Source of the DNA: an uncultured bacterium
GTDB taxonomy: Bacteria > Krumholzibacteriota > Krumholzibacteriia > JACNKJ01
Assembly: GCA_963695095.1 (NCBI GenBank)
Contig: CAVOFT010000001.1
Location: 2,720,001-2,784,000 of the forward strand
Length of the DNA stretch: 64,000 nucleotides
Reading direction: 5' to 3'
Shown here: one piece after another, positions 1 to 64,000 of the stretch
How the letters are laid out: every line of letters starts with the position of its first letter
Position numbering within the stretch: position 1 is the first letter of the stretch
Translations under genes and position numbers: made by a program
Notes under the pieces: model-generated
Databases searched by the model: none
Seen by the model: only the letters and a program-made list of their open reading frames with translations
Told to the model about the DNA's origin: nothing

Positions 1-1527
1 AGACCGCGCGGCGCGTCTTCAGCCGCGGCTGGGACAGCATGAAGCTCTACTTCATGATCGGCCTGCCCACGGAGACGAGGCGGACGTGGCCGGCATCGTC
101 GAGACGGGCGCGCGCTGCCTCGGCGTCGCGCGCGGCATCGCCGGCCGCAAGCGCCCCGCGCAGGTGACCTGCTCGGTGTGCAGCTTCGTGCCCAAGCCGC
201 ACACGCCGTTCCAGTGGGCGGCCATGGACGGCATGACCCAGCTCGCGCGAGAAGCAGAGCCTGCTCATCGACCGCGCGCGGCGCGAGAAGCTGCGCCTGA
301 AGTGGCACGACCCCGAGGTCAGCTTCCTGGAAGGCGTGCTCAGCCGCGGCGACCGCCGCCTGGGCGATCTCATCGAGCGGGCCTACGCCAAGGGCTGCCG
401 CTTCGACGGCTGGGACGAGCACTTCCACTTCGACCGCTGGCTCGAGGCCATGGCCGAGCTCGACATCGACCCCGCGCTCTACCTGGGCACCCTGCCCGTG
501 GACGCGCGGCTGCCCTGGGACCACGTCGATCCGGGCGTCACCAAGGATTTCCTGGCGATGGAGTATCGCCGCAGCCTCAGGGACCGGCTGTCGCCCCCCT
601 GCGGCAAGCCCAAGGGCGCCATCATCCACCCGGACAGCCTGGCCGCGGCCGCCGCCCAGGCGCAAGCCCCTGGTCTGCTACCACTGCGGCGTGGCCTGCG
701 ACCTCACGGCGATGAAGACCGAGCGCGTGGACTTCCACGGCGAGCTGGTGGCGCTGGCCGGCCGGCGGCCGCGCCGCGAGGAGGCGGCGACTGTCGCCTA
801 CCGGCTCGTCTACGCCAAGACGGGCGCAGCCCAGTTCATGAGCCACCTCGACCTGCTGCGCGCCCTGCCGCGGGCGCTGCGGCGGGCAGGCCTGCGCGTG
901 GCCTACAGCCAGGGCTTCCACCCGCACGCCCTGCTCAGCTTCAGCCCCGCCCTGCCGATGGGCATGGCCGGCCTCGCCGAGCAGATGGAGCTGCGCCTGC
1001 GCGAGGATCTCGAGCCGGCGGCGCTCATCGCCGCGCTGGCGCCGGCCCTGCCCGAGGGCATCCACCTGCGGGCCGGCTTCCGCGACGAGCCGGCGGGGCT
1101 GGCCGGCCGGCTCGTGGCCTCCCGCCTGCTCGTCCGCTTCGCGGGTCCGACGGGCGCGGCGCTCGCCGCGCGCTGCGAGGAGTTGCTGGCGCAGACGAGC
1201 ATCGCCGTCGAGCGCGAGCGCAAGCGCCAGCTGCGCACGCTCGAGCTGCGGCCCTCCCTGCTCGCGCTGCGCCCGCTGGCCCCAGGCGAGTTCGCCGCGG
1301 CCGAGGCCCTGCTCGCGCAGGAAGGCGCCGCCTTGCCCGCCGGCGGCGTCTACGTCGAGCTGGCCGTGCAGGAGGCCGCCCTCAAGGCCGCCGAGCTGGT
1401 CGAGCTGCTCGGCGGCGAGCCCGAGAGCCTCCTCGCCCTGCGCCTGGGCTTCCGGCTCGCCGACGGGCCTGGCAATGACAGTGAGGAGGAGCTGCAACCC
1501 GATGAACCGGAGCGACTCCGCGCCTGA
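1..1527 (+). CDS. B12-binding radical SAM protein (TIGR03960-like) fused to a radical SAM-linked domain (TIGR03936-like); 5'-truncated, frameshifted
   Basis: Pieces across frames read KLYFMIGLP, SFVPKPHTPFQW, SRGDRRLG..GCRFDGWDEHF, LPWDHVD and CYHCGVACDL, then FMSHLDLLRALPRALRRAGL..YSQGFHP..LSFSPALP. Stop TGA at 1525-1527. Confidence 0.8.
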
Positions 1528-1653
1528 GTCGGCGACTTGAAGTGCCGGGACTCCGCATCCCGCGCTGCGAAATTCAGCCTTAGCTCTGGCCAGCGCCGCC
1601 GCCAGCGCCTTTAATAGAGCTCCAACACTCCCGGAGAGCGAAGCGCCACCCCG

Positions 1654-4466
<2,813 letters not shown>

Positions 4467-4499
4467 ATCGGCGCCCGCCGGGCGCCAGAGGCGAGTAGC

Positions 4500-5752
4500 G
4501 TGCAACTGACCGTGCCTGCCTTCGGCGAATCGATCAGCGAAGTCCTGATCAGCGAGTGGCTGGTGGCCGAAGGCGCCAGCGTGGCCCGCGAGGCCAACCT
4601 CGTCGTCATCGAAACGGACAAGATCACCAGCGAGGTGCCCGCGCCGATGGATTGCCGGGTGACGCGCATCCTCAAGCAGGCCGGCGAGACGGCGACGGTG
4701 GGCGAGGTGATCGCCGAGCTGGAGGAGCTGGCGGCGGGCAGCGTCGCCGCGGCGGCGCCGGTCGCACCGGCCGTGGCGGCGCGCCCGGCTGCGCCGGCCA
4801 CTCCCGCCAGCCCGCCCCCGGGCGCGGATCCCCCTGCCGCGCCGGTGATGCCCGCCGCCGAGCGGCTGATGGCCGAACAGGGCCTGGCCGCCGGTAGCGT
4901 CGCCGGTAGCGGGCCGGGCGGCCGCGTGCTCAAGGAGGACGTGCTGCGCCACCTCGAGGCCGCTGCCGCGGCCCCGCCGGCTCCCGCGGTGCGGGCCGGA
5001 GTGGCTCCCCCGAGGCGACGCTCGCAACGCCAGTTGCGAGCGCACGAACTGAAGAGCGCGTGCCGATGAGCCCCCTGCGCAAGAAGCTCGCGCAGCATCT
5101 GCTCGCCGCGCAGCAGAACGCCGCCCTGCTCACCACCTTCAACGAGGTGGACATGAGCGCGGTCAGGCAGCCTGCGCCGCCGCGTGCAGGAGGAGTTCCA
5201 GGCCAGGCACGGCGTCAAGCTGGGCATGATGTCCTTCTTCGTGAAGGCGGCAGTCGAAGCGCTCAAGGAGTTCCCCGCCGTCAATGCGCGCATCGATGAC
5301 AAGGGCGACGCCATCGTCTACCGCAACTACTTCGACATCGGCGTGGCCGTGGGCGGCGGCAAGGGCCTGGTGGTGCCGGTGCTGCGCGGCGCCGAGCGCT
5401 TGGGCTTCGCGGACATCGAGAAGGCCATCGCCGATTTCGCCCGCCGCGCTCAGGAGAACAAGCTGACACTGGAAGAGCTGCACGGGCGGCACCTTCACCA
5501 TCTCCAACGGCGGCATCTACGGCAACCTGCTGTCGACGCCCATCGTCAACGCGCCGCAGAGCGGCATCCTCGGCCTGCACGCCATCCAGGAGCGGCCCGT
5601 GGCGCGCGAGGGCCAGGTGGTGATCCGGCCGATGATGTACGTGGCCGCTCACCTACGACCACCGCCTCATCGACGGCCGCGAGGCCGTGGGCTTCCTCAA
5701 GCACGTGAAGAGCGCCGTCGAGGAACCGAGCCGCATCCTGCTCGAGCTGTAG
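4500..5752 (+). CDS. sucB: dihydrolipoamide succinyltransferase E2 (several apparent frameshifts)
   Basis: Lipoyl motif IETDKI, E3-binding [30 protein letters not shown] and YDHRLIDG. Stop TAG at 5750-5752. Confidence 0.92.
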
Positions 5753-8907
<3,155 letters not shown>

Positions 8908-8918
<11 letters not shown>

Positions 8919-9204
8919 CGCCCGCCTCGCGCGCGAGTTCGCCCAGCAGGCGGATGGATTCCACGCCCGCCAGCGGCAGCTCCAGGCGCAGGGCCTTGGG
9001 GAAGACGCCAAAGGCCGCGGCCTTGGCCAGAAACTCCGCGCGCGTGCCCGGGTCCTCGCCCTCGCGGTGCCAGCCTGCGTCGAGCAGCAGGATGCTCTCC
9101 GCGCGGATGTCGTCGCAGCGGCCGACGTAGGCAGCCTCGGCGGCGATGACCACCACGGTCATGCCGTGCAGGGCGTCGCGGTCGTGATGGAAGGTGCGCT
9201 CCAT
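8908..9204 (-). CDS. hypothetical protein (98 aa, MERTFHHDRDALHGMTVVV...)
   Basis: ATG at 9204 preceded by GAG and host-like codon use. It is in frame with the upstream RCC1 ORF but separated from it by a terminator-like hairpin. Confidence 0.6.
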
Positions 9205-9269
9205 GGGCTCGCTCCCGGCCGGGGTATGGCCTTCAGGATCGGCCACGAGCGCCGGGCGCGCAAGCGCCA

Positions 9270-9297
9270 AGGGGGCCCCACCGGTCGGGGAGCCCCT
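9270..9297 (-). terminator. terminator-like GC hairpin after the RCC1 repeats
   Basis: Minus strand reads AGGGGCTCC..GGGGCCCCCTT, with only a weak U-tract. Confidence 0.35.
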
Positions 9298-9309
9298 CGC
9301 CTCTCCCGT

Positions 9310-10716
9310 GCTGCCGTCCGCCTTGAGGCCAAGACTGTGCAGAACCCCTGCCGCCACGGCCACGAAGTCGCTGTTGGGCTCGGGCACGTTGCATTGGCCT
9401 TCGTCGTTCAGACCCCAGGCGACGATCGACCCGTCGGCTTTGAGGCCGAGGCAGTGGTCGTTTGCGGAGATGGCCACGAAGCCGGAGTTCGGCGCAGGTA
9501 CCTCACACTTGCCGTTCTCGTTGTTTCCCCAGGCGACGATTGAACCATCCGCTTTCAGCCCAAAGTTGCATTTATTTCCGGCCGCCACCTTGACGAAGTC
9601 GCTGTTTGGCGGAGGCACGTTGTAGACATCATCGTAGTTATTCCCCCAACACGCGATCGAGCCATCCGCCCTCAGCCCCAAGAAATGAGTAGTCGCTATC
9701 GCCCAGCTCACCGTGTCATTGCCTGTCGCAATGGCCACAAAGTCATTGTTCGGCGCCGGCACACCACACTGACCATAGGTGTTGTCGCCCCAGGCCACCA
9801 GGGAGCCGTCGTCTTTCAGCGCGAAGCTGTAACGTATTCCGGCAACCATAGCAGCATAGCCGGTATTCGGCTGGGGGATCTCACACTGACCGGACTCGTT
9901 CCAACCCCAGGCGACCAACGAGCCATCGGCCCTGAGGCCGAGGCTATGAAAGGCGCCGGCGGCAACAGCTACGAAACCGGTGTTTGGTTCCGGCACATCG
10001 CATTGGCCATCCCCATTATCGCCCCATGCGACAATGACGCCATTCGCCTTCAGGCCCAAGCTGTGCACACTGCCCGCCGCTATCGCAGTGAAGTCGGCGT
10101 TCTGGCCGGGTATGTTGCACTGACCTTCGGCGTTCAGACCCCAGGCGACGATGGAACCATCGGCCTTGAGTGCCAGGATATGATGGCCTCCCGCCGCCAT
10201 CGTTAGGAAGTTGCTGTTGGGTTCCGGCACGTCGCAGACGCCGTATGCGTTGTATCCCCAGGCAACGATGGAACCGGTAGCTTTTAGTCCCAGATTGACA
10301 ACATACCCTGCGGACACGGCGACGAAGTCGGCATTGGGCTCCGGTACGTCGTTCATGCCATAGCTGCCATCTCCCCAGGCTAGGATTGATCCATCATCTT
10401 TCAGGCCCAGGAAGTGAGTCCAGTGACCCACCGACACAGCCTGGAAGCCCTCGTTGGGAATAGGTAGCTGCGCTTGCCTATACAGGTTGCGTCCCCAGAC
10501 GATCACGGAGCCGTCAGCCTTGAGCCCGATATTGCTGTCACCCACTGGAGAAGCCGAGATGGCTGCGAGGTTCTCGAGTTCCCACTGGGGCAGCACGATC
10601 GCCTCACCCCAACTGCGGATTCCATACCCTTCCTGGGCCCAGGCCACACCGCCCGTGACCAGCCATGCCAGCACGACGAACGCCAAGAACCCTCTGTGTC
10701 GGATCCTCATCGCCAT
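9310..10716 (-). CDS. secreted RCC1/BLIP-II-like beta-propeller repeat protein, C-terminally truncated
   Basis: Signal peptide, then about 10 repeats of 'AGxxHSLGLKADGSIVAWGxNxxGQCxVPxPN'. The last repeat breaks at KADGS. The DNA is visibly more AT-rich than its flanks. Confidence 0.8.
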
Positions 10717-10832
10717 TCCCTCGCTTTGGTCTTCGGGTTGATCGGACGCTCTGCCCCAGCTGCGGGGCGACCCGGCGAGGAATGGGACACAGAGGCGCCG
10801 CAAGTATCACGGCGTCGGAGGCAGGATCAGTG

Positions 10833-10860
10833 AAAAAAGGCCCCGCCGCCTGGCGGGGCC
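10833..10860 (-). terminator. intrinsic terminator after the peroxiredoxin gene
   Basis: GGCCCCGCC-AGGC-GGCGGGGCC followed by TTTTTT on the minus strand. Confidence 0.85.
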
Positions 10861-10887
10861 CCGGAGCAGTCGTCGTTGAAGTGGAAA

Positions 10888-11587
10888 TCAGGGCTTCCAG
10901 ACCTGCCAGACCTTGCCGACCAGGTCCGGGCCCACCTTGAGCGTGGGCTTGCCGGGCGTCCAGCCGGCGGGCGTGGCCTCGGCGCCGCCGCTGGCGCGCA
11001 CGAGCTGGAAGGCCTGCACCTGGCGCTCCAGCTCGGCGAAGTTGCGGCCGACCGGCGGGGTCATCACTTCCATGGCCTGGATCACGCCGTCGGGGTCGAT
11101 GAGGAAGCGCCCGCGGATGTCCACGCCGCCGTCCTCGTCGAAGACGCCGTAGATCTGGCCGATGCGGCCGCCGGCGTCGGTGAGCATGGGGAAGGGCACG
11201 CCGCCCTCCACCATCTTCATGAGCTCCTCGCTCTGCCAGATCTTGTGCACGAAGCGGCTGTCCGTGCTCATCGAGAGCACCTGGACGCCGAGCTTGACGA
11301 GGCTCTTGTGCTGGGCCGCGACCGCGGCCAGCTCCGTGGGTCAGACGAAGGTGAAGTCGCCGGGGTAGAAGCAGAGCACCACCCACTGGCCCTTGTAGTC
11401 GCTGAGGCTGATGTTCTTGAAGCCGCCGTCCACGAAGGCCGTCGCCTCGAAGTCCGGGGCTTCCTTGCCGACGCGTGCTAGCACTCTTCGTACCTCCCGT
11501 TGCCGCGGGCGCCGCGCTCTCGTCGGCGCTCTCCACCACCTTGGGGCCGCGGGCACTCGCGACGCAGCCCTGGTGCTTCTCGGCCAT
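10888..11587 (-). CDS. prxU: selenocysteine-containing peroxiredoxin (AhpC/PrxU type); in-frame UGA at 11341-11343
   Basis: [15 protein letters not shown] places UGA at the peroxidatic Cys of FTFVCPTE, and the frame continues to ..VGRN..GWTPG. A SECIS-like hairpin follows. AAGGAGGT precedes ATG 11587, which is out of frame with the core. There is also an in-frame GTG at 11484 with GGAGG. Confidence 0.9.
11310..11332 (-). promoter_or_regulatory. bacterial SECIS element of the peroxiredoxin
   Basis: GCU-GGCCGC-GGUC-GCGGCC-C-AGC; the loop begins 17 nt after the UGA. Confidence 0.75.
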
Positions 11588-11695
11588 GGCACCTCCTTGC
11601 GCCCCGCGCGCCGGCAGCCGCCGCGCGCCTCGGACGCCATGGTTGCATTGTACTGAAACATCGCGGAATTGCAAGGAGGGCCGGGCAGGGGGGGC

Positions 11696-11727
11696 AAAGA
11701 AAGGGGCCCCGCCGAACGGCGGGGCCC
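11696..11727 (-). terminator. intrinsic terminator closing the intergenic unit upstream of prxU
   Basis: GGGCCCCGCC-GTTC-GGCGGGGCCC followed by CTTTCTTT. Confidence 0.8.
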
Positions 11728-11814
11728 GGAATCGGTCGGCATCGGTGACGTTGGGTTTCCCCGCCGGGCGGGGGATGATCCCAAGTCAGCGGATGACGTC
11801 GGGATGGCCCGTGG

Positions 11815-11859
11815 TTACGGGGACGCCACCTCCGCCAAGCCGCGTATACCTGAAGTCAC
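11815..11859 (-). CDS. putative 14-aa peptide MTSGIRGLAEVASP
   Basis: GTG lies 7 nt after AGGAGG; stop TAA at 11815-11817. Confidence 0.4.
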   Translation of the reverse strand: MTSGIRGLAEVASP

Positions 11860-12093
11860 TGGACCACCTCCTTTTCCGGGCGAACCGGAATTCGGTGAGA
11901 CCCACCTCACCCGGCCCCCTGACCGCCCTCGTCTCGGGGACCGCCGCAGCGTCTGCGGATGGATACCTGTCCACTATGATCGGGCATTTCCGGGCGGAAG
12001 CCAAGGGGAAAATGCGGGCGGCCGGGGCAGCAGCCCCCCGGGCGGCCCCCCACGCTGGGGACTGCCCGCAGGCAGAGCGCAGCCCTGCGCCCC

Positions 12094-12843
12094 CTACTCG
12101 ATGTTGTACTGGATGGTGACGACGACGCGGGCCAGCTTGTCGATGGTGCTCTTGTCGTAGCGTCCGCCGTACTCGTAATCCCCGTCGCTATCGCCCGCGG
12201 CCAGGATGTAGAAGGCGCCCTGCGAGGCGCTGCGCATCGAGCCCACCTTGGCGTCGCCGTTCTTGGCGAACTCCTCGGCGCGAACGCGCGCGTTCTGCGT
12301 GGCGGCGCCGATCAGGGACATCTTCACGTCTTCCAGGTTCGAGATCATGAACAGCGGCTGGTCGTGGGTGACGGCCAGGTGCTCGGCCTCGAACTCCAGG
12401 ATCGGCCCTGCGCATGCCAGCACCCGGGCCAGGTCCTGCGTGGCGAGCGTCGTGGACTGCCGAGCCTCGAAGCCGGACTGGACGCGGCGATCGCGACCGT
12501 CGCGCCCCTCCCGCATCACCCAGTGCGGTTCCACGAACTCCTGCGACTCCGTGATCGCGTCGGCGGGAAAGCCCTGCGCCAGCAGGAAGGCGCGCACCTT
12601 GGGCTGCGTGGCGCGCAGGGCGGCCAGCGCGGCGGCGAAGGTGGGAGCCGTTTCCGTGACGTTCACGGTGCACTCCGCGCGGTCGGCCTCGACCGGTTTC
12701 TCGGCCAGACCCTTCACCATGATGCTCTGGTTGCTGTCGCGCAGGTGCTTGATCTGCGTGCCGAGGACGTAGGCCGCGACGACGAGACCGATCGCGAGGA
12801 TCGCGGCCACGGCCACCGAGGGGCGCGAAGGGGAAGCGTTCAT
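12094..12843 (-). CDS. SIMPL (DUF541) domain protein
   Basis: N-terminal anchor, VKGLAEKPVEAD, ATQNARVRAEEFA, SASQGAFYI and DKLARVVVT. Confidence 0.85.
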   Translation of the reverse strand: MNASPSRPSVAVAAILAIGLVVAAYVLGTQIKHLRDSNQSIMVKGLAEKPVEADRAECTVNVTETAPTFAAALAALRATQPKVRAFLLAQGFPADAITESQEFVEPHWVMREGRDGRDRRVQSGFEARQSTTLATQDLARVLACAGPILEFEAEHLAVTHDQPLFMISNLEDVKMSLIGAATQNARVRAEEFAKNGDAKVGSMRSASQGAFYILAAGDSDGDYEYGGRYDKSTIDKLARVVVTIQYNIE

Positions 12844-13008
12844 CGCTGCTCTCCTGCTCCGTTTCAGGTAGTATGCTCCTGCCGACTCGCGGGGCGAGTG
12901 TAGCAGCGAGGTCGGCAAGAAGGCCATCGACTTCGTCGGTTGTCATATCGCCGTGACTGGCGCCGGGGATCGCCGCAGAGGCCGGGAAATCCGCGCGGAG
13001 AAGGGCAA

Positions 13009-14374
13009 ATGAAGCAGCGAGAATTCGAGAGCGTCAATCCCTACACGGGCGTGCCGATCGCCACCTACCCGGGCCATGCGCCGGGGGCGCTGGCGGCGAT
13101 ACTCGCGCGATCGCAGGCCGCCTTCGCGAGCTGGCGGCAGGTGCCGCTGGCCGCGCGCAGCGCCTTGCTGGCCAGGGCCGGCGATCTCCTGCGCCGGAAC
13201 GTCGATCGCTACGCGCGCACGATCACGCTGGAAATGGGCAAGCCGATCGCGGAGTCCAGGGCCGAGGTCACGAAGTGCGCCTGGGCCTGCGACTACTACG
13301 CCGAGCAGGCCGCGGCCTTCCTGGCCCCGGAGCCGATCGCGACCGATGCCCACGAGAGCTTCGTCCGCTGCGATCCCATCGGCGGCGTGCTCGCGGTCAT
13401 GCCCTGGAACTTCCCCTTCTGGCAGGTGATCCGCTTCGCGGCGCCCACGCTCACGGCCGGCAACGTCGGCCTGCTGAAGCACGCCGCCAACGTCTGCGGC
13501 TGCGCCCTTCACATCGAGGAGCTGTTCCGGGAGGCCGGCTACCCGGAGGGGGTGTTCCAGACCCTGCTCATCGGCCACGAGCAGGTCGAAGCCGTCATCG
13601 CCCATGAGGCCGTGCGGGCCGTGACCCTGACCGGCAGCGAGCAGGCCGGAGCCGCGGTGGCCGCCCTCGCCGGCCGCCACCTCAAGAAGTCGCTGCTCGA
13701 GCTCGGCGGCAGCAACGCGCTTCATCGTCTGGCCGGACGCCGATCTCGACGCCGCGGTGCGCACCGCCGTGGCCGCGCGCATGGTCAACGCGGGTCAGAG
13801 CTGCATCGCGGCGAAGCGCTTCATCGTCGTCGAGCAGGTCCGCGAGGAGTTCACGACGCGGCTCGTGGCCGCGCTGCGCGGACTCCGGGCCGGGGATCCG
13901 CTGGAGGAGGCGACGCAGGTGGGTCCCCTGGCGCGCAAGGATCTCGCGGAGGAGTTGCAGGCGCAGGTCGCGCGCTCGCTGGAGCTGGGCGCGCAGGTCC
14001 TGCTGGGCGGGAGCCACGAGGGCGCCTTCTTCGAGCCGACCGTGCTCGCCGCCGTCCGGCCGGGAATGCCGGTCTTCGACGAGGAGACCTTCGGCCCGGT
14101 CGCCGCCGTCGTGAGCGCGCGCGACAGGGACCACGCCTTCGAGCTGGCCGAGCAGTCGACCTTCGGCCTCGGGCTGACGCTCTGCACGTCGGATCTGGAC
14201 GCGGCACGCCGCTACGCGGAGCGCGTGAGCGATGGGGCCGTCTTCGTGAACGAGCAGGTGAAGTCGGATCCGCGACTGCCCTTCGGCGGCACGAAGCGCT
14301 CCGGCTACGGTCGCGAGCTGGCCCGCGACGGCATGCTCGAGTTCGTGAACCGCAAGACGGTCTACATCAAGTAA
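13009..14374 (+). CDS. NAD(P)-dependent succinate-semialdehyde dehydrogenase-like aldehyde dehydrogenase (frameshift near 13720)
   Basis: Motifs MPWNFPFWQ, TLTGS, LELGGS, NAGQSCIAAKR, EETFGP and PFGGTKRSGYGRE. Confidence 0.9.
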
Positions 14375-14501
14375 GTCTGAGCGCCGGGGCGCCGCGCGGA
14401 GCTCGGAGTTGTCGGCGGGCTTGGAGGTGAGGAGCGCAGGTCGAAGGGCCTGGGCAGGGCAGCCACTCCGCCGGAGGGACAGGTCACCCCGCTCATGACG
14501 A

Positions 14502-14535
14502 AGCCCCTCCGCAAGTCGTTGCGGAGGGGCTCTTT
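14502..14535. terminator. probable bidirectional terminator between the aldehyde dehydrogenase and the tRNAs
   Basis: Perfect inverted repeat AGCCCCTCCGCAA-GTCG-TTGCGGAGGGGCT followed by CTTT. Confidence 0.7.
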
Positions 14536-14541
14536 ACCGGG

Positions 14542-14614
14542 TGGGCGATACTGGGATCGAACCAGTGACCTCATGCGTGTGAAGCATGCGCTCTCCCAGC
14601 TGAGCTAACCGCCC
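14542..14614 (-). tRNA. tRNA-Val(CAC), CCA not encoded
   Basis: GGGCGGTTAGCTCAGCTGGGAGAGCG-CATGC-TTCACAC-GCATG-AGGTC-ACTGG-TTCGATC-CCAGT-ATCGCCC-A forms a full cloverleaf. Confidence 0.95.
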
Positions 14615-14616
14615 CT

Positions 14617-14692
14617 TGGTGGACCGCAGGAGGATCGAACTCCTGACCTCTGCATTGCGAACGCAGCGCTCTACCAGCTGAGCTAGCGGCCC
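14617..14692 (-). tRNA. tRNA-Ala(CGC)
   Basis: Cloverleaf with anticodon arm CTGCG-TTCGCAA-TGCAG, a G3:U70 pair and encoded CCA. Confidence 0.96.
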
Positions 14693-14706
14693 TGAAAGCG
14701 GATGCC

Positions 14707-14735
14707 AATGTAGCGGAAGGACCCGGGGAAGGCAA
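14707..14735 (-). promoter_or_regulatory. sigma70-type promoter of the tRNA pair
   Basis: TTGCCT-17 nt-TACATT ending 14 nt before tRNA-Ala. Confidence 0.6.
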
Positions 14736-14890
14736 GCCCCCGGGGGCGCCTCGCCGCGGGCGCCCGCGGCCGCGGCACGGGCGGCCCCGCGCGGCCGCTC
14801 ACGCCCGGCGCGACAGAGGCCAACAAAGGCGCGGGGCCCCTCGCGCCGGGCGATGCCACGGCGCGGGAGGCCCCGCAGCGAGGGGGGTGT

Positions 14891-15331
14891 CTAGCGGACC
14901 TGGATCTCGCGGCCGGCCACCTGCTCGGCCTTGGCGATCGAGATCATCAGCAGGCCGTTCTTGAACTCGGCCTCGATCTTCTCCGGATCGGCCTCCTTGG
15001 GCAGCCGGAAGCTGCGCTCGAAGCGGCCGTAGAGGCGCTCGACCCGGCGGAAGCGGCGCTCCTTCTCCTCCACGATGCTCTTGCGCTCGCCGCTGAGGAC
15101 CAGCAGGCCGTCCTCCACCTTGAGGCTGAGGTCGCTCTTCTCGAGACCGGGCAGCTCGACGTGGATCTCGTACTGCTTGTCCGTCTCGGCGATGTCCACG
15201 CGGGGGCTCCACTGCACCTGGGCCTCGGGCTCGCAGGTGGCGCAGCCCGCCGGGGCCTTGAAGAACTCGTTCCAGAGGCGGTCGATGTCGTTCATGCCGG
15301 CGTACTGGGGCTTCCACTTGATGAGAGTCAT
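14891..15331 (-). CDS. Hsp20/alpha-crystallin small heat shock protein
   Basis: Motifs WSPRVDIAET, ELPGL, LSGERK, ERLYGRFERSFRLP and AEFKNGLL. Confidence 0.95.
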   Translation of the reverse strand: MTLIKWKPQYAGMNDIDRLWNEFFKAPAGCATCEPEAQVQWSPRVDIAETDKQYEIHVELPGLEKSDLSLKVEDGLLVLSGERKSIVEEKERRFRRVERLYGRFERSFRLPKEADPEKIEAEFKNGLLMISIAKAEQVAGREIQVR

Positions 15332-15404
15332 CTCGGCTCCTCCTGATTCGTCTCGAGCCTGCGGGCTCGAAGGGCTTGGGGGGTTATCTGCTCGACCTCG
15401 CTAC

Positions 15405-15420
15405 AGCAACCGCCTTGCCA
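15405..15420 (-). promoter_or_regulatory. sigma54 (-24/-12) promoter of hsp20
   Basis: TGGCAAGGCGGTTGCT matches TGGCACG-N4-TTGCW with exact GG-N10-GC spacing. Confidence 0.65.
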
Positions 15421-15671
15421 AACTGGGCACATCGCCACAAGTGGCTATCTGAATTGGACTTGGCATGTGTACACGTGTACACTCGCAGGCCCGCGCCTCG
15501 AATTACTGCCATCGTGGCGCACTCATGCGCTGCCATATCGGCTGGCCTCGGACGACCCGTCACCGGCCTGACAGGCCCCCTGGCAGAGTCGCCGCGAACT
15601 GCCCGCCGGTGGACTTGTGGAGAAGCCGCTCCGGGATTACCCTGCGCTCAGTCCAGCACCGGAGGTGCAGC

Positions 15672-16878
15672 ATGGCCATGAAGACGCAGCCCGGCCTGTC
15701 CCGCCGCGGCCTCGCCGTCCCCGCGAGCCCCATCCGCCGGCTCGTGCCCTACGCCGATCGCGCCAAGGCCGCGGGCACCAAGATCTACCACCTCAACATC
15801 GGCCAGCCGGACATCCCCACCCCGCGCGAGATGATCCGCGCCTACCAGGCCTTCACGGCCGAGGTGCTCGCCTACGGGCCCAGCCAGGGCATCCCCGAGT
15901 TCCGCCGCGCCGTGTCCACCTACTGGAAGGGCTGGCAGGTCGATCTCGCCCCCGAGCAGGTCATCGCCACCACCGGCGGCAGCGAGGCCATCCTCTTCGC
16001 CCTGCTCGCCCTCTGCGACCCGGGCGACGAGGTGCTCATCCCCGAGCCCTTCTACACGAACTACCTGGGCTTCGCGGCCGTGGCCTCCGTGAACGTGGTG
16101 CCCGTGCCCGCCAGCGTGACGGACGGCTTCCGCCTGCCCGCCGACGCCGAGTTCCAGCGCCGCATCACGCCGCGCACGCGGGCCATCCTCTTCAGCAATC
16201 CGGGCAACCCGACGGGCGCCGTCTACACGGCCGCCGAGCTGCGTCGCCTCGGCAACCTGGCCGGCGAGCACGGGCTCTTCCTGCTCGCGGACGAGGTCTA
16301 CCGCGAGTTCGTCTACGACGGCGCCCGCTTCACGAACGTGTTCTACGCTCACGGATGTCGCCGACCGCGTGATCGTCCTCGACAGCGTGAGCAAGCGCTA
16401 CAGCGCCTGCGGCGCGCGCGTGGGCTACCTCGCCACGCGCAACGAGGCGGTGCTGGACGCCGCGCTGCGCCTCGGCCAGGCGCGGCTCTGCCCGCCCACC
16501 GTGGACCAGCTCGCCGCCGCCGCCGCCTACACGACGCCGCCCAGCTACCTCGAAGGCGTGCGCGTCGAGTACCAGGCGCGGCGCGACACCCTGTTCGCGG
16601 CCCTCTCGGGCATTGCCGGCGTCACCAGCTTCAAGCCGGCCGGCGCCTTCTACACGGTGGCCAAGCTGCCCGTGGCCGACGCCGAGAAGTTCGCCATCTG
16701 GCTGCTCACGGACTTCCGGCACGAGGGTGCCAGCGTGATGCTGGCGCCGGCCAGCGGCTTCTACGCCACCGAGGGCAGCGGCCAGGACGAGGTGCGCATC
16801 GCCTACGTGCTCAAGAACGAGGATCTGAAGGCCGCCATGGCCGTCCTGGCCGCGGGGCTGAAGGCCTTCCCGGGCTAG
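15672..16878 (+). CDS. PLP-dependent class I/II aminotransferase (frameshift near 16350)
   Basis: Motifs LNIGQPD, SNPGNPTG, DEVYREF and DSVSKRYSACGARVG. Confidence 0.9.
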
Positions 16879-16952
16879 GGTCTTCCTCGACGAGGGCGGG
16901 ACCGGCTGTGCTATGCTTGTAGCGCCGCGCACTCTCGCCTCGGAGGAGCCCC

Positions 16953-19900
16953 ATGCCTCGCCTCGCCGCCTTCTGCCTCCTGCTCTGCCTCGCCCTGCCC
17001 GCCGCGCCGCCGCCCGGGGGCCGCGGCGACGTGATCGCCGACTTCGAGTCCGGCAGCGTCACGCTGGCGAGCTACCCCGACCAGGACCTGGATCCCGGCG
17101 ACTGGGCGCTCATCACCACCGGCACCCACGCGGGCAGCGCCTACTCGCTGCGGCTCTTCGGCAACACCTGGAAGACGCAGGCAGTGACCCCGCGGGCGGT
17201 GAGCCCCGGCACGGTCTGGCAGGTGGCGGTCCATGTCGAGGCCGAGGCGGAGATGCAGGCCTTCGGGGTGAGCGACGGCACCAACGAGCTGCTCTACACG
17301 CTCGCCGGCGAGCAGCTGCCCACGGGTCCCCAGTGGTGGACCGTCTACCAGGGCGCCTTCCCGAGCGGCGAGTGGCGCGTCTACCTGCTGCCCATCGGCG
17401 AGGACTGGCCGGCCACGCACGGCTACCTGCCCGAGATCACGACGCTCATCTACGTGAACGACCGCGACGCAGGCGGCAGCGCCGCCACGCGCTTCGACGC
17501 CGTGATCGACGTCACCGCCGACCTGCCCGTCGCCCCCACGGTCGAGGCCGGCTACGCGATCCAGCGCCTCACGCGCCTGGGCAAGGATCGCTACCGCGCC
17601 GGCATCCAGTTCAGCGCCCAGGTCACCGACCCCGACTCCCCCACGCACGACTACCACTGGGACTTCGGCGACGGCGCCACGAGCAGCGAGGCCGCGCCCT
17701 TTCACGACTTCATCGTCGAGGCCGACTACGCCTACGCGGTGGGCCTCGTCGTCACCGATCCTGACGGCCTCACCGGCGGCGACACCTGCCAGGTGGCCGT
17801 CGAGCCGGGCGAGGCACAGGGGCCGATCACCGTGAACTTCGTGGGCGACATCATGATCGCCCGCGCCTACGAATCCAACGGCGGCATCATCGACACCTAC
17901 GGCGTCGACGCCATCTTCGCCCCGACCAAGCCCATCTTCGCCGACGCGGCCGACCTCAGCGTCTGCAACCTGGAGTGCTCCTTCACGGACCAGGGCACGC
18001 CGCACCCGACCAAGAGCGTCAACTTCCGCGCCCGGCCCGAGAACTTCGTCGGCGTGGTGAACGCGGGCATCGATCTGTGCGACCTCGGCAACAACCACAT
18101 CATCGACTACGGCGAGGTCGGCATGCTGCAGACGATCCAGCTCTGCGCCGATGCCGACATGCCCACCATCGGCGCCGGCCGCAACGACCGCGAGGCCCTG
18201 GCGCCGGCCTTCCTCAGCGAGCGCGGCATCCGCCTGGGCTTCCTCGGCCTGTCCAACCGCACGGGCCGGCGCTGGAACTACCAGCCCTTCCTCGACGCGG
18301 GCGCGAGCAAGCCCGGCTTCGCCTACCTGATGCCCAAGAACCTCGAGGAGTCCATCGCCGCCGCCCGCGACGAGGCCGACGTGCTCATCGTGCAGACGCA
18401 CAGCGGCGACGAGTACCTCGCCGCCGGCGCCCCGGATGAAGACAGCCCGGGCGGCGCCAAGGCGCTGCCGGCCGACGGCTTCCTCGCCGAGCCGCCGGTG
18501 GAGGCCTTCGCGCCGGCTCTCGGCGATCCCGACTTCCGCTTCCGCAACGAGCCCCTGCCCACCGAGCGCGCGCTGCGCCGGCAGGCGCTGGACCTGGGCG
18601 CGGACATCCTCATCAACCACCATCCGCACGTGCTGCAGGGCTTCGAGTCCTACCAGGGCAAGCTGATCGCCCACAGCCTGGGCAACTTCATCTTCGACCT
18701 CTACTACCCCGAGACCATGCCCACCCTCGTCCTCACGCTCGAGATCGAGAAGACGGGCATCACCGGCTACACCTTCGTGCCCGCCTGGATCGACGACTAC
18801 ATCACGCAGCCCGCCACGGGCATGCTCGGCCGCGAGATCATGGACCGCCTGGCCGACTACTCGCGCGACATGGGAGCGCTGGTCGCCGTGGACATCTACA
18901 CCAACAGCGCGCGCATCTACCTGGATCCGGCCGCCGCGCCCAGCAGCGTGGAGATGATCCAGGCTCAGCTGCCCTTCCGCGCCGAGGCCGGCGCGGCCAT
19001 CAGCCGGCCGCTGGAGCTGGCCGGTGGCGGGCCCCTCTCGCGCATCGTCGATCTCAGCGGCGAGGGCCTGGGCGCCTGGGAGTACCGCTGCGGCCGCGAG
19101 CTGCTCTGGCACGGGGGCTTCGAGGACGAGGGCGCGAGCTTCTGGGACCTCACGGCGCCGGACGAGTGGCTGGACGAGAGCGAGGCCGCCGCCGGCCAGC
19201 GCTCGCTGGCGATTCGCCGCAGCGCCGGCCAGGCCGAGGCCGGCAGCGACCAGGAGCGCCATCTCCCATGCGATCCGGAGAAGGAACACAGCCTGCTGGG
19301 CTGGATGCGGGGCGACAATGCGGCCGCCGCCAACGTGCTCGCCCGCTTCTACGTGGATCGCAACGCGGGCAGCCCGCTGAGCAGCGAGGCCCTCGGCCCG
19401 GCGCTCGCGGGCACTGTTGACTGGCACCTGCAGTGGGCGGAACTCGCGACGCCAGGCGAAGGCGACTGGTTCGAGGTGCGCTGCACGCTCGGCGCCCCCA
19501 GCAGCGGCAGCGGGCAGGCGAACTATGATGGCCTTGCCTTCATCGAGTGGGAAGCCTGGCAGACCGGCGCGCCCGGCGCCCTCGTCCCCCATCCGCACAA
19601 CTTCCGGTACATCCAGTTCCGCAGCGCGAACCCCGCCTTGACCCAGGCCCTGCTCAGCTACGAGGAGACCCGCTACGTCGAGGATCTCAGCGGTCTGCCC
19701 GGCGAGGCGACTCCCGCAGCGCCTCTGCTCGCGCAGAACTACCCGAATCCCTTCAATCCGAGCACGCGCTTCACCCTCAGCCTGCCGGCGGGCGAGGCGA
19801 GCGCCCCGGTCGTGCTGAGCATCCACGACGTGCAGGGCCGGCAGCTCGCCCTGCTCTTCAGCGGTCGCCTCGCCGGCGGCGAGCGCCTCAGCCTGGACTG

Positions 19901-20006
19901 GGACGGCCGCGACGGCGAGGGCCGGCGCCTGCCCAGCGGGGTCTACTTCGCGCGCGCGCGCCTGGGCGAGCGCAGCGAGTCGCGGAAGCTGGTGCTGCTC
20001 AAATAA
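16953..20006 (+). CDS. secreted CapA-family metallophosphoesterase with PKD domain and C-terminal FlgD/T9SS-like domain
   Basis: Signal peptide; PKD YHWDFGDG; CapA motifs VGDIM, CNLE, GNNHIIDYG, HHPHVLQG and SLGNFIF; C-terminal QNYPNPFNP..SGVYFAR..KLVLLK. Confidence 0.85.
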   Translation: MPRLAAFCLLLCLALPAAPPPGGRGDVIADFESGSVTLASYPDQDLDPGDWALITTGTHAGSAYSLRLFGNTWKTQAVTPRAVSPGTVWQVAVHVEAEAEMQAFGVSDGTNELLYTLAGEQLPTGPQWWTVYQGAFPSGEWRVYLLPIGEDWPATHGYLPEITTLIYVNDRDAGGSAATRFDAVIDVTADLPVAPTVEAGYAIQRLTRLGKDRYRAGIQFSAQVTDPDSPTHDYHWDFGDGATSSEAAPFHDFIVEADYAYAVGLVVTDPDGLTGGDTCQVAVEPGEAQGPITVNFVGDIMIARAYESNGGIIDTYGVDAIFAPTKPIFADAADLSVCNLECSFTDQGTPHPTKSVNFRARPENFVGVVNAGIDLCDLGNNHIIDYGEVGMLQTIQLCADADMPTIGAGRNDREALAPAFLSERGIRLGFLGLSNRTGRRWNYQPFLDAGASKPGFAYLMPKNLEESIAAARDEADVLIVQTHSGDEYLAAGAPDEDSPGGAKALPADGFLAEPPVEAFAPALGDPDFRFRNEPLPTERALRRQALDLGADILINHHPHVLQGFESYQGKLIAHSLGNFIFDLYYPETMPTLVLTLEIEKTGITGYTFVPAWIDDYITQPATGMLGREIMDRLADYSRDMGALVAVDIYTNSARIYLDPAAAPSSVEMIQAQLPFRAEAGAAISRPLELAGGGPLSRIVDLSGEGLGAWEYRCGRELLWHGGFEDEGASFWDLTAPDEWLDESEAAAGQRSLAIRRSAGQAEAGSDQERHLPCDPEKEHSLLGWMRGDNAAAANVLARFYVDRNAGSPLSSEALGPALAGTVDWHLQWAELATPGEGDWFEVRCTLGAPSSGSGQANYDGLAFIEWEAWQTGAPGALVPHPHNFRYIQFRSANPALTQALLSYEETRYVEDLSGLPGEATPAAPLLAQNYPNPFNPSTRFTLSLPAGEASAPVVLSIHDVQGRQLALLFSGRLAGGERLSLDWDGRDGEGRRLPSGVYFARARLGERSESRKLVLLK

Positions 20007-20260
20007 AGACTATTGCCTCTGCTTTGCGGCCTACCCCACGGGGCTGCGCGGGGCTTCCCATGACTCCCCAGCATTCCCGCTTGCGCCGCGCACGCTTCGC
20101 GCAACATTTTCCGGCAGGCAGCAGCCCCGCCGCCTGTGCTACACTGATGGCTACCCCTGCAGGGCCGTGACCCGCCATGCCGCCCACCGCGCGGCGGATG
20201 TCTGTGCCCGCGCCGATACCAACGGATCATCCGCGACGAGCTTCGACCAAGGACGTACCG

Positions 20261-23200
20261 ATGACTCGCAGCCTGCTGACCCGCCTCATCGTCTCCAGTC
20301 TGCTCCCGCTTGCCCTCCTGCCGACATCAAGCCTCGCCGGCTCCAGCGAGCGGCCGCTGCCCCTGCAGGCCGCCTGGGACCAGTCCCTTCCCACCGGCCG
20401 CTGGCTGGCCGAGGTGATCGCCGATCCCGCTGCAGACCGCAGCTTGCCGCCCAGCCTGACCTGGTACTGGCTCCTGGACGGCGGCGAGCGCCTCGTGGCG
20501 GCCGATCTGGTCGGCGTCGAGGAGGAGCCGGTGGCGGCCCTGGCCGAGAGCCCGCGGCGCCTGCCCCTGATCGGCAGCGAAGGCACGGTCACTCGCGATG
20601 CCGGCGGCGAAGCGCTATGGACGGCCGACTACAGCGTCGAACTCGGCGCGCCGCAGCGTCTGCACGGGCGCGCGGTTCAGTCCGTGACGATCAAGCCCTT
20701 CCGCCTGGCCGATGGCCGGCTCTACGCCCTGCGCGGCGCCAGCCTGCGCCTGCGCACGGCCGCTGCTGCGGAGCTTCCGTTTGCGCTGAGCCCCCTGCGG
20801 CCCGACTTCCCCCTGCGCCAGCGGCTGGAGAGCCGCCTTGGCGCGCTGCTGCTCAATCCGGAGACCCTGCCCGGCTCCCCCGGTGACCGCGCCGTCGGCG
20901 GCGGCGGCTTCCCCACCAACGTGCCGGGCATCGAAGGCGCAGCGGTCGCCATGGTCATGGTCGCGCCCGACTCCTTCATGGACCTTTGCGAGACTTACGC
21001 CGCCGCGCGCACCAACCAGGGCGTACCCACGGTGGTGCGCAGCATGGAGTGGATCGCCAGCCACTACCCGCGGGGCGGCGATCGGGCCGAGATGCTGCGC
21101 GGCTTCGTGCAGGACGCCTATGCGAAGTGGTCCATCGAGCATCTGCTGCTCGTCGGCGACGCGGCGCTCATCCCGCCCCGCTACGCCTACACCGAGATCT
21201 TCGGCGGCGACATCACCACCGCCCCCACCGACATGTACTACGCCTGCCTGGACGGCGACTGGAACGCCAACCGCAATTCCCGCTGGGCCGAGGCGGCCGA
21301 CACCCTGGCGGGCGATCCCGGCGACGTGACGGACTGGCTGGCGGAGATCAACGTCGGCCGCCTGCCCGCCGCCACGCGGGCGGAGTGCAGCACCCTGCTC
21401 AGCAAGCAGAGCAGCTACCACGACGCGGCCATGAATCCCTACCAGCAGCGCTTCCTGATGCTGGGCGAGGTGCTCTTCCCCTCCGACTGGGTGCCGGGGC
21501 AGAACATCATCTCCGACGGCGCCGCGTTCTGCGAGTCGATCTACGTCAAGTACACGGGGCCGCAGCACCAGGTGAAGCGCCTCTATGAGAACAACACGGC
21601 CTACCCCGGCTCCTTCCCCCTCACGGTCCAGTCGGCCCTGGACTCCATGTCCAACGGCTTCAACATCGTCCTGCACAACGGCCATGGCCAGCGGCAGACG
21701 ATGCGCGTGGGCAACGGCAGCATCGACAACAACATGGCCAGCCAGCTCGACAACGGCAACCGTACCTTCCTGCTCTACATGATCAACTGCACGGCGGCGG
21801 CCTTCGACTACAACTGCATCGCCGAGGCCTTCATGAAGAACCCGGGCGGCGGCTCGTGGGCGGTCGTGGGCTCCACGCGCGAGACCTTCGCCAACATCAA
21901 CGCCCTCTACATGGACATCTTCTTCAGCTCGATCTTCAATAACTCCGCGATGCGCGTCGGCGACCTGTTCATGGCCAGCCTCGCCTACTACAACAGCCAG
22001 ACCCTCCTGGACAGCGGCCACCGCTGGGCGCATTCCACGCTCACCCTGATGGCCGATCCCAGCAACTGGCTACACTACGCGGGGGCCGGCACGCTGTCGA
22101 CCAACCTGCCCGCCTCGGCGGCCCTCGGCGGCGGCCCGCTGACGATCACCGTGACCCAGGGCGTGAGCACGCCGGTGGCGGGCGCCATCGTCACCCTGCG
22201 CAAGGGCGAACAGGACTACCAGTGGGCGGCGACCAACGGCGCGGGGCAGGCGAGCTTCACGCTGAAGGCTTCCACCGCGGGTACCTATGAAGTCAACGTG
22301 GAAGCGCGCGATTTCCGGCCGAAGACGGCGAGCTTCAGCGCTACCGCCCCGATCGGCGCGCCGCGGCCCTACATCGCCGCCGTGACGCTGAATGATACGA
22401 ACGGCGGCAGCATCATCGGCAACGGCAACGGCGTTGCCGAGCGCGGCGAAACGGTGCGGCTGACCCTGACCCTCGCCAACAGCGGCACGACCACGGCCAG
22501 CGCGGTCACGGGCCTGCTGACCAGCAGCTCGCCCGATGTCACCGTGCTGGACGGCGCCGACAGCTACGGCAATCTCATCGCGGGCGGCAGCAACCCCGGC
22601 AGCGACCCCTACCTGATCCGGATCCTGGACAGCGCCGTCGACGATGAGATCCTGCCCTTCGCCCTGGCGATCACCACGGGCCAGGGCGTCTTCGGCGAGG
22701 ACTTCTTCCTGGAGGCGGCCGCGGCTCGCCTGGCCCTCCACGGCAGCACTCTCGACGACAGCCAGGGCGGCGACGGCGACGGCCTGCTCGAGGCCGGCGA
22801 GACGGCCGCCTTCGCCCTCTCGCTCGCCAACTGGGGCCGCGCCGATGCCGTCGACGTCCAGGCCGCGGCCTCCCCGACCGCGGGCAGCAGCCTGATCGTG
22901 AACTCCGGTTCCGTCGATCTCAACACGCTGGCCGCCCTGACGGCGAACCTCGGGCCGGCGACCTTCAGCGTCACCCGCAGCGGCGCGAACGCCGCCGGAG
23001 CTGCTGGTGGTGCTGAGCGACAGCTACGGTCACACCGACAGCCTCACCCTGCTGCTCGAGCGGCCGCTGAGCCTGCCCTCGGCGCCGCTGTTCGCCTTCA
23101 GCGAGGATCCGACCCGGATCACGCTCAACTGGGAGCCCGGGCTCCCCCTCGATGCGGCCGGCTACCGGGTCTATCGCGCCGATGAGGCAGCCGGACCCTA

Positions 23201-24975
23201 CGCGCTCATCTCCCCCGACTGGGTGAGCAACGCCACCTACAGGGACGACGGTCTCGCCCCGCTCACCAGCTACTGGTATCGCGTGCAGGCGCTCTCGGCC
23301 GCCGGCCTGACGGGCGCCCTCTCCGACTCCAGCAAGGTGACCGCGCCGCTGCCCCTGCGGCCGGGCTGGCCGCAGACGCTGAACCTGGAGACGGCGAGCA
23401 CGCCGGTGGTCGGCGATGTGAACGGCGATGGGGTGAACGAGATCTTCGTCGCCGCGGACAAGGTCTACGGCTTCGCCCTCGACGGCAGCGAGCTGGCCGA
23501 CGGCGACAACAATCCGCTCACCAAGGGCGTCATCAGCAGCCTCGGCAACTTCTATCGCAACTGCCCGCTGGCGATGGGCGACCTGACCGACAGCCCCGGC
23601 CTCGAGCTGGTGGCCGGCAGCTGGGACACCGGCCAGGTCATCGTCTTCGAGTTCGAGCGACGGCCCCGGCGGCATCGAAGCCAGCCCGGCCCCGGGCTGG
23701 CCGCGCACGATCGCCGCCCCCGGCGGCATCGGCATCTGGGCCGCGCCGGCGCTGGCCGACATCGACGGCGATCGCCGGCTGGAGATCCTCGTCACCGACA
23801 TCGGCGGCTACCTGAACGCCTGGTATGCGAACGGCAGCACCGTACCGGGCTTCCCCAAGTCCGGCCAGGGCTCCTGGACGCGCTCGACGACGGCCTTCGG
23901 CAACATCGACGGCGACCTCGACTTCGAGATCTTCCAGGCCACCTCGACCGGGCGCCTCCACGGCTACCAGGGCAACGGCAGCGTCCTGTCCGGCTTCCCG
24001 AAGACCGGCATGACGGCCATCTTGTCCAGCCCGGCCGTGGGCGACATCGACGACGACGGCTTCCCGGAGATCATCGTCAGCGCCGAGAACGACTCGATCT
24101 ACGCCTTCAACCACACGGGCACCCGCGTGCCCGGCTGGCCGAAGCGGCTCGTCAACAACATCGACAACACCATCAAGGCTCCCAGTCCTGCGCTCGCGGA
24201 CATCACGGGCGACGGCGTGCCGGAGATCTTCGCGGTCAGCGTCCACGACAGCCATCACACGGAGCTGGGCTGGCTCGACGCCGGCGCGAACTGGCTGCCC
24301 GGCTGGCCCGTCACCTTCGACGGCTTCACCCAGGCCGGCGCCACCGTGGGCGACCTTGACGGCGACGGCGACCTCGAGGTGGTACTACCCCAGGAGAGCG
24401 GTATCATCAGCGCCTGGCATCACGACGGCACCCCCGTGGACGGCTTCCCGCTCACGACCAGCGAGTTCGCCCGCTCGGCGGCCTGCTTGATGGACATCGA
24501 CAAGGACGGCCTGCTCGACCTGGTCTTCGCCGGCTGGGACCGCAGCCTCTACATCTGGGAGTTCCCCACGGCTTACGATCCCGAGCTGACGCCCTGGTAC
24601 ACCTACATGCACGACTTCCGGCGCACGGGCAACACGAGCACCCTGGACTGGGTGGTCGGCGTGGACGATGAGGATCCGCTGCCCGCCGGGCGCGTCTTCC
24701 GCCTCGACGAGAACTGGCCCAACCCCTTCAACCCGAGCACCAACATCCGCTTCACGGTGGGCGGCAGCACCTCGCAGCCGGTGCTGCTGGAGATCTACGA
24801 CCTGCGCGGCCGCCGCTTGAAGAGCCTGACCCAGGGCACCCTGGCGCCGGGCACCTACGTGCACAGCTGGAACGGACGCGACGAGGCCGGCAACGAGCTG
24901 GCCAGCGGCATCTACTTCGCGCGGCTGAAGGTGGGCAAGGCCAGCGAGACGAAGAAGCTGACCTTGCTCAAGTAG
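20261..24975 (+). CDS. secreted C25 (gingipain-like) cysteine peptidase with FN3, FG-GAP repeats and FlgD/T9SS-like C-terminal domain (frameshifts near 22995 and 23660)
   Basis: LLLVGD, TDMYYACLDG and VGRLP; catalytic HNGHG and INC; GDxDGDG repeats; C-terminal NWPNPFNP..KKLTLLK. Confidence 0.85.
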
Positions 24976-25062
24976 CGGGAGCGCGCGGAGCCTCCCGCTC
25001 GCTCGCGCTGCGAAGCTCGTTCGCAGGAGGCCCCGCGCGCTCCTGCGGCTCGAACAGCATCA

Positions 25063-25098
25063 GCCCCTGCGCCTCCCCGGCGCAGGGGCCTTTTCGTT
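25063..25098 (+). terminator. intrinsic terminator
   Basis: GCCCCTGCGCC..GGCGCAGGGGC followed by CTTTTCGTT. Confidence 0.7.
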
Positions 25099-25242
25099 GC
25101 GGCGCCCGGCAACCCCTGCCACCCGGCGCGGGAGCTTCGGCTTTGGGGAGGAGAGCACTGCGACCTTTCCCGAGTGATCTGCGCAGCGAGAACGAGGGGA
25201 AGGTCGCAGCGCTCCCCCTGGCCGCCGCCGAAGCCCCCGCGC

Positions 25243-26622
25243 CTAGATCGCGATGCGCTGCCAGGCGCCGTGGCGAAAGCGCAGCGTGAGCAGCGTGGCG
25301 ATGCAGGCAAAGGCGATCACCCCGCCCAGCCAGGCGCCGAAGATGCCCATCTCCAGCCGATAGGCGAAGACGAGGGCCAGGGGCAGGAAGATCGCGTAGG
25401 AGCCGAAGCCCGTGATCAGCATGGGCGCCCGCGTGTCCCCGGCGCCCTGCAGGGCGCCGCTCATCGTCATCTGCACGGCGTCGCCGATCTGGAAGAGCGC
25501 GAGCAGAGGCACGATGCCCAGACCCGCCGCCACGACGGCCGGATCCTTGTTGAACAGCGTGAACAGGTGCGACCGCGCGGCGAAGAAGGCCAGCGCCACG
25601 ATCAGCGAGTAGGCGAGATTCAGGCGCAGGCTCACCCAGCCGCAACGCGCGGCCAGGGCCGCCCGACCGGCGCCCAGGTACTGGCCGACCATGGTGGTCG
25701 CGGCCTTGGCGATGCCGTTGGCCGGCATGAAGCTGAAGCTCAGCAGCTGCACGCCGATCTGGCTAGCGGCCAGCTCGTCCGTGCCCAGCCGCCCCATCAG
25801 GGCCATGAAGATGGTGAAGCTGCCCATGTCCAGGAAGGTCTGCACGCCGATGGGCGTGCCCACCCTGAGCAGTCGCCGCATCGCAGCGGGCTGGAAGGAG
25901 CGCTGCCCCCGCGTCAGGTACTGGGCCGCCATGCGCGGGCGCAGGAAGAGGGCGAGGCCGAGTGCCGCAGCGACGAGGTCCGAGATGCTCGTCGCCAGGC
26001 CGGCGCCCTGGGTGCTCAGCGCCGGGAAGGGGCCCAGGCCGAAGATGAGCAGCAGATCCAGCACCAGGTTGACCACGTTGGAGATGATCGAGATCATCAT
26101 CGAGGTGCGCACGTCCCCGACGCCGCGAAAGAAGCTGTGCCAGACGAAGGAGGCGAAGAGGAAGTAGGCGCCCAGCATGCGGGCGCGCATGTAGCGCAGA
26201 CCCTCCTCGATCACGGCGGGCTCGGGACCGGCCAGGGTGAGCAGGCGCTCGCTCTGCCAGTAGAAGATGCCGATGACGCCCGCCGCGGCCACGGAGAGGT
26301 AGAGCCCCTGCCAGGCGAACTGCGAGCACTCGCCGTGCCGCCCGCCGCCCTTGGCCTGGGCGACGAAGGTGCTCACCCCTTGCACGAGGCCCACGAAGAA
26401 GGTGTAGAGGGTCCAGACCAGCACGCCGCCGAGGCCCGCCGCGGCCAGTTCCACCTTGCCGACGCGGCCGAGCAGCAGCGTGTCCACGGTCCACATCAGG
26501 GTGGCCGAGAGCATGCCGATCACGGTCGGGTAGGCCAGCCGCCAGGCCTCCCCCATCGAACCCGCCCGCGCGCCCGGCACGATGATGCTGGGCTCGTCCG
26601 CAGTGCCTACGGTGTTTGCCAT
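25243..26622 (-). CDS. MATE family efflux transporter
   Basis: LAYPTVIG, FFRGVGD, NLVLDLLLIFG and GALQGAGDTR with a 12-TM pattern. Confidence 0.9.
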   Translation of the reverse strand: MANTVGTADEPSIIVPGARAGSMGEAWRLAYPTVIGMLSATLMWTVDTLLLGRVGKVELAAAGLGGVLVWTLYTFFVGLVQGVSTFVAQAKGGGRHGECSQFAWQGLYLSVAAAGVIGIFYWQSERLLTLAGPEPAVIEEGLRYMRARMLGAYFLFASFVWHSFFRGVGDVRTSMMISIISNVVNLVLDLLLIFGLGPFPALSTQGAGLATSISDLVAAALGLALFLRPRMAAQYLTRGQRSFQPAAMRRLLRVGTPIGVQTFLDMGSFTIFMALMGRLGTDELAASQIGVQLLSFSFMPANGIAKAATTMVGQYLGAGRAALAARCGWVSLRLNLAYSLIVALAFFAARSHLFTLFNKDPAVVAAGLGIVPLLALFQIGDAVQMTMSGALQGAGDTRAPMLITGFGSYAIFLPLALVFAYRLEMGIFGAWLGGVIAFACIATLLTLRFRHGAWQRIAI

Positions 26623-26786
26623 CGCCCGTCCCTCGCGGGGCGCGCGCGAGCGCCCCAAAGGGCGACACGCTAGCGGCTCGGGCCTTGCCTGGCAAGCCCC
26701 GCGGCGCCCTTGCACCGCCCGTGGCCTTCGACTACGATGAGGGCCCCTCGCCACTCCCCGGTCGACCTTCGCACGAGGTGCAGAAC

Positions 26787-27977
26787 ATGGCTGAGCTCCG
26801 CGATGTGGTCATCGTCTCCGCTGCCCGTACGCCCATCGGCTCCTTCCTGGGCGCCCTGTCCAGCGTGCCCGCGCCCAAGCTCGGCGCCATCGCCATCAAG
26901 GCCGCGCTCGAGCGCGCGGGCCTCGACGGGCGATCAGGTGGACGAGTGCATCATGGGCTGCGTGCTGCCGGCCGGCGTCGGCCAGGCGCCGGCCCGCCAG
27001 GCCGCCCTCGGCGCCGGCCTGCCGGAGAAGGTCGAGTGCATCACCATCAACAAGGTCTGCGGCTCGGGCCTCAAGAGCGTGATGCTGGCCGCGCAGGCCA
27101 TCGCCGTGGGCGACGCGGACATCGTCGTCGCCGGCGGCATGGAGAACATGAGCCTGGCGCCGCACTACGTCCAGAACAACCGTGTGGGCACGAAAATGGG
27201 CGACTGGACGCTCAAGGACGGCATGGTCATGGACGGCCTCTGGGATCCCTATCACGACTATCACATGGGCAATGCCGCCGAGCTCTGCGCGCGCGAGTGC
27301 AAGTTCGACCGCGCCGCCCAGGACGCCTTCGCCACCGAGAGCTACCGCCGCGCGCAGGCGGCCATCGCCGACGGGCGAGTTCAAGCGCGAGATCGTCGCC
27401 GTGCCCATCCCCCAGCGCAAGGGCGATCCCGTGCTGGTGGACACCGACGAGGAGCCCGGCCGCGTGGACTTCGCCAAGATCGGCACGCTGCGGCCGGCCT
27501 TCGACAAGGACGGCACGGTCACGGCGGCCAACGCCAGCAGCATCAACGACGGCGCGGCGGCGGTGGTGCGTGATGGCCGCGAGCCTGGCCGTCAAGCTGG
27601 GCCTGAAGCCCCTGGCGCGCATCGTCGCCCAGGCCAGCGCCGCCCAGGCGCCCGAGTGGTTCACCACCGCGCCCGCCAAGGCGATCGAGAAGGTGCTGGC
27701 CAAGGCGCAGCTCAAGGCCGGCGACATCGACCTGTTCGAGATCAACGAGGCCTTCGCGGTGGTATCCCTGGCCAACAACCAGCTCCTCGGTCTCGATGCC
27801 GCCAAGGTGAACGTGCGCGGCGGCGCCGTGGCCCTCGGCCATCCGATCGGCGCCAGCGGCGCCCGCGTGCTGGTGACGCTCCTCCACGCGATGCAGGATC
27901 GCCAGGCCAGGCGCGGCCTCGCCAGCCTCTGCATCGGCGGCGGCGAGGCGGCCGCCCTCGTCGTGGAGCGTTTGTAG
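26787..27977 (+). CDS. acetyl-CoA C-acetyltransferase (thiolase), apparent frameshifts
   Basis: Motifs [29 protein letters not shown] and LCIGGG. Confidence 0.93.
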
Positions 27978-28050
27978 CCGACCCCAGCGTAGCGCGCGCG
28001 GCGCTTCGGCGGGGCGCCGCGCGCTTCCCCCGCGCTTGCCAAGGAGAAGC

Positions 28051-29439
28051 ATGCTCTACCCCAGCATCGCAGCCCTGCGCGCGGATCTCGCGCCGGCCTA
28101 CGAATACGATGCGAAGAATCAGCTCGACGTGCGCAGCGAGGCGTTCTGCCGCGAGCGGGCGGCCGCATGCCTGGCCGAGAATGCGGCCCTGAACCCGGAT
28201 GCCGCCGTGAAGGCGGCGGCCTGCGCCGACGCCCGCGCGCTTGCCGAGGCCCTCGGCGCCTGGCCGGCCTCGATCCAGGGCCTCTACGCGGCCATGGGCC
28301 GCGGCGAGCTGGACGGCCTCACCGTGCCGGCCATCAACGTGCGCGGACTCAGCTTCGAAGTGGCCGGCGCCCTCTTCGAGGCCGCACAGGCCGCCGGCTG
28401 CGGCGCCTTCATCTTCGAGATCGCGCGCACGGAGATCGGCTACACTGAGCAATCGCCGGCCGAGTTCGCAGGGGTGATCCTAGCCGCCGCCGTGGCCACT
28501 GGCTACACGGGGCCGGTTTTCATCCAGGGCGACCACGTGCAGGTGCGGCCGGGGCCTTACGCCGCCGATCCGGACGCGGAGCTGGCGGCGGTGGAGGCGC
28601 TGATCCGCGCCGAGATCGCCGCCGGCTTCTACAACATCGACGTGGACACTTCCACCCTGGTCGATCTCGCCCAGCCCGATCTCGACGCCCAGCAGCGCCT
28701 CAACTACCGGCTCGCCGCGCGCCTGACGGCCTTCATTCGCCGGCACGAGCCCGCGGGGGTCGCCATCTCGGTGGGCGGGGAGATCGGCGAGGTGGGCACG
28801 GCCAACTCCACGGTGGCGGAGTTCGCCGCCTACATGGCGGGCTTCCGGCGCGAACTGGAGCGGCTCGCGCCCGGCGCCCTCGGCCTGAGCAAGATCAGCG
28901 TGCAGACCGGCACGAGCCACGGCGGCGTGCCCTTGCCCGATGGCGGCGTGGCGGACGTGAAGCTGGACTTCGGCGTGCTAGCGGCAATCGGCGGCCTCGC
29001 CCGCCGCGACCACGGCCTCAGCGGCGCCGTCCAGCATGGCGCGAGCACCCTGCCCGCGGCGCTCTTCCACCGCTTCCCGGCCAGCTGCTGCAGCGAGATC
29101 CACCTGGCGACGGGCTTCCAGAATCTGATCTTCGCCCATCCGGATTTCCCCGCCGAGCTGCGCGGCGCGATCGATGCCCATCTGCGCGCGGCCCACGGCG
29201 GCGAGCGCAAGGCGGGCGACAGCGACGAGCAATTCGTCTACAAGCTGCGCAAGAAGAGCTGGGGGCCCTTCAAGGCCCAGCTCTGGGGACTCGAACCGGC
29301 GCGGCGGGCAAGCCTGCGCGCGGCGCTGCGCGAGCAGTTCGGCTTCTTCATCGATCAGCTCGGCGTGGCCGGCAGCCGCGAGCGGGTCCACCGCTGCGTC
29401 GGCGCCGCGCAGGAGGCGGGCGGGCGAGGCCGGGGCTAG
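28051..29439 (+). CDS. class II fructose-bisphosphate aldolase family protein
   Basis: Motifs VPAIN, QGDH, GEIGEVG, GTSHGG and VQHGAS. Confidence 0.8.
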
Positions 29440-30629
29440 TGGATACGCGGTCTCTCGCCCTTCTCGGCCACTTGCGCAAGGCTGCCCTGCTGATGACAGC
29501 CTTGGGCATGCCCTTCTCGATCGCGCTCTCGCAGGGGGCGCTGGCCCTGGCCATCGCCTGCGCCCTCGCGGAGGCGCTGGGCGGCCGCCGGCCGCCGCGC
29601 CTGGGCATCGAGCTGCCGCTCTTCGCCTTCGTGGCCTGGGCGCTCCTCACCATCGCCTTCTCGCAGGACCCCGGCGAGAGCCTCCGCCATGCCAAGCGCT
29701 TCCTGCTCCTGCCCGCGCTCTGGCTCTTCGCGGCTGCCGGCCGCGAGGAGCGCTGGCGCTTGCGCCTGCTCGCCGCGCTGGCGCTGGGCAGCGCGGGGGT
29801 GGCCCTCTTCGGCATCCTGCAGTACCTGCGCGGTCCAGGCGGCCTGGCCGGCCGGGCCATGCTCACCCAGGGCTACATGACGGCCGGCGGCCTCATGATG
29901 CTGACGGCCCTGGCCCTGCTCGCCTTCTGCCTGCGCCCCGGCGCCGCGCGCGCGCGGCGCTGGCTGCTGCCGGCCTTGGCGCTCACGCTCGTCGCCCTCG
30001 TCTTCACCCACACGCGCAACGCCTGGCTCGGATTTGCCGCCGGCGCCCTGCTGCTCTTCCTGCTCGTGCGACCGCGACTGGCCCCGCTCGCGCTCGGCCT
30101 GCTCCTGGCCGCCGGCCTCCTCGCCCCGGGCGGCTACCGCGAGCGCCTGTTCTCTTCCTTCGATCCGCAGCATCCCAACAACGTCCAGCGGGTGATCATG
30201 TGGCGGACGGGCTGGGAGCTGCTCGCCGACCACCCGATCACCGGCGTGGGCGACCTCGATCTCAAGGCCATCTACAGGACCCGCCACGCCGACGAGCAGG
30301 TGGAGATCAAGGGCCACCTGCACAGCAATCCGGTGATGTTCGCCGTGCTCTGGGGCTGGCCGGGTCTCCTGCTCGCCCTCGGTTTCCTGGGGGCGCTGGC
30401 CTGGCAGCTCGGCCGGCGCTGGCGCGCCCTGGCGGCGCTCGGCGAGCGCGCACCGCCCTGGGCGGCGGGCTGGACGCTGGCCGCGCTCGCCGGCTGGCTG
30501 GGCTTCATGCTGGGTGGCCTCTTCGAATGGAGCTTCGGGGACGCGGAGATCGCGCTGCTCCTGTGGAGCCTCTGCGGGCTCGGCCTGACGCCGCTGCCGG
30601 CCGCGACGCGGGCGGAGGTCGCCGCGTGA
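29439..30629 (+). CDS. O-antigen ligase (Wzy_C) family membrane protein
   Basis: Polytopic; FTHTRNAWLG, R..MW..G..L..DHPITGVG and HLHSN. Confidence 0.8.
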   Translation: MDTRSLALLGHLRKAALLMTALGMPFSIALSQGALALAIACALAEALGGRRPPRLGIELPLFAFVAWALLTIAFSQDPGESLRHAKRFLLLPALWLFAAAGREERWRLRLLAALALGSAGVALFGILQYLRGPGGLAGRAMLTQGYMTAGGLMMLTALALLAFCLRPGAARARRWLLPALALTLVALVFTHTRNAWLGFAAGALLLFLLVRPRLAPLALGLLLAAGLLAPGGYRERLFSSFDPQHPNNVQRVIMWRTGWELLADHPITGVGDLDLKAIYRTRHADEQVEIKGHLHSNPVMFAVLWGWPGLLLALGFLGALAWQLGRRWRALAALGERAPPWAAGWTLAALAGWLGFMLGGLFEWSFGDAEIALLLWSLCGLGLTPLPAATRAEVAA

Positions 30630-31186
30630 AGGAACTGCAGCTGCGCGACGAGGTGGTCTGGCTGCGCCGCGCCCGCATGGCCGAAGCCCCCCAGCTCGCC
30701 CGCGCCGTGCAGCTCAGCTTGCCCGAGCTGGCGCCCTACTTGCCCTGGGCCACGGCCGGCTACGACGTGATCGCCGCGCGCGAGTTCCTGGAGTTCGCCC
30801 GCGAGGAAGCCCGCGGGCGGCGGGGGCTCCACCTGAGCGTCTTCGATGCCGAGAGCGAGGCGCTCCTGGGCGGCGTCGCCCTCATGCTGCGGCCCGCCAC
30901 GCAGAGCGGGGAGCTGGGCTACTGGCTGCGCAGCGATGAGGCAGGCCAGGGCCTGGCGACGCAGGCGGCCGGCCTCCTGCTCGCCCACGCCTTCGGGCCG
31001 CTGGCCCTGCGGCGAGTCTGCCTCACCTGCGACGTCGCCAACCGCGGCAGCCGCCGTGTGGCCGAGAAGCTGGGCATGCGGCGGGAGGGCCGCCTGCGCG
31101 CCTTCATGCTGCATCGCGGCGAGGCGCGGGACCACTACCTCTATGCGATCCTCGCCGCGGAGTTCAGGCCCGGTTTCCGCGGCTAG
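30626..31186 (+). CDS. GNAT N-acetyltransferase, RimJ/RimL type
   Basis: ELGYWL, GQGLATQA and NRGSRRVAEKLGMRREG; the GTG overlaps the upstream stop. Confidence 0.88.
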   Translation: MKELQLRDEVVWLRRARMAEAPQLARAVQLSLPELAPYLPWATAGYDVIAAREFLEFAREEARGRRGLHLSVFDAESEALLGGVALMLRPATQSGELGYWLRSDEAGQGLATQAAGLLLAHAFGPLALRRVCLTCDVANRGSRRVAEKLGMRREGRLRAFMLHRGEARDHYLYAILAAEFRPGFRG

Positions 31187-31289
31187 CCCCACCCTGACTG
31201 CGGTCCCTTGACTCCCGGGTCCAGGCGGCGTTAATTGTACCAAAGCAGTCCACTTAACGCCCCGCGGCACTTACCCCGGAGGCTTGCTC

Positions 31290-31901
31290 ATGAACCGCAG
31301 CCTAGTCCTCGCGTTCGCCGCCCTGGCGGTGTTCGCTCAGAGCACGGGAGCCGACACGATGAACGCAAAGCTCGAGACCGCCACCCTGGGCGGTGGCTGC
31401 TTCTGGTGCGTTGAAGCCGTCTACCAGGAACTGACGGGCGTGACCGAGGCCGTCTCCGGCTACGCGGGCGGCAGCGTGGCTGATCCCGACTACAAGGCCG
31501 TCTGCTCCGGCAAGACCGGGCACGCCGAGGTCGTGCAGGTGCACTTCGACCCGGCCCAGATCAGCTACGCCGACATTCTCGAGATCTTCTTCAGCGTGCA
31601 CGATCCGACCACGAAGGACCGACAGGGGGCCGACGTCGGCAGCCAGTACCGCTCCATCATCCTCACAGCGAGCGACGAGCAGGCGCGCATCGCCCGGGCC
31701 GCCCTGGCCGCTCTCAAGGAATCCGGGGTCTGGCCGCGGCCGGCGGTGACCCAGATCGCGCCGCTGACCACCTTCTACCCCGCCGAGCAGGCCCACCAGG
31801 ACTACTACCAGCAGAACAAGCAGCAGGGCTATTGCCAGGTGGTGATCTCGCCCAAGCTGGAGAAGTTCCGCAAGCAGTTCCGCGCGCGTTTGAAGCAATG
31901 A
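31290..31901 (+). CDS. msrA: peptide-methionine (S)-S-oxide reductase with N-terminal signal peptide
   Basis: Motifs GGGCFWC, SGYAGG, GHAEVV, RQGADVGSQYRS and AEQAHQDYY. Confidence 0.95.
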   Translation: MNRSLVLAFAALAVFAQSTGADTMNAKLETATLGGGCFWCVEAVYQELTGVTEAVSGYAGGSVADPDYKAVCSGKTGHAEVVQVHFDPAQISYADILEIFFSVHDPTTKDRQGADVGSQYRSIILTASDEQARIARAALAALKESGVWPRPAVTQIAPLTTFYPAEQAHQDYYQQNKQQGYCQVVISPKLEKFRKQFRARLKQ

Positions 31902-31999
31902 GGGCAAGCTCGCTCTTGACCTCTCGCGCTCGCTGCTTAGACTGAAGGCTGCGTCCCCCAGCGAGAGGAGGCTGCCTTCAGGAAACGCAAGCGCAACGG

Positions 32000-33278
32000 A
32001 GTTCCGCACTGCCCGCCGCGGCGCGGTGGCTGCATCTGGGTAACGCTCGTCCTGCTCGCCGCCGGCTGCACGAACGAGCGCGCCGGCGAGCGCGCCAGCC
32101 TCAGTCTCTGGGCGCATGCCGGCCAGGCCGGCGAGCGCGCGGCGCTCGAGGCGACCGTCGCCCGCTTCAATGCGGCGCAGGACACGCTGCATCTCGAAAT
32201 CACGCTGCTGCCCGAGGGCGGCTACAACGCCCAGGTCCAGGCCGCCGCGCTGGCCGGCGACCTGCCCGATCTGCTCGAATTCGACGGCCCCTTCCTCCAC
32301 GCCTATGCCGCCGCCGGCCACCTGCAGCCCATCGCGCCCCTGCTACCCGATAGCCTGCGCCGCGATCTGCTGCCGAGCCTGATCGCCCAGGGCAGTCTGG
32401 GGGATAGCCTCTATGCCGTCGGCCAGTTCGACTCCGGACTCGGCCTCTACGGACGCCGCAGCCACATCGTCGCCGCCGGCGCCCGCCTGCCATCGGGGCC
32501 GACCGACGCCTGGAGCGAGGCGGAGTTCGCGGCGCTGCTGGAGGCGCTGGCCCCGGCAGACCCCGACGGCGCAGTGCTGGACCTGCATCTGGACTACCGC
32601 GGGGAGTGGCTCAGCTACGCCTTCCTGCCCTGGCTCTGGTCGGCAGGCGGCGGCCTGCTTGGCGCGGGACCGGCGCCGCGCGCGACCGGCACGCTGGATT
32701 CTGCCGCCAACCTGCGCGTGCTGCGCGCGCTGCAGGGCTGGCTCGCCGCCGGTCGCATCGATCCCAACGTGGACGGCGCTGCCTTCACGGCCGGCCGCGT
32801 TGCGCTCTCCCTCGGCGGGCACTGGAACTACCCCGCCTACCATGCGGCCTGGGGGGATGATCTGGTCCTCCTCCCCCTGCCCGACTGGGGCCGGGGCAGC
32901 ATCTCCGCGCAGGGCTCCTGGCAGTGGGGCGTCACGCGGGGGGCCGCCGCCGAGGCGGCCGGCAGCTGCCTGCGCGCCTTGCTCGCACCGGAAGCGCTGC
33001 TCGCGGTCTGCGCCGCCAACGGCGCGGTGCCGGGCCGCCAGAGCCTCCTCGCGCGCTCGCCGCTCTATGCGCCGGGCGGTCCGCTGCGTCTCTTCGCCGA
33101 GTTGCTGCTGGGCGGCTTCACCCGGCCGCGCCCGCGCTCGGCCGCCTACCCGCTGCTCAGCTCCCGCTTCCAGGCGCTCTTCGAGGACCTGCGCGCGGGT
33201 GCGGAACCGGCGGCCCTGCTCGCTCGCAGCGCCGCTGCCATCGACGCCGAGCTGGCCGCGCAGGAAGCCGCGCCGTGA
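32000..33278 (+). CDS. sugar ABC transporter substrate-binding lipoprotein (start uncertain)
   Basis: Open frame with lipobox LLAAGC near 32052-32069, AGDLPDLLEFDGP and GSWQWGV; no in-frame ATG/GTG/TTG before 32574. Confidence 0.8.
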
Positions 33279-34171
33279 GGCGCGGGCAGCGACTGGACCT
33301 GGACACCCCGGCCGGCCCCCTCCTGGCCGCTCCCGCCCTCGCCGGCCTCCTCCTCTTCGTGGCGCTTCCCTTCGCGCTCGCCCTCGGCCTCTCGCTCACG
33401 GATGCGCGGCTGGGCGCGCAGGCAGCGCCGCGCTTCATCGGCCTCGCCCAGTACGCGACCCTGCTCCGCGATCCCGAGTTCCGGCGCACGCTGGCCAACA
33501 CCCTGCTCTTCGCCGCGGGCATCGTGCCGGCGCAGACGGCCCTGGCCCTCGGTCTGGCCCTGCTGCTGGCCGGCAGGCAGCCCGGCAACGCGGCCCTGCG
33601 CCTGGGCTTCTTCCTGCCCGTGGCCTTCCCGCTCTCCCTCGTGTCCGTGATCTGGATTCTCATCCTCGCCCCCGGCGAGCAGGGCCTGCTCAATGCCCTG
33701 CTCGGTCTGCTCAGCGGCGGCGCCTGGCGGACCCGGGACTTCCTGCGCGATCCGGTCCTGGCCCTGCCGGCCCTGATGCTGGTCAGCCTCTGGCAAGGTG
33801 TCGGCCTGCAGATGATCATCCTCATCGCCGGCCTGCAGGGCATTCCGAGCGCGCGCTACGAGGCGGCGGCGGTGGACGGCGCCGGCCGCTGGCAGCGCTT
33901 TCGCCACGTCACCTTGCCCGGCTTGCGGAGCCCCCTGGCCTTCGTGATCGTCATCACGACCATTCTGGCCGCGCGCCTCTTCGACCAGGTGCAGATCATG
34001 ACGCGCGGCGGCCCCAGCGGCCGCACGAGCGTGATCGTCTTCGCGACGGTGCGCGCGGTCTTCGAGCGCCAGCAGCTCGCGCGCGCCAGTGCGATGACGG
34101 TGCTACTCGCGCTCCTGGTGCTGGGCCTGGCGCTACTGCAGCGGCGCCTGCTCGCGGGGGACCGCCGATGA
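33275..34171 (+). CDS. sugar ABC transporter permease (MalF-like)
   Basis: EAA motif AGLQGIPSARYEAAAVDGA. Confidence 0.9.
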   Translation: MRRGQRLDLDTPAGPLLAAPALAGLLLFVALPFALALGLSLTDARLGAQAAPRFIGLAQYATLLRDPEFRRTLANTLLFAAGIVPAQTALALGLALLLAGRQPGNAALRLGFFLPVAFPLSLVSVIWILILAPGEQGLLNALLGLLSGGAWRTRDFLRDPVLALPALMLVSLWQGVGLQMIILIAGLQGIPSARYEAAAVDGAGRWQRFRHVTLPGLRSPLAFVIVITTILAARLFDQVQIMTRGGPSGRTSVIVFATVRAVFERQQLARASAMTVLLALLVLGLALLQRRLLAGDRR

Positions 34172-35004
34172 GCGCCCGCGGCGGCCGCCGCCTGCTCTGG
34201 CGCCAGAGCCTGCTCTTCGCGGCACTGGCGGTCTATCTGCTGCCGCTGCTCCTGATGGTGCTCGGCAGTTTCAAGCCCGACGCGCGCGTACTCGCCGAGG
34301 CCGGCACGCCGAGCGGCTTCCTGCCGCGAGACCTCGACCTGCAGAACTACCGCGACGTCTTCCAGCGCGTGGCCTTCACGCGGCTCTTCCTCAACTCCCT
34401 CCTCGTCACCGGGCTCATCACCGTGGGCAGCCTCGCCATCAATGCGGCGGCCGGCTACGCGCTGGCCCGCCTGCGCTGGCGCGGACGCGGCCTGGCGATG
34501 ACGGGCGTCCTCGCCCTGCTCGTCGTGCCCCTGGAGGCCTTCGTGGTGCCGCTGTTCACCGTGGTCGGCCGCCTCGGCCTGCGCGACACCTACGCCGCCC
34601 AGGTGCTGCCCTTCCTGGCCGATGCCTTCACGATCTACCTCTTCGCCTCGTTCTTCCGCGACCTGCCGCGCGAGCTGGAGGATGCCGCGCGCGTGGACGG
34701 CGCCGGCGCTCTCAGCACTTTTCTGCGCATCATCCTGCCCAACGCCCGCCCGGCCCTGGCCGCGGCAGCCCTCGTCACCTGGCTCTTCCGCTGGGGCGCC
34801 TATCTCTGGCCCTTGCTGGTGACGGTGGGGCCGCGCGTGCGTCCCCTCCCGGTGGGCCTGGCCGCCTTCTACACGTTGCCGCCCCTGCAGTGGGGCGACA
34901 TCCTCGCCTTCGGCGTCTTGATGGTGCTACCCATCCTGCTGCTCTTCCTGTTCGGGCAGCGCTACCTCGTCGCCGGCCTGGCCGGCGGCGCGCTCAAGGA
35001 GTGA
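34168..35004 (+). CDS. sugar ABC transporter permease (MalG-like)
   Basis: FFRDLPRELEDAARVDGA and YLWPLLV. Confidence 0.9.
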   Translation: MSARGGRRLLWRQSLLFAALAVYLLPLLLMVLGSFKPDARVLAEAGTPSGFLPRDLDLQNYRDVFQRVAFTRLFLNSLLVTGLITVGSLAINAAAGYALARLRWRGRGLAMTGVLALLVVPLEAFVVPLFTVVGRLGLRDTYAAQVLPFLADAFTIYLFASFFRDLPRELEDAARVDGAGALSTFLRIILPNARPALAAAALVTWLFRWGAYLWPLLVTVGPRVRPLPVGLAAFYTLPPLQWGDILAFGVLMVLPILLLFLFGQRYLVAGLAGGALKE

Positions 35005-35888
35005 TGCGCATGGCCCCCGTGCTCTGCTTCGGCGAACTGCTCTGGGACGAGCTGCCCGCGGGCCCTCGCCTCGGCGGCGCCCCCGCCAACGTGGCCTACC
35101 ATCTCGCGCAGCTCGGCGTAGCGGTGCGCCTGGTCAGCGCCGTCGGCGCCGATCCGCGCGGGGACGAGGCCCTGGCCCGCCTCGCCGCTGCGGGCGTGGA
35201 CGTCGCTCTCGTGGCGCGGCAGGCGGAGCTGCCCACCGGACGCGTCCGCGTTCAGCTCGCAGCGGATGGACCGCACTATCGCATCGAGGAGGGCGTGGCC
35301 TGGGACGACATCGCCTTCGCTCCCGTTTTGCGCGAGGCGGCGACGGCGGCGAGCGCTCTCGTCTTCGGTACACTGGCCCAGCGCACGGCGCCGAACCGCG
35401 CCACGCTTTCCGCACTCCTCGCTGCGGCCGGCACCGCGGTCAAGGTCTGTGACCTCAACTTCCGGTCGCCCTTCATCGCCGCAGCAGCGGTCGCGGATAG
35501 CCTGCGCCGCGCCGACATCGTCAAGCTCAACGCGGATGAACTCGCGGCGTTGCCCGATTTGCTTGCGCTACCCGCGGGTGCGGAGTTCCCGCAGCGTCTC
35601 CTGGCGGAGTTCAACCTGCGACGGATCGTCATCACCCGTGGGGAACTGGGCTGCTGGATCCTGGACGCAGCAGGGCGGGTGGAGGCGGCGGCGCCGGCGG
35701 CGAGCGTCGCGGACAGCGTCGGCGCCGGCGATGCCTTCACCGCCGTGCTGGTCTACGGCGAGCTGCAAGGGTGGTCGCCGGCCCGCATCGCGCGCGCGGC
35801 CTGCGCCGCCGGCGCTTTCGTCGCCAGCCAGCCGGGGGCCATGCCCACCTGGCCGCCCGCGCTGCGCGAGCGGCTGCTGGCCGACTGA
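35004..35888 (+). CDS. PfkB family carbohydrate kinase, probably fructokinase
   Basis: FGELLWD, GGAPANVA, DLNFR and DSVGAGDAF; adjacent to sucrose synthase. Confidence 0.88.
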   Translation: MRMAPVLCFGELLWDELPAGPRLGGAPANVAYHLAQLGVAVRLVSAVGADPRGDEALARLAAAGVDVALVARQAELPTGRVRVQLAADGPHYRIEEGVAWDDIAFAPVLREAATAASALVFGTLAQRTAPNRATLSALLAAAGTAVKVCDLNFRSPFIAAAAVADSLRRADIVKLNADELAALPDLLALPAGAEFPQRLLAEFNLRRIVITRGELGCWILDAAGRVEAAAPAASVADSVGAGDAFTAVLVYGELQGWSPARIARAACAAGAFVASQPGAMPTWPPALRERLLAD

Positions 35889-35909
35889 GCGGGGAACTCC
35901 AGGCCTGCT

Positions 35910-38357
35910 TCAGTGCAGCTCGGGCCAGGTCTCGGCGACCAGGCGGTCGAGCAGGAGGTGGTGCAGAGCCTCCACGTAGCCGCGGCGCACTTCACGCTGG
36001 AACGGAAAGAGCGCGTGCCAGAGACCGTAGAGCCCCTGGGCCTGGATCAGGCGGCGAGCGTGCCCCGGCCAGGAGAAGTGCTCGTGCACGCGGCGCAGGC
36101 CGGCGTGGCTGACCGCCTCCCAGCGCCCGTCGCCAGTCGGCGGCGCCAGCAGGGTCAGCACGGCCTGCTCGATCTCGACGGGCCGGTTGGGATCGACGAG
36201 GAAACCGCTCACCCCGTCCTCGATGATCGAGGCCGGCCCGCCGTAGCGCGTGGCGACCACGGGCAGGCCGCAGGCCATCGCCTCGATCACGGTGAGTCCG
36301 AAGGCCTCGTAAAGGGCCGGCTGCACGAAGACGCCGCGCCCGCGTGCCACGAAGCGATAGAAGTCCGCAACGAGCAGGCGTGCGCAGTCGGCAGGCAGCC
36401 AGCGCACGCAGCCGCGCATCGCCTCGCTGGCCAGCAGCTCGTGCATGAGCTTGATCTGTTCGCGCTCCTCGTGGTCCTTGCTGTCCTCCAGGCGCGTCAC
36501 GCCCGAGACGATGAGCAGATTGCAGGCCGCAGGCAGCCCGGGCCGCCGCGTGAAGGCGCGCACCAGTCCCGTCAGGTTCTTGATGCGATCCAGGCGCGCC
36601 ATCGTCAGCAGCAGCGGCTTGTCCGGATCGCGGAGCTCGCCGAGCGCTCCCGGCACGGCCTCTGCGCCGACGACCATCCGCTCCACCCGCCGCTCGCGGT
36701 CGGCGTCCCCGCTGCGCAGGTTGCCGGCGGAATGGAAGCGCTCGGTGTCCGTGCCCGGCGGATTGATCATGAAGCGCGAAGAATGGATGTTGAAGCCGCT
36801 GTGCACGCGGTAGCAGCCGGGCAGGGTGAAGGCCTCGTAGGTCTCGTACTGACCCATCTCGCGCCGGCCGCCTGCGATCTCCTGGTAAGAGCTGGTCTGG
36901 ATGATGTCCGCGGTGTTCGTCGCCAGCACGTCGGCGAGGAAGTGGATGGAGAAGTGGTAGTCGCGCTCCAGATCCCGCCAGTGAAGGTCGCTGAGCAGGT
37001 ACTTCGACTTTTCGAGGGCATGGGCGACGACGACGAGCGGCACGCCCCAGACGCGCGCGAGCAGGGAGGCCGTCAGGTTGCCGTCCGCATAATTGCCGAC
37101 CACGAAATCCGGGCGCGCCCCCCAGTGCCCCTCCACCACCGCCAGCGACTCCTCGGCGAAGCGCTCCAGATAGGGCCAGACCTGGAAGCGGGAGATCCAC
37201 GGTCGCAGCATCTGGCCGTCCGGACCGCGGAAGGGCACGCGCAGGATCGCCGCGCGGCGTGCGCCCTGGATGCGCTCCAGCGGCCGATCGCAGGTGCTGC
37301 CGGCTGCCTCGGGGATCAGCCGCGTGAGCACCAGCACCTCGGGCTCGAGCTCCACGCCGGCATCGCGCCACACCCGCCGCAGGTGCTTCTCCAGTGCGCG
37401 CGCCTGGTCGAGCAGGTAGACCACCTGGCCGCCGGTGTCCGGCCGGCCGAGCACGTCCTTCTGGGCAAACCAGCCGTGCACGCTCACGAGCAGCACCCGC
37501 TCGACGAGGGGCAGCCGGTTCATCAGTGCGCCGAGGTCCTCGGCACAGGGATCGCGCAGGAGGCGGTCGAGCAGGGCCAGGGTCTCGCAGGCCTGGCCGG
37601 CCGTGCGGCCCCAGCCCGGCGCCAGATCGAGGACGGCGAGCTCCGCGTCGAGGTCAGCCATCGGCACCGCGGCGGGCAGCCCCGCCAGCAGCTCCTGCGC
37701 CTGGCGCAAGCGGCGGCGCAGGACGGCGACATCGGCAGGCGGTGTCCGGAAGAACAGGGCCTGCCCGCCCCCGCGCCGGCCACTGAGCCAGGCCAGCAGG
37801 CGCGGCGGCAGCGCCGCGGGCTCGTCGCGAAGCGCCGCTTCGATCATGCCGGCCAGGCGCTGCGTGCCATTGCCGATGTCGGCCTGCGCGCCGGTCTCTT
37901 CCGGCAATACCTGGAAGGGTCGGAAGTCGATGCCGAAGTCGATGTGCCCATTCAAAGGCTGGCCCAGGATCAGGCCCTCGCGCAGGCGCAGGAACTCGCG
38001 CACGCCGAGCAGGCGCACGGCGCTATCGGCGCGGGCGCTCCCCGCCAGTGCGACGGCATAGGCCCGGCGCAGGCCGGGTTCCTCGCGCAGCACGAAACAC
38101 GCTGTGCTGTCGAGGAAGTCCACCTCTTCGGCGATGTCGACGCGGGCGCCGAGCCCGCGGCGCAAGCGCGCACGCTGCTCCGGCGGCCGCGTCTGCAGGA
38201 AGCGCTGGAAGCTCCGTCGCACCTGATCGCGCAGCACGATGCCCGCACGGCGATCGGGCAGGCCCTCGCGCAGGAGCGTCGCAAACTCGGCCAGCTCCGC
38301 GCGGTCCGCGTCGCACCAGGCACGCACGCTCCAATGGCTGATGTCGTGCTGCATCAC
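35910..38357 (-). CDS. sucrose synthase (GT4)
   Basis: Motifs SVHGWFAQ..LGRPDTGGQVVY, WISRFQVWPYLE, GNYADGN, HALEKSKY and FVQPALYEAFGLTV. Confidence 0.92.
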   Translation of the reverse strand: MMQHDISHWSVRAWCDADRAELAEFATLLREGLPDRRAGIVLRDQVRRSFQRFLQTRPPEQRARLRRGLGARVDIAEEVDFLDSTACFVLREEPGLRRAYAVALAGSARADSAVRLLGVREFLRLREGLILGQPLNGHIDFGIDFRPFQVLPEETGAQADIGNGTQRLAGMIEAALRDEPAALPPRLLAWLSGRRGGGQALFFRTPPADVAVLRRRLRQAQELLAGLPAAVPMADLDAELAVLDLAPGWGRTAGQACETLALLDRLLRDPCAEDLGALMNRLPLVERVLLVSVHGWFAQKDVLGRPDTGGQVVYLLDQARALEKHLRRVWRDAGVELEPEVLVLTRLIPEAAGSTCDRPLERIQGARRAAILRVPFRGPDGQMLRPWISRFQVWPYLERFAEESLAVVEGHWGARPDFVVGNYADGNLTASLLARVWGVPLVVVAHALEKSKYLLSDLHWRDLERDYHFSIHFLADVLATNTADIIQTSSYQEIAGGRREMGQYETYEAFTLPGCYRVHSGFNIHSSRFMINPPGTDTERFHSAGNLRSGDADRERRVERMVVGAEAVPGALGELRDPDKPLLLTMARLDRIKNLTGLVRAFTRRPGLPAACNLLIVSGVTRLEDSKDHEEREQIKLMHELLASEAMRGCVRWLPADCARLLVADFYRFVARGRGVFVQPALYEAFGLTVIEAMACGLPVVATRYGGPASIIEDGVSGFLVDPNRPVEIEQAVLTLLAPPTGDGRWEAVSHAGLRRVHEHFSWPGHARRLIQAQGLYGLWHALFPFQREVRRGYVEALHHLLLDRLVAETWPELH

Positions 38358-38519
38358 AATCCTCGCGATCGAACGACAGAAGCGACTTCACCTCGCACTA
38401 TAGCCAGCAAGCCCTTGCTGCGCAAGGATTCGGGGTTTGCGCTTGGCCGTCGCTCAATCGCCGTGCTAGGCTGCATGCGTCAGAGTATGCCCTCCACACG
38501 CGAGCCAGAGGAGCGCGGC

Positions 38520-40709
38520 ATGGCGAATCGCCCGCTCTACATTCAGCTCTTCCATCTGCACGGCCTCTTCCGCGGCGAGAACCTGGAGCTCGGTCGCGAC
38601 GCCGACACCGGCGGCCAGACCAAGTACGTGCTCGAGCTGGCCAACGCGTTGGCGCGCGACGAGGGCGTCGCCAGCGTGGATGTCTTCACCCGACGCATCG
38701 AGGACTCGCGGGTGAGCCCGGACTATGCCCAGCCGCTCGAACACCTGGGCCGCAAGCTCCGCATCGTGCGCATCCGCTGTGGCGGGCCGCGCTACCGGCG
38801 CAAGGAGCTACTCTGGCCGCACCTCGACGAGTTCGTCGACAACTGCCTGCGCTTCATGCGGGCCCGCGATCTCGTCCCCGATATCATGCACGCGCACTAC
38901 GCCGATGCCGGCTATGTCGGCAGCCAGATGGCGCCCCTCTTCGGCGTACCACTGGTCTTCACGGGCCATTCGCTGGGGCGGGCCAAGCTCGAGCACCTGG
39001 CGACGGCCGGCATGAGCGAGGCGGAAGCCGATCGGCGCTACGCGATCCGTTATCGCATTGCCGTCGAGGAGCAGGTGCTCCAGCGCGCGGACCTCGTCGT
39101 CACCAGCACGCGGCAGGAGCAAAGGGACCAGTACGGCCTCTACGCCGCCGGCCTCGAGCGCAGCGCGGTAATCCCGCCGGGGATCGACGCCCGTGTCTTC
39201 CGGCCCTTCTTCCAGGCGCCGCGGGATCGCCGCAGCGTCGCCGTGCGCCGCCACCTCGAGGCAGAGCTGGCGCGATTCCACATGCAGCGGTCGAAGCCCC
39301 TCGTGCTTGCGCTGAGTCGGCCCGACCGGCGCAAGAACATCTCCGCGCTCGTCCATGCCTACGGCAGCGATCGCGCGTTGCGCCAGACGGCCAACCTGGC
39401 CATTTTCGCCGGCCTGCGCAAGGACATCAGCGGCATGCCCGACAACGAGCGCGAGGTGCTCAGCGAGATGCTGCTGCTGATGGACCGCTACGACCTCTAC
39501 GGATCGATGGCGATCCCCAAGCGGCACGACTCGGAGCAGGACGTACCGGAGCTGTACCGGCTGGCTGCGCGCAGCCGCGGGGTCTTCGTGAACCCGGCCC
39601 TCACGGAGCCCTTCGGCCTTACCCTCATCGAGGCGGCGGCGAGCGGCCTGCCGGTGGTGTCCACGCATGACGGCGGCCCGCAGGAGATCCTCGACAAGTG
39701 CGGCCACGGCGAACTGGTGGACCCGAACGACCCGGAGGCGATCGCCGCCGCGATCAAGGCCGTGATCGGCAATCCCCAGCGCTGGGCGAAGCTCTCGGCC
39801 AGCGGCATCCGCGGCGTGGAGAAGCACTACACCTGGCGGGCGCACGTGAGCAACTACCTCGCCGAGCTGGGCCGCTTCGCCCGCACCGCGCCCCAGCACA
39901 TCATCCATGGCGCCGCGCCTGAGCTGGCGATCGCGACTCGGCTGCGTCGCGTCAAGCACTTGCTGATCACGGACATCGACGACACCCTGATCGGGGATCC
40001 CGATGCCCTGCTCCGCCTCATCGCCCTGCTGGAGCGGCGCCGCGAGCTGCTCGCCTTCGGCGTGGCCACGGGCCGCCCGATCGAATCGGCCCGCGCCATC
40101 CTGGCCGCGCATGGCGTGCCGCCGCCGGATCTCACGGTCAGCTCGGTCGGTGCCGAGCTCTACTTCGGCGACGCCACCATCCCCGACCGCGGCTGGGAGA
40201 CGCACATCGCGCACCGCTGGGATCGGGAGGAGCTGGCCTCGCGCCTGGCGCGCGTGAAGGGTCTCCGGCTGCAGGAGGCGGCCACGCAACGCCGCTTCAA
40301 GCTCAGCTACTACGTGGAGCCGGCGCGTTTCCGGCGCCAGGCCCTGGACGCGGCGCTGCAGGGCGTGGAGAGCCGCTACACGCTGATCATCTCCGGCGAC
40401 GGCGCCTACCTCGACCTGCTGCCCTATCGCGCGTCCAAGGGCCAGGCCGTCCGCTACCTCGCCTACAAGTGGGACATCGCGCCGAGCACGATCCTCGTGG
40501 CCGGCGACTCGGGCAACGATCGCGAGATGCTCACCGGGCGCATGCCCGCGGTGGTCGTCGCCAATCATCGGCAGGAGCTGGCGGACCTGCGCCGACCGCG
40601 CCGACCCGGCATCTACTTCTCGGCGCACTCCCAGGCCGCAGGCATCCTGGACGGCCTGCAGCACTTCGATTTCGTTCCGGAGGAGGAGCTGCGCGCCGGC
40701 CCTTTTTGA
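38520..40709 (+). CDS. sucrose-phosphate synthase with C-terminal HAD sucrose-phosphatase domain
   Basis: HGLFRG..ELGRDADTGGQ, HAHYADA, FTGHSLG and NPALTEPFGLT; HAD motifs TDIDDTL, ATGR, SKG and GDSGND. Confidence 0.92.
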   Translation: MANRPLYIQLFHLHGLFRGENLELGRDADTGGQTKYVLELANALARDEGVASVDVFTRRIEDSRVSPDYAQPLEHLGRKLRIVRIRCGGPRYRRKELLWPHLDEFVDNCLRFMRARDLVPDIMHAHYADAGYVGSQMAPLFGVPLVFTGHSLGRAKLEHLATAGMSEAEADRRYAIRYRIAVEEQVLQRADLVVTSTRQEQRDQYGLYAAGLERSAVIPPGIDARVFRPFFQAPRDRRSVAVRRHLEAELARFHMQRSKPLVLALSRPDRRKNISALVHAYGSDRALRQTANLAIFAGLRKDISGMPDNEREVLSEMLLLMDRYDLYGSMAIPKRHDSEQDVPELYRLAARSRGVFVNPALTEPFGLTLIEAAASGLPVVSTHDGGPQEILDKCGHGELVDPNDPEAIAAAIKAVIGNPQRWAKLSASGIRGVEKHYTWRAHVSNYLAELGRFARTAPQHIIHGAAPELAIATRLRRVKHLLITDIDDTLIGDPDALLRLIALLERRRELLAFGVATGRPIESARAILAAHGVPPPDLTVSSVGAELYFGDATIPDRGWETHIAHRWDREELASRLARVKGLRLQEAATQRRFKLSYYVEPARFRRQALDAALQGVESRYTLIISGDGAYLDLLPYRASKGQAVRYLAYKWDIAPSTILVAGDSGNDREMLTGRMPAVVVANHRQELADLRRPRRPGIYFSAHSQAAGILDGLQHFDFVPEEELRAGPF

Positions 40710-40833
40710 AGCGGGCCCGCGCCGCGGGCCCACCTCGCTGAGCACAGGCCCGATCCCGGCCCGGGGGGAGAAGCGCTGGGCTCCCCCCCCCCCCCCAGCT
40801 CCTGGACTGTGGTCGCGCGCAGCGCCGTGAGGC

Positions 40834-43257
40834 CTACTTGACGACGAGGTTGAGCAACTTGCCCGGCACGTAGACGGCCTTGACCACCTGCTTGCCCGCC
40901 AGCCAGGGCGCGAGCTGGGCGCTGGCGAAGGCGATCGCCTTCACTTGCGCCTCGTCGATGTCGGCGGGCAGCTCGTGGCGGTCGCGCACCTTGCCGTTGA
41001 CCTGCACCACCACGGTCACGGTCTCGACACTGAGGTAGGCCGGATCGTGCTCCGGCCAAGGCGCCCAGGCGATGGACTCCGCGTGGCCCAGGCGCTCCCA
41101 GATCTCCTCGGCCAGGTGCGGCGCATAGGGCGCCAGGAGGCGCAGGAAGGCCTCGAGCGCGGCGCGCGGCCGCTCGCTGCGCGGCGTCATCTCGTTGACG
41201 AAGACCATCAGCTGGCTGATCGCCGTGTTGAAGTGCAGGCCATCGGTCATCGCCGTGACCTCGGCAATCGTCCGGTGGAGGATCCGCAGCGTCTCCGTAT
41301 CCGGGGGCGCCTCCGTCAGCGCCGGATGCAGGCGGTCGTCCTCGTCGAAGAAGAGCCGCCAGGCGCGCGCCAGGAAGCGGTGGATGCCCTCGATGCCCTG
41401 GGTGTTCCAGGGCTTGTCCCGCTCGAGGGGACCCAGGAACATCAGAAAGAGGCGCAGGCTGTCGGCGCCGTGCGCGCGAATGACCTCGTCGGGGTTGACG
41501 ACGTTGCCGCGGCTCTTGCTCATCTTCTCGCCGTCCTCGCCCAGGATCATGCCCTGGTTGCGCAGGCGCAGGAAGGGCTCGGGGGTGGAGACGAGGCCGA
41601 GGTCGAAGAGCACCTTGTGCCAGAAGCGGGCGTAGAGCAGGTGGAGCACGGCGTGCTCCGCCCCGCCGACGTAGAGGTCCACCGGCATCCAGTAGCGTTC
41701 GGCCTCCGGCGACCAGGCCGCTTCATCGTTGTGCGGATCCAGAAAGCGCAGGTAGTACCAGCAGCTGCCCGCCCACTGGGGCATCGTGTTGGTCTCGCGC
41801 CGCGCAGGGCGGCCCGTGCGCGGGTCCGTGGTCTCGATCCACTCGCGCATGGCGGCCAGGGGGCTCTCGCCCGTGCCGGCCGGCTTGTAGGACTCCACCT
41901 CGGGCAGCAGGACGGGCAGCTCCTCTGCTCCCAGCACGCGCAGGCTGCCGTCTTCCAGGTGCAGCAGCGGGAAGGGCTCGCCCCAGTAGCGCTGCCGGCT
42001 GAAGAGCCAGTCGCGCAGCTTGTACTGCACGGTCGCCTTGCCCCTGCCCTCGGCCTCGAGCCAGGCCGTGATCTTGGCCTTGGCGGCGCCGATCGCCAGC
42101 CCATCGAGGAAGCCGCTGTTGATGGCCGGCCCCTCGCCCGTGTAGGCCTTGCCCTCCCAGCCGGCGGGCGGCGCCACCGTGCGCAGGATGGGCAGGCCGA
42201 AGGCTTCGGCGAACTCCCAGTCGCGCTCGTCCTGGCCGGGCACGGCCATGATCGCGCCCGTGCCGTAGCCCATCAGCACGTAGTCGGCAACCCAGATCGG
42301 GATGGGCGCCTCGGTCACCGGGTTCACGGCATAGGCGCCCGTGAAGACGCCCGTCTTCTCCTTCGCCATGCCGCGGTCGAGCTCGCTCTTGCGCGCGGCG
42401 GCGGCGCGATAGGCGGCCACCGCCTGGCGCTGCTCGGGGCTCGTGAGCTGATCGACCAGCGGATGCTCGGGCGCCAGGACCATGTAGGTGGCGCCGAAGA
42501 GCGTGTCCGGGCGCGTCGTGAAGACGCGGATGGTCGCCGGCGGCGCGGCGTCGGCTACCGGGAAGTCCACCTCGGCGCCCTCGCTGCGGCCGATCCAGTT
42601 GCGCTGCAGCTCCTTGATGTTCTCCGGCCAGTCGAGGTCCTCCAGGTCGGCCAGCAGCCGCTCGGCGTAGGCGGTGATGCGCAGCATCCACTGGCGCATG
42701 GGCCGGCGGATCACCGGGTGGCCGCCGATCTCGCTGAGCCCGTCGACCACTTCCTCGTTGGCCAGCACGGTGCCCAGGGCCGGGCACCAGTTCACGGCGA
42801 CCTCGGCCTCGTAGGCCAGGCCCCGCTCGAAGAGCTTCGTGAAGATCCACTGCGTCCACTTGTAGTAGCGCGGCTGCGTGGTGTCGATCTCGCGATCCCA
42901 GTCGAAGCTGAGACCGAAGAGCTTCAGCTGCCGCCGGAAGTTGGCGATGTTGCGGTCCGTCGTCGCGCGCGGATGGGTACCGGTCTTGATGGCGTAGTTC
43001 TCGGCCGGCAGGCCGAAGGCGTCCCAGCCCATCGGGTGCAGCACGTTGAAGCCGCGCATGCGCCAGAAGCGGGAGACGATGTCCGAGGCCGTGTAGCCCT
43101 CGGGATGGCCCACGTGCAGCCCGTCGCCGCTCGGATAGGGATACATGTCCAGCACGTAGCGCTTGGGGCGCGCCGGATCCAGCTCCGCCTTGAAGGTGCG
43201 GCGCTCCTCCCAGTAGCGCTGCCACTTGGGCTCGATGCGTGCAGGATCGTAGGGCAT
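40834..43257 (-). CDS. leuS: leucine--tRNA ligase
   Basis: MYPYPSG.GLHVGH (HIGH), [19 protein letters not shown] and KMSKS. Confidence 0.98.
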
Positions 43258-43435
43258 GGGTCATCCTCGCCGGTGCGGCTGCGGGGGCGGGCCGGTCGCG
43301 GCCGACATAGGCGGCGTTATAAAGCAAGCTGCGCCGCGGCGCAAGCGCCCAGCTCCCGCCGGTCGCGCGCATCCAACTGCCGGTGGCCGGCATCCAAGCA
43401 GGGATCTGCGCCGCCCCCAGCCGAGGAAGCCGCCC

Positions 43436-44056
43436 ATGGAACGCATCGGAATCCTGCTTTGCCTCTGCCTGCTGGCCACCACCCCGGCCGGCGCCTTCGA
43501 CCTGCTCCTGGACATCGACGCCGACGGCGACCCGGCCACGCTGGCCACCGCCACGGAGGCCGGCAGCGCCGACCTGCGCCTCGTCCTGGCGCCCAGCGAC
43601 GGCGCCGAGTGGATCGCCGGCATCTCATTCGGCCTGGGCGGCACCTGCTGGGAGTGCTTTGGGCAGGGCGTGCCCTTCACCTACGGCAGCGAGGCGGACA
43701 TCTTCGGCGTCTTCGCCGACTGGCACGAGAGCCCGCTCTTCGCAACGAGCTGGGGCGACGTCAGCCTGTGCCTGGGCTGCTGCAACGGCGCCGGGGACGG
43801 CCCCGGCTACCACTTCATCTATGGCGCCGAGGCCGCCGATGGCGGCTTCTGGCTCACGGCGCCGGTCTTCATCGCCAGCTTCCAGGCCCGGGTGTCGGAC
43901 AGCGCTGTCTTCCCTCGCTGCCCGCGGCCCCCCGCCGACCTGATCAGCTTCCCCCTGCTCACCCAGGGCGCAGGCAACCGCGTGCTCATGGGCGGAGAGG
44001 CCCCGCCCACGCCCGCAGCCACGCAGAGCTGGAGCGCGATCAAGTCGCTCTACTAA
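43436..44056 (+). CDS. Cys-rich secreted hypothetical protein with C-terminal TQSWSAIKSLY motif
   Basis: GAGGA RBS, signal peptide ending AGA-F, and a Pro/Ala/Thr linker before the terminal motif. Confidence 0.75.
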   Translation: MERIGILLCLCLLATTPAGAFDLLLDIDADGDPATLATATEAGSADLRLVLAPSDGAEWIAGISFGLGGTCWECFGQGVPFTYGSEADIFGVFADWHESPLFATSWGDVSLCLGCCNGAGDGPGYHFIYGAEAADGGFWLTAPVFIASFQARVSDSAVFPRCPRPPADLISFPLLTQGAGNRVLMGGEAPPTPAATQSWSAIKSLY

Positions 44057-44071
44057 TCGAGGAAAGCAGCA

Positions 44072-45169
44072 TCAATCGAGCCCCGGAAGTTCTCCATCCC
44101 CGGTCGCGGGCAGGGGCAGGTAGCGCCGCAGGATCTTGCGGCTGAAGGCGGGCAGGCCCAGGCGCGGCAGCTCGGCCGGCGCCGCCCAGCGATACTCGAC
44201 GGCCCGCTCCCCGGCGCGAAACTCGGCGACGCCCGCCGTCACGCGCTGCCGCAATCGGTAGCGGGTGATGCCATGGCGCTCCTCGCCCAGGCGGCGCCTC
44301 GCGCTGAGGCGCAGGCCGAGCTGGCTCCAGCGCTCGACCGGCAGATCGCCGCCGCCGGCGAGGCGGTAGGGGAGATTCCAGAGCTCGCCCAGGAAGGGCC
44401 GCTCGCCGCGGGCGAGCAGCAGGCGCGCGCCGCCGGCGGGATGCCGGAGCAGGCCCACCTCGACGAGCAAGTCCTGCGGCCCGGGCGCGCGCGCGAGCTC
44501 CGGGTAGGCGGCCGCGCTGCCGCCGGCCAGCGCCCGGCAGTGCGGGGCCAGCGGACAGGCCGGGCAGCGGGGCGCCCGGGGCCGGCAGACGCGCGCGGCG
44601 AGTTCCATCACCGCCTGGTTGAGATCCCCCGGGCGCGCCGCGTCGACCAGGTCGGCCAGCCGCTGCCGGAGCTGGGTGGCCAGGGGCTGGCGGCGGGGAT
44701 CCCCCGCCAGGGCATCCAGACGGGTGAGCAGGCGGATGCCGTTGCCGTCCAGCGCGGGCACGCGCTCGCCGAAGGCGATGCTAGCGATCGCCCCCGCGGT
44801 ATAGGGCCCCACGCCGGGCAGAAGGGCCAGGGCGGCGGCGCTCGCCGGCACCTGCCCGTCGAGTTCGTCCTGCACCTGGCGGGCGGCGGCAAGCAGGTTG
44901 CGCGCGCGGCGGTAGTAGCCCAGACCGCTCCAGAGCGACAGCAGCTCTTCCTCGTCGGCGGCGGCGAGGGCGGCCAGATCCGGGTAGCGCGCGACGAAGC
45001 GTTCGAAGTAGGGGATCACCGTGGCCACCTGCGTCTGCTGGAGCATGATCTCCGAGACCCAGATGCGGTAGGGCGTCGCGGCCTCGCGCCAGGGCATGGG
45101 GCGGCGCTCCCGGTCGAACCAGGCCAGCAGGAGGCGGCGCAGGGCGCTGTCGCGGCGGGGGGAGAACAT
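44072..45169 (-). CDS. mutY: A/G-specific adenine glycosylase
   Basis: WVSEIMLQQTQV, WSGLGYYRRARNL, LPGVGPYTA and the Fe-S motif CRPRAPRCPACPLAPHC. Confidence 0.95.
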   Translation of the reverse strand: MFSPRRDSALRRLLLAWFDRERRPMPWREAATPYRIWVSEIMLQQTQVATVIPYFERFVARYPDLAALAAADEEELLSLWSGLGYYRRARNLLAAARQVQDELDGQVPASAAALALLPGVGPYTAGAIASIAFGERVPALDGNGIRLLTRLDALAGDPRRQPLATQLRQRLADLVDAARPGDLNQAVMELAARVCRPRAPRCPACPLAPHCRALAGGSAAAYPELARAPGPQDLLVEVGLLRHPAGGARLLLARGERPFLGELWNLPYRLAGGGDLPVERWSQLGLRLSARRRLGEERHGITRYRLRQRVTAGVAEFRAGERAVEYRWAAPAELPRLGLPAFSRKILRRYLPLPATGDGELPGLD

Positions 45170-45253
45170 CGGCACCTCGTCTGGCAATCGCCGGTGAACC
45201 AGGGTATCCTGCCGCCGGGGCCGGCACAAGGACAGCGCCCCCGCAGGAGAGCC

Positions 45254-45835
45254 ATGCACCGGAGCGACAGCGAAGAGAGCGCCTCACCGGCGGAGGCCGG
45301 CCCCGCGCAGCATCGGCGGGAGGGGCTCGGGGCCCTGGGCCTGGCCCTGATCACGGTAAGCGATACCCGCAGCCTGGCCGATGATCGCTCCGGCGCCCTG
45401 ACCATCAGCTTGCTCGAGGCGGCGGGCCACCGCGTGCTCAGCCGCAGCCTGGTGGCGGACGAGCCGGCTCGCATCGAGGCGGCGATCCTGGCGGCGCTCG
45501 CCGTCCCGGATTGCGCTGCGGTGCTGCTCACCGGCGGCACGGGCGTGAGCCCGCGCGACGGCACGCCAGAAGTGCTCGCCCGCCTCTGGGAGCGCGAGCT
45601 GCCGGGCTTCGGTGAGCTGTTTCGCTGGTTGAGCTGGCAGGAGATCGGTCCGGCAGCCATGCTGAGCCGCGCCTGCGCCGGCCAGCGCGAGGGTCGACTC
45701 CTCGTCTCCCTGCCGGGCTCCCCCGCTGCCGTGCGCCTGGCACTCGAGGGCTTGCTGCTGCCGGAGCTGGGCCACCTCGTCGCTCAGTTGCAGAAGGCCG
45801 AAGGCCCGCAAACAGAGGGGCCGGCCCCTCGCTGA
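45254..45835 (+). CDS. MoaB/MogA molybdenum cofactor biosynthesis protein
   Basis: Motifs ITVSD, DRSG, TGGTGVSPRDGTPE, LPGFGELFR and SLPGS. Confidence 0.9.
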   Translation: MHRSDSEESASPAEAGPAQHRREGLGALGLALITVSDTRSLADDRSGALTISLLEAAGHRVLSRSLVADEPARIEAAILAALAVPDCAAVLLTGGTGVSPRDGTPEVLARLWERELPGFGELFRWLSWQEIGPAAMLSRACAGQREGRLLVSLPGSPAAVRLALEGLLLPELGHLVAQLQKAEGPQTEGPAPR

Positions 45836-45848
45836 AGAGGAGCCGGCC
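45819..45848. terminator. hairpin between the MoaB-like gene and the rod-shaped element
   Basis: GGCCGGCCCCTC-GCTGAA-GAGGAGCCGGCC pairs fully, with one G-U, on the minus strand. Confidence 0.55.
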
Positions 45849-45856
45849 TGACAGAG

Positions 45857-45994
45857 TGGGCGGAACGAATCCTGAACCCCCTCACCGCTTCGAAGACCGG
45901 ACTACCTGCTTACCCCTCACTGCTCACCACGGCGAACAGCCAACCAGTCCGACGATCCTCGAAGCCCTCTCAGTCCGTTCGTTCGTCCCGCCCA
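45857..45994 (-). ncRNA. candidate rod-shaped structured ncRNA (6S-like overall shape)
   Basis: Five nested stems that need G-U pairs on the minus strand, bracketed by terminators, with no credible ORF. Confidence 0.55.
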
Positions 45995-46051
45995 GAATCG
46001 ACGGCCCGATCGGGTTCACCCTAACCGGGCCTTGTAGTCCAGAATCTACCG

Positions 46052-46077
46052 AAAAAAAGGGGCTAATGCAACCCCTT
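46052..46077 (-). terminator. intrinsic terminator overlapping the Rrf2 stop
   Basis: GGGGTTG-CAT-TAGCCCC followed by TTTTTTT. Confidence 0.7.
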
Positions 46078-46509
46078 CTCCGCGAGCAACCGACGCTTTT
46101 CTTCCAGCTTCCCGACCATCTGCGCCAGGTTCTTGCCCTCGAGCGTCAGGCGGATCTGGCCGCGAATCTTCGACCACTCGTCGTGCAGCGGGCAGGGGGC
46201 CTCGTCCGAGCAGACATCGATGCCCAGGATGCAGATCTCGTCGTAATTGGCGATGTGGTCGATCGGGTCGACGATATCGTAGAGGGTGATCTCCTCGGGC
46301 TTGCGGGAGAGGCAGAAGCCGCCCCGCGGCCCGCGATGGGAGCGCACCAGGCCCTTGCGCGAGAGGATTTGCATGGTCTTGGCCAGGAAGTGGAAGGGGA
46401 CGTCTTCCTTCTCGGCCACGTCCTTGAGCTGGATGAGCTGGCCAGGGGGCTGCTCGGCCAGGTAGACCATGGCTCGAATCGCGTATTCAGCGGCCTTGGA
46501 GTAGAGCAC
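46063..46509 (-). CDS. Rrf2 family Fe-S transcriptional regulator
   Basis: YAIRAMVYLA, SHRGPRGGF and three Cys in CILGIDVCSDEAPCPLH. Confidence 0.92.
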   Translation of the reverse strand: MLYSKAAEYAIRAMVYLAEQPPGQLIQLKDVAEKEDVPFHFLAKTMQILSRKGLVRSHRGPRGGFCLSRKPEEITLYDIVDPIDHIANYDEICILGIDVCSDEAPCPLHDEWSKIRGQIRLTLEGKNLAQMVGKLEEKRRLLAEKGLH

Positions 46510-46572
46510 GGAGCCTCCTCGGGCAGGGTGCTATCGAATGCGGGAAGATGAAAATATTGCCTTGAAGCGGCT

Positions 46573-46601
46573 AAGCTAACCAGCACGGCAGCCGCTGTCA
46601 A
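46573..46601 (-). promoter_or_regulatory. sigma70-type promoter of the Rrf2 gene, overlapped by an inverted repeat
   Basis: TTGACA-17 nt-TAGCTT; the AGCGGCT/AGCCGCT arms are at 46566-46572 and 46590-46596. Confidence 0.6.
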
Positions 46602-46628
46602 TAGGCATCGCGGATCCGAACTGGTTTT

Positions 46629-47825
46629 TTAGGCCGGCTTCACGACCAGGACAGTGAGGTCGTCCGCCCAGGGAGCCGAGCCCCCGAAAGCCCTCGCCTC
46701 GGCCACGATGCGCTCGACGGTTTCGGCAGAGGAGAGGTGGAAGCAGGCGCGGAAGGCCTCGAGCAGGCGCTTCTCCCCCCACTCGTCGTCCCCCCGCCGC
46801 CTCTCGATGAGGCCGTCCGTGAAGAGGATCATCTGGCGGCCCGGCGTCAGCTGCGTGAAGCCCCGGCTGTAGTTGGAATCGCTCCGCGGCCCCAGGATGG
46901 TGCCGCCGACGGCCAGGCGCTCCACGGCCTGCCCCGGTCCGATGAGGATGGGCTCGCAGTGGCCGGCGTTGACGTAGATCAGCGTTCCGTTGCGCTCGAG
47001 CTCACCGTAAAACAGGCTGACGAAGCGCGTCGCCAGCCGGCTGGCATGGATCACCTGGTTGAGCCGGCGGATCATGACCGTGATCTTCATTTCCTTCTCC
47101 ACGCCCATGCGCAGACCGGTCACCACGTCGCGGGCCTGCAGAGCCGCGGGCAGGCCATGGCCACTGGCGTCACCCACGGCGATGCCCAGCGCCTCCTCGC
47201 CGAGGTCCATGAAGTCGTGGATGTCGCCCCCCACCTCCGCGGACTCGGCGGCGAAGGTGCAGGCGCTGATGTCGAAGCCCTCGAAGCGAGGCGGGTGCGT
47301 GGGCAGGAGGCTGAGCTGGATGGCCTCGGCTTCGTTGATCTCCGCCGCCATCTGCGCCTGCTTCAGGCGCAGGCCGAGGCTGTGCTGGATGGCGCCAAGA
47401 GCGAAGAGCAGCGCCTCCTCTTCAGCCTGCCCCTCGAGGCCGAAGGAGATCAGAAAGCGGCCGGCGTCGAGGACGAAGGCGGCGAAGTTGCGCACGCCAA
47501 TGCGTGACTCCAGCTTCGAATCGTAGCCGGGAAAGTCCTCGTGGATGGCGACGATGCGCTCGCTGAGGATGGCCTGGATGGGCGGATAGCTCGCCGGGAT
47601 GGCGAAGCCCTTGAGATCGGCGCCCAGCGGGGCCGTGCTATGCCGCAGGTAGTAGTGGCTATCGTTGAGAACGTAGAGCCGGCCGCTGATCGTGCCCAGG
47701 TCCTCGCGGAAGGCCTGGACGATCTGGTCGACGGCGCGGGCAAGGTCATGGTGCGGGCTGCGCTCCACGACGATGCTGCCCAGGAGCGCGTCCAGCTTGC
47801 GGTAGAAGGCTTTGTTATTGAACAT
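46629..47825 (-). CDS. SpoIIE/RsbU-like PP2C phosphatase with N-terminal sensor-like domain
   Basis: Motifs IQLSLLP, VGGD, GDASGHG, YVNAGH, FTDGLIE and DDLT. Confidence 0.9.
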   Translation of the reverse strand: MFNNKAFYRKLDALLGSIVVERSPHHDLARAVDQIVQAFREDLGTISGRLYVLNDSHYYLRHSTAPLGADLKGFAIPASYPPIQAILSERIVAIHEDFPGYDSKLESRIGVRNFAAFVLDAGRFLISFGLEGQAEEEALLFALGAIQHSLGLRLKQAQMAAEINEAEAIQLSLLPTHPPRFEGFDISACTFAAESAEVGGDIHDFMDLGEEALGIAVGDASGHGLPAALQARDVVTGLRMGVEKEMKITVMIRRLNQVIHASRLATRFVSLFYGELERNGTLIYVNAGHCEPILIGPGQAVERLAVGGTILGPRSDSNYSRGFTQLTPGRQMILFTDGLIERRRGDDEWGEKRLLEAFRACFHLSSAETVERIVAEARAFGGSAPWADDLTVLVVKPA

Positions 47826-47827
47826 CG

Positions 47828-48061
47828 CTAGCGTGCCGCGGCAATGGCCGCGTGAATCTCCTCGTCCTCGGGGAAGCGACCCAGGGCCTTCTTGGAGAAG
47901 ACCAGCTTGCCGCCCACGGTCACTTCGAAGACGCCGCCGCCGGAGCGAATGAGCGTGGGCGCAATTCCGAAGCGGTCCTGGATGTCCGCCGCCAGACCGG
48001 CGGCGCGTGGCTCATAGTTTCAAACGACGCAGAACTCGATGCTGACCACTGGCTCGGCCAT
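47828..48061 (-). CDS. SelW/Rdx-family selenoprotein (CxxU), 77 aa; UGA at 48020-48022
   Basis: Manual translation: MAEPVVSIEFCVV-U-NYEPRAAGLAADIQDRFGIAPTLIRSGGGVFEVTVGGKLVFSKKALGRFPEDEEIHAAIAAAR; RBS AAAGGAG. Confidence 0.9.
47987..48005 (-). promoter_or_regulatory. bacterial SECIS element of the Rdx gene
   Basis: CGCCGCC-GGUCU-GGCGGCG; the loop begins 21 nt after the UGA. Confidence 0.75.
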
Positions 48062-48146
48062 GGCCCTCTCCTTTCGCCGCGTGAGGTGGACAGGCAGGTG
48101 AGCGCAGGGAAGCACAGGCCGCCCGCCCTGTCAACGCGCCGGAGCC

Positions 48147-50336
48147 CTAGCGCCGACTGCCGAAGCTGAAGGTGCGCAGGCGCAGGCTGTTGGTGACGAC
48201 GAACAGGCTGCTCGCCGCCATGGCCGCCGCGGCGATCATCGGATTGAGGATGCCCAGGGCGGCCAGCGGAATGGCCAGCACGTTGTAGATGAAGGCCCAG
48301 AAGAGATTCTCGCGGATGGTGCGCAGGGTGCGCGCCGACAGGCGGAAGGCATCGAGCACGCGGCCGAGATTGCCGTGCACGAGGGTGACCGGCGCGCTGG
48401 CCACCGCCAGATCCGTGCCGCTCGCGAGGGCGATGCCCACCTCGGCCGCCGCCAGCGCCGGGGCGTCGTTGACGCCGTCCCCGAGCATGGCGACGCCCCG
48501 CCCCTGGGCCGACTCCTCGCGGATGCGCCGCGCCTTCTGATCGGGCCTGAGGCCGGCGGCGTAGCGCGTGATGCCCGCCTGCGCCGCTGCCCGGCGCACA
48601 GCCTCCGGCCTGTCGCCGGACAGGAGCAGGGGCTCCACGCCGAGGGCCTTGAGCTGAGCCACGAGGGCCGGCACTTCGGGGCGCAGCTCGTCCTCGAGGC
48701 CGAAGGCCGCCTCCAGGCGGCCCTCGAGCGCCGCCAGCACCGGGGTGAGTCCGCTCTCCTCGAGCTCGGCCAGCAGGCCGGCCTGCTCGGAGAGGTCCAC
48801 CCCCTCGCTCTCCAGATACCAGGACGAGCCGACGAGCAACTGCTTGCCGGAGATCTCGGCCCGGAGGCCGCCGCCGGGCCGGGTGACGACCGCCAGCGCA
48901 AAGGCCGTGCCCTCGCTGCGATCACGGCAGTAATCGCGCAGGGCCTGCGCCAGGGGATGGCTCACCGAGCTCTCGGCCGCGGCGATGAAGCGCAGGAGCC
49001 GCTCCTGCGGTTCGGTGCCCACCGACTGGAAGCGGGCTACGCGCGGCCGGCCGCGGGTGATGGTGCCCGTCTTGTCCATCGCCAGGAGGTGAACGCCCTG
49101 CAGGGCTTCCAGGCTGGCGGCTTCGCGGAAGAGGATGCCGTGGCGCGCGGCCAGGCCGCTGCCGACGAGGATGGCGGTGGGCGTGGCCAGGCCGAGGGCG
49201 CAGGGGCAGGCGATGATGAGCACCGCCACGCCGCGCATCAGGATGGGCACCAGGCCGAGCTCCGGCACGAGCGCGAGATGCAGCAGCACGGTGAGCAGCG
49301 CGAGGCCCAGCACCACGGGCACGAAGATGCCGGCCACGCGGTCGGCAAGGCGCTGCACCGGCGCCTTCGAGGCCTGAGCATCGCGGACGAGGCGGAGAAT
49401 GCCGGCCACCACGGTCTGCTCGCCGATCGCGCTCACGCGCATCTCGAAGGAGCCGTCCAGGAGCAGGGTGCCCGCGGTGAGGCGCTCGCCCACCTGGCGG
49501 CGGACCTGGCGGCTCTCGCCGGTGAGCAGCGACTCGTCCAGGGCCCCCTCGCCCAGGATGAGCATGCCGTCGACCGGCACCTTGCTGCCCGCGCGCACGC
49601 GGAGTCGGTCGCCGGGGACGAGGGCGCTGGCCGCGACCTCCTCCTCGCTGCCGTCATCGTTGACGCGCAGGGCCCGCTCGGGCAGCAGGCGCGCCAGCTC
49701 GCGCAGGGCGTCGGCGGCGCTGTCGCGAGCGCTGCCCTCGAGCCGGCGGCCCAGGAGGATGAGCGCAATGATGACGGCCGCGCTTTCGAAGTAGAGGTGG
49801 GTGCTGTGGCCGGGCTGCGCGATGCCGATCAGCAGGCTGGCCCAGGAGCCGAGCCAGGCGGCGCCCGTGCCCAGGGCGATCAGCGTCTCCATGGCGCTCT
49901 GGCCGTGGCGCGCCAGCTGCCAGGCGCGCTGGAAGAAACGCCGGCCGGGGCCGGCCAGCACGACGGTGGCCAGGATGCCCTGGACGAGTCCCCAGGCGAG
50001 GTCCATGGGGCCGAACATGGCCAGCGCCATGAGCAGGGCGCCCAGCGGCAGCGCGATGAACAGGTCGCGCTTCAGCGCGGCCGGGTTCTCCACGGTCGAG
50101 GGGATGGCGTGCAGGAACTCGTCGTCGTCCAGCGGATCGGCCTCGAAGCCCACGCGGTGGACAGCTTCGAGGAGGCCCAGGGCCGGCAGGTGCCCGCCGC
50201 CGTGCACGCGGGCCTCCGCGGTGGCCAGGTTGACGCTCACCTGGTCCACGCCGGGAATCGCCGCCAGCGCCTTCTCCACCTTGCTCACGCAGGAGGCGCA
50301 GCTCATGCCCTTGATCCGAAGGCGAAGTTCAGCCAC
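48147..50336 (-). CDS. copA: copper-translocating P1B-type ATPase
   Basis: GMSCASC metal-binding domain, YFES, TGES, CPC, DKTGT, HP, GDGVND, YN and MAASS. Confidence 0.92.
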   Translation of the reverse strand: MAELRLRIKGMSCASCVSKVEKALAAIPGVDQVSVNLATAEARVHGGGHLPALGLLEAVHRVGFEADPLDDDEFLHAIPSTVENPAALKRDLFIALPLGALLMALAMFGPMDLAWGLVQGILATVVLAGPGRRFFQRAWQLARHGQSAMETLIALGTGAAWLGSWASLLIGIAQPGHSTHLYFESAAVIIALILLGRRLEGSARDSAADALRELARLLPERALRVNDDGSEEEVAASALVPGDRLRVRAGSKVPVDGMLILGEGALDESLLTGESRQVRRQVGERLTAGTLLLDGSFEMRVSAIGEQTVVAGILRLVRDAQASKAPVQRLADRVAGIFVPVVLGLALLTVLLHLALVPELGLVPILMRGVAVLIIACPCALGLATPTAILVGSGLAARHGILFREAASLEALQGVHLLAMDKTGTITRGRPRVARFQSVGTEPQERLLRFIAAAESSVSHPLAQALRDYCRDRSEGTAFALAVVTRPGGGLRAEISGKQLLVGSSWYLESEGVDLSEQAGLLAELEESGLTPVLAALEGRLEAAFGLEDELRPEVPALVAQLKALGVEPLLLSGDRPEAVRRAAAQAGITRYAAGLRPDQKARRIREESAQGRGVAMLGDGVNDAPALAAAEVGIALASGTDLAVASAPVTLVHGNLGRVLDAFRLSARTLRTIRENLFWAFIYNVLAIPLAALGILNPMIAAAAMAASSLFVVTNSLRLRTFSFGSRR

Positions 50337-50431
50337 GGGGACCTTCTCAGGCAGGGAAGCCTTGAATCGGGCTCCGCTCCAAGCTAGAATAGTGCCCACA
50401 ACCGGAACCGACGACAAGCAGGAAGGAACCC

Positions 50432-50680
50432 ATGCCCCTCCGCGCTCGCCTGTTGCTCGCTCTGCTCATCGGCGTGGCCAGCGTCGGCGCCGCCTTCGCC
50501 GCCGAGCAGGCTGAGGAGCTGCAGGTCTGTCAGCCGGCCCCGGAATCGACACAAGAAGGTAATCAGAGTGAGCCCGCCGGCAATGGGCTCGAGGCAATGG
50601 CTGCTCCCGCCTCCCCGGCGCAGAGGGCAGCCGATGTGACGCCGACCAGCTGGGGCAACGTCAAGGCGCTCTGGGGCTGA
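50432..50680 (+). CDS. small secreted protein with C-terminal TSWGNVKALWG motif
   Basis: AGGAAGGA RBS, signal peptide ending AFA, low-complexity linker and terminal motif. Confidence 0.65.
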   Translation: MPLRARLLLALLIGVASVGAAFAAEQAEELQVCQPAPESTQEGNQSEPAGNGLEAMAAPASPAQRAADVTPTSWGNVKALWG

Positions 50681-50844
50681 TCACGGCGAGGCCCCATTGG
50701 CGATGCCGGCTTCCGGACTCCGCAAATCCGCTTGCCAGCTCTGTGTGCGCCGCGTAGAGTGCGCCCTTCGGCTTGCGCATCGACCTCTGGTTCACAGCTC
50801 CTGCAGCGCGACCAGACCCAAATCGGCACCAGCAAGGAGGTCTC

Positions 50845-51993
50845 ATGGGACGCAGTGTGGCCGTTGTCTGCCCAAAGGGCGGCGTCGGCAAGACGACCAT
50901 CGCGGTGAACCTGGCTGCCGCCCTGGCCGAGCAGGGACAGCGCTGCTTGCTCGTGGGCGTCGACCCCCAGTGCGGCATCGTGAGCTGCTTCGGCAAGGAT
51001 CGCTTCGACATCGACAACGGACTGCTGGATTTCTTCGACCCCGACGGCGATCCTGCAGCCGCCGTCCAGGCCAGCGGCACGCCGAACCTCGATTTCATCA
51101 CGAGCAACGTCTGGTCGCGCGACGAAGAGCGCGAGCTGACCGAGGGCGCTGCGCACTTCCCCGAACGCCTCGCGGAGCAGGTGGCCCGCCTGAGCAGCGC
51201 CTACGATCTCGTCATCCTCGACTGCCCGCCGAACCTCGGCGCGCTCACGGCCGCGGCCCTGCAGGCCGCCGACTACTGCCTCGTGCCGCTGCAGGCCGAG
51301 GAGCTGGCCTATCGCGCGCTGCCCCGTCTCTTCGACGGCATGGATGAGATGCGCCGTCAGGGCCGGCGCCTGCCCGCGCTGCTGGGCGTCGTACTCAACC
51401 TCGTCGATCCGCGCACGCGCTTGTCCGCAGACATCGTGGCGCGCGTGCGCGAGGACTACGCAGGCCAGGTCTTCGCGACGGCCATTCCGCGCAGCGTGCG
51501 CCTGGCCGAAGTGGCCCAGCGCGGCCGACCCGTGAATCAATTCAATCGCAGCGGGCTGGCCGCAGGCGCCTTCGCCGCGCTGGCCGACGAAGTGCTTGCC
51601 GCACTGGCCGGCGAGGAGGCCGCGGCCAACGCGGTCGGCGGCGGTGAGCTGCGCCGGCTGGCACTGGTCGTTGCTCCGGATGCCGAGGAGGAGCCGCCCG
51701 CCCGGCAGGCCCAGGCCACGCTGGCGACAGCCGGCGCGTTCGGCGCCCAGGGGAGGATCGGCGCTGCGAGTGCGGCCGGCGCAGTGAGCGGGCCCGGCGC
51801 TCGCGAGCCCGAGTCCGAGCGCGAGCCCGACTGGGCCCTCGAAACGGCGGGTGAGCGCGATGGCGAGAGCGGCGACGAGGATCGCCTGCTCTCCCTCGAC
51901 GAACTCGTCGAGGACGAGGATGACGACGGCAGCCGCCATCGGCCGAGCCTTGACGACTACGACAGCGCCAATGATGAGGACTACTACCACTAG
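50845..51993 (+). CDS. ParA/Soj family ATPase with long acidic C-terminal extension
   Basis: PKGGVGKTT, DPQ, ILDCPPNLG and IPRSVRLAE; RBS AAGGAGG. Confidence 0.88.
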   Translation: MGRSVAVVCPKGGVGKTTIAVNLAAALAEQGQRCLLVGVDPQCGIVSCFGKDRFDIDNGLLDFFDPDGDPAAAVQASGTPNLDFITSNVWSRDEERELTEGAAHFPERLAEQVARLSSAYDLVILDCPPNLGALTAAALQAADYCLVPLQAEELAYRALPRLFDGMDEMRRQGRRLPALLGVVLNLVDPRTRLSADIVARVREDYAGQVFATAIPRSVRLAEVAQRGRPVNQFNRSGLAAGAFAALADEVLAALAGEEAAANAVGGGELRRLALVVAPDAEEEPPARQAQATLATAGAFGAQGRIGAASAAGAVSGPGAREPESEREPDWALETAGERDGESGDEDRLLSLDELVEDEDDDGSRHRPSLDDYDSANDEDYYH

Positions 51994-52015
51994 CGGCTCT
52001 CCGCAGGTCTCGCAG

Positions 52016-52054
52016 AGGGGGGTGGGCCGCCAAGCGGCCCACCCCCCCTTCATT
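52016..52054 (+). terminator. terminator after the ParA-family gene
   Basis: AGGGGGGTGGGCCGC-CAA-GCGGCCCACCCCCC followed by CTTCATT. Confidence 0.7.
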
Positions 52055-52200
52055 CGGCGGCCGGGGCGGCTGCAGCGCCCTGCAGCGCAGAGCGGGCCGG
52101 CGGCGAAGTCGGCATTAACGACAGAATTGGCCTAATTGCCATAGTATTGATATTCCAGCATTTGTGCGCCATGTCCGGGCCGCGGTGGGGCCGCGCTGGG

Positions 52201-52229
52201 TTGACATCCCCTGGGGGGCTCAGTACTTT
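52201..52229 (+). promoter_or_regulatory. sigma70-type promoter of the oxidoreductase operon
   Basis: TTGACA-17 nt-TACTTT. Confidence 0.6.
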
Positions 52230-52337
52230 GTGGGCGTTCCGGCTGTTGCTTGTCTGCTTTTCCGCTTAGGCCGCGGTCGCCAGGAAGCCCAGGCGGCGAC
52301 GGCCCCCGCTGACGCCGAGAAGAAAGGCGGGCCCGAA

Positions 52338-52580
52338 ATGAGCCGCATTCTGGATGAGGCCCTCACCTTCGTCTCCCCTGAACACTGCAAGGGCTGCAGC
52401 CTCTGCGTGATCTCCTGTCCCCAGGACTGCCTCGCCCTGCTCAGCAGTTTCAACAGCCGCGGCTATCACCCGGCCCACTACCGGGGCGACGGCTGCACGG
52501 GCTGCGGCATGTGCTTCTACGCCTGCCCCGAGCCCTCAGCGATCACGGTCTACAAGAAGGGCGCCGAGTACCCGGACTAG
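52338..52580 (+). CDS. 2x[4Fe-4S] ferredoxin, delta subunit of a 2-oxoacid:ferredoxin oxidoreductase
   Basis: [12 protein letters not shown] and [12 protein letters not shown]. Confidence 0.9.
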
Positions 52581-52592
52581 GGAGGCATTGCC

Positions 52593-53659
52593 GTGGCCAA
52601 GGAGTTCATCAAGGGGAACGACGCCATCGTGAAGGCCGCGCTCCTCGCCGGTTGCCAGTCGTACTACGGCTACCCGATCACCCCCGCCAGCGAGATCGCC
52701 CACGCCGCCGCCAAGTACTTCCCCCGCGTGGGCCGCACCTTCCTGCAGGCCGAGAGCGAGATCGCGGCGATCAAGATGGTCTACGGCGCCGCCGCCTCGG
52801 GCGAGCGCAGCATGACGGCTTCCTCGAGCCCGGGCATCAGCCTGAAGCAGGAGGGCCTCAGCTACCTGGCCGGCAGCGAGCTGCCCTGCGTCGTGGTCGA
52901 CATCATGCGCGGCGGTCCCGGCCTGGGCAACATCGCCCCCGAGCAGAGCGACTACAACCAGATGGTCAAGGGCGGCGGCCACGGCAACTACAAGCTCATC
53001 GTCCTCGCGCCCAACGGCGCTCAGGAGATGTGCGACCTCACGATCAAGGCCTTCGACCTGGCCGACCGCTACCGCAACCCGGCGGTGATCCTGGCCGACG
53101 GCTTCATCGGCCAGATGATGGAGCCGGTGGAGTTTCCCGCCGCCGGTCGCCGACATCCCGGCCAAGCCCTGGGCGCTCAAGGGCGAGAAGATCGACAGCG
53201 AGAACCTGATCAACTCCATCTTCCTCGATCCGGACGAGCTGGAGGCGCACAACGTGCACCTTCAGGAGAAGTACGCGCTCGATCGCCGAGCGCGAGGTGA
53301 TGATCGAGGAGTACCTCACCGGACGACGCCGAGCTCGTGCTGGTCGGCTACGGCATCGTCAGCCGCATCCTGCGCTCGGTGGCGGAGCGGGCGCGGGCCG
53401 ACGGGCATCAAGGTCGGCCTGCTCCGGCCGATCACGCTCTGCCCCTTCCCGAGCGTTCGCATCGCCGCCCTCGCGGGCCAAACGCAAGCCTTCCTCGCCG
53501 TGCGAGCTGAGCAACGGCCAGATGGTGGACGACGTGCGCCTGGCCGTCTCGGGCCGGGTCCCCGTGCACTTCTACGGCCGCATGGGCGGCAACGTGCCGA
53601 CGGTCGAAGAGATCTACAAGGTCGTGAAGGGCCATCTGGCCGTTGCCACGAGCGCCTGA
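52593..53659 (+). CDS. vorB: 2-oxoacid:ferredoxin oxidoreductase alpha subunit (VorB-like), frameshifted
   Basis: [40 protein letters not shown] and GQMVDDV. Confidence 0.85.
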
Positions 53660-53668
53660 GGAGGAACC

Positions 53669-55095
<1,427 letters not shown>

Positions 55096-55115
55096 GCCCG
55101 CGACAAGGAGCGCCC

Positions 55116-57161
55116 ATGCTGCCCGGCCAGTTCCCCACCAATCTGCTCTTCACGCTCGTCCTCATCGCCACGCTCGTCTTCTTCGTCTGGACCCTGAGGC
55201 GGCTCGTCGCGATTCTCAAGCTCGGCAAGCCCGACGCGCGCAGCGAACGCATGGGCGAGAGGTGGCGCGCCATCCTCGTCTACTTCTTCGGGCAGAGAAG
55301 CGTGCTGCGCGAGCCGGCGGGGCTCGGCCACTTCTTCATCTTCTGGGGCTTCCTGATTCTCAGCCTGGGCACCCTGGAGACCTTCATCCGCGCCTTTGCG
55401 GGCGATTTCACCTTCGCGGCCGTCGTCGGCCCGAGCGCCTACGCGCTCTTCGGGCTCCTGCTCGACCTCTTCGGCCTCGCCGTGCTGGTGGCGATCGGGG
55501 TGGGCCTGGCCCGCCGCTGGTTCGTGAAGCCCCTTCGCCTGCAAAGCGACGACCCCGGCACCAAGCGCGACGCCACGCTGATCCTGAGCTGGATCGTGGC
55601 GCTCGTGCTGCTCATGTGGATCGGCCGCGCCGCGGAGGCGCGCCTGGCCTGGGTGCATGGCGCCCGCGAGTGGTCAGCGGGCATGCGCCTGTCCTTCGTC
55701 AGCCAGTGGCTGGTGGACGCCTTCCGCACCCGCGGGGTGCAGGGCCTGGAAGTGATCATCGCGGCGAGCTGGTGGGCGCACACCCTGCTCATCCTCGGCT
55801 TCCTCGCCTACATCCCCTATAGCAAGCACCTGCACATCTTGATGGCCGCGCCGAACATGATCTTCCGCCGCCTGCCGGGGCAGCCCAAGGCGCGGCTGAG
55901 CACGCTCGACTTCGCCGACGAAACGCTGACCAAGTACGGCAAGGACGAGATCCAGGACCTCACCTGGAAGCAGATGCTCGACCACTACGCCTGCACCGAG
56001 TGCGGGCGCTGCCAGAATGAGTGTCCGGCCTACGCAACGGGCAAGCCGCTGTCCCCCTACATGATGGTGCACCATGTGAAGGAACACGTGCTCGCCAAGG
56101 GCGGAGCGCTGCTCGCGAGCAAGGACGGCACGCTGCCGGAGAGCGCGCCGGCGGCGGTCACGGCCGCCCTCGTCGGCGAGGTCTTCAGCGTCGATGCGAT
56201 CTGGAGCTGCACCACCTGCGGCGCTTGCGAAGCCGCCTGCCCGGTCTTCATCGAGCACATCCAGGAGATCGTCGACTTCCGCCGCGGCCTGGTGATGATG
56301 CAGGGCGCCATCGCGCCCGAGGTGCAGCTCGCCCTCAAGAACCTGGAGACGAACAGCAACCCCTGGCAGATTCCGCACACCGAGCGCGGCGCCTGGGCAG
56401 CGGGCCTGGACCTGCCACTGTATAGTGAGAAGCCCGACGCCGAGTACCTCTTCTACGTGGGCTGCATGGGCAGCTTCGACGAGCGCAACAAGAGGATCAG
56501 CGTGGCCTTCGCCCAGCTCCTCAAGCAGGCGGGCGTGGACTTCGCCATCCTCGGCGCTGAGGAGAAGTGCTGCGGCGACCCGGCGCGGCGCATCGGCAAC
56601 GAGTACCTGGGCGACATGCAGGCGCGGGCCAACGTCGAGCAGTTCAATGCGCTCGGCGTGAAGAAGGTGCTCACGGCCTGCCCGCATTGCTTCAATACCC
56701 TGGCCCACGAGTATCCGGATTTCGGCGGGCGCTTCGAGGTGATCCACCACGCCGAGTTCCTGGCCCGGCTGGTGGTGGCCGGCAAGCTGAAGCCCGCGGC
56801 ATCGCTCGCCGGACAGAAGGTCAGCTATCATGACTCCTGCTACCTGGGCCGGCACAACGGCATCTACGACGCGCCGCGCGCCCTGCTCGAGGCGGCGGGC
56901 GCCGAGCTGGTCGAGATGCCGAGGACCCGCGAGAAGGGCTTCTGCTGCGGCGCCGGCGGCGGCCGCATGTGGATGGAAGAAACCCTGGGCACGCGCATCA
57001 ACGAGAATCGCGCCGAGGAGGCCATCGCCACCGGCGCCGCCACCGTGGCCAGCGCCTGCCCCTTCTGCCTGACCATGCTCTCCGACGGCGTCAAGGCCAA
57101 GGGCGCGGGCGAGAGCGTGGCAACCAAGGACGTGGCGGAGCTGCTGGCGTCCAGCCCCTGA
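55116..57161 (+). CDS. membrane-bound Fe-S oxidoreductase (FadF/HdrD/GlpC-like, CCG domains)
   Basis: N-terminal TM helices with His, [29 protein letters not shown] and CCGAGGG. Confidence 0.9.
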
Positions 57162-57171
57162 GGAGAGCGGC

Positions 57172-57552
57172 ATGGAGACGCGCGACCGCAAGCTGATCGG
57201 CAGCCTGCACATCGCCCTCGCCCTGGTCGGCCTGCTGCCGGCCATCCTGCTCTCGGCAGTCCTCCTCTTCAGCCGCGGCTTCCTGGTGCCGGGTTTCCCG
57301 CTGCCGGTGGAGAATCTCCTGCGCCTGGTCGCGATCCTCCTCGGCGCACTGGCGGTGCCAGGCTTGATCGGCGGTCTCGGCTTGATCGCCGGAGCGCGGT
57401 GGGCGCCCGTGCTCGTGCTCGTGGTCTCCGGCCTGCACCTGCTCAACCTGCCCTTGGGCACCGCAGTGGCCATCTTCACGATCATCCGCTACTGGCAGAG
57501 CACTCCCCCCGATCGTGAAACAGAGGCCGGCAGCCCCGTCGAAGCCTCCTGA
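57172..57552 (+). CDS. small membrane protein
   Basis: RBS GAGGAG, 3-4 hydrophobic segments and LLNLPLGTA. Confidence 0.7.
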   Translation: METRDRKLIGSLHIALALVGLLPAILLSAVLLFSRGFLVPGFPLPVENLLRLVAILLGALAVPGLIGGLGLIAGARWAPVLVLVVSGLHLLNLPLGTAVAIFTIIRYWQSTPPDRETEAGSPVEAS

Positions 57553-57768
57553 GCTGCAGTTCCCTGCACGCGCCGAGGGGAAGCCGCGCTTCCCTGGCCG
57601 AGCCGCACTGCGGTGGGCCTGCCTCCTCGCACATCATCTCGCATAGACTGCGATAAACTTGACCATTGGTCCGAGATGGGCGATAATGGGCTTTGCCCCG
57701 CCCGGAGCCTGCATCGATGCGCGCTTCGACACCCCTGTCCACGCGAACCGAACCCAGGAGCCGGATTC

Positions 57769-58482
57769 ATGCGCATCCCCAGCCTATTCCGATCGCCCTC
57801 GCGCCTGCTCGCCCTTGCCGCTTGCGCGCTCATCGCGGGCACGGCCTGCAAGGAGGACTCCCCCTCCGCCCCCGCTGCAGTCGAACCCTTCACCCTGAGC
57901 TACACCTTCAAGTCGGGGATCACGGAGGACGGCTTCGACTGGCCGGCCTCCTTCGTGGACGATACGCCGAGCTCCTGGTACACGAATCCCGATGGCGTCG
58001 TGTTCTTCCACGACATCGGCAATCTGCTGTTCATCGACAGCAACACGCTGCTACCGGATGAAGTGGCGGTCGGCAACGGCATCGTCGACGAGTGCCTCTG
58101 GGGCAACCCGCACCCGCGATACTACCCGGTCGCGCCGGTGGTCTACATCATCCTCCCCGCCAAGGCGGATAGCGTGTCCTTCGACTACGCCTGCGTGTTC
58201 GGCGGCGAATCGCCGCCCGATACGCTCTCGGTCTCGATCGGGGACGCACCTGGCGCTGGTTTCGTGACCTTCATCCTGCCGGACTCCTGGAACGCCGGGG
58301 CGCCCTACCAGAATTCCCTTGGCCGCTCGGGCAGGATCGCTTTCTCGGTCGAATCGCTCGCCGCCGATCACGATCACCACATCAGCGGGATCCGCTACCT
58401 CGGCATCTTTGTCGATACCCTCGCCGACGAGGCCGGCAACAGCGCCTTCGCCATCGACAACTTCACGGCCGTCAGGCGCTAG
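57769..58482 (+). CDS. hypothetical lipoprotein
   Basis: RBS AGGAG, lipobox-like GTAC-KED and a beta-rich body ending FAIDNF. Confidence 0.7.
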   Translation: MRIPSLFRSPSRLLALAACALIAGTACKEDSPSAPAAVEPFTLSYTFKSGITEDGFDWPASFVDDTPSSWYTNPDGVVFFHDIGNLLFIDSNTLLPDEVAVGNGIVDECLWGNPHPRYYPVAPVVYIILPAKADSVSFDYACVFGGESPPDTLSVSIGDAPGAGFVTFILPDSWNAGAPYQNSLGRSGRIAFSVESLAADHDHHISGIRYLGIFVDTLADEAGNSAFAIDNFTAVRR

Positions 58483-58630
58483 CGGCCTCCCGTCGCCCGG
58501 CGGCAGGGGCCCAAGGCTGGGCGGGCGCCAGGATAGCGGCGGCCGCCGAGCTGGTGGAGATGCCGAAAAGCCGGGAGAAAGGCTGCTGCAGCGGCGCGCC
58601 GCAGCACTGCAGCAACCCTGGCGTGGATGT

Positions 58631-59257
58631 CTAGTGGCCGTGACCCTCGGCGCCCTGCCCGCTCTCGGCGTGGTGGGCGCCAGCAGCGATGATCGCGGCA
58701 TGCAGGTTCTCGACGTAGTGCACGTAGGTCACGTAGGCCGCCACGTACTCCCGTCCCGCCTCGACGCTCTCGTCCTTGTGCTGCCTTGCCGCCGCCGCCT
58801 GCGCATATTTCTCCCTGACGATCTCCGCCATGTGGCCGTCGAGCGCCTTGATCATCGCATCGGCCGAGCCGGCGGCAAGGGCCTGGTCGGCCATGGCGGT
58901 GATCGGCTCAGCCGGCGCGTCCGTGATGCCGGTGAAGGGCGCCCCTTCGCCGGCGCGATGCAGGCGGACCAGGGTCTCGAGAAAGTGCTGGTCGACCAGC
59001 GCCTTCGCCTCGGGACTCTTCGCGCGGACGGCAACCGTCTGGGCGAAGACCGCCTTGATCGCTGCTTCGTCACCCGGGCCCACCCACTTCAGGACTGGGG
59101 TGACGTCCCCCCGCTCCAGCGCCGCTTTGGCTTCCGGGATGAGGGGACCGCCAGTCGAATCGCAGTGGGCCAGGGCGCTTGCAGCCAGAACCGCCGACAT
59201 CCCCATCGCCACCACCATCGCCACCATCGCGCCGCCGATCCTCCATTCATACTTCAT
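58631..59257 (-). CDS. secreted DUF6448-like protein with His-rich tail
   Basis: Signal peptide, then HCDSTGGP, FLETLVRLHRAGEGAPFTG and GREYVAAYV. Confidence 0.75.
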   Translation of the reverse strand: MKYEWRIGGAMVAMVVAMGMSAVLAASALAHCDSTGGPLIPEAKAALERGDVTPVLKWVGPGDEAAIKAVFAQTVAVRAKSPEAKALVDQHFLETLVRLHRAGEGAPFTGITDAPAEPITAMADQALAAGSADAMIKALDGHMAEIVREKYAQAAAARQHKDESVEAGREYVAAYVTYVHYVENLHAAIIAAGAHHAESGQGAEGHGH

Positions 59258-59304
59258 GACAGCCCTCCTCGCGTGTTGGTTTTCGCATCTCAGCATCCAG
59301 CCGA

Positions 59305-59961
59305 TCATGGCACCCTCGTCGGCCTTTCGCAACCGTTCTCGCCGGGGCCCGCCGGCAGGTAGCGATAGTGGCTTGTGATCGCGTAGCTGAAGAGGACATC
59401 CTCCTCCCGCGTGCCGCGGCCGATGTTGTGGATGACCAGCGGCGTCCCCCCCGCGCTCGCGCGATCCGAGACGATGCCGATATGCGGCACGCCCGAGGGC
59501 AGCCGCCAGGTGACGATGTCACCGGCGGCATAGTCCGCGGCCGCGCGGCTCACCGGCAGGCGCTCGCCGTGGCGGGCGAAGTAGGTCGCCAGGTTCGGCA
59601 CGCGCCGGTGGTCGATGTTGGGATCGGGCCGGGCAAGGCCCCAGAGCTTGGGATAGGCGTCCCAGGCGGCCAGCATGTCCTCGTGCACGAGTACCTGCAG
59701 GTCGAGCTCCAGTCCGCGGTAGGTGCGCACGAGCACGTCCGTGCAGACCCCGCGGTCGGCAGGCAGGTCGCCGCCCGGATAGTCGAGGCGCCGGTAGGCG
59801 GGATCGTAGTGCAGGGTGACGCCGACCTGCTCGCGGGCGGCGGCCACCAGGCGCCGGCCCGCCTCCTCGGCTTTGGCCGGCGCCGCGCCGAGCAGGGCGA
59901 GAACCACCACGGCGAGGGGGCCAGCGAGCGCCGCGCGGCGAGCCCCGCGCGCCTGGCTCAC
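59305..59961 (-). CDS. DUF1287 domain protein
   Basis: Motifs YDPAY..LDYPGGD, GVCTDV, NIDHRRVPNL, PHIGIV and HNIG. Confidence 0.85.
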   Translation of the reverse strand: MSQARGARRAALAGPLAVVVLALLGAAPAKAEEAGRRLVAAAREQVGVTLHYDPAYRRLDYPGGDLPADRGVCTDVLVRTYRGLELDLQVLVHEDMLAAWDAYPKLWGLARPDPNIDHRRVPNLATYFARHGERLPVSRAAADYAAGDIVTWRLPSGVPHIGIVSDRASAGGTPLVIHNIGRGTREEDVLFSYAITSHYRYLPAGPGENGCERPTRVP

Positions 59962-59971
59962 CGGCGCCTGC

Positions 59972-60304
59972 CTAGTCCACATCCTCGTCCAGGAGCTCGT
60001 AGTCGCAGAGATCCTCGACGATGCCGTGCATCTCGATCTCGAACCACTCCTTGAAGGTCTCGAGGTCGCGGTTGCGCGGCCAGGCCGATTCGTCCGTGTG
60101 CCAGCCCCAGAGTTCGTTGGCGAAGACCTCGGCGTGGACGGCATCCAGGATGGCCTCCGCCTCCTCGTCGGACTCGAAGACCGGGATCAGGTAGACCGTC
60201 TGCTCGGCTTCGAGCTCGGGCACATCGCCGTCCTCGCCGAGCCCTGCCGCCCAGTCGAGATAGGGCTGCTTGGGGCGCACGATGAGCGCAGCGCGATTGA
60301 TCAT
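59972..60304 (-). CDS. conserved acidic hypothetical protein
   Basis: MINRAALIVRPKQPYLDW..VYLIP..ELWGW..WP..F.EWF; RBS AGGAGG. Confidence 0.75.
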   Translation of the reverse strand: MINRAALIVRPKQPYLDWAAGLGEDGDVPELEAEQTVYLIPVFESDEEAEAILDAVHAEVFANELWGWHTDESAWPRNRDLETFKEWFEIEMHGIVEDLCDYELLDEDVD

Positions 60305-60430
60305 GGCCGTCCTCCTGTCGGGCGCCTGGCCGTGGGGTCGGCGTCGGCGCCGAGACTGGCGTAGGCGAGCATGGCATCCCGGCTGCCGCCAGCGCAAGAC
60401 AAAGCCCGGAGCCCAGCCTGCGTTCGCCGC

Positions 60431-61119
60431 CTAGCCCGTGAACTTGTAGCCCACCCGGTGCACGGTGACGATCCAGCGTGGATCGGCGGCATCCTCCTCG
60501 ATCTTCGCGCGCAGCTTGGAGACGTGCATGTCCACCGTGCGCGTCAGCGGCGCCGTGTCATAGTCCCAGACGGCGTCGAGAATCTGCTCGCGGCTGAGCA
60601 CCTGGCCCGAGTGGCGCAGGAAATACTCGAGCAGGCGCAGCTCGCGCCTGGAGATCTCCACGACCTGGCCGCCCCGGCGCAGCTTGCCCTCGCCGAAATC
60701 CACCTCGATGTCGCCGAAGCGCCGGCGGCCCAGGGTGGGCTCGATCGGCGGCCGCCCCGCGGCGCGGCGCAGCACGGCCTCCACGCGCGCCAGCAGCTCG
60801 GCGAAGCTGAAGGGCTTGGTCACGTAGTCGTCGGCGCCGAGCTTGAGGCCGAGCACCTTGTCCAGCTCCTGGCTCCTGGCCGTGAGCAGGATCACCGGCA
60901 CCGTGTTGCCCGCCGCGCGCAGCTCCTTGAGGACGTCCAGGCCGCTCTTCTTGGGCAGCATGATGTCCAGCACCACGAGATCGGGGGGCTCTCGTCCAAT
61001 GCGTCGTGGGCGGCCTCGCCGTCGCCGGCCAGCTCCACCTTGTAGCCCTCGTAGGCGAAGCCGTCCATGAGCGCCGTGGCCATGGCCGGCTCGTCCTCCA
61101 CGATCAGGATTCTAGGCAT
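60431..61119 (-). CDS. OmpR/PhoB family response regulator (frameshift near 60985)
   Basis: [23 protein letters not shown] and [13 protein letters not shown]. Confidence 0.92.
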
Positions 61120-62779
61120 GCTCCTCCTTGGTGGGCGCTGCCGGCGCCGTACCCGCGGTCGGCAACTCGATTTCCCGGCCCAGGGGCAGATGCAGCGTGA
61201 AGACGCTGCCCTGCCCCAGCTCGCTGGCCACCGACACCCGGCCACCGTGAGCCTGCAGGATGTGCTCCACGATGGGCAGCCCCAGGCCGCTGCCTTTGAC
61301 GTCGTGCACGAGGCCCTTGCTCACCCGATGAAAGCGCTCGAAGATGCGCGACTGCTCCTCGCGCGGGATGCCGATGCCGTGATCGATCACCGCCAAGCGC
61401 GCTTCGCCACCCACCGCGGCGAGCGTGACGGCGATCTCGCGCGCGCCCTGCGAGTACTTGCAGGCGTTGTCCAGCAGGTTGCCCAGCGCGCGGCCCAGGG
61501 CCTCGGCGTCGCCGGCGATGAGTGGCAAAGGCGCTTCCGGCCCGCGATAGCTGACGGCGTAATCCTGAGCGGCGGGACGCTGCCGGAAGGCGGCCAGGGT
61601 CTCGGCCACCACGGCCTCCAGGCTGATCGGCGCCAGCCGGTAGCCGCGCCGTCCGCTCTCGATGCGCGAGAGGTCGAGGATGTTCTCGATCAGATGCGAG
61701 AGGCGCCTCGTCTCGGCCTCGATCGTCTCGCCATACGCGCGCACCTGGGCGGCATCCCGCGTCCGCCCGCTGCGCAACAGCTCGGCATGTACTCGAATGG
61801 AGGCCAGCGGCGTGCGCAGCTCGTGGCTCACGTTGGAAACGAAGTCCGACTTCATCGCGGACAGGCGCATGGCGCGGCGCGAGGCGCGCAGGGAAAGGAG
61901 CAGGCCACCGGTCAGGACGAGGGCCAGCAGGAGCGAGAGGCCCAGGTTGAGCGCGAAGTTGCTGCGCGCCCAGGCCTCGGCGGCGCGGCCGGAGCTGGCC
62001 AGGTGCAGGGTCCAGTCGCTGTAGAGGAAAGGCAGGGGTTTGCTGGCGATCGCCTGGGCCGATCGAGCCGCCTCGCCCAGCACCGGCGCACCCGCGGCGT
62101 CGTTGACCCAGACCCCGATGTCGCCCCTGCCCTGCGGCGGCAGGTAGGCGTAGAGCGCCTTCTCTATGATGGAGGGCAGCAGCTCCCGCCGCAGGTAGTC
62201 CTCGTCGACGACGAAGCCGGCGATGCCGACCAGCGTGCCGTTCTCATCGGTCACGGGATTGAGGAGGATGCGGTGGGCCGGATCCCCTTCGTCCACGCGC
62301 AGGGGACCGGGGGTCGCGAGCGCCCGCGTGGCGCCGCGGGCCTGCCAGGGCGCGCAGGCGATGATGATGGCCAGGCTCTCGTCCGAAGACGGCGGCGTGA
62401 CCAGGGCGCCCTCGGTCTTCCGGTAGACGAGGAAGTTGCCGAACTCGGTCCGGGTGAAGTCCACCAGGAAGACGGTGCGCGTGCCCGCCAGATCCTGGCT
62501 CTGCCAGACCTTTGCCTGCTTCTGCAGCCAGCCCTCGGTGAAGAACTCGGCCGGCACGTTGAGGAGTCGCTCGGCGCGGGCGCGGTAGTAGTACTCGAAT
62601 TCGGTGCCCACCGCTTCGAGGAAGTTGCGCAAGGTAGCTTCACGCTGCAGTGCGCCGGCCTCCCCGGCGCGCTGCAGCCAGCGATACTGGAGCGCCAGGA
62701 GCAACAGGAGTGGCGCGAGCACCGCGGCGAGTCCGATCCAACCCCCAGCACGGCGCGCGATGTTCTGCCAGCGGTCCAC
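61112..62779 (-). CDS. membrane sensor histidine kinase
   Basis: Two TM segments, H-box [27 protein letters not shown] and GSGLGL. Confidence 0.92.
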
Positions 62780-62999
62780 GATGCCTCCCCGGATGGGGAA
62801 TTCTAGCGCCCCCTGCCGCCTCGCCTGGCGGCAAAGCTCCCCGGAAGCGCTCATTTTACAGCCCCGATACAGCTTTGACAGCATTTTACCACCCTCCTCA
62901 CCCCTTTTACGGCGCCCGGCCCTACACTCCTGTCACGAGCCAAGCCGACAGCGTCACCTGCGCCATGGACGGCTCCCCACCGAAACCGAAGGAGATGCA

Positions 63000-63500
63000 A
63001 TGCAGCGAGTCACCGTTTCCCTGGCGGCCGTGCTGGTGCTCTTCCTCCTCGCCGTCTCGAGCGCGATTCCGACCTGGGCCGGCGAGTCCGAGAAGAAGTG
63101 CACGGCAAGCACCCAGGAGTGCCTGAACAAGATGACCGAGATGCTCAAGACCACCGGCTGGGTGGGCATCGAAATGGAAACGGACGAGGCCCTCGGCAAG
63201 TACCGCTTGACCAAGGTCGTTCCCGGTAGCCCTGCAGAAGCGGCCGGCCTGAAGCCCGGCGATATCCTCTTCGCCATGTACGGCATCGAGTTCAGCGAGG
63301 CCAACGGCGAGAAGCTCAAGGCCGCCCGCAAGGACTGGGCGCCCGGCCAGGAGGTGAGCTACACCATCAAGCGCGGCGACAGGGACAAGGAGATCAAGCT
63401 CACGCTGGCGCCGATGCCCGCCGATGTGATGGCCACCTGGATCGGCCGCCACATGATGGAGCACGCCCAGCTGGCCAACGTCGCCGAGGCAAAGCCCTAG
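63000..63500 (+). CDS. secreted PDZ-domain protein
   Basis: Signal peptide, GWVGIEM and VVPGSPAEAAGLKPGD; RBS AAGGAG. Confidence 0.85.
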   Translation: MQRVTVSLAAVLVLFLLAVSSAIPTWAGESEKKCTASTQECLNKMTEMLKTTGWVGIEMETDEALGKYRLTKVVPGSPAEAAGLKPGDILFAMYGIEFSEANGEKLKAARKDWAPGQEVSYTIKRGDRDKEIKLTLAPMPADVMATWIGRHMMEHAQLANVAEAKP

Positions 63501-63540
63501 GCCGGATCTGCTCCACCCTGCTCTACCTGCCAGCGCGCCC

Positions 63541-63576
63541 GAGGCCGGCCGCCCACGCGGTCGGCCTCCTTTTTCT
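63541..63576 (+). terminator. intrinsic terminator
   Basis: GAGGCCGGCCGC-CCAC-GCGGTCGGCCTC followed by CTTTTTCT. Confidence 0.8.
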
Positions 63577-63631
63577 ATCCCCCGCACGAGCTTCGCGCTA
63601 TGCATTCGGATGCAGCCAGGAGGCAGGTCCA

Positions 63632-64000
63632 ATGGCTTTCGCTCCACATCGGCGAGCGCTCGTCACCGGCGCCTCGCGGGGAATCGGGCGCGCCTGCGCC
63701 GAGGCCCTGGCCGAGGCCGGCTTCCAGGTGGCGCTGCACTTCCACCGCGAGGAGGCCGCCGCCGCTGGCCTGGCGGCGGCGCTGCCGGGCGGGCCGCACG
63801 CTGTCCTCCAGGCCAACCTTGGCGATGCCGAGGCCGCCGGCCTGCTCGTCGAGCGGGCGGCGAGCGCCCTGGGCGGGCTCGAGTTGCTCGTCAACAATGC
63901 CGGGATCTACGCGGAGCACCCGCCGCTGGGCAGCTCACCCGCGCTGTGGCGCGAGGCCTGGGAGCGCACCCTCTCCGTGAACCTGCTGGCTCCGGCCCTG
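63632..64000 (+). CDS. SDR family oxidoreductase, 3'-truncated by the window
   Basis: ALVTGASRGIG and LVNNAG; RBS AGGAGG. Confidence 0.9.
   Translation, partial: MAFAPHRRALVTGASRGIGRACAEALAEAGFQVALHFHREEAAAAGLAAALPGGPHAVLQANLGDAEAAGLLVERAASALGGLELLVNNAGIYAEHPPLGSSPALWREAWERTLSVNLLAPAL

Follow-up and report, generated by a model that had tools for sequence, protein, structure and literature searches.

A stand-alone pseudoknotted small RNA family with an extended Shine-Dalgarno sequence and a short reading frame: a candidate ribosome-engaging micro-mRNA

In a 64,000-nt stretch of DNA from an uncultured bacterium of the Krumholzibacteriia (contig CAVOFT010000001.1, positions 2,720,001 to 2,784,000; hereafter the window), a segment of the minus strand upstream of prxU is complementary to the 3' end of 16S rRNA over 16 nt and is followed by a 14-codon ORF. 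What kind of gene carries such a site, and what might it do with ribosomes? A preliminary description of this DNA proposed a structured, stand-alone unit, either a small RNA that holds ribosomes at both initiation and termination, as a sponge, store or sensor, or a very strongly translated micropeptide. We found a stand-alone gene for a predicted pseudoknotted small RNA of approximately 270 nt, running from ~11966 to 11697 on the minus strand, that is also a candidate micro-mRNA. Its predicted features, from 5' to 3', are as follows.

11973..12004, minus strand: promoter-like region, with TTGGCT at 12004-11999 and CATAGT at 11978-11973; predicted RNA start at ~11966-11960.
11944..11958, minus strand: hairpin P1, CCGCAG / CTGCGG; both-side changes in 5/5 pairs, 96.5% of cells paired.
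11912..11943, minus strand: P2, enclosing the small hairpin P2a; both-side changes in 6/7 and 3/3 pairs.
11928-11925, minus strand: P2a loop GGGC, the 5' strand of pseudoknot PK1.
11894..11911, minus strand: hairpin P3, GGGTGAG / CTCACC; compensatory changes in 5/6 pairs, 99.3% of cells paired.
11904-11900, minus strand: P3 loop TGGGT, the 5' strand of pseudoknot PK2.
11878..11881, minus strand: PK1 3' strand GCCC, partner of GGGC at 11928-11925; 97.9% of cells paired.
11859..11874, minus strand: extended Shine-Dalgarno (SD) sequence AAAGGAGGTGGTCCAG, complement of the 16S 3' end.
11815..11859, minus strand: micro-ORF MTSGIRGLAEVASP, with GTG at 11859-11857, 13 more codons and TAA at 11817-11815.
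11819..11839, minus strand: 5' strands of P4 (CTTGG), P5 (GGTGGCGT) and P6 (CCCC), including the second GGAGGTGG.
11808..11822, minus strand: local hairpin whose loop contains the stop codon, a rival of P6 for CCCC.
11763..11807, minus strand: variable domain, here with GGATCATC (11781-11774), which is able to pair with GGTGGTCC of the SD.
11736..11762, minus strand: 3' strands of P6 (GGGG), PK2 (ACCCA, 11756-11752), P5 (ACGTCACC) and P4 (GCCGA).
11696..11727, minus strand: intrinsic terminator (stem 11727-11704), a covarying 10-bp G+C stem followed by CTTTCTTT.

The genome's own 16S gene ends in ...GCGGCTGGATCACCTCCTTTCT, and all 16 terminal positions can pair with the minus strand at 11874-11859, one of them as a G-U pair, which confirms a complementarity first derived from the typical bacterial 16S end. 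Fourteen of the 16 SD positions oppose the free 16S tail, while the last two would need the base of the terminal 16S hairpin (read around its GGAA loop) to open. With up to two mismatches allowed, the 16-mer occurred once in the window, and none of 100 shuffles contained any match. In the whole 3.64-Mb genome, AGGAGGTGRTCC was found twice, in this unit and in the antisense of the 16S 3' end. A reversed-pattern control gave nine matches genome-wide, indicating that the 12-mer alone is not beyond chance; we judged the SD feature to be real because it is conserved in other loci.

These loci form an RNA family of 117 members, 72 of them non-redundant, in genomes labelled Krumholzibacteriia, Latescibacteria, Acidobacteriota, Gemmatimonadota and Eiseniibacteriota. 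By DNA search, 22 of 61 related genomes carry the unit; when 185,579 species genomes were scanned for the pattern, 101 loci came up, 97 of them true members. The covariance model R1 recovered all 72 members (101-265 bits) and none of four chance pattern matches. GGAGGTG is followed by [AG]TCC in 107/117 loci, the search pattern having left the extension positions free, and nine of the ten divergent members that only the model detected keep AGGAGGTGATCC, L251 having AAGGGGGTGATCC instead. Both the long 16S complementarity and the micro-ORF of the preliminary description are thus conserved across the family. In a sample of 121 genomes of the window's own phylum, the RNA was present in 66 and not found in 55, including all genomes of two families (f4, 0/25; f7, 0/4), which makes it dispensable. 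Where present, it was a single match in 65 of 66 genomes, and likewise in 5/5 genomes of the other labelled phyla. An Rfam scan found no family at gathering score in the region, in line with the earlier statement that the unit could be assigned to no named family; no aptamer of the known riboswitch classes was matched. At E values up to 10, the 5' domain had no match, and CC2171 (RF01867) was the sole meaningful match to the unit, the others being driven by the terminator. A search of open-access papers and bioRxiv found no description of the family. It is, independently of its function, a well-supported new structured RNA family and a candidate for an Rfam entry.

The unit also occurs in RNA libraries, where the preliminary description had proposed to look for it. 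Each of four metatranscriptome runs from four studies, chosen via a 31-mer run index (shares of 0.25-0.40), yielded one contig of 209-244 nt with 95-99% identity, spanning 11726/11734 to 11933/11956 of the window. The contigs do not give ends or strand, nor do they prove transcription, because RNA libraries can contain DNA; their depth is unsuitable for ranking expression of the unit. No contig of these four runs covered 11600-11718 or 11957-12007, which is not readable as absent transcription.

The family alignment shows a predicted fold in which a conserved 5' domain (P1, P2/P2a and P3) and a 3' domain built of the long-range helices P4-P6 are tied together by two pseudoknots. This consensus comprises ten helices, two of them the pseudoknots, and 97.1% of cells are paired, as compared to 40-49% when the partners are slid. 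Compensatory changes were seen in 39 of 57 pairs, and the observed values were reached by none of 500 shuffles, which bears out the idea of a structured, conserved unit. Among the long-range helices, compensatory pairs numbered 5/5 in P4, 2/8 in P5 and 1/4 in P6, with 94-99.8% of cells paired. The pseudoknotted 5' domain of ~100 nt is new relative to the preliminary description. Of the hairpins that the latter listed, CCGCAG/CTGCGG (P1) and GGTGAG/CTCACC (P3) are conserved and covary. TTCCGG/CCGGAA forms in this genome and its nearest kin and is not family-wide; across the family, a pseudoknot has its 3' strand here. Most members have the hairpin over the stop, though with a varying sequence, its loop differing from member to member and an in-frame stop always being present.

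Both pseudoknots covary in divergent members, though they were not part of the search model. By eye, PK1 becomes CAGC:GCTG in L246 and L247, CGGC:GCCG in L242 and GACGG:CCGTC in L243. Similarly, the GGGT:ACCC pairing of PK2 is replaced by GGGA:TCCC in L242, L244, L246 and L247, by GGGG:CCCC in L243 and by TAGGG:CCCTA in L052. The 3' strand of PK1, GCCC, lies 3 nt before AAAGGAGG. A pairing of CGCCC with the SD that RNAalifold had proposed was without both-side changes and was replaced by the covarying PK1.

The fold displays the SD site in a stretch of ~40 nt between PK1 and P4 that is free of any conserved helix and contains the 12-14-nt complement of the free 16S tail, the start codon and the first seven codons of the ORF. 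The variable domain is able to pair with part of this stretch in about half of the members. We considered whether the variable domain might serve as an internal mask of this site. At the window locus, the duplex between the variable domain and the initiation region has a predicted energy of -17.9 kcal/mol (z of -1.0). Over 60 of the 72 loci (12 were removed by the motif filter), the median z was also -1.0, with values below -2 in 15 loci and above 0 in 13. A universal mask was therefore rejected as a defining feature, z falling below -2 in just 15/60 loci. About a quarter to half of the members show clear masking by an internal mimic of the 16S tail, so that no uniform on/off switch is evident.

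The signals for starting and stopping translation are conserved throughout. The GTG-started ORF of 14 codons reported to follow the SD was confirmed, and across the 117 loci the start codon is GTG in 108, TTG in eight and CTG in one, placed (as GTG or TTG) 5 nt downstream of the GGAGGTG motif. The single locus without a GTG or TTG start (L053) has TTG one codon on. The first in-frame stop is codon 15 in 71 loci, codon 16 in 45 and codon 8 in one (L063), and all three stop codons are used (TAA 32, TAG 46, TGA 39). Early stops interrupt the other two frames in most loci. The ten divergent members keep the start and stop signals likewise, one of them starting with ATG.

The second GGAGGTGG was also confirmed, at 11833-11826 with 8 nt left before TAA, and was found to be one strand of the covarying long-range helix P5. 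Our search pattern prescribed a second GGAGGTG at a set distance from the start, so part of its uniformity was imposed; it is also present in 20 loci found by BLAST and in 7/10 found by the model, and it is degenerate in the divergent members L249, L246 and L247. As a P5 strand that degenerates in these members, it lends little to the earlier proposal that a second SD holds the ribosome at termination, which remains conjecture. By eye, the second GGAGG may also form a local hairpin with a CCTCC-like stretch after the stop.

What, then, might such an RNA do? The reading that we put first, tentatively and somewhat short of calling it probable, is that of a ribosome-engaging micro-mRNA whose translation would open its own 3' domain. 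A 30S subunit would dock on the displayed site with nothing having to unfold and would be held there by the unusually long SD/anti-SD duplex. The ribosome heading for the conserved stop would then unwind P4-P6 and, with them, PK2; since it must do so, each round of translation would open up the compact RNA, which would refold afterwards. What would matter is this ribosome-dependent cycle, in the titration or sensing of free, initiation-competent ribosomes, and the peptide would not be the product. The second GGAGGTG would serve mainly as a helix strand; with the stop in the A site it would lie upstream of the P-site codon by 6 or 9 nt, where, as a conjecture, it might provide an extra contact at termination. 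If this is true, several barely studied phyla have a family of stable RNAs organized around the strongest ribosome-binding site that is possible, and its mini-message is unimportant in sequence and important in its length and its stop. Regulation would then proceed via the act of translation on a dedicated RNA, of which a search of open-access papers and bioRxiv found no description for stand-alone bacterial sRNAs. Titration of ribosomes would, for its part, require very many copies of the RNA.

A possible but distinctly less favoured explanation is that the unit is a dual-function or translation-gated sRNA that base-pairs in trans with mRNAs, translation of the micro-ORF exposing or hiding the pairing stretch, for which the ACCCAAC region or the variable domain would be the candidates. 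The unit is free-standing, with its own promoter-like boxes and terminator; it contains invariant short motifs; the conservation of start, frame and stop suggests a conserved ORF inside a stand-alone sRNA, as in dual-function sRNAs; and the geometry is such that translation would free the 3' strands of P4-P6. However, ACCCAAC, the best-conserved motif that looks unpaired, pairs internally and covaries with the P3 loop, and the 12-14-nt match of the SD to the 16S tail is left unexplained. In addition, no gene for Hfq (PF17209) was found in this genome, which at 93.53% completeness does not prove its absence.

It seems unlikely that the peptide of 14-15 residues is itself the product, with the fold stabilizing or tuning a very efficiently translated mRNA. 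Such a gene would account for the conserved start, frame and stop, the very strong SD and the constant C-terminal part, EV[ATV]S[PL]. But residues 2-8 vary freely (e.g., SSGICGL, GSHRLGS, QSRPTAT and DLDKHGL), which weakens the earlier suggestion of a strongly translated micropeptide. The constant residues coincide with helix strands, which encode them, and where these residues do change, which is rare (A to T or V; pairs 235-382 and 236-381), the pairing is preserved. Moreover, L063 stops at codon 8, and a pseudoknotted 5' domain of 100 nt would be superfluous for a small mRNA. From sequence alone, the constant peptide part may still have a role.

We likewise consider it improbable that the RNA, without being translated, binds the 16S 3' tail of free or immature 30S subunits for their storage, protection or maturation control, with an ORF that merely clears ribosomes started by accident. 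Conservation of the complementarity extends to the last bases of the 16S tail, the SD site is unique in the genome besides the 16S antisense, and it is displayed between two folded domains, all of which would suit a binder of this kind. Every member, however, has a start codon at the ideal distance (in one of them ATG), the opposite of selection against translation, and the stop is kept at one structural place.

The surroundings of the unit speak for an independent gene. Its terminator, helix 10 of the consensus, has compensatory changes in 10/10 pairs with 99.3% of cells paired, and lies at 11727-11704, between the unit and prxU, as had been described. Upstream, CATAGT is the aligned counterpart of CATAAT in L015 and L094; TANNNT is found 20-18 nt before P1 in 27/70 loci and a TTG-box 46-41 nt before P1 in 29/70. 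The scan that located the terminator did not flag the site at 11973-12004. Downstream genes were surveyed with Pfam on 121 of 147 ORFs, ORF clustering having been dropped as dominated by spurious frames. A Pfam-supported ORF lies downstream in 37 of 41 loci; the first such gene shares the strand of the unit in 26 of these loci and is on the other strand in 11, and the downstream ORFs represent more than 25 different families. The fixed-distance boxes, the covarying terminator and the varied neighbours on both strands together uphold the earlier view of a stand-alone unit. Two further ORFs were set aside, one of 72 aa (11786-12004, minus strand) that has no Pfam match and no conserved frame, and an Arg/Gly/Pro-rich one of 356 aa over prxU, taken as a spurious high-G+C frame. 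The gene prxU itself, which has an in-frame TGA at codon 48, was confirmed.

A short ORF, alternative pairings and a terminator, all upstream of prxU, are also what one would expect of a cis-acting leader or attenuator, in which a signal sensed by a leader peptide would decide whether transcription runs past the terminator into prxU or some other gene downstream. Since the neighbouring genes differ from locus to locus, we conclude that the unit is not such a leader, and we give this reading very little weight: a conserved downstream gene on the same strand was not found, a relative of the same genus (L003) has a gene with an RF-1 domain in place of prxU, and the DNA between the terminator and prxU has a promoter-like site of its own. 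The weakest candidate, a CsrA/RsmA sponge whose two GGAGG motifs (GGA-containing and ~40 nt apart) bind a CsrA dimer, draws on a CsrA gene in this genome and was rejected as scarcely credible, being contradicted by co-occurrence in the 121-genome sample (family f5, RNA in 10/12 vs CsrA in 0/12; f8, 3/8 vs 0/8) and by one of the motifs being a helix strand.

The best Rfam match to the unit, the alphaproteobacterial sRNA CC2171, lies at the correct place and on the correct strand, with 23.2 bits against a gathering score of 75 (E of 0.0074 for 601 nt and 0.011 genome-wide). As a control, five of ten metagenome loci with the CC2171 start passed, at 76.7-101.3 bits, and in the reciprocal search with R1 the CC2171 loci scored no more than 20 bits. 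Alignment to the CC2171 model gave low posterior probabilities outside the SD motif and the terminator, and the consensus helices of CC2171 were not formed. After the unit, the CC2171 model scores highest in this genome on the antisense of the 16S 3' end, indicating that the similarity rests on the SD motif and the terminator. In its layout, CC2171 nevertheless resembles our unit: it is a stand-alone unit whose 18-nt consensus start, AAAGGAGGUGAUCCAGUG, from which the window differs at one G-U-compatible base, leads into a short ORF, with an intrinsic terminator at the end. In contrast to our family, where ~100 nt of folded RNA precede the motif, the motif of CC2171 is 5'-proximal; CC2171 lacks the 5' domain and both pseudoknots, has a longer ORF (mode 22-25 codons) that starts with MSHC, and occurs in other phyla.

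We collected 107 distinct metagenome loci with the CC2171 start. In these, the start leads into a GTG ORF of 14-29 codons, which ends in any of the three stop codons and part of which pairs with nucleotides immediately upstream of the terminator. In 91 of the 107, a CTGGA-type copy of the 16S tail is able to pair with the SD extension. Judged by these features, CC2171 is a second family with the same design. In the accessible text of a preprint, CC2171 is reported as validated by Northern blotting in two alphaproteobacteria and as an orphan of unknown function (bioRxiv 10.1101/2022.01.24.477521).

A bolder idea, which we rate as rather unlikely, is that our RNA and, independently, CC2171 are the ribosome's counterpart of 6S RNA, that is, structured decoy messages forming an RNA-based buffer or gauge of free ribosomes. 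Such a decoy would capture initiation-competent 30S subunits or 70S ribosomes via a duplex with the whole free 16S tail, and would release them only upon translation of its built-in template of 14-25 codons, which would unfold the decoy. If true, an RNA-based ribosome buffer or gauge would exist in at least five labelled phyla. As far as the accessible text on CC2171 goes, this would also be the first testable idea for that RNA, which came originally from Caulobacter crescentus and would be tractable in Caulobacter or Methylorubrum by ordinary genetics.

How does a ribosome-engaging micro-mRNA, the reading we prefer, compare with systems of known function? 6S RNA, which is stable and structured, presents RNA polymerase with a mimic of its natural substrate, open promoter DNA. 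The enzyme copies it into a short product and is set free as this synthesis refolds the RNA. The logic proposed here may be likened to that of 6S RNA, in that the unit RNA would offer a model initiation site and a 14-codon template, the reading of which would unfold the 3' domain. The two differ in the target, ribosome versus RNA polymerase, and in the fold, which is multi-domain with pseudoknots and has no long interrupted hairpin; RF00013 (6S RNA) has no match in this genome. In leader-peptide attenuators and arrest peptides (trp, erm, tnaC), the position of the ribosome selects between alternative RNA pairings. Like these, the unit has a short ORF that would lie wholly within the exit tunnel at termination, and a terminator downstream; unlike them, it has no conserved gene in cis and a large conserved 5' domain, and its peptide lacks a visible amino-acid bias.

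tmRNA is a stable, pseudoknotted RNA with a short internal frame and a stop codon in a hairpin, which acts on ribosomes. The unit RNA shares the pseudoknots, the short internal frame and the stop in a hairpin, but has no tRNA-like domain and possesses an SD and a start codon, both absent from tmRNA. ARAGORN found no tmRNA in the window, and a regular tmRNA is encoded elsewhere in the genome (185.8 bits). Finally, RMF and HPF are protein hibernation factors that mask the anti-SD region. By analogy, the unit RNA, if it holds the 16S tail, would block mRNA recruitment, the factor here being an RNA and not a protein. A gene for an HPF-type hibernation factor is present in this genome.

The RNA unit (window 11696..11975, minus strand, ~270 nt) carries a long Shine-Dalgarno (SD) sequence and a micro-ORF in a structured RNA.

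Features of the RNA unit and its neighbours (window coordinates)
End at 12094, minus strand: SIMPL/DUF541 gene, followed by a G+C-rich hairpin with a T-run and then by the RNA unit
11874-11859, minus strand: long SD AAAGGAGGTGGTCCAG of the RNA unit, read from the sequence
11859-11857 (GTG) to 11817-11815 (TAA), minus strand: micro-ORF of 14 codons, read from the sequence
11833-11826, minus strand: second SD GGAGGTGG of the RNA unit, read from the sequence
11727-11704, minus strand: intrinsic terminator of the RNA unit, 10-bp G+C stem, from terminator prediction
10888-11484, minus strand: prxU-type peroxiredoxin with GTG start at 11484, 3' of the unit's terminator; AhpC/TSA and 1-cysPrx_C domains

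Homologues, which the preliminary description had proposed to seek in related genomes, were found by a DNA search in 22 of 61 such genomes, including 9 of the 11 from the window's own family. Twenty of these loci could be aligned over ~280 nt and showed RNA-type conservation, in that helix arms co-vary and 25 of 53 predicted pairs carry compensatory changes. A pattern scan of one genome per species (185,579 species) returned 101 loci, comprising 97 members and four chance matches. By record title, the members come from Krumholzibacteriia, Latescibacteria, Thermoanaerobaculia and other Acidobacteriota, Holophagales, Gemmatimonadota, Eiseniibacteriota, 'uncultured Fibrobacteraceae' and others. 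With relatives added, the set came to 117 loci, or 72 after removal of redundancy at 88% identity. A covariance model trained on the first 20 loci (R1) recovered every one of the 72 representatives, with scores of 101-265 bits, and did not hit any of the four chance matches. R1 was positive in 66 of 121 genomes of the window's own phylum (56 of 104 high-quality genomes), with a single match in 65 of those 66, and no match was found in two sampled families of that phylum (f4, 0/25; f7, 0/4). It was also positive in 12 of 101 genomes from the phylum of the Acidobacteria record, in 11 of 12 from the small phylum of the record titled Gemmatimonadota bacterium, and in five of five genomes with other labels, each with a single match.

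The most constant feature of the family is the long SD. The single 16S gene detected in the window's genome ends in ...GCGGCTGGATCACCTCCTTTCT, and therefore all 16 positions of AAAGGAGGTGGTCCAG can pair with it, one as G-U; the complementarity first proposed against a typical 16S 3' end thus holds against the genome's own. As read from the sequence, 14 of the 16 positions lie opposite the free 16S tail and two opposite the base of the last 16S hairpin. With up to two mismatches, the 16-mer occurs once in the window and in none of 100 shuffles. The 12-nt core has as its sole sites in the genome the RNA unit and the antisense of the 16S gene, and since a reversed-pattern control gave nine matches, the core by itself is not beyond chance. 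Downstream of GGAGGTG, which was fixed by the search pattern, the positions were free to vary, and [AG]TCC follows in 107 of 117 loci; either alternative, A or G, can still pair with the U in the 16S tail. In about half of the members, a stretch of the variable domain (e.g., GGGATCACCCC or CACTGGA) is able to pair with the SD extension or the start codon. Of 60 loci compared with shuffled controls, only 15 showed this internal pairing clearly and 13 lacked it, and therefore it is not the explanation of the conserved extension. Pairing with the 16S tail would be the simplest reason for it. Two loci, L025 and L066, have a ~35-nt hairpin inserted between the pseudoknot PK1 and the SD (columns 130-158 of alignment A2).

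The micro-ORF starts with GTG in 108 of the 117 loci, TTG in eight and CTG in one (L053, where a TTG one codon on fits). Its first in-frame stop is codon 15 in 71 loci, codon 16 in 45 and codon 8 in one, with TAA (32), TAG (46) and TGA (39) all in use; the search pattern imposed the spacing between the start and the second GGAGGTG, but neither the stop-free frame in between nor the later stop. In most loci, a stop among the first few codons closes each of the two other frames. A 14-15-codon ORF is also present in all ten divergent members, following AGGAGGTGATCC in nine and AAGGGGGTGATCC in L251, and one of these starts with ATG. Residues 2-8 of the peptide differ widely among members, and its constant end, EV[ATV]S[PL], is coded by helix strands. 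We conclude that selection maintains a frame whose length and position are fixed, and not the peptide sequence. The early stop is a TAG in L063, at a codon that reads TTG in its close relative L074; it may reflect either a truncation that is tolerated or a mistake in sequencing.

Elements of the family fold
P1: hairpin of the 5' domain
P2: 5'-domain helix enclosing the small hairpin P2a
P3: hairpin of the 5' domain
PK1: pseudoknot of the P2a loop GGGC with GCCC, 3 nt upstream of AAAGGAGG
P4, P5 and P6: long-range helices of ORF codons 7-14 with a stretch ~60-100 nt downstream
PK2: pseudoknot of the P3 loop with ACCCAAC, adjoining P5
Variable domain: part of the family architecture
Terminator helix: 10 of 10 pairs compensatory

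Pairs were counted in the 72-sequence alignment for the nested helices and the two added pseudoknots. Standard pairs made up 97.1% of cells, versus 40-49% with partners slid by 1-3 columns, the alignment having been fitted to the nested helices and favouring them, with the pseudoknots outside the model. Both sides had changed in 39 of 57 pairs, and none of 500 shuffles attained any observed pairing measure. PK1 and PK2 are nearly invariant in the core family. In the ten divergent members, found by the model only, inspection by eye showed GGGC:GCCC of PK1 replaced by CAGC:GCTG, CGGC:GCCG or GACGG:CCGTC, and GGGT:ACCC of PK2 by GGGA:TCCC or GGGG:CCCC; L052 has TAGGG:CCCTA as PK2. The observation in the preliminary description was confirmed, with its P1 and P3 hairpins being true family features, and its TTCCGG/CCGGAA hairpin restricted to the window's genome and nearest kin. 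Its interpretation was borne out in part, for a conserved structured unit with a long SD and an ORF. The second SD is present, and GGAGGTGG is mostly the 5' strand of P5, in which GGTGGCGT pairs with ACGYCACC. Partner changes follow its variation (G-C to A-U in seven sequences, C-G to U-A in two), and L249 has a degenerate motif (GAAGGTG), while those of L246 and L247 are altered. Past the stop hairpin, many members carry CCTCC, CTCCA or CCACTG, including the region at window 11808-11840 (minus strand). With the second GGAGG or a P4 strand, these could form a local hairpin competing with the long-range helices, a possible alternative fold that would be the first to form during transcription.

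In keeping with the earlier statement that no named family could be assigned, an Rfam scan of the RNA unit found no family at cut-off. The only meaningful weak match was CC2171 (RF01867; 23.2 bits, cut-off 75), whose model has its second-best match in the window's genome on the strand antisense to the 16S 3' end. According to a preprint (bioRxiv 10.1101/2022.01.24.477521), CC2171 was discovered in Caulobacter crescentus and confirmed on Northern blots of Methylorubrum, and neither its function nor a condition that induces it is known. For comparison, metagenome loci that carry the CC2171 consensus over its first 24 nt (L123 onward) were collected (107 distinct). Only five of ten tested reached the Rfam cut-off, so the CC2171 family is wider than its model. 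These loci share with the RNA unit an 18-nt SD-plus-GTG followed by a short ORF, and all three stop codons are in use, as in our family. In contrast to the unit's 14 codons, the CC2171 ORF has 14-29 (mode 22-25) and starts MSHC; a CTGGA-type copy of the 16S tail (CTGGATC...) lies inside it in 91 of 107 loci, and codons 3-5 form a helix with the stretch preceding the terminator. Because CC2171 loci score at most 20 bits with R1, the two are separate families of one design. Ours is a well-supported structured RNA family absent from Rfam 15, akin to the orphan CC2171 by design, not by membership. tmRNA was ruled out, as the unit has no tRNA-like domain and a genuine tmRNA lies elsewhere in the genome. 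6S RNA was also ruled out; the unit has no match, and the Rfam 6S model found none anywhere in the window's genome (93.5% complete), where an Hfq search likewise found no gene.

That the unit stands alone, as first described, is supported by promoter-like boxes upstream of P1 (TANNNT at 20-18 nt in 27 of 70 loci, a TTG-box at 46-41 nt in 29 of 70) and by unrelated downstream genes, of which the first lies on the other strand at 11 of 37 loci. In metatranscriptomes, four runs from four studies each gave one contig on the unit (209, 229, 244 and 211 nt), covering 11726/11734 to 11933/11956 at 95-99% identity. This shows that RNA libraries contain its sequence, or that of a close relative, in the form of short contigs; as assembled contigs without a DNA control, they hint only weakly at a discrete transcript. 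In run X17, a second contig, with a loose end at window 11858, carries a relative's copy with a perfect GGATCACCTCCTTTC on the opposite strand; more than one family member is therefore present in that library.

The interval from PK1 to P4, ~40 nt without conserved helices, contains the SD, the start and seven codons, roughly the length that one ribosome covers. The rest of the ORF, stop included, falls within P4-P6 and a hairpin. A 30S subunit could thus dock without unfolding the RNA, anchored by 12-14 bp of pairing to the 16S tail; translation up to the stop would necessarily open P4-P6 and PK2, and the RNA would refold once termination is done. Given this geometry, we tentatively favour a ribosome-engaging RNA whose state might report or buffer free ribosomes. 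Against this reading, 55 of the 121 genomes from the window's phylum gave no match to the RNA, and the window's genome has an HPF gene. A trans-acting sRNA gated by translation is unlikely. A micropeptide gene is improbable, given the divergence of residues 2-8, and we give as little credence to a non-translated binder of the 16S tail. A cis leader is very improbable since no downstream gene is conserved across loci, and a CsrA sponge still more so since the RNA occurs in genomes where CsrA was not found. The function of the family is now open to ordinary experiments.

Several features of the neighbourhood were also observed. In prxU, codon 48 is an in-frame TGA at the peroxidatic position (motif FTFVUPTE). 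Between the unit's terminator and prxU lies a promoter-like TTGCAA-16-TACAAT (window 11647-11674, minus strand), and downstream of it an ATG (11586) that has a GGAGGTG of its own and is not in the prxU frame. A tRNA pair, Val(CAC) and Ala(CGC), is adjacent at 14540-14692 (minus strand). A third, short RF-1-domain gene, which we take to be ArfB-like, lies on the same strand 2.7 kb downstream of the unit (8559-8852, minus strand), and its GGQ motif is present in the relatives' translation. In some relatives (L003, L026 (= L005) and L042 (= L011)), this gene directly follows the RNA's terminator, a linkage seen in only 6 of 117 loci, close relatives among them.
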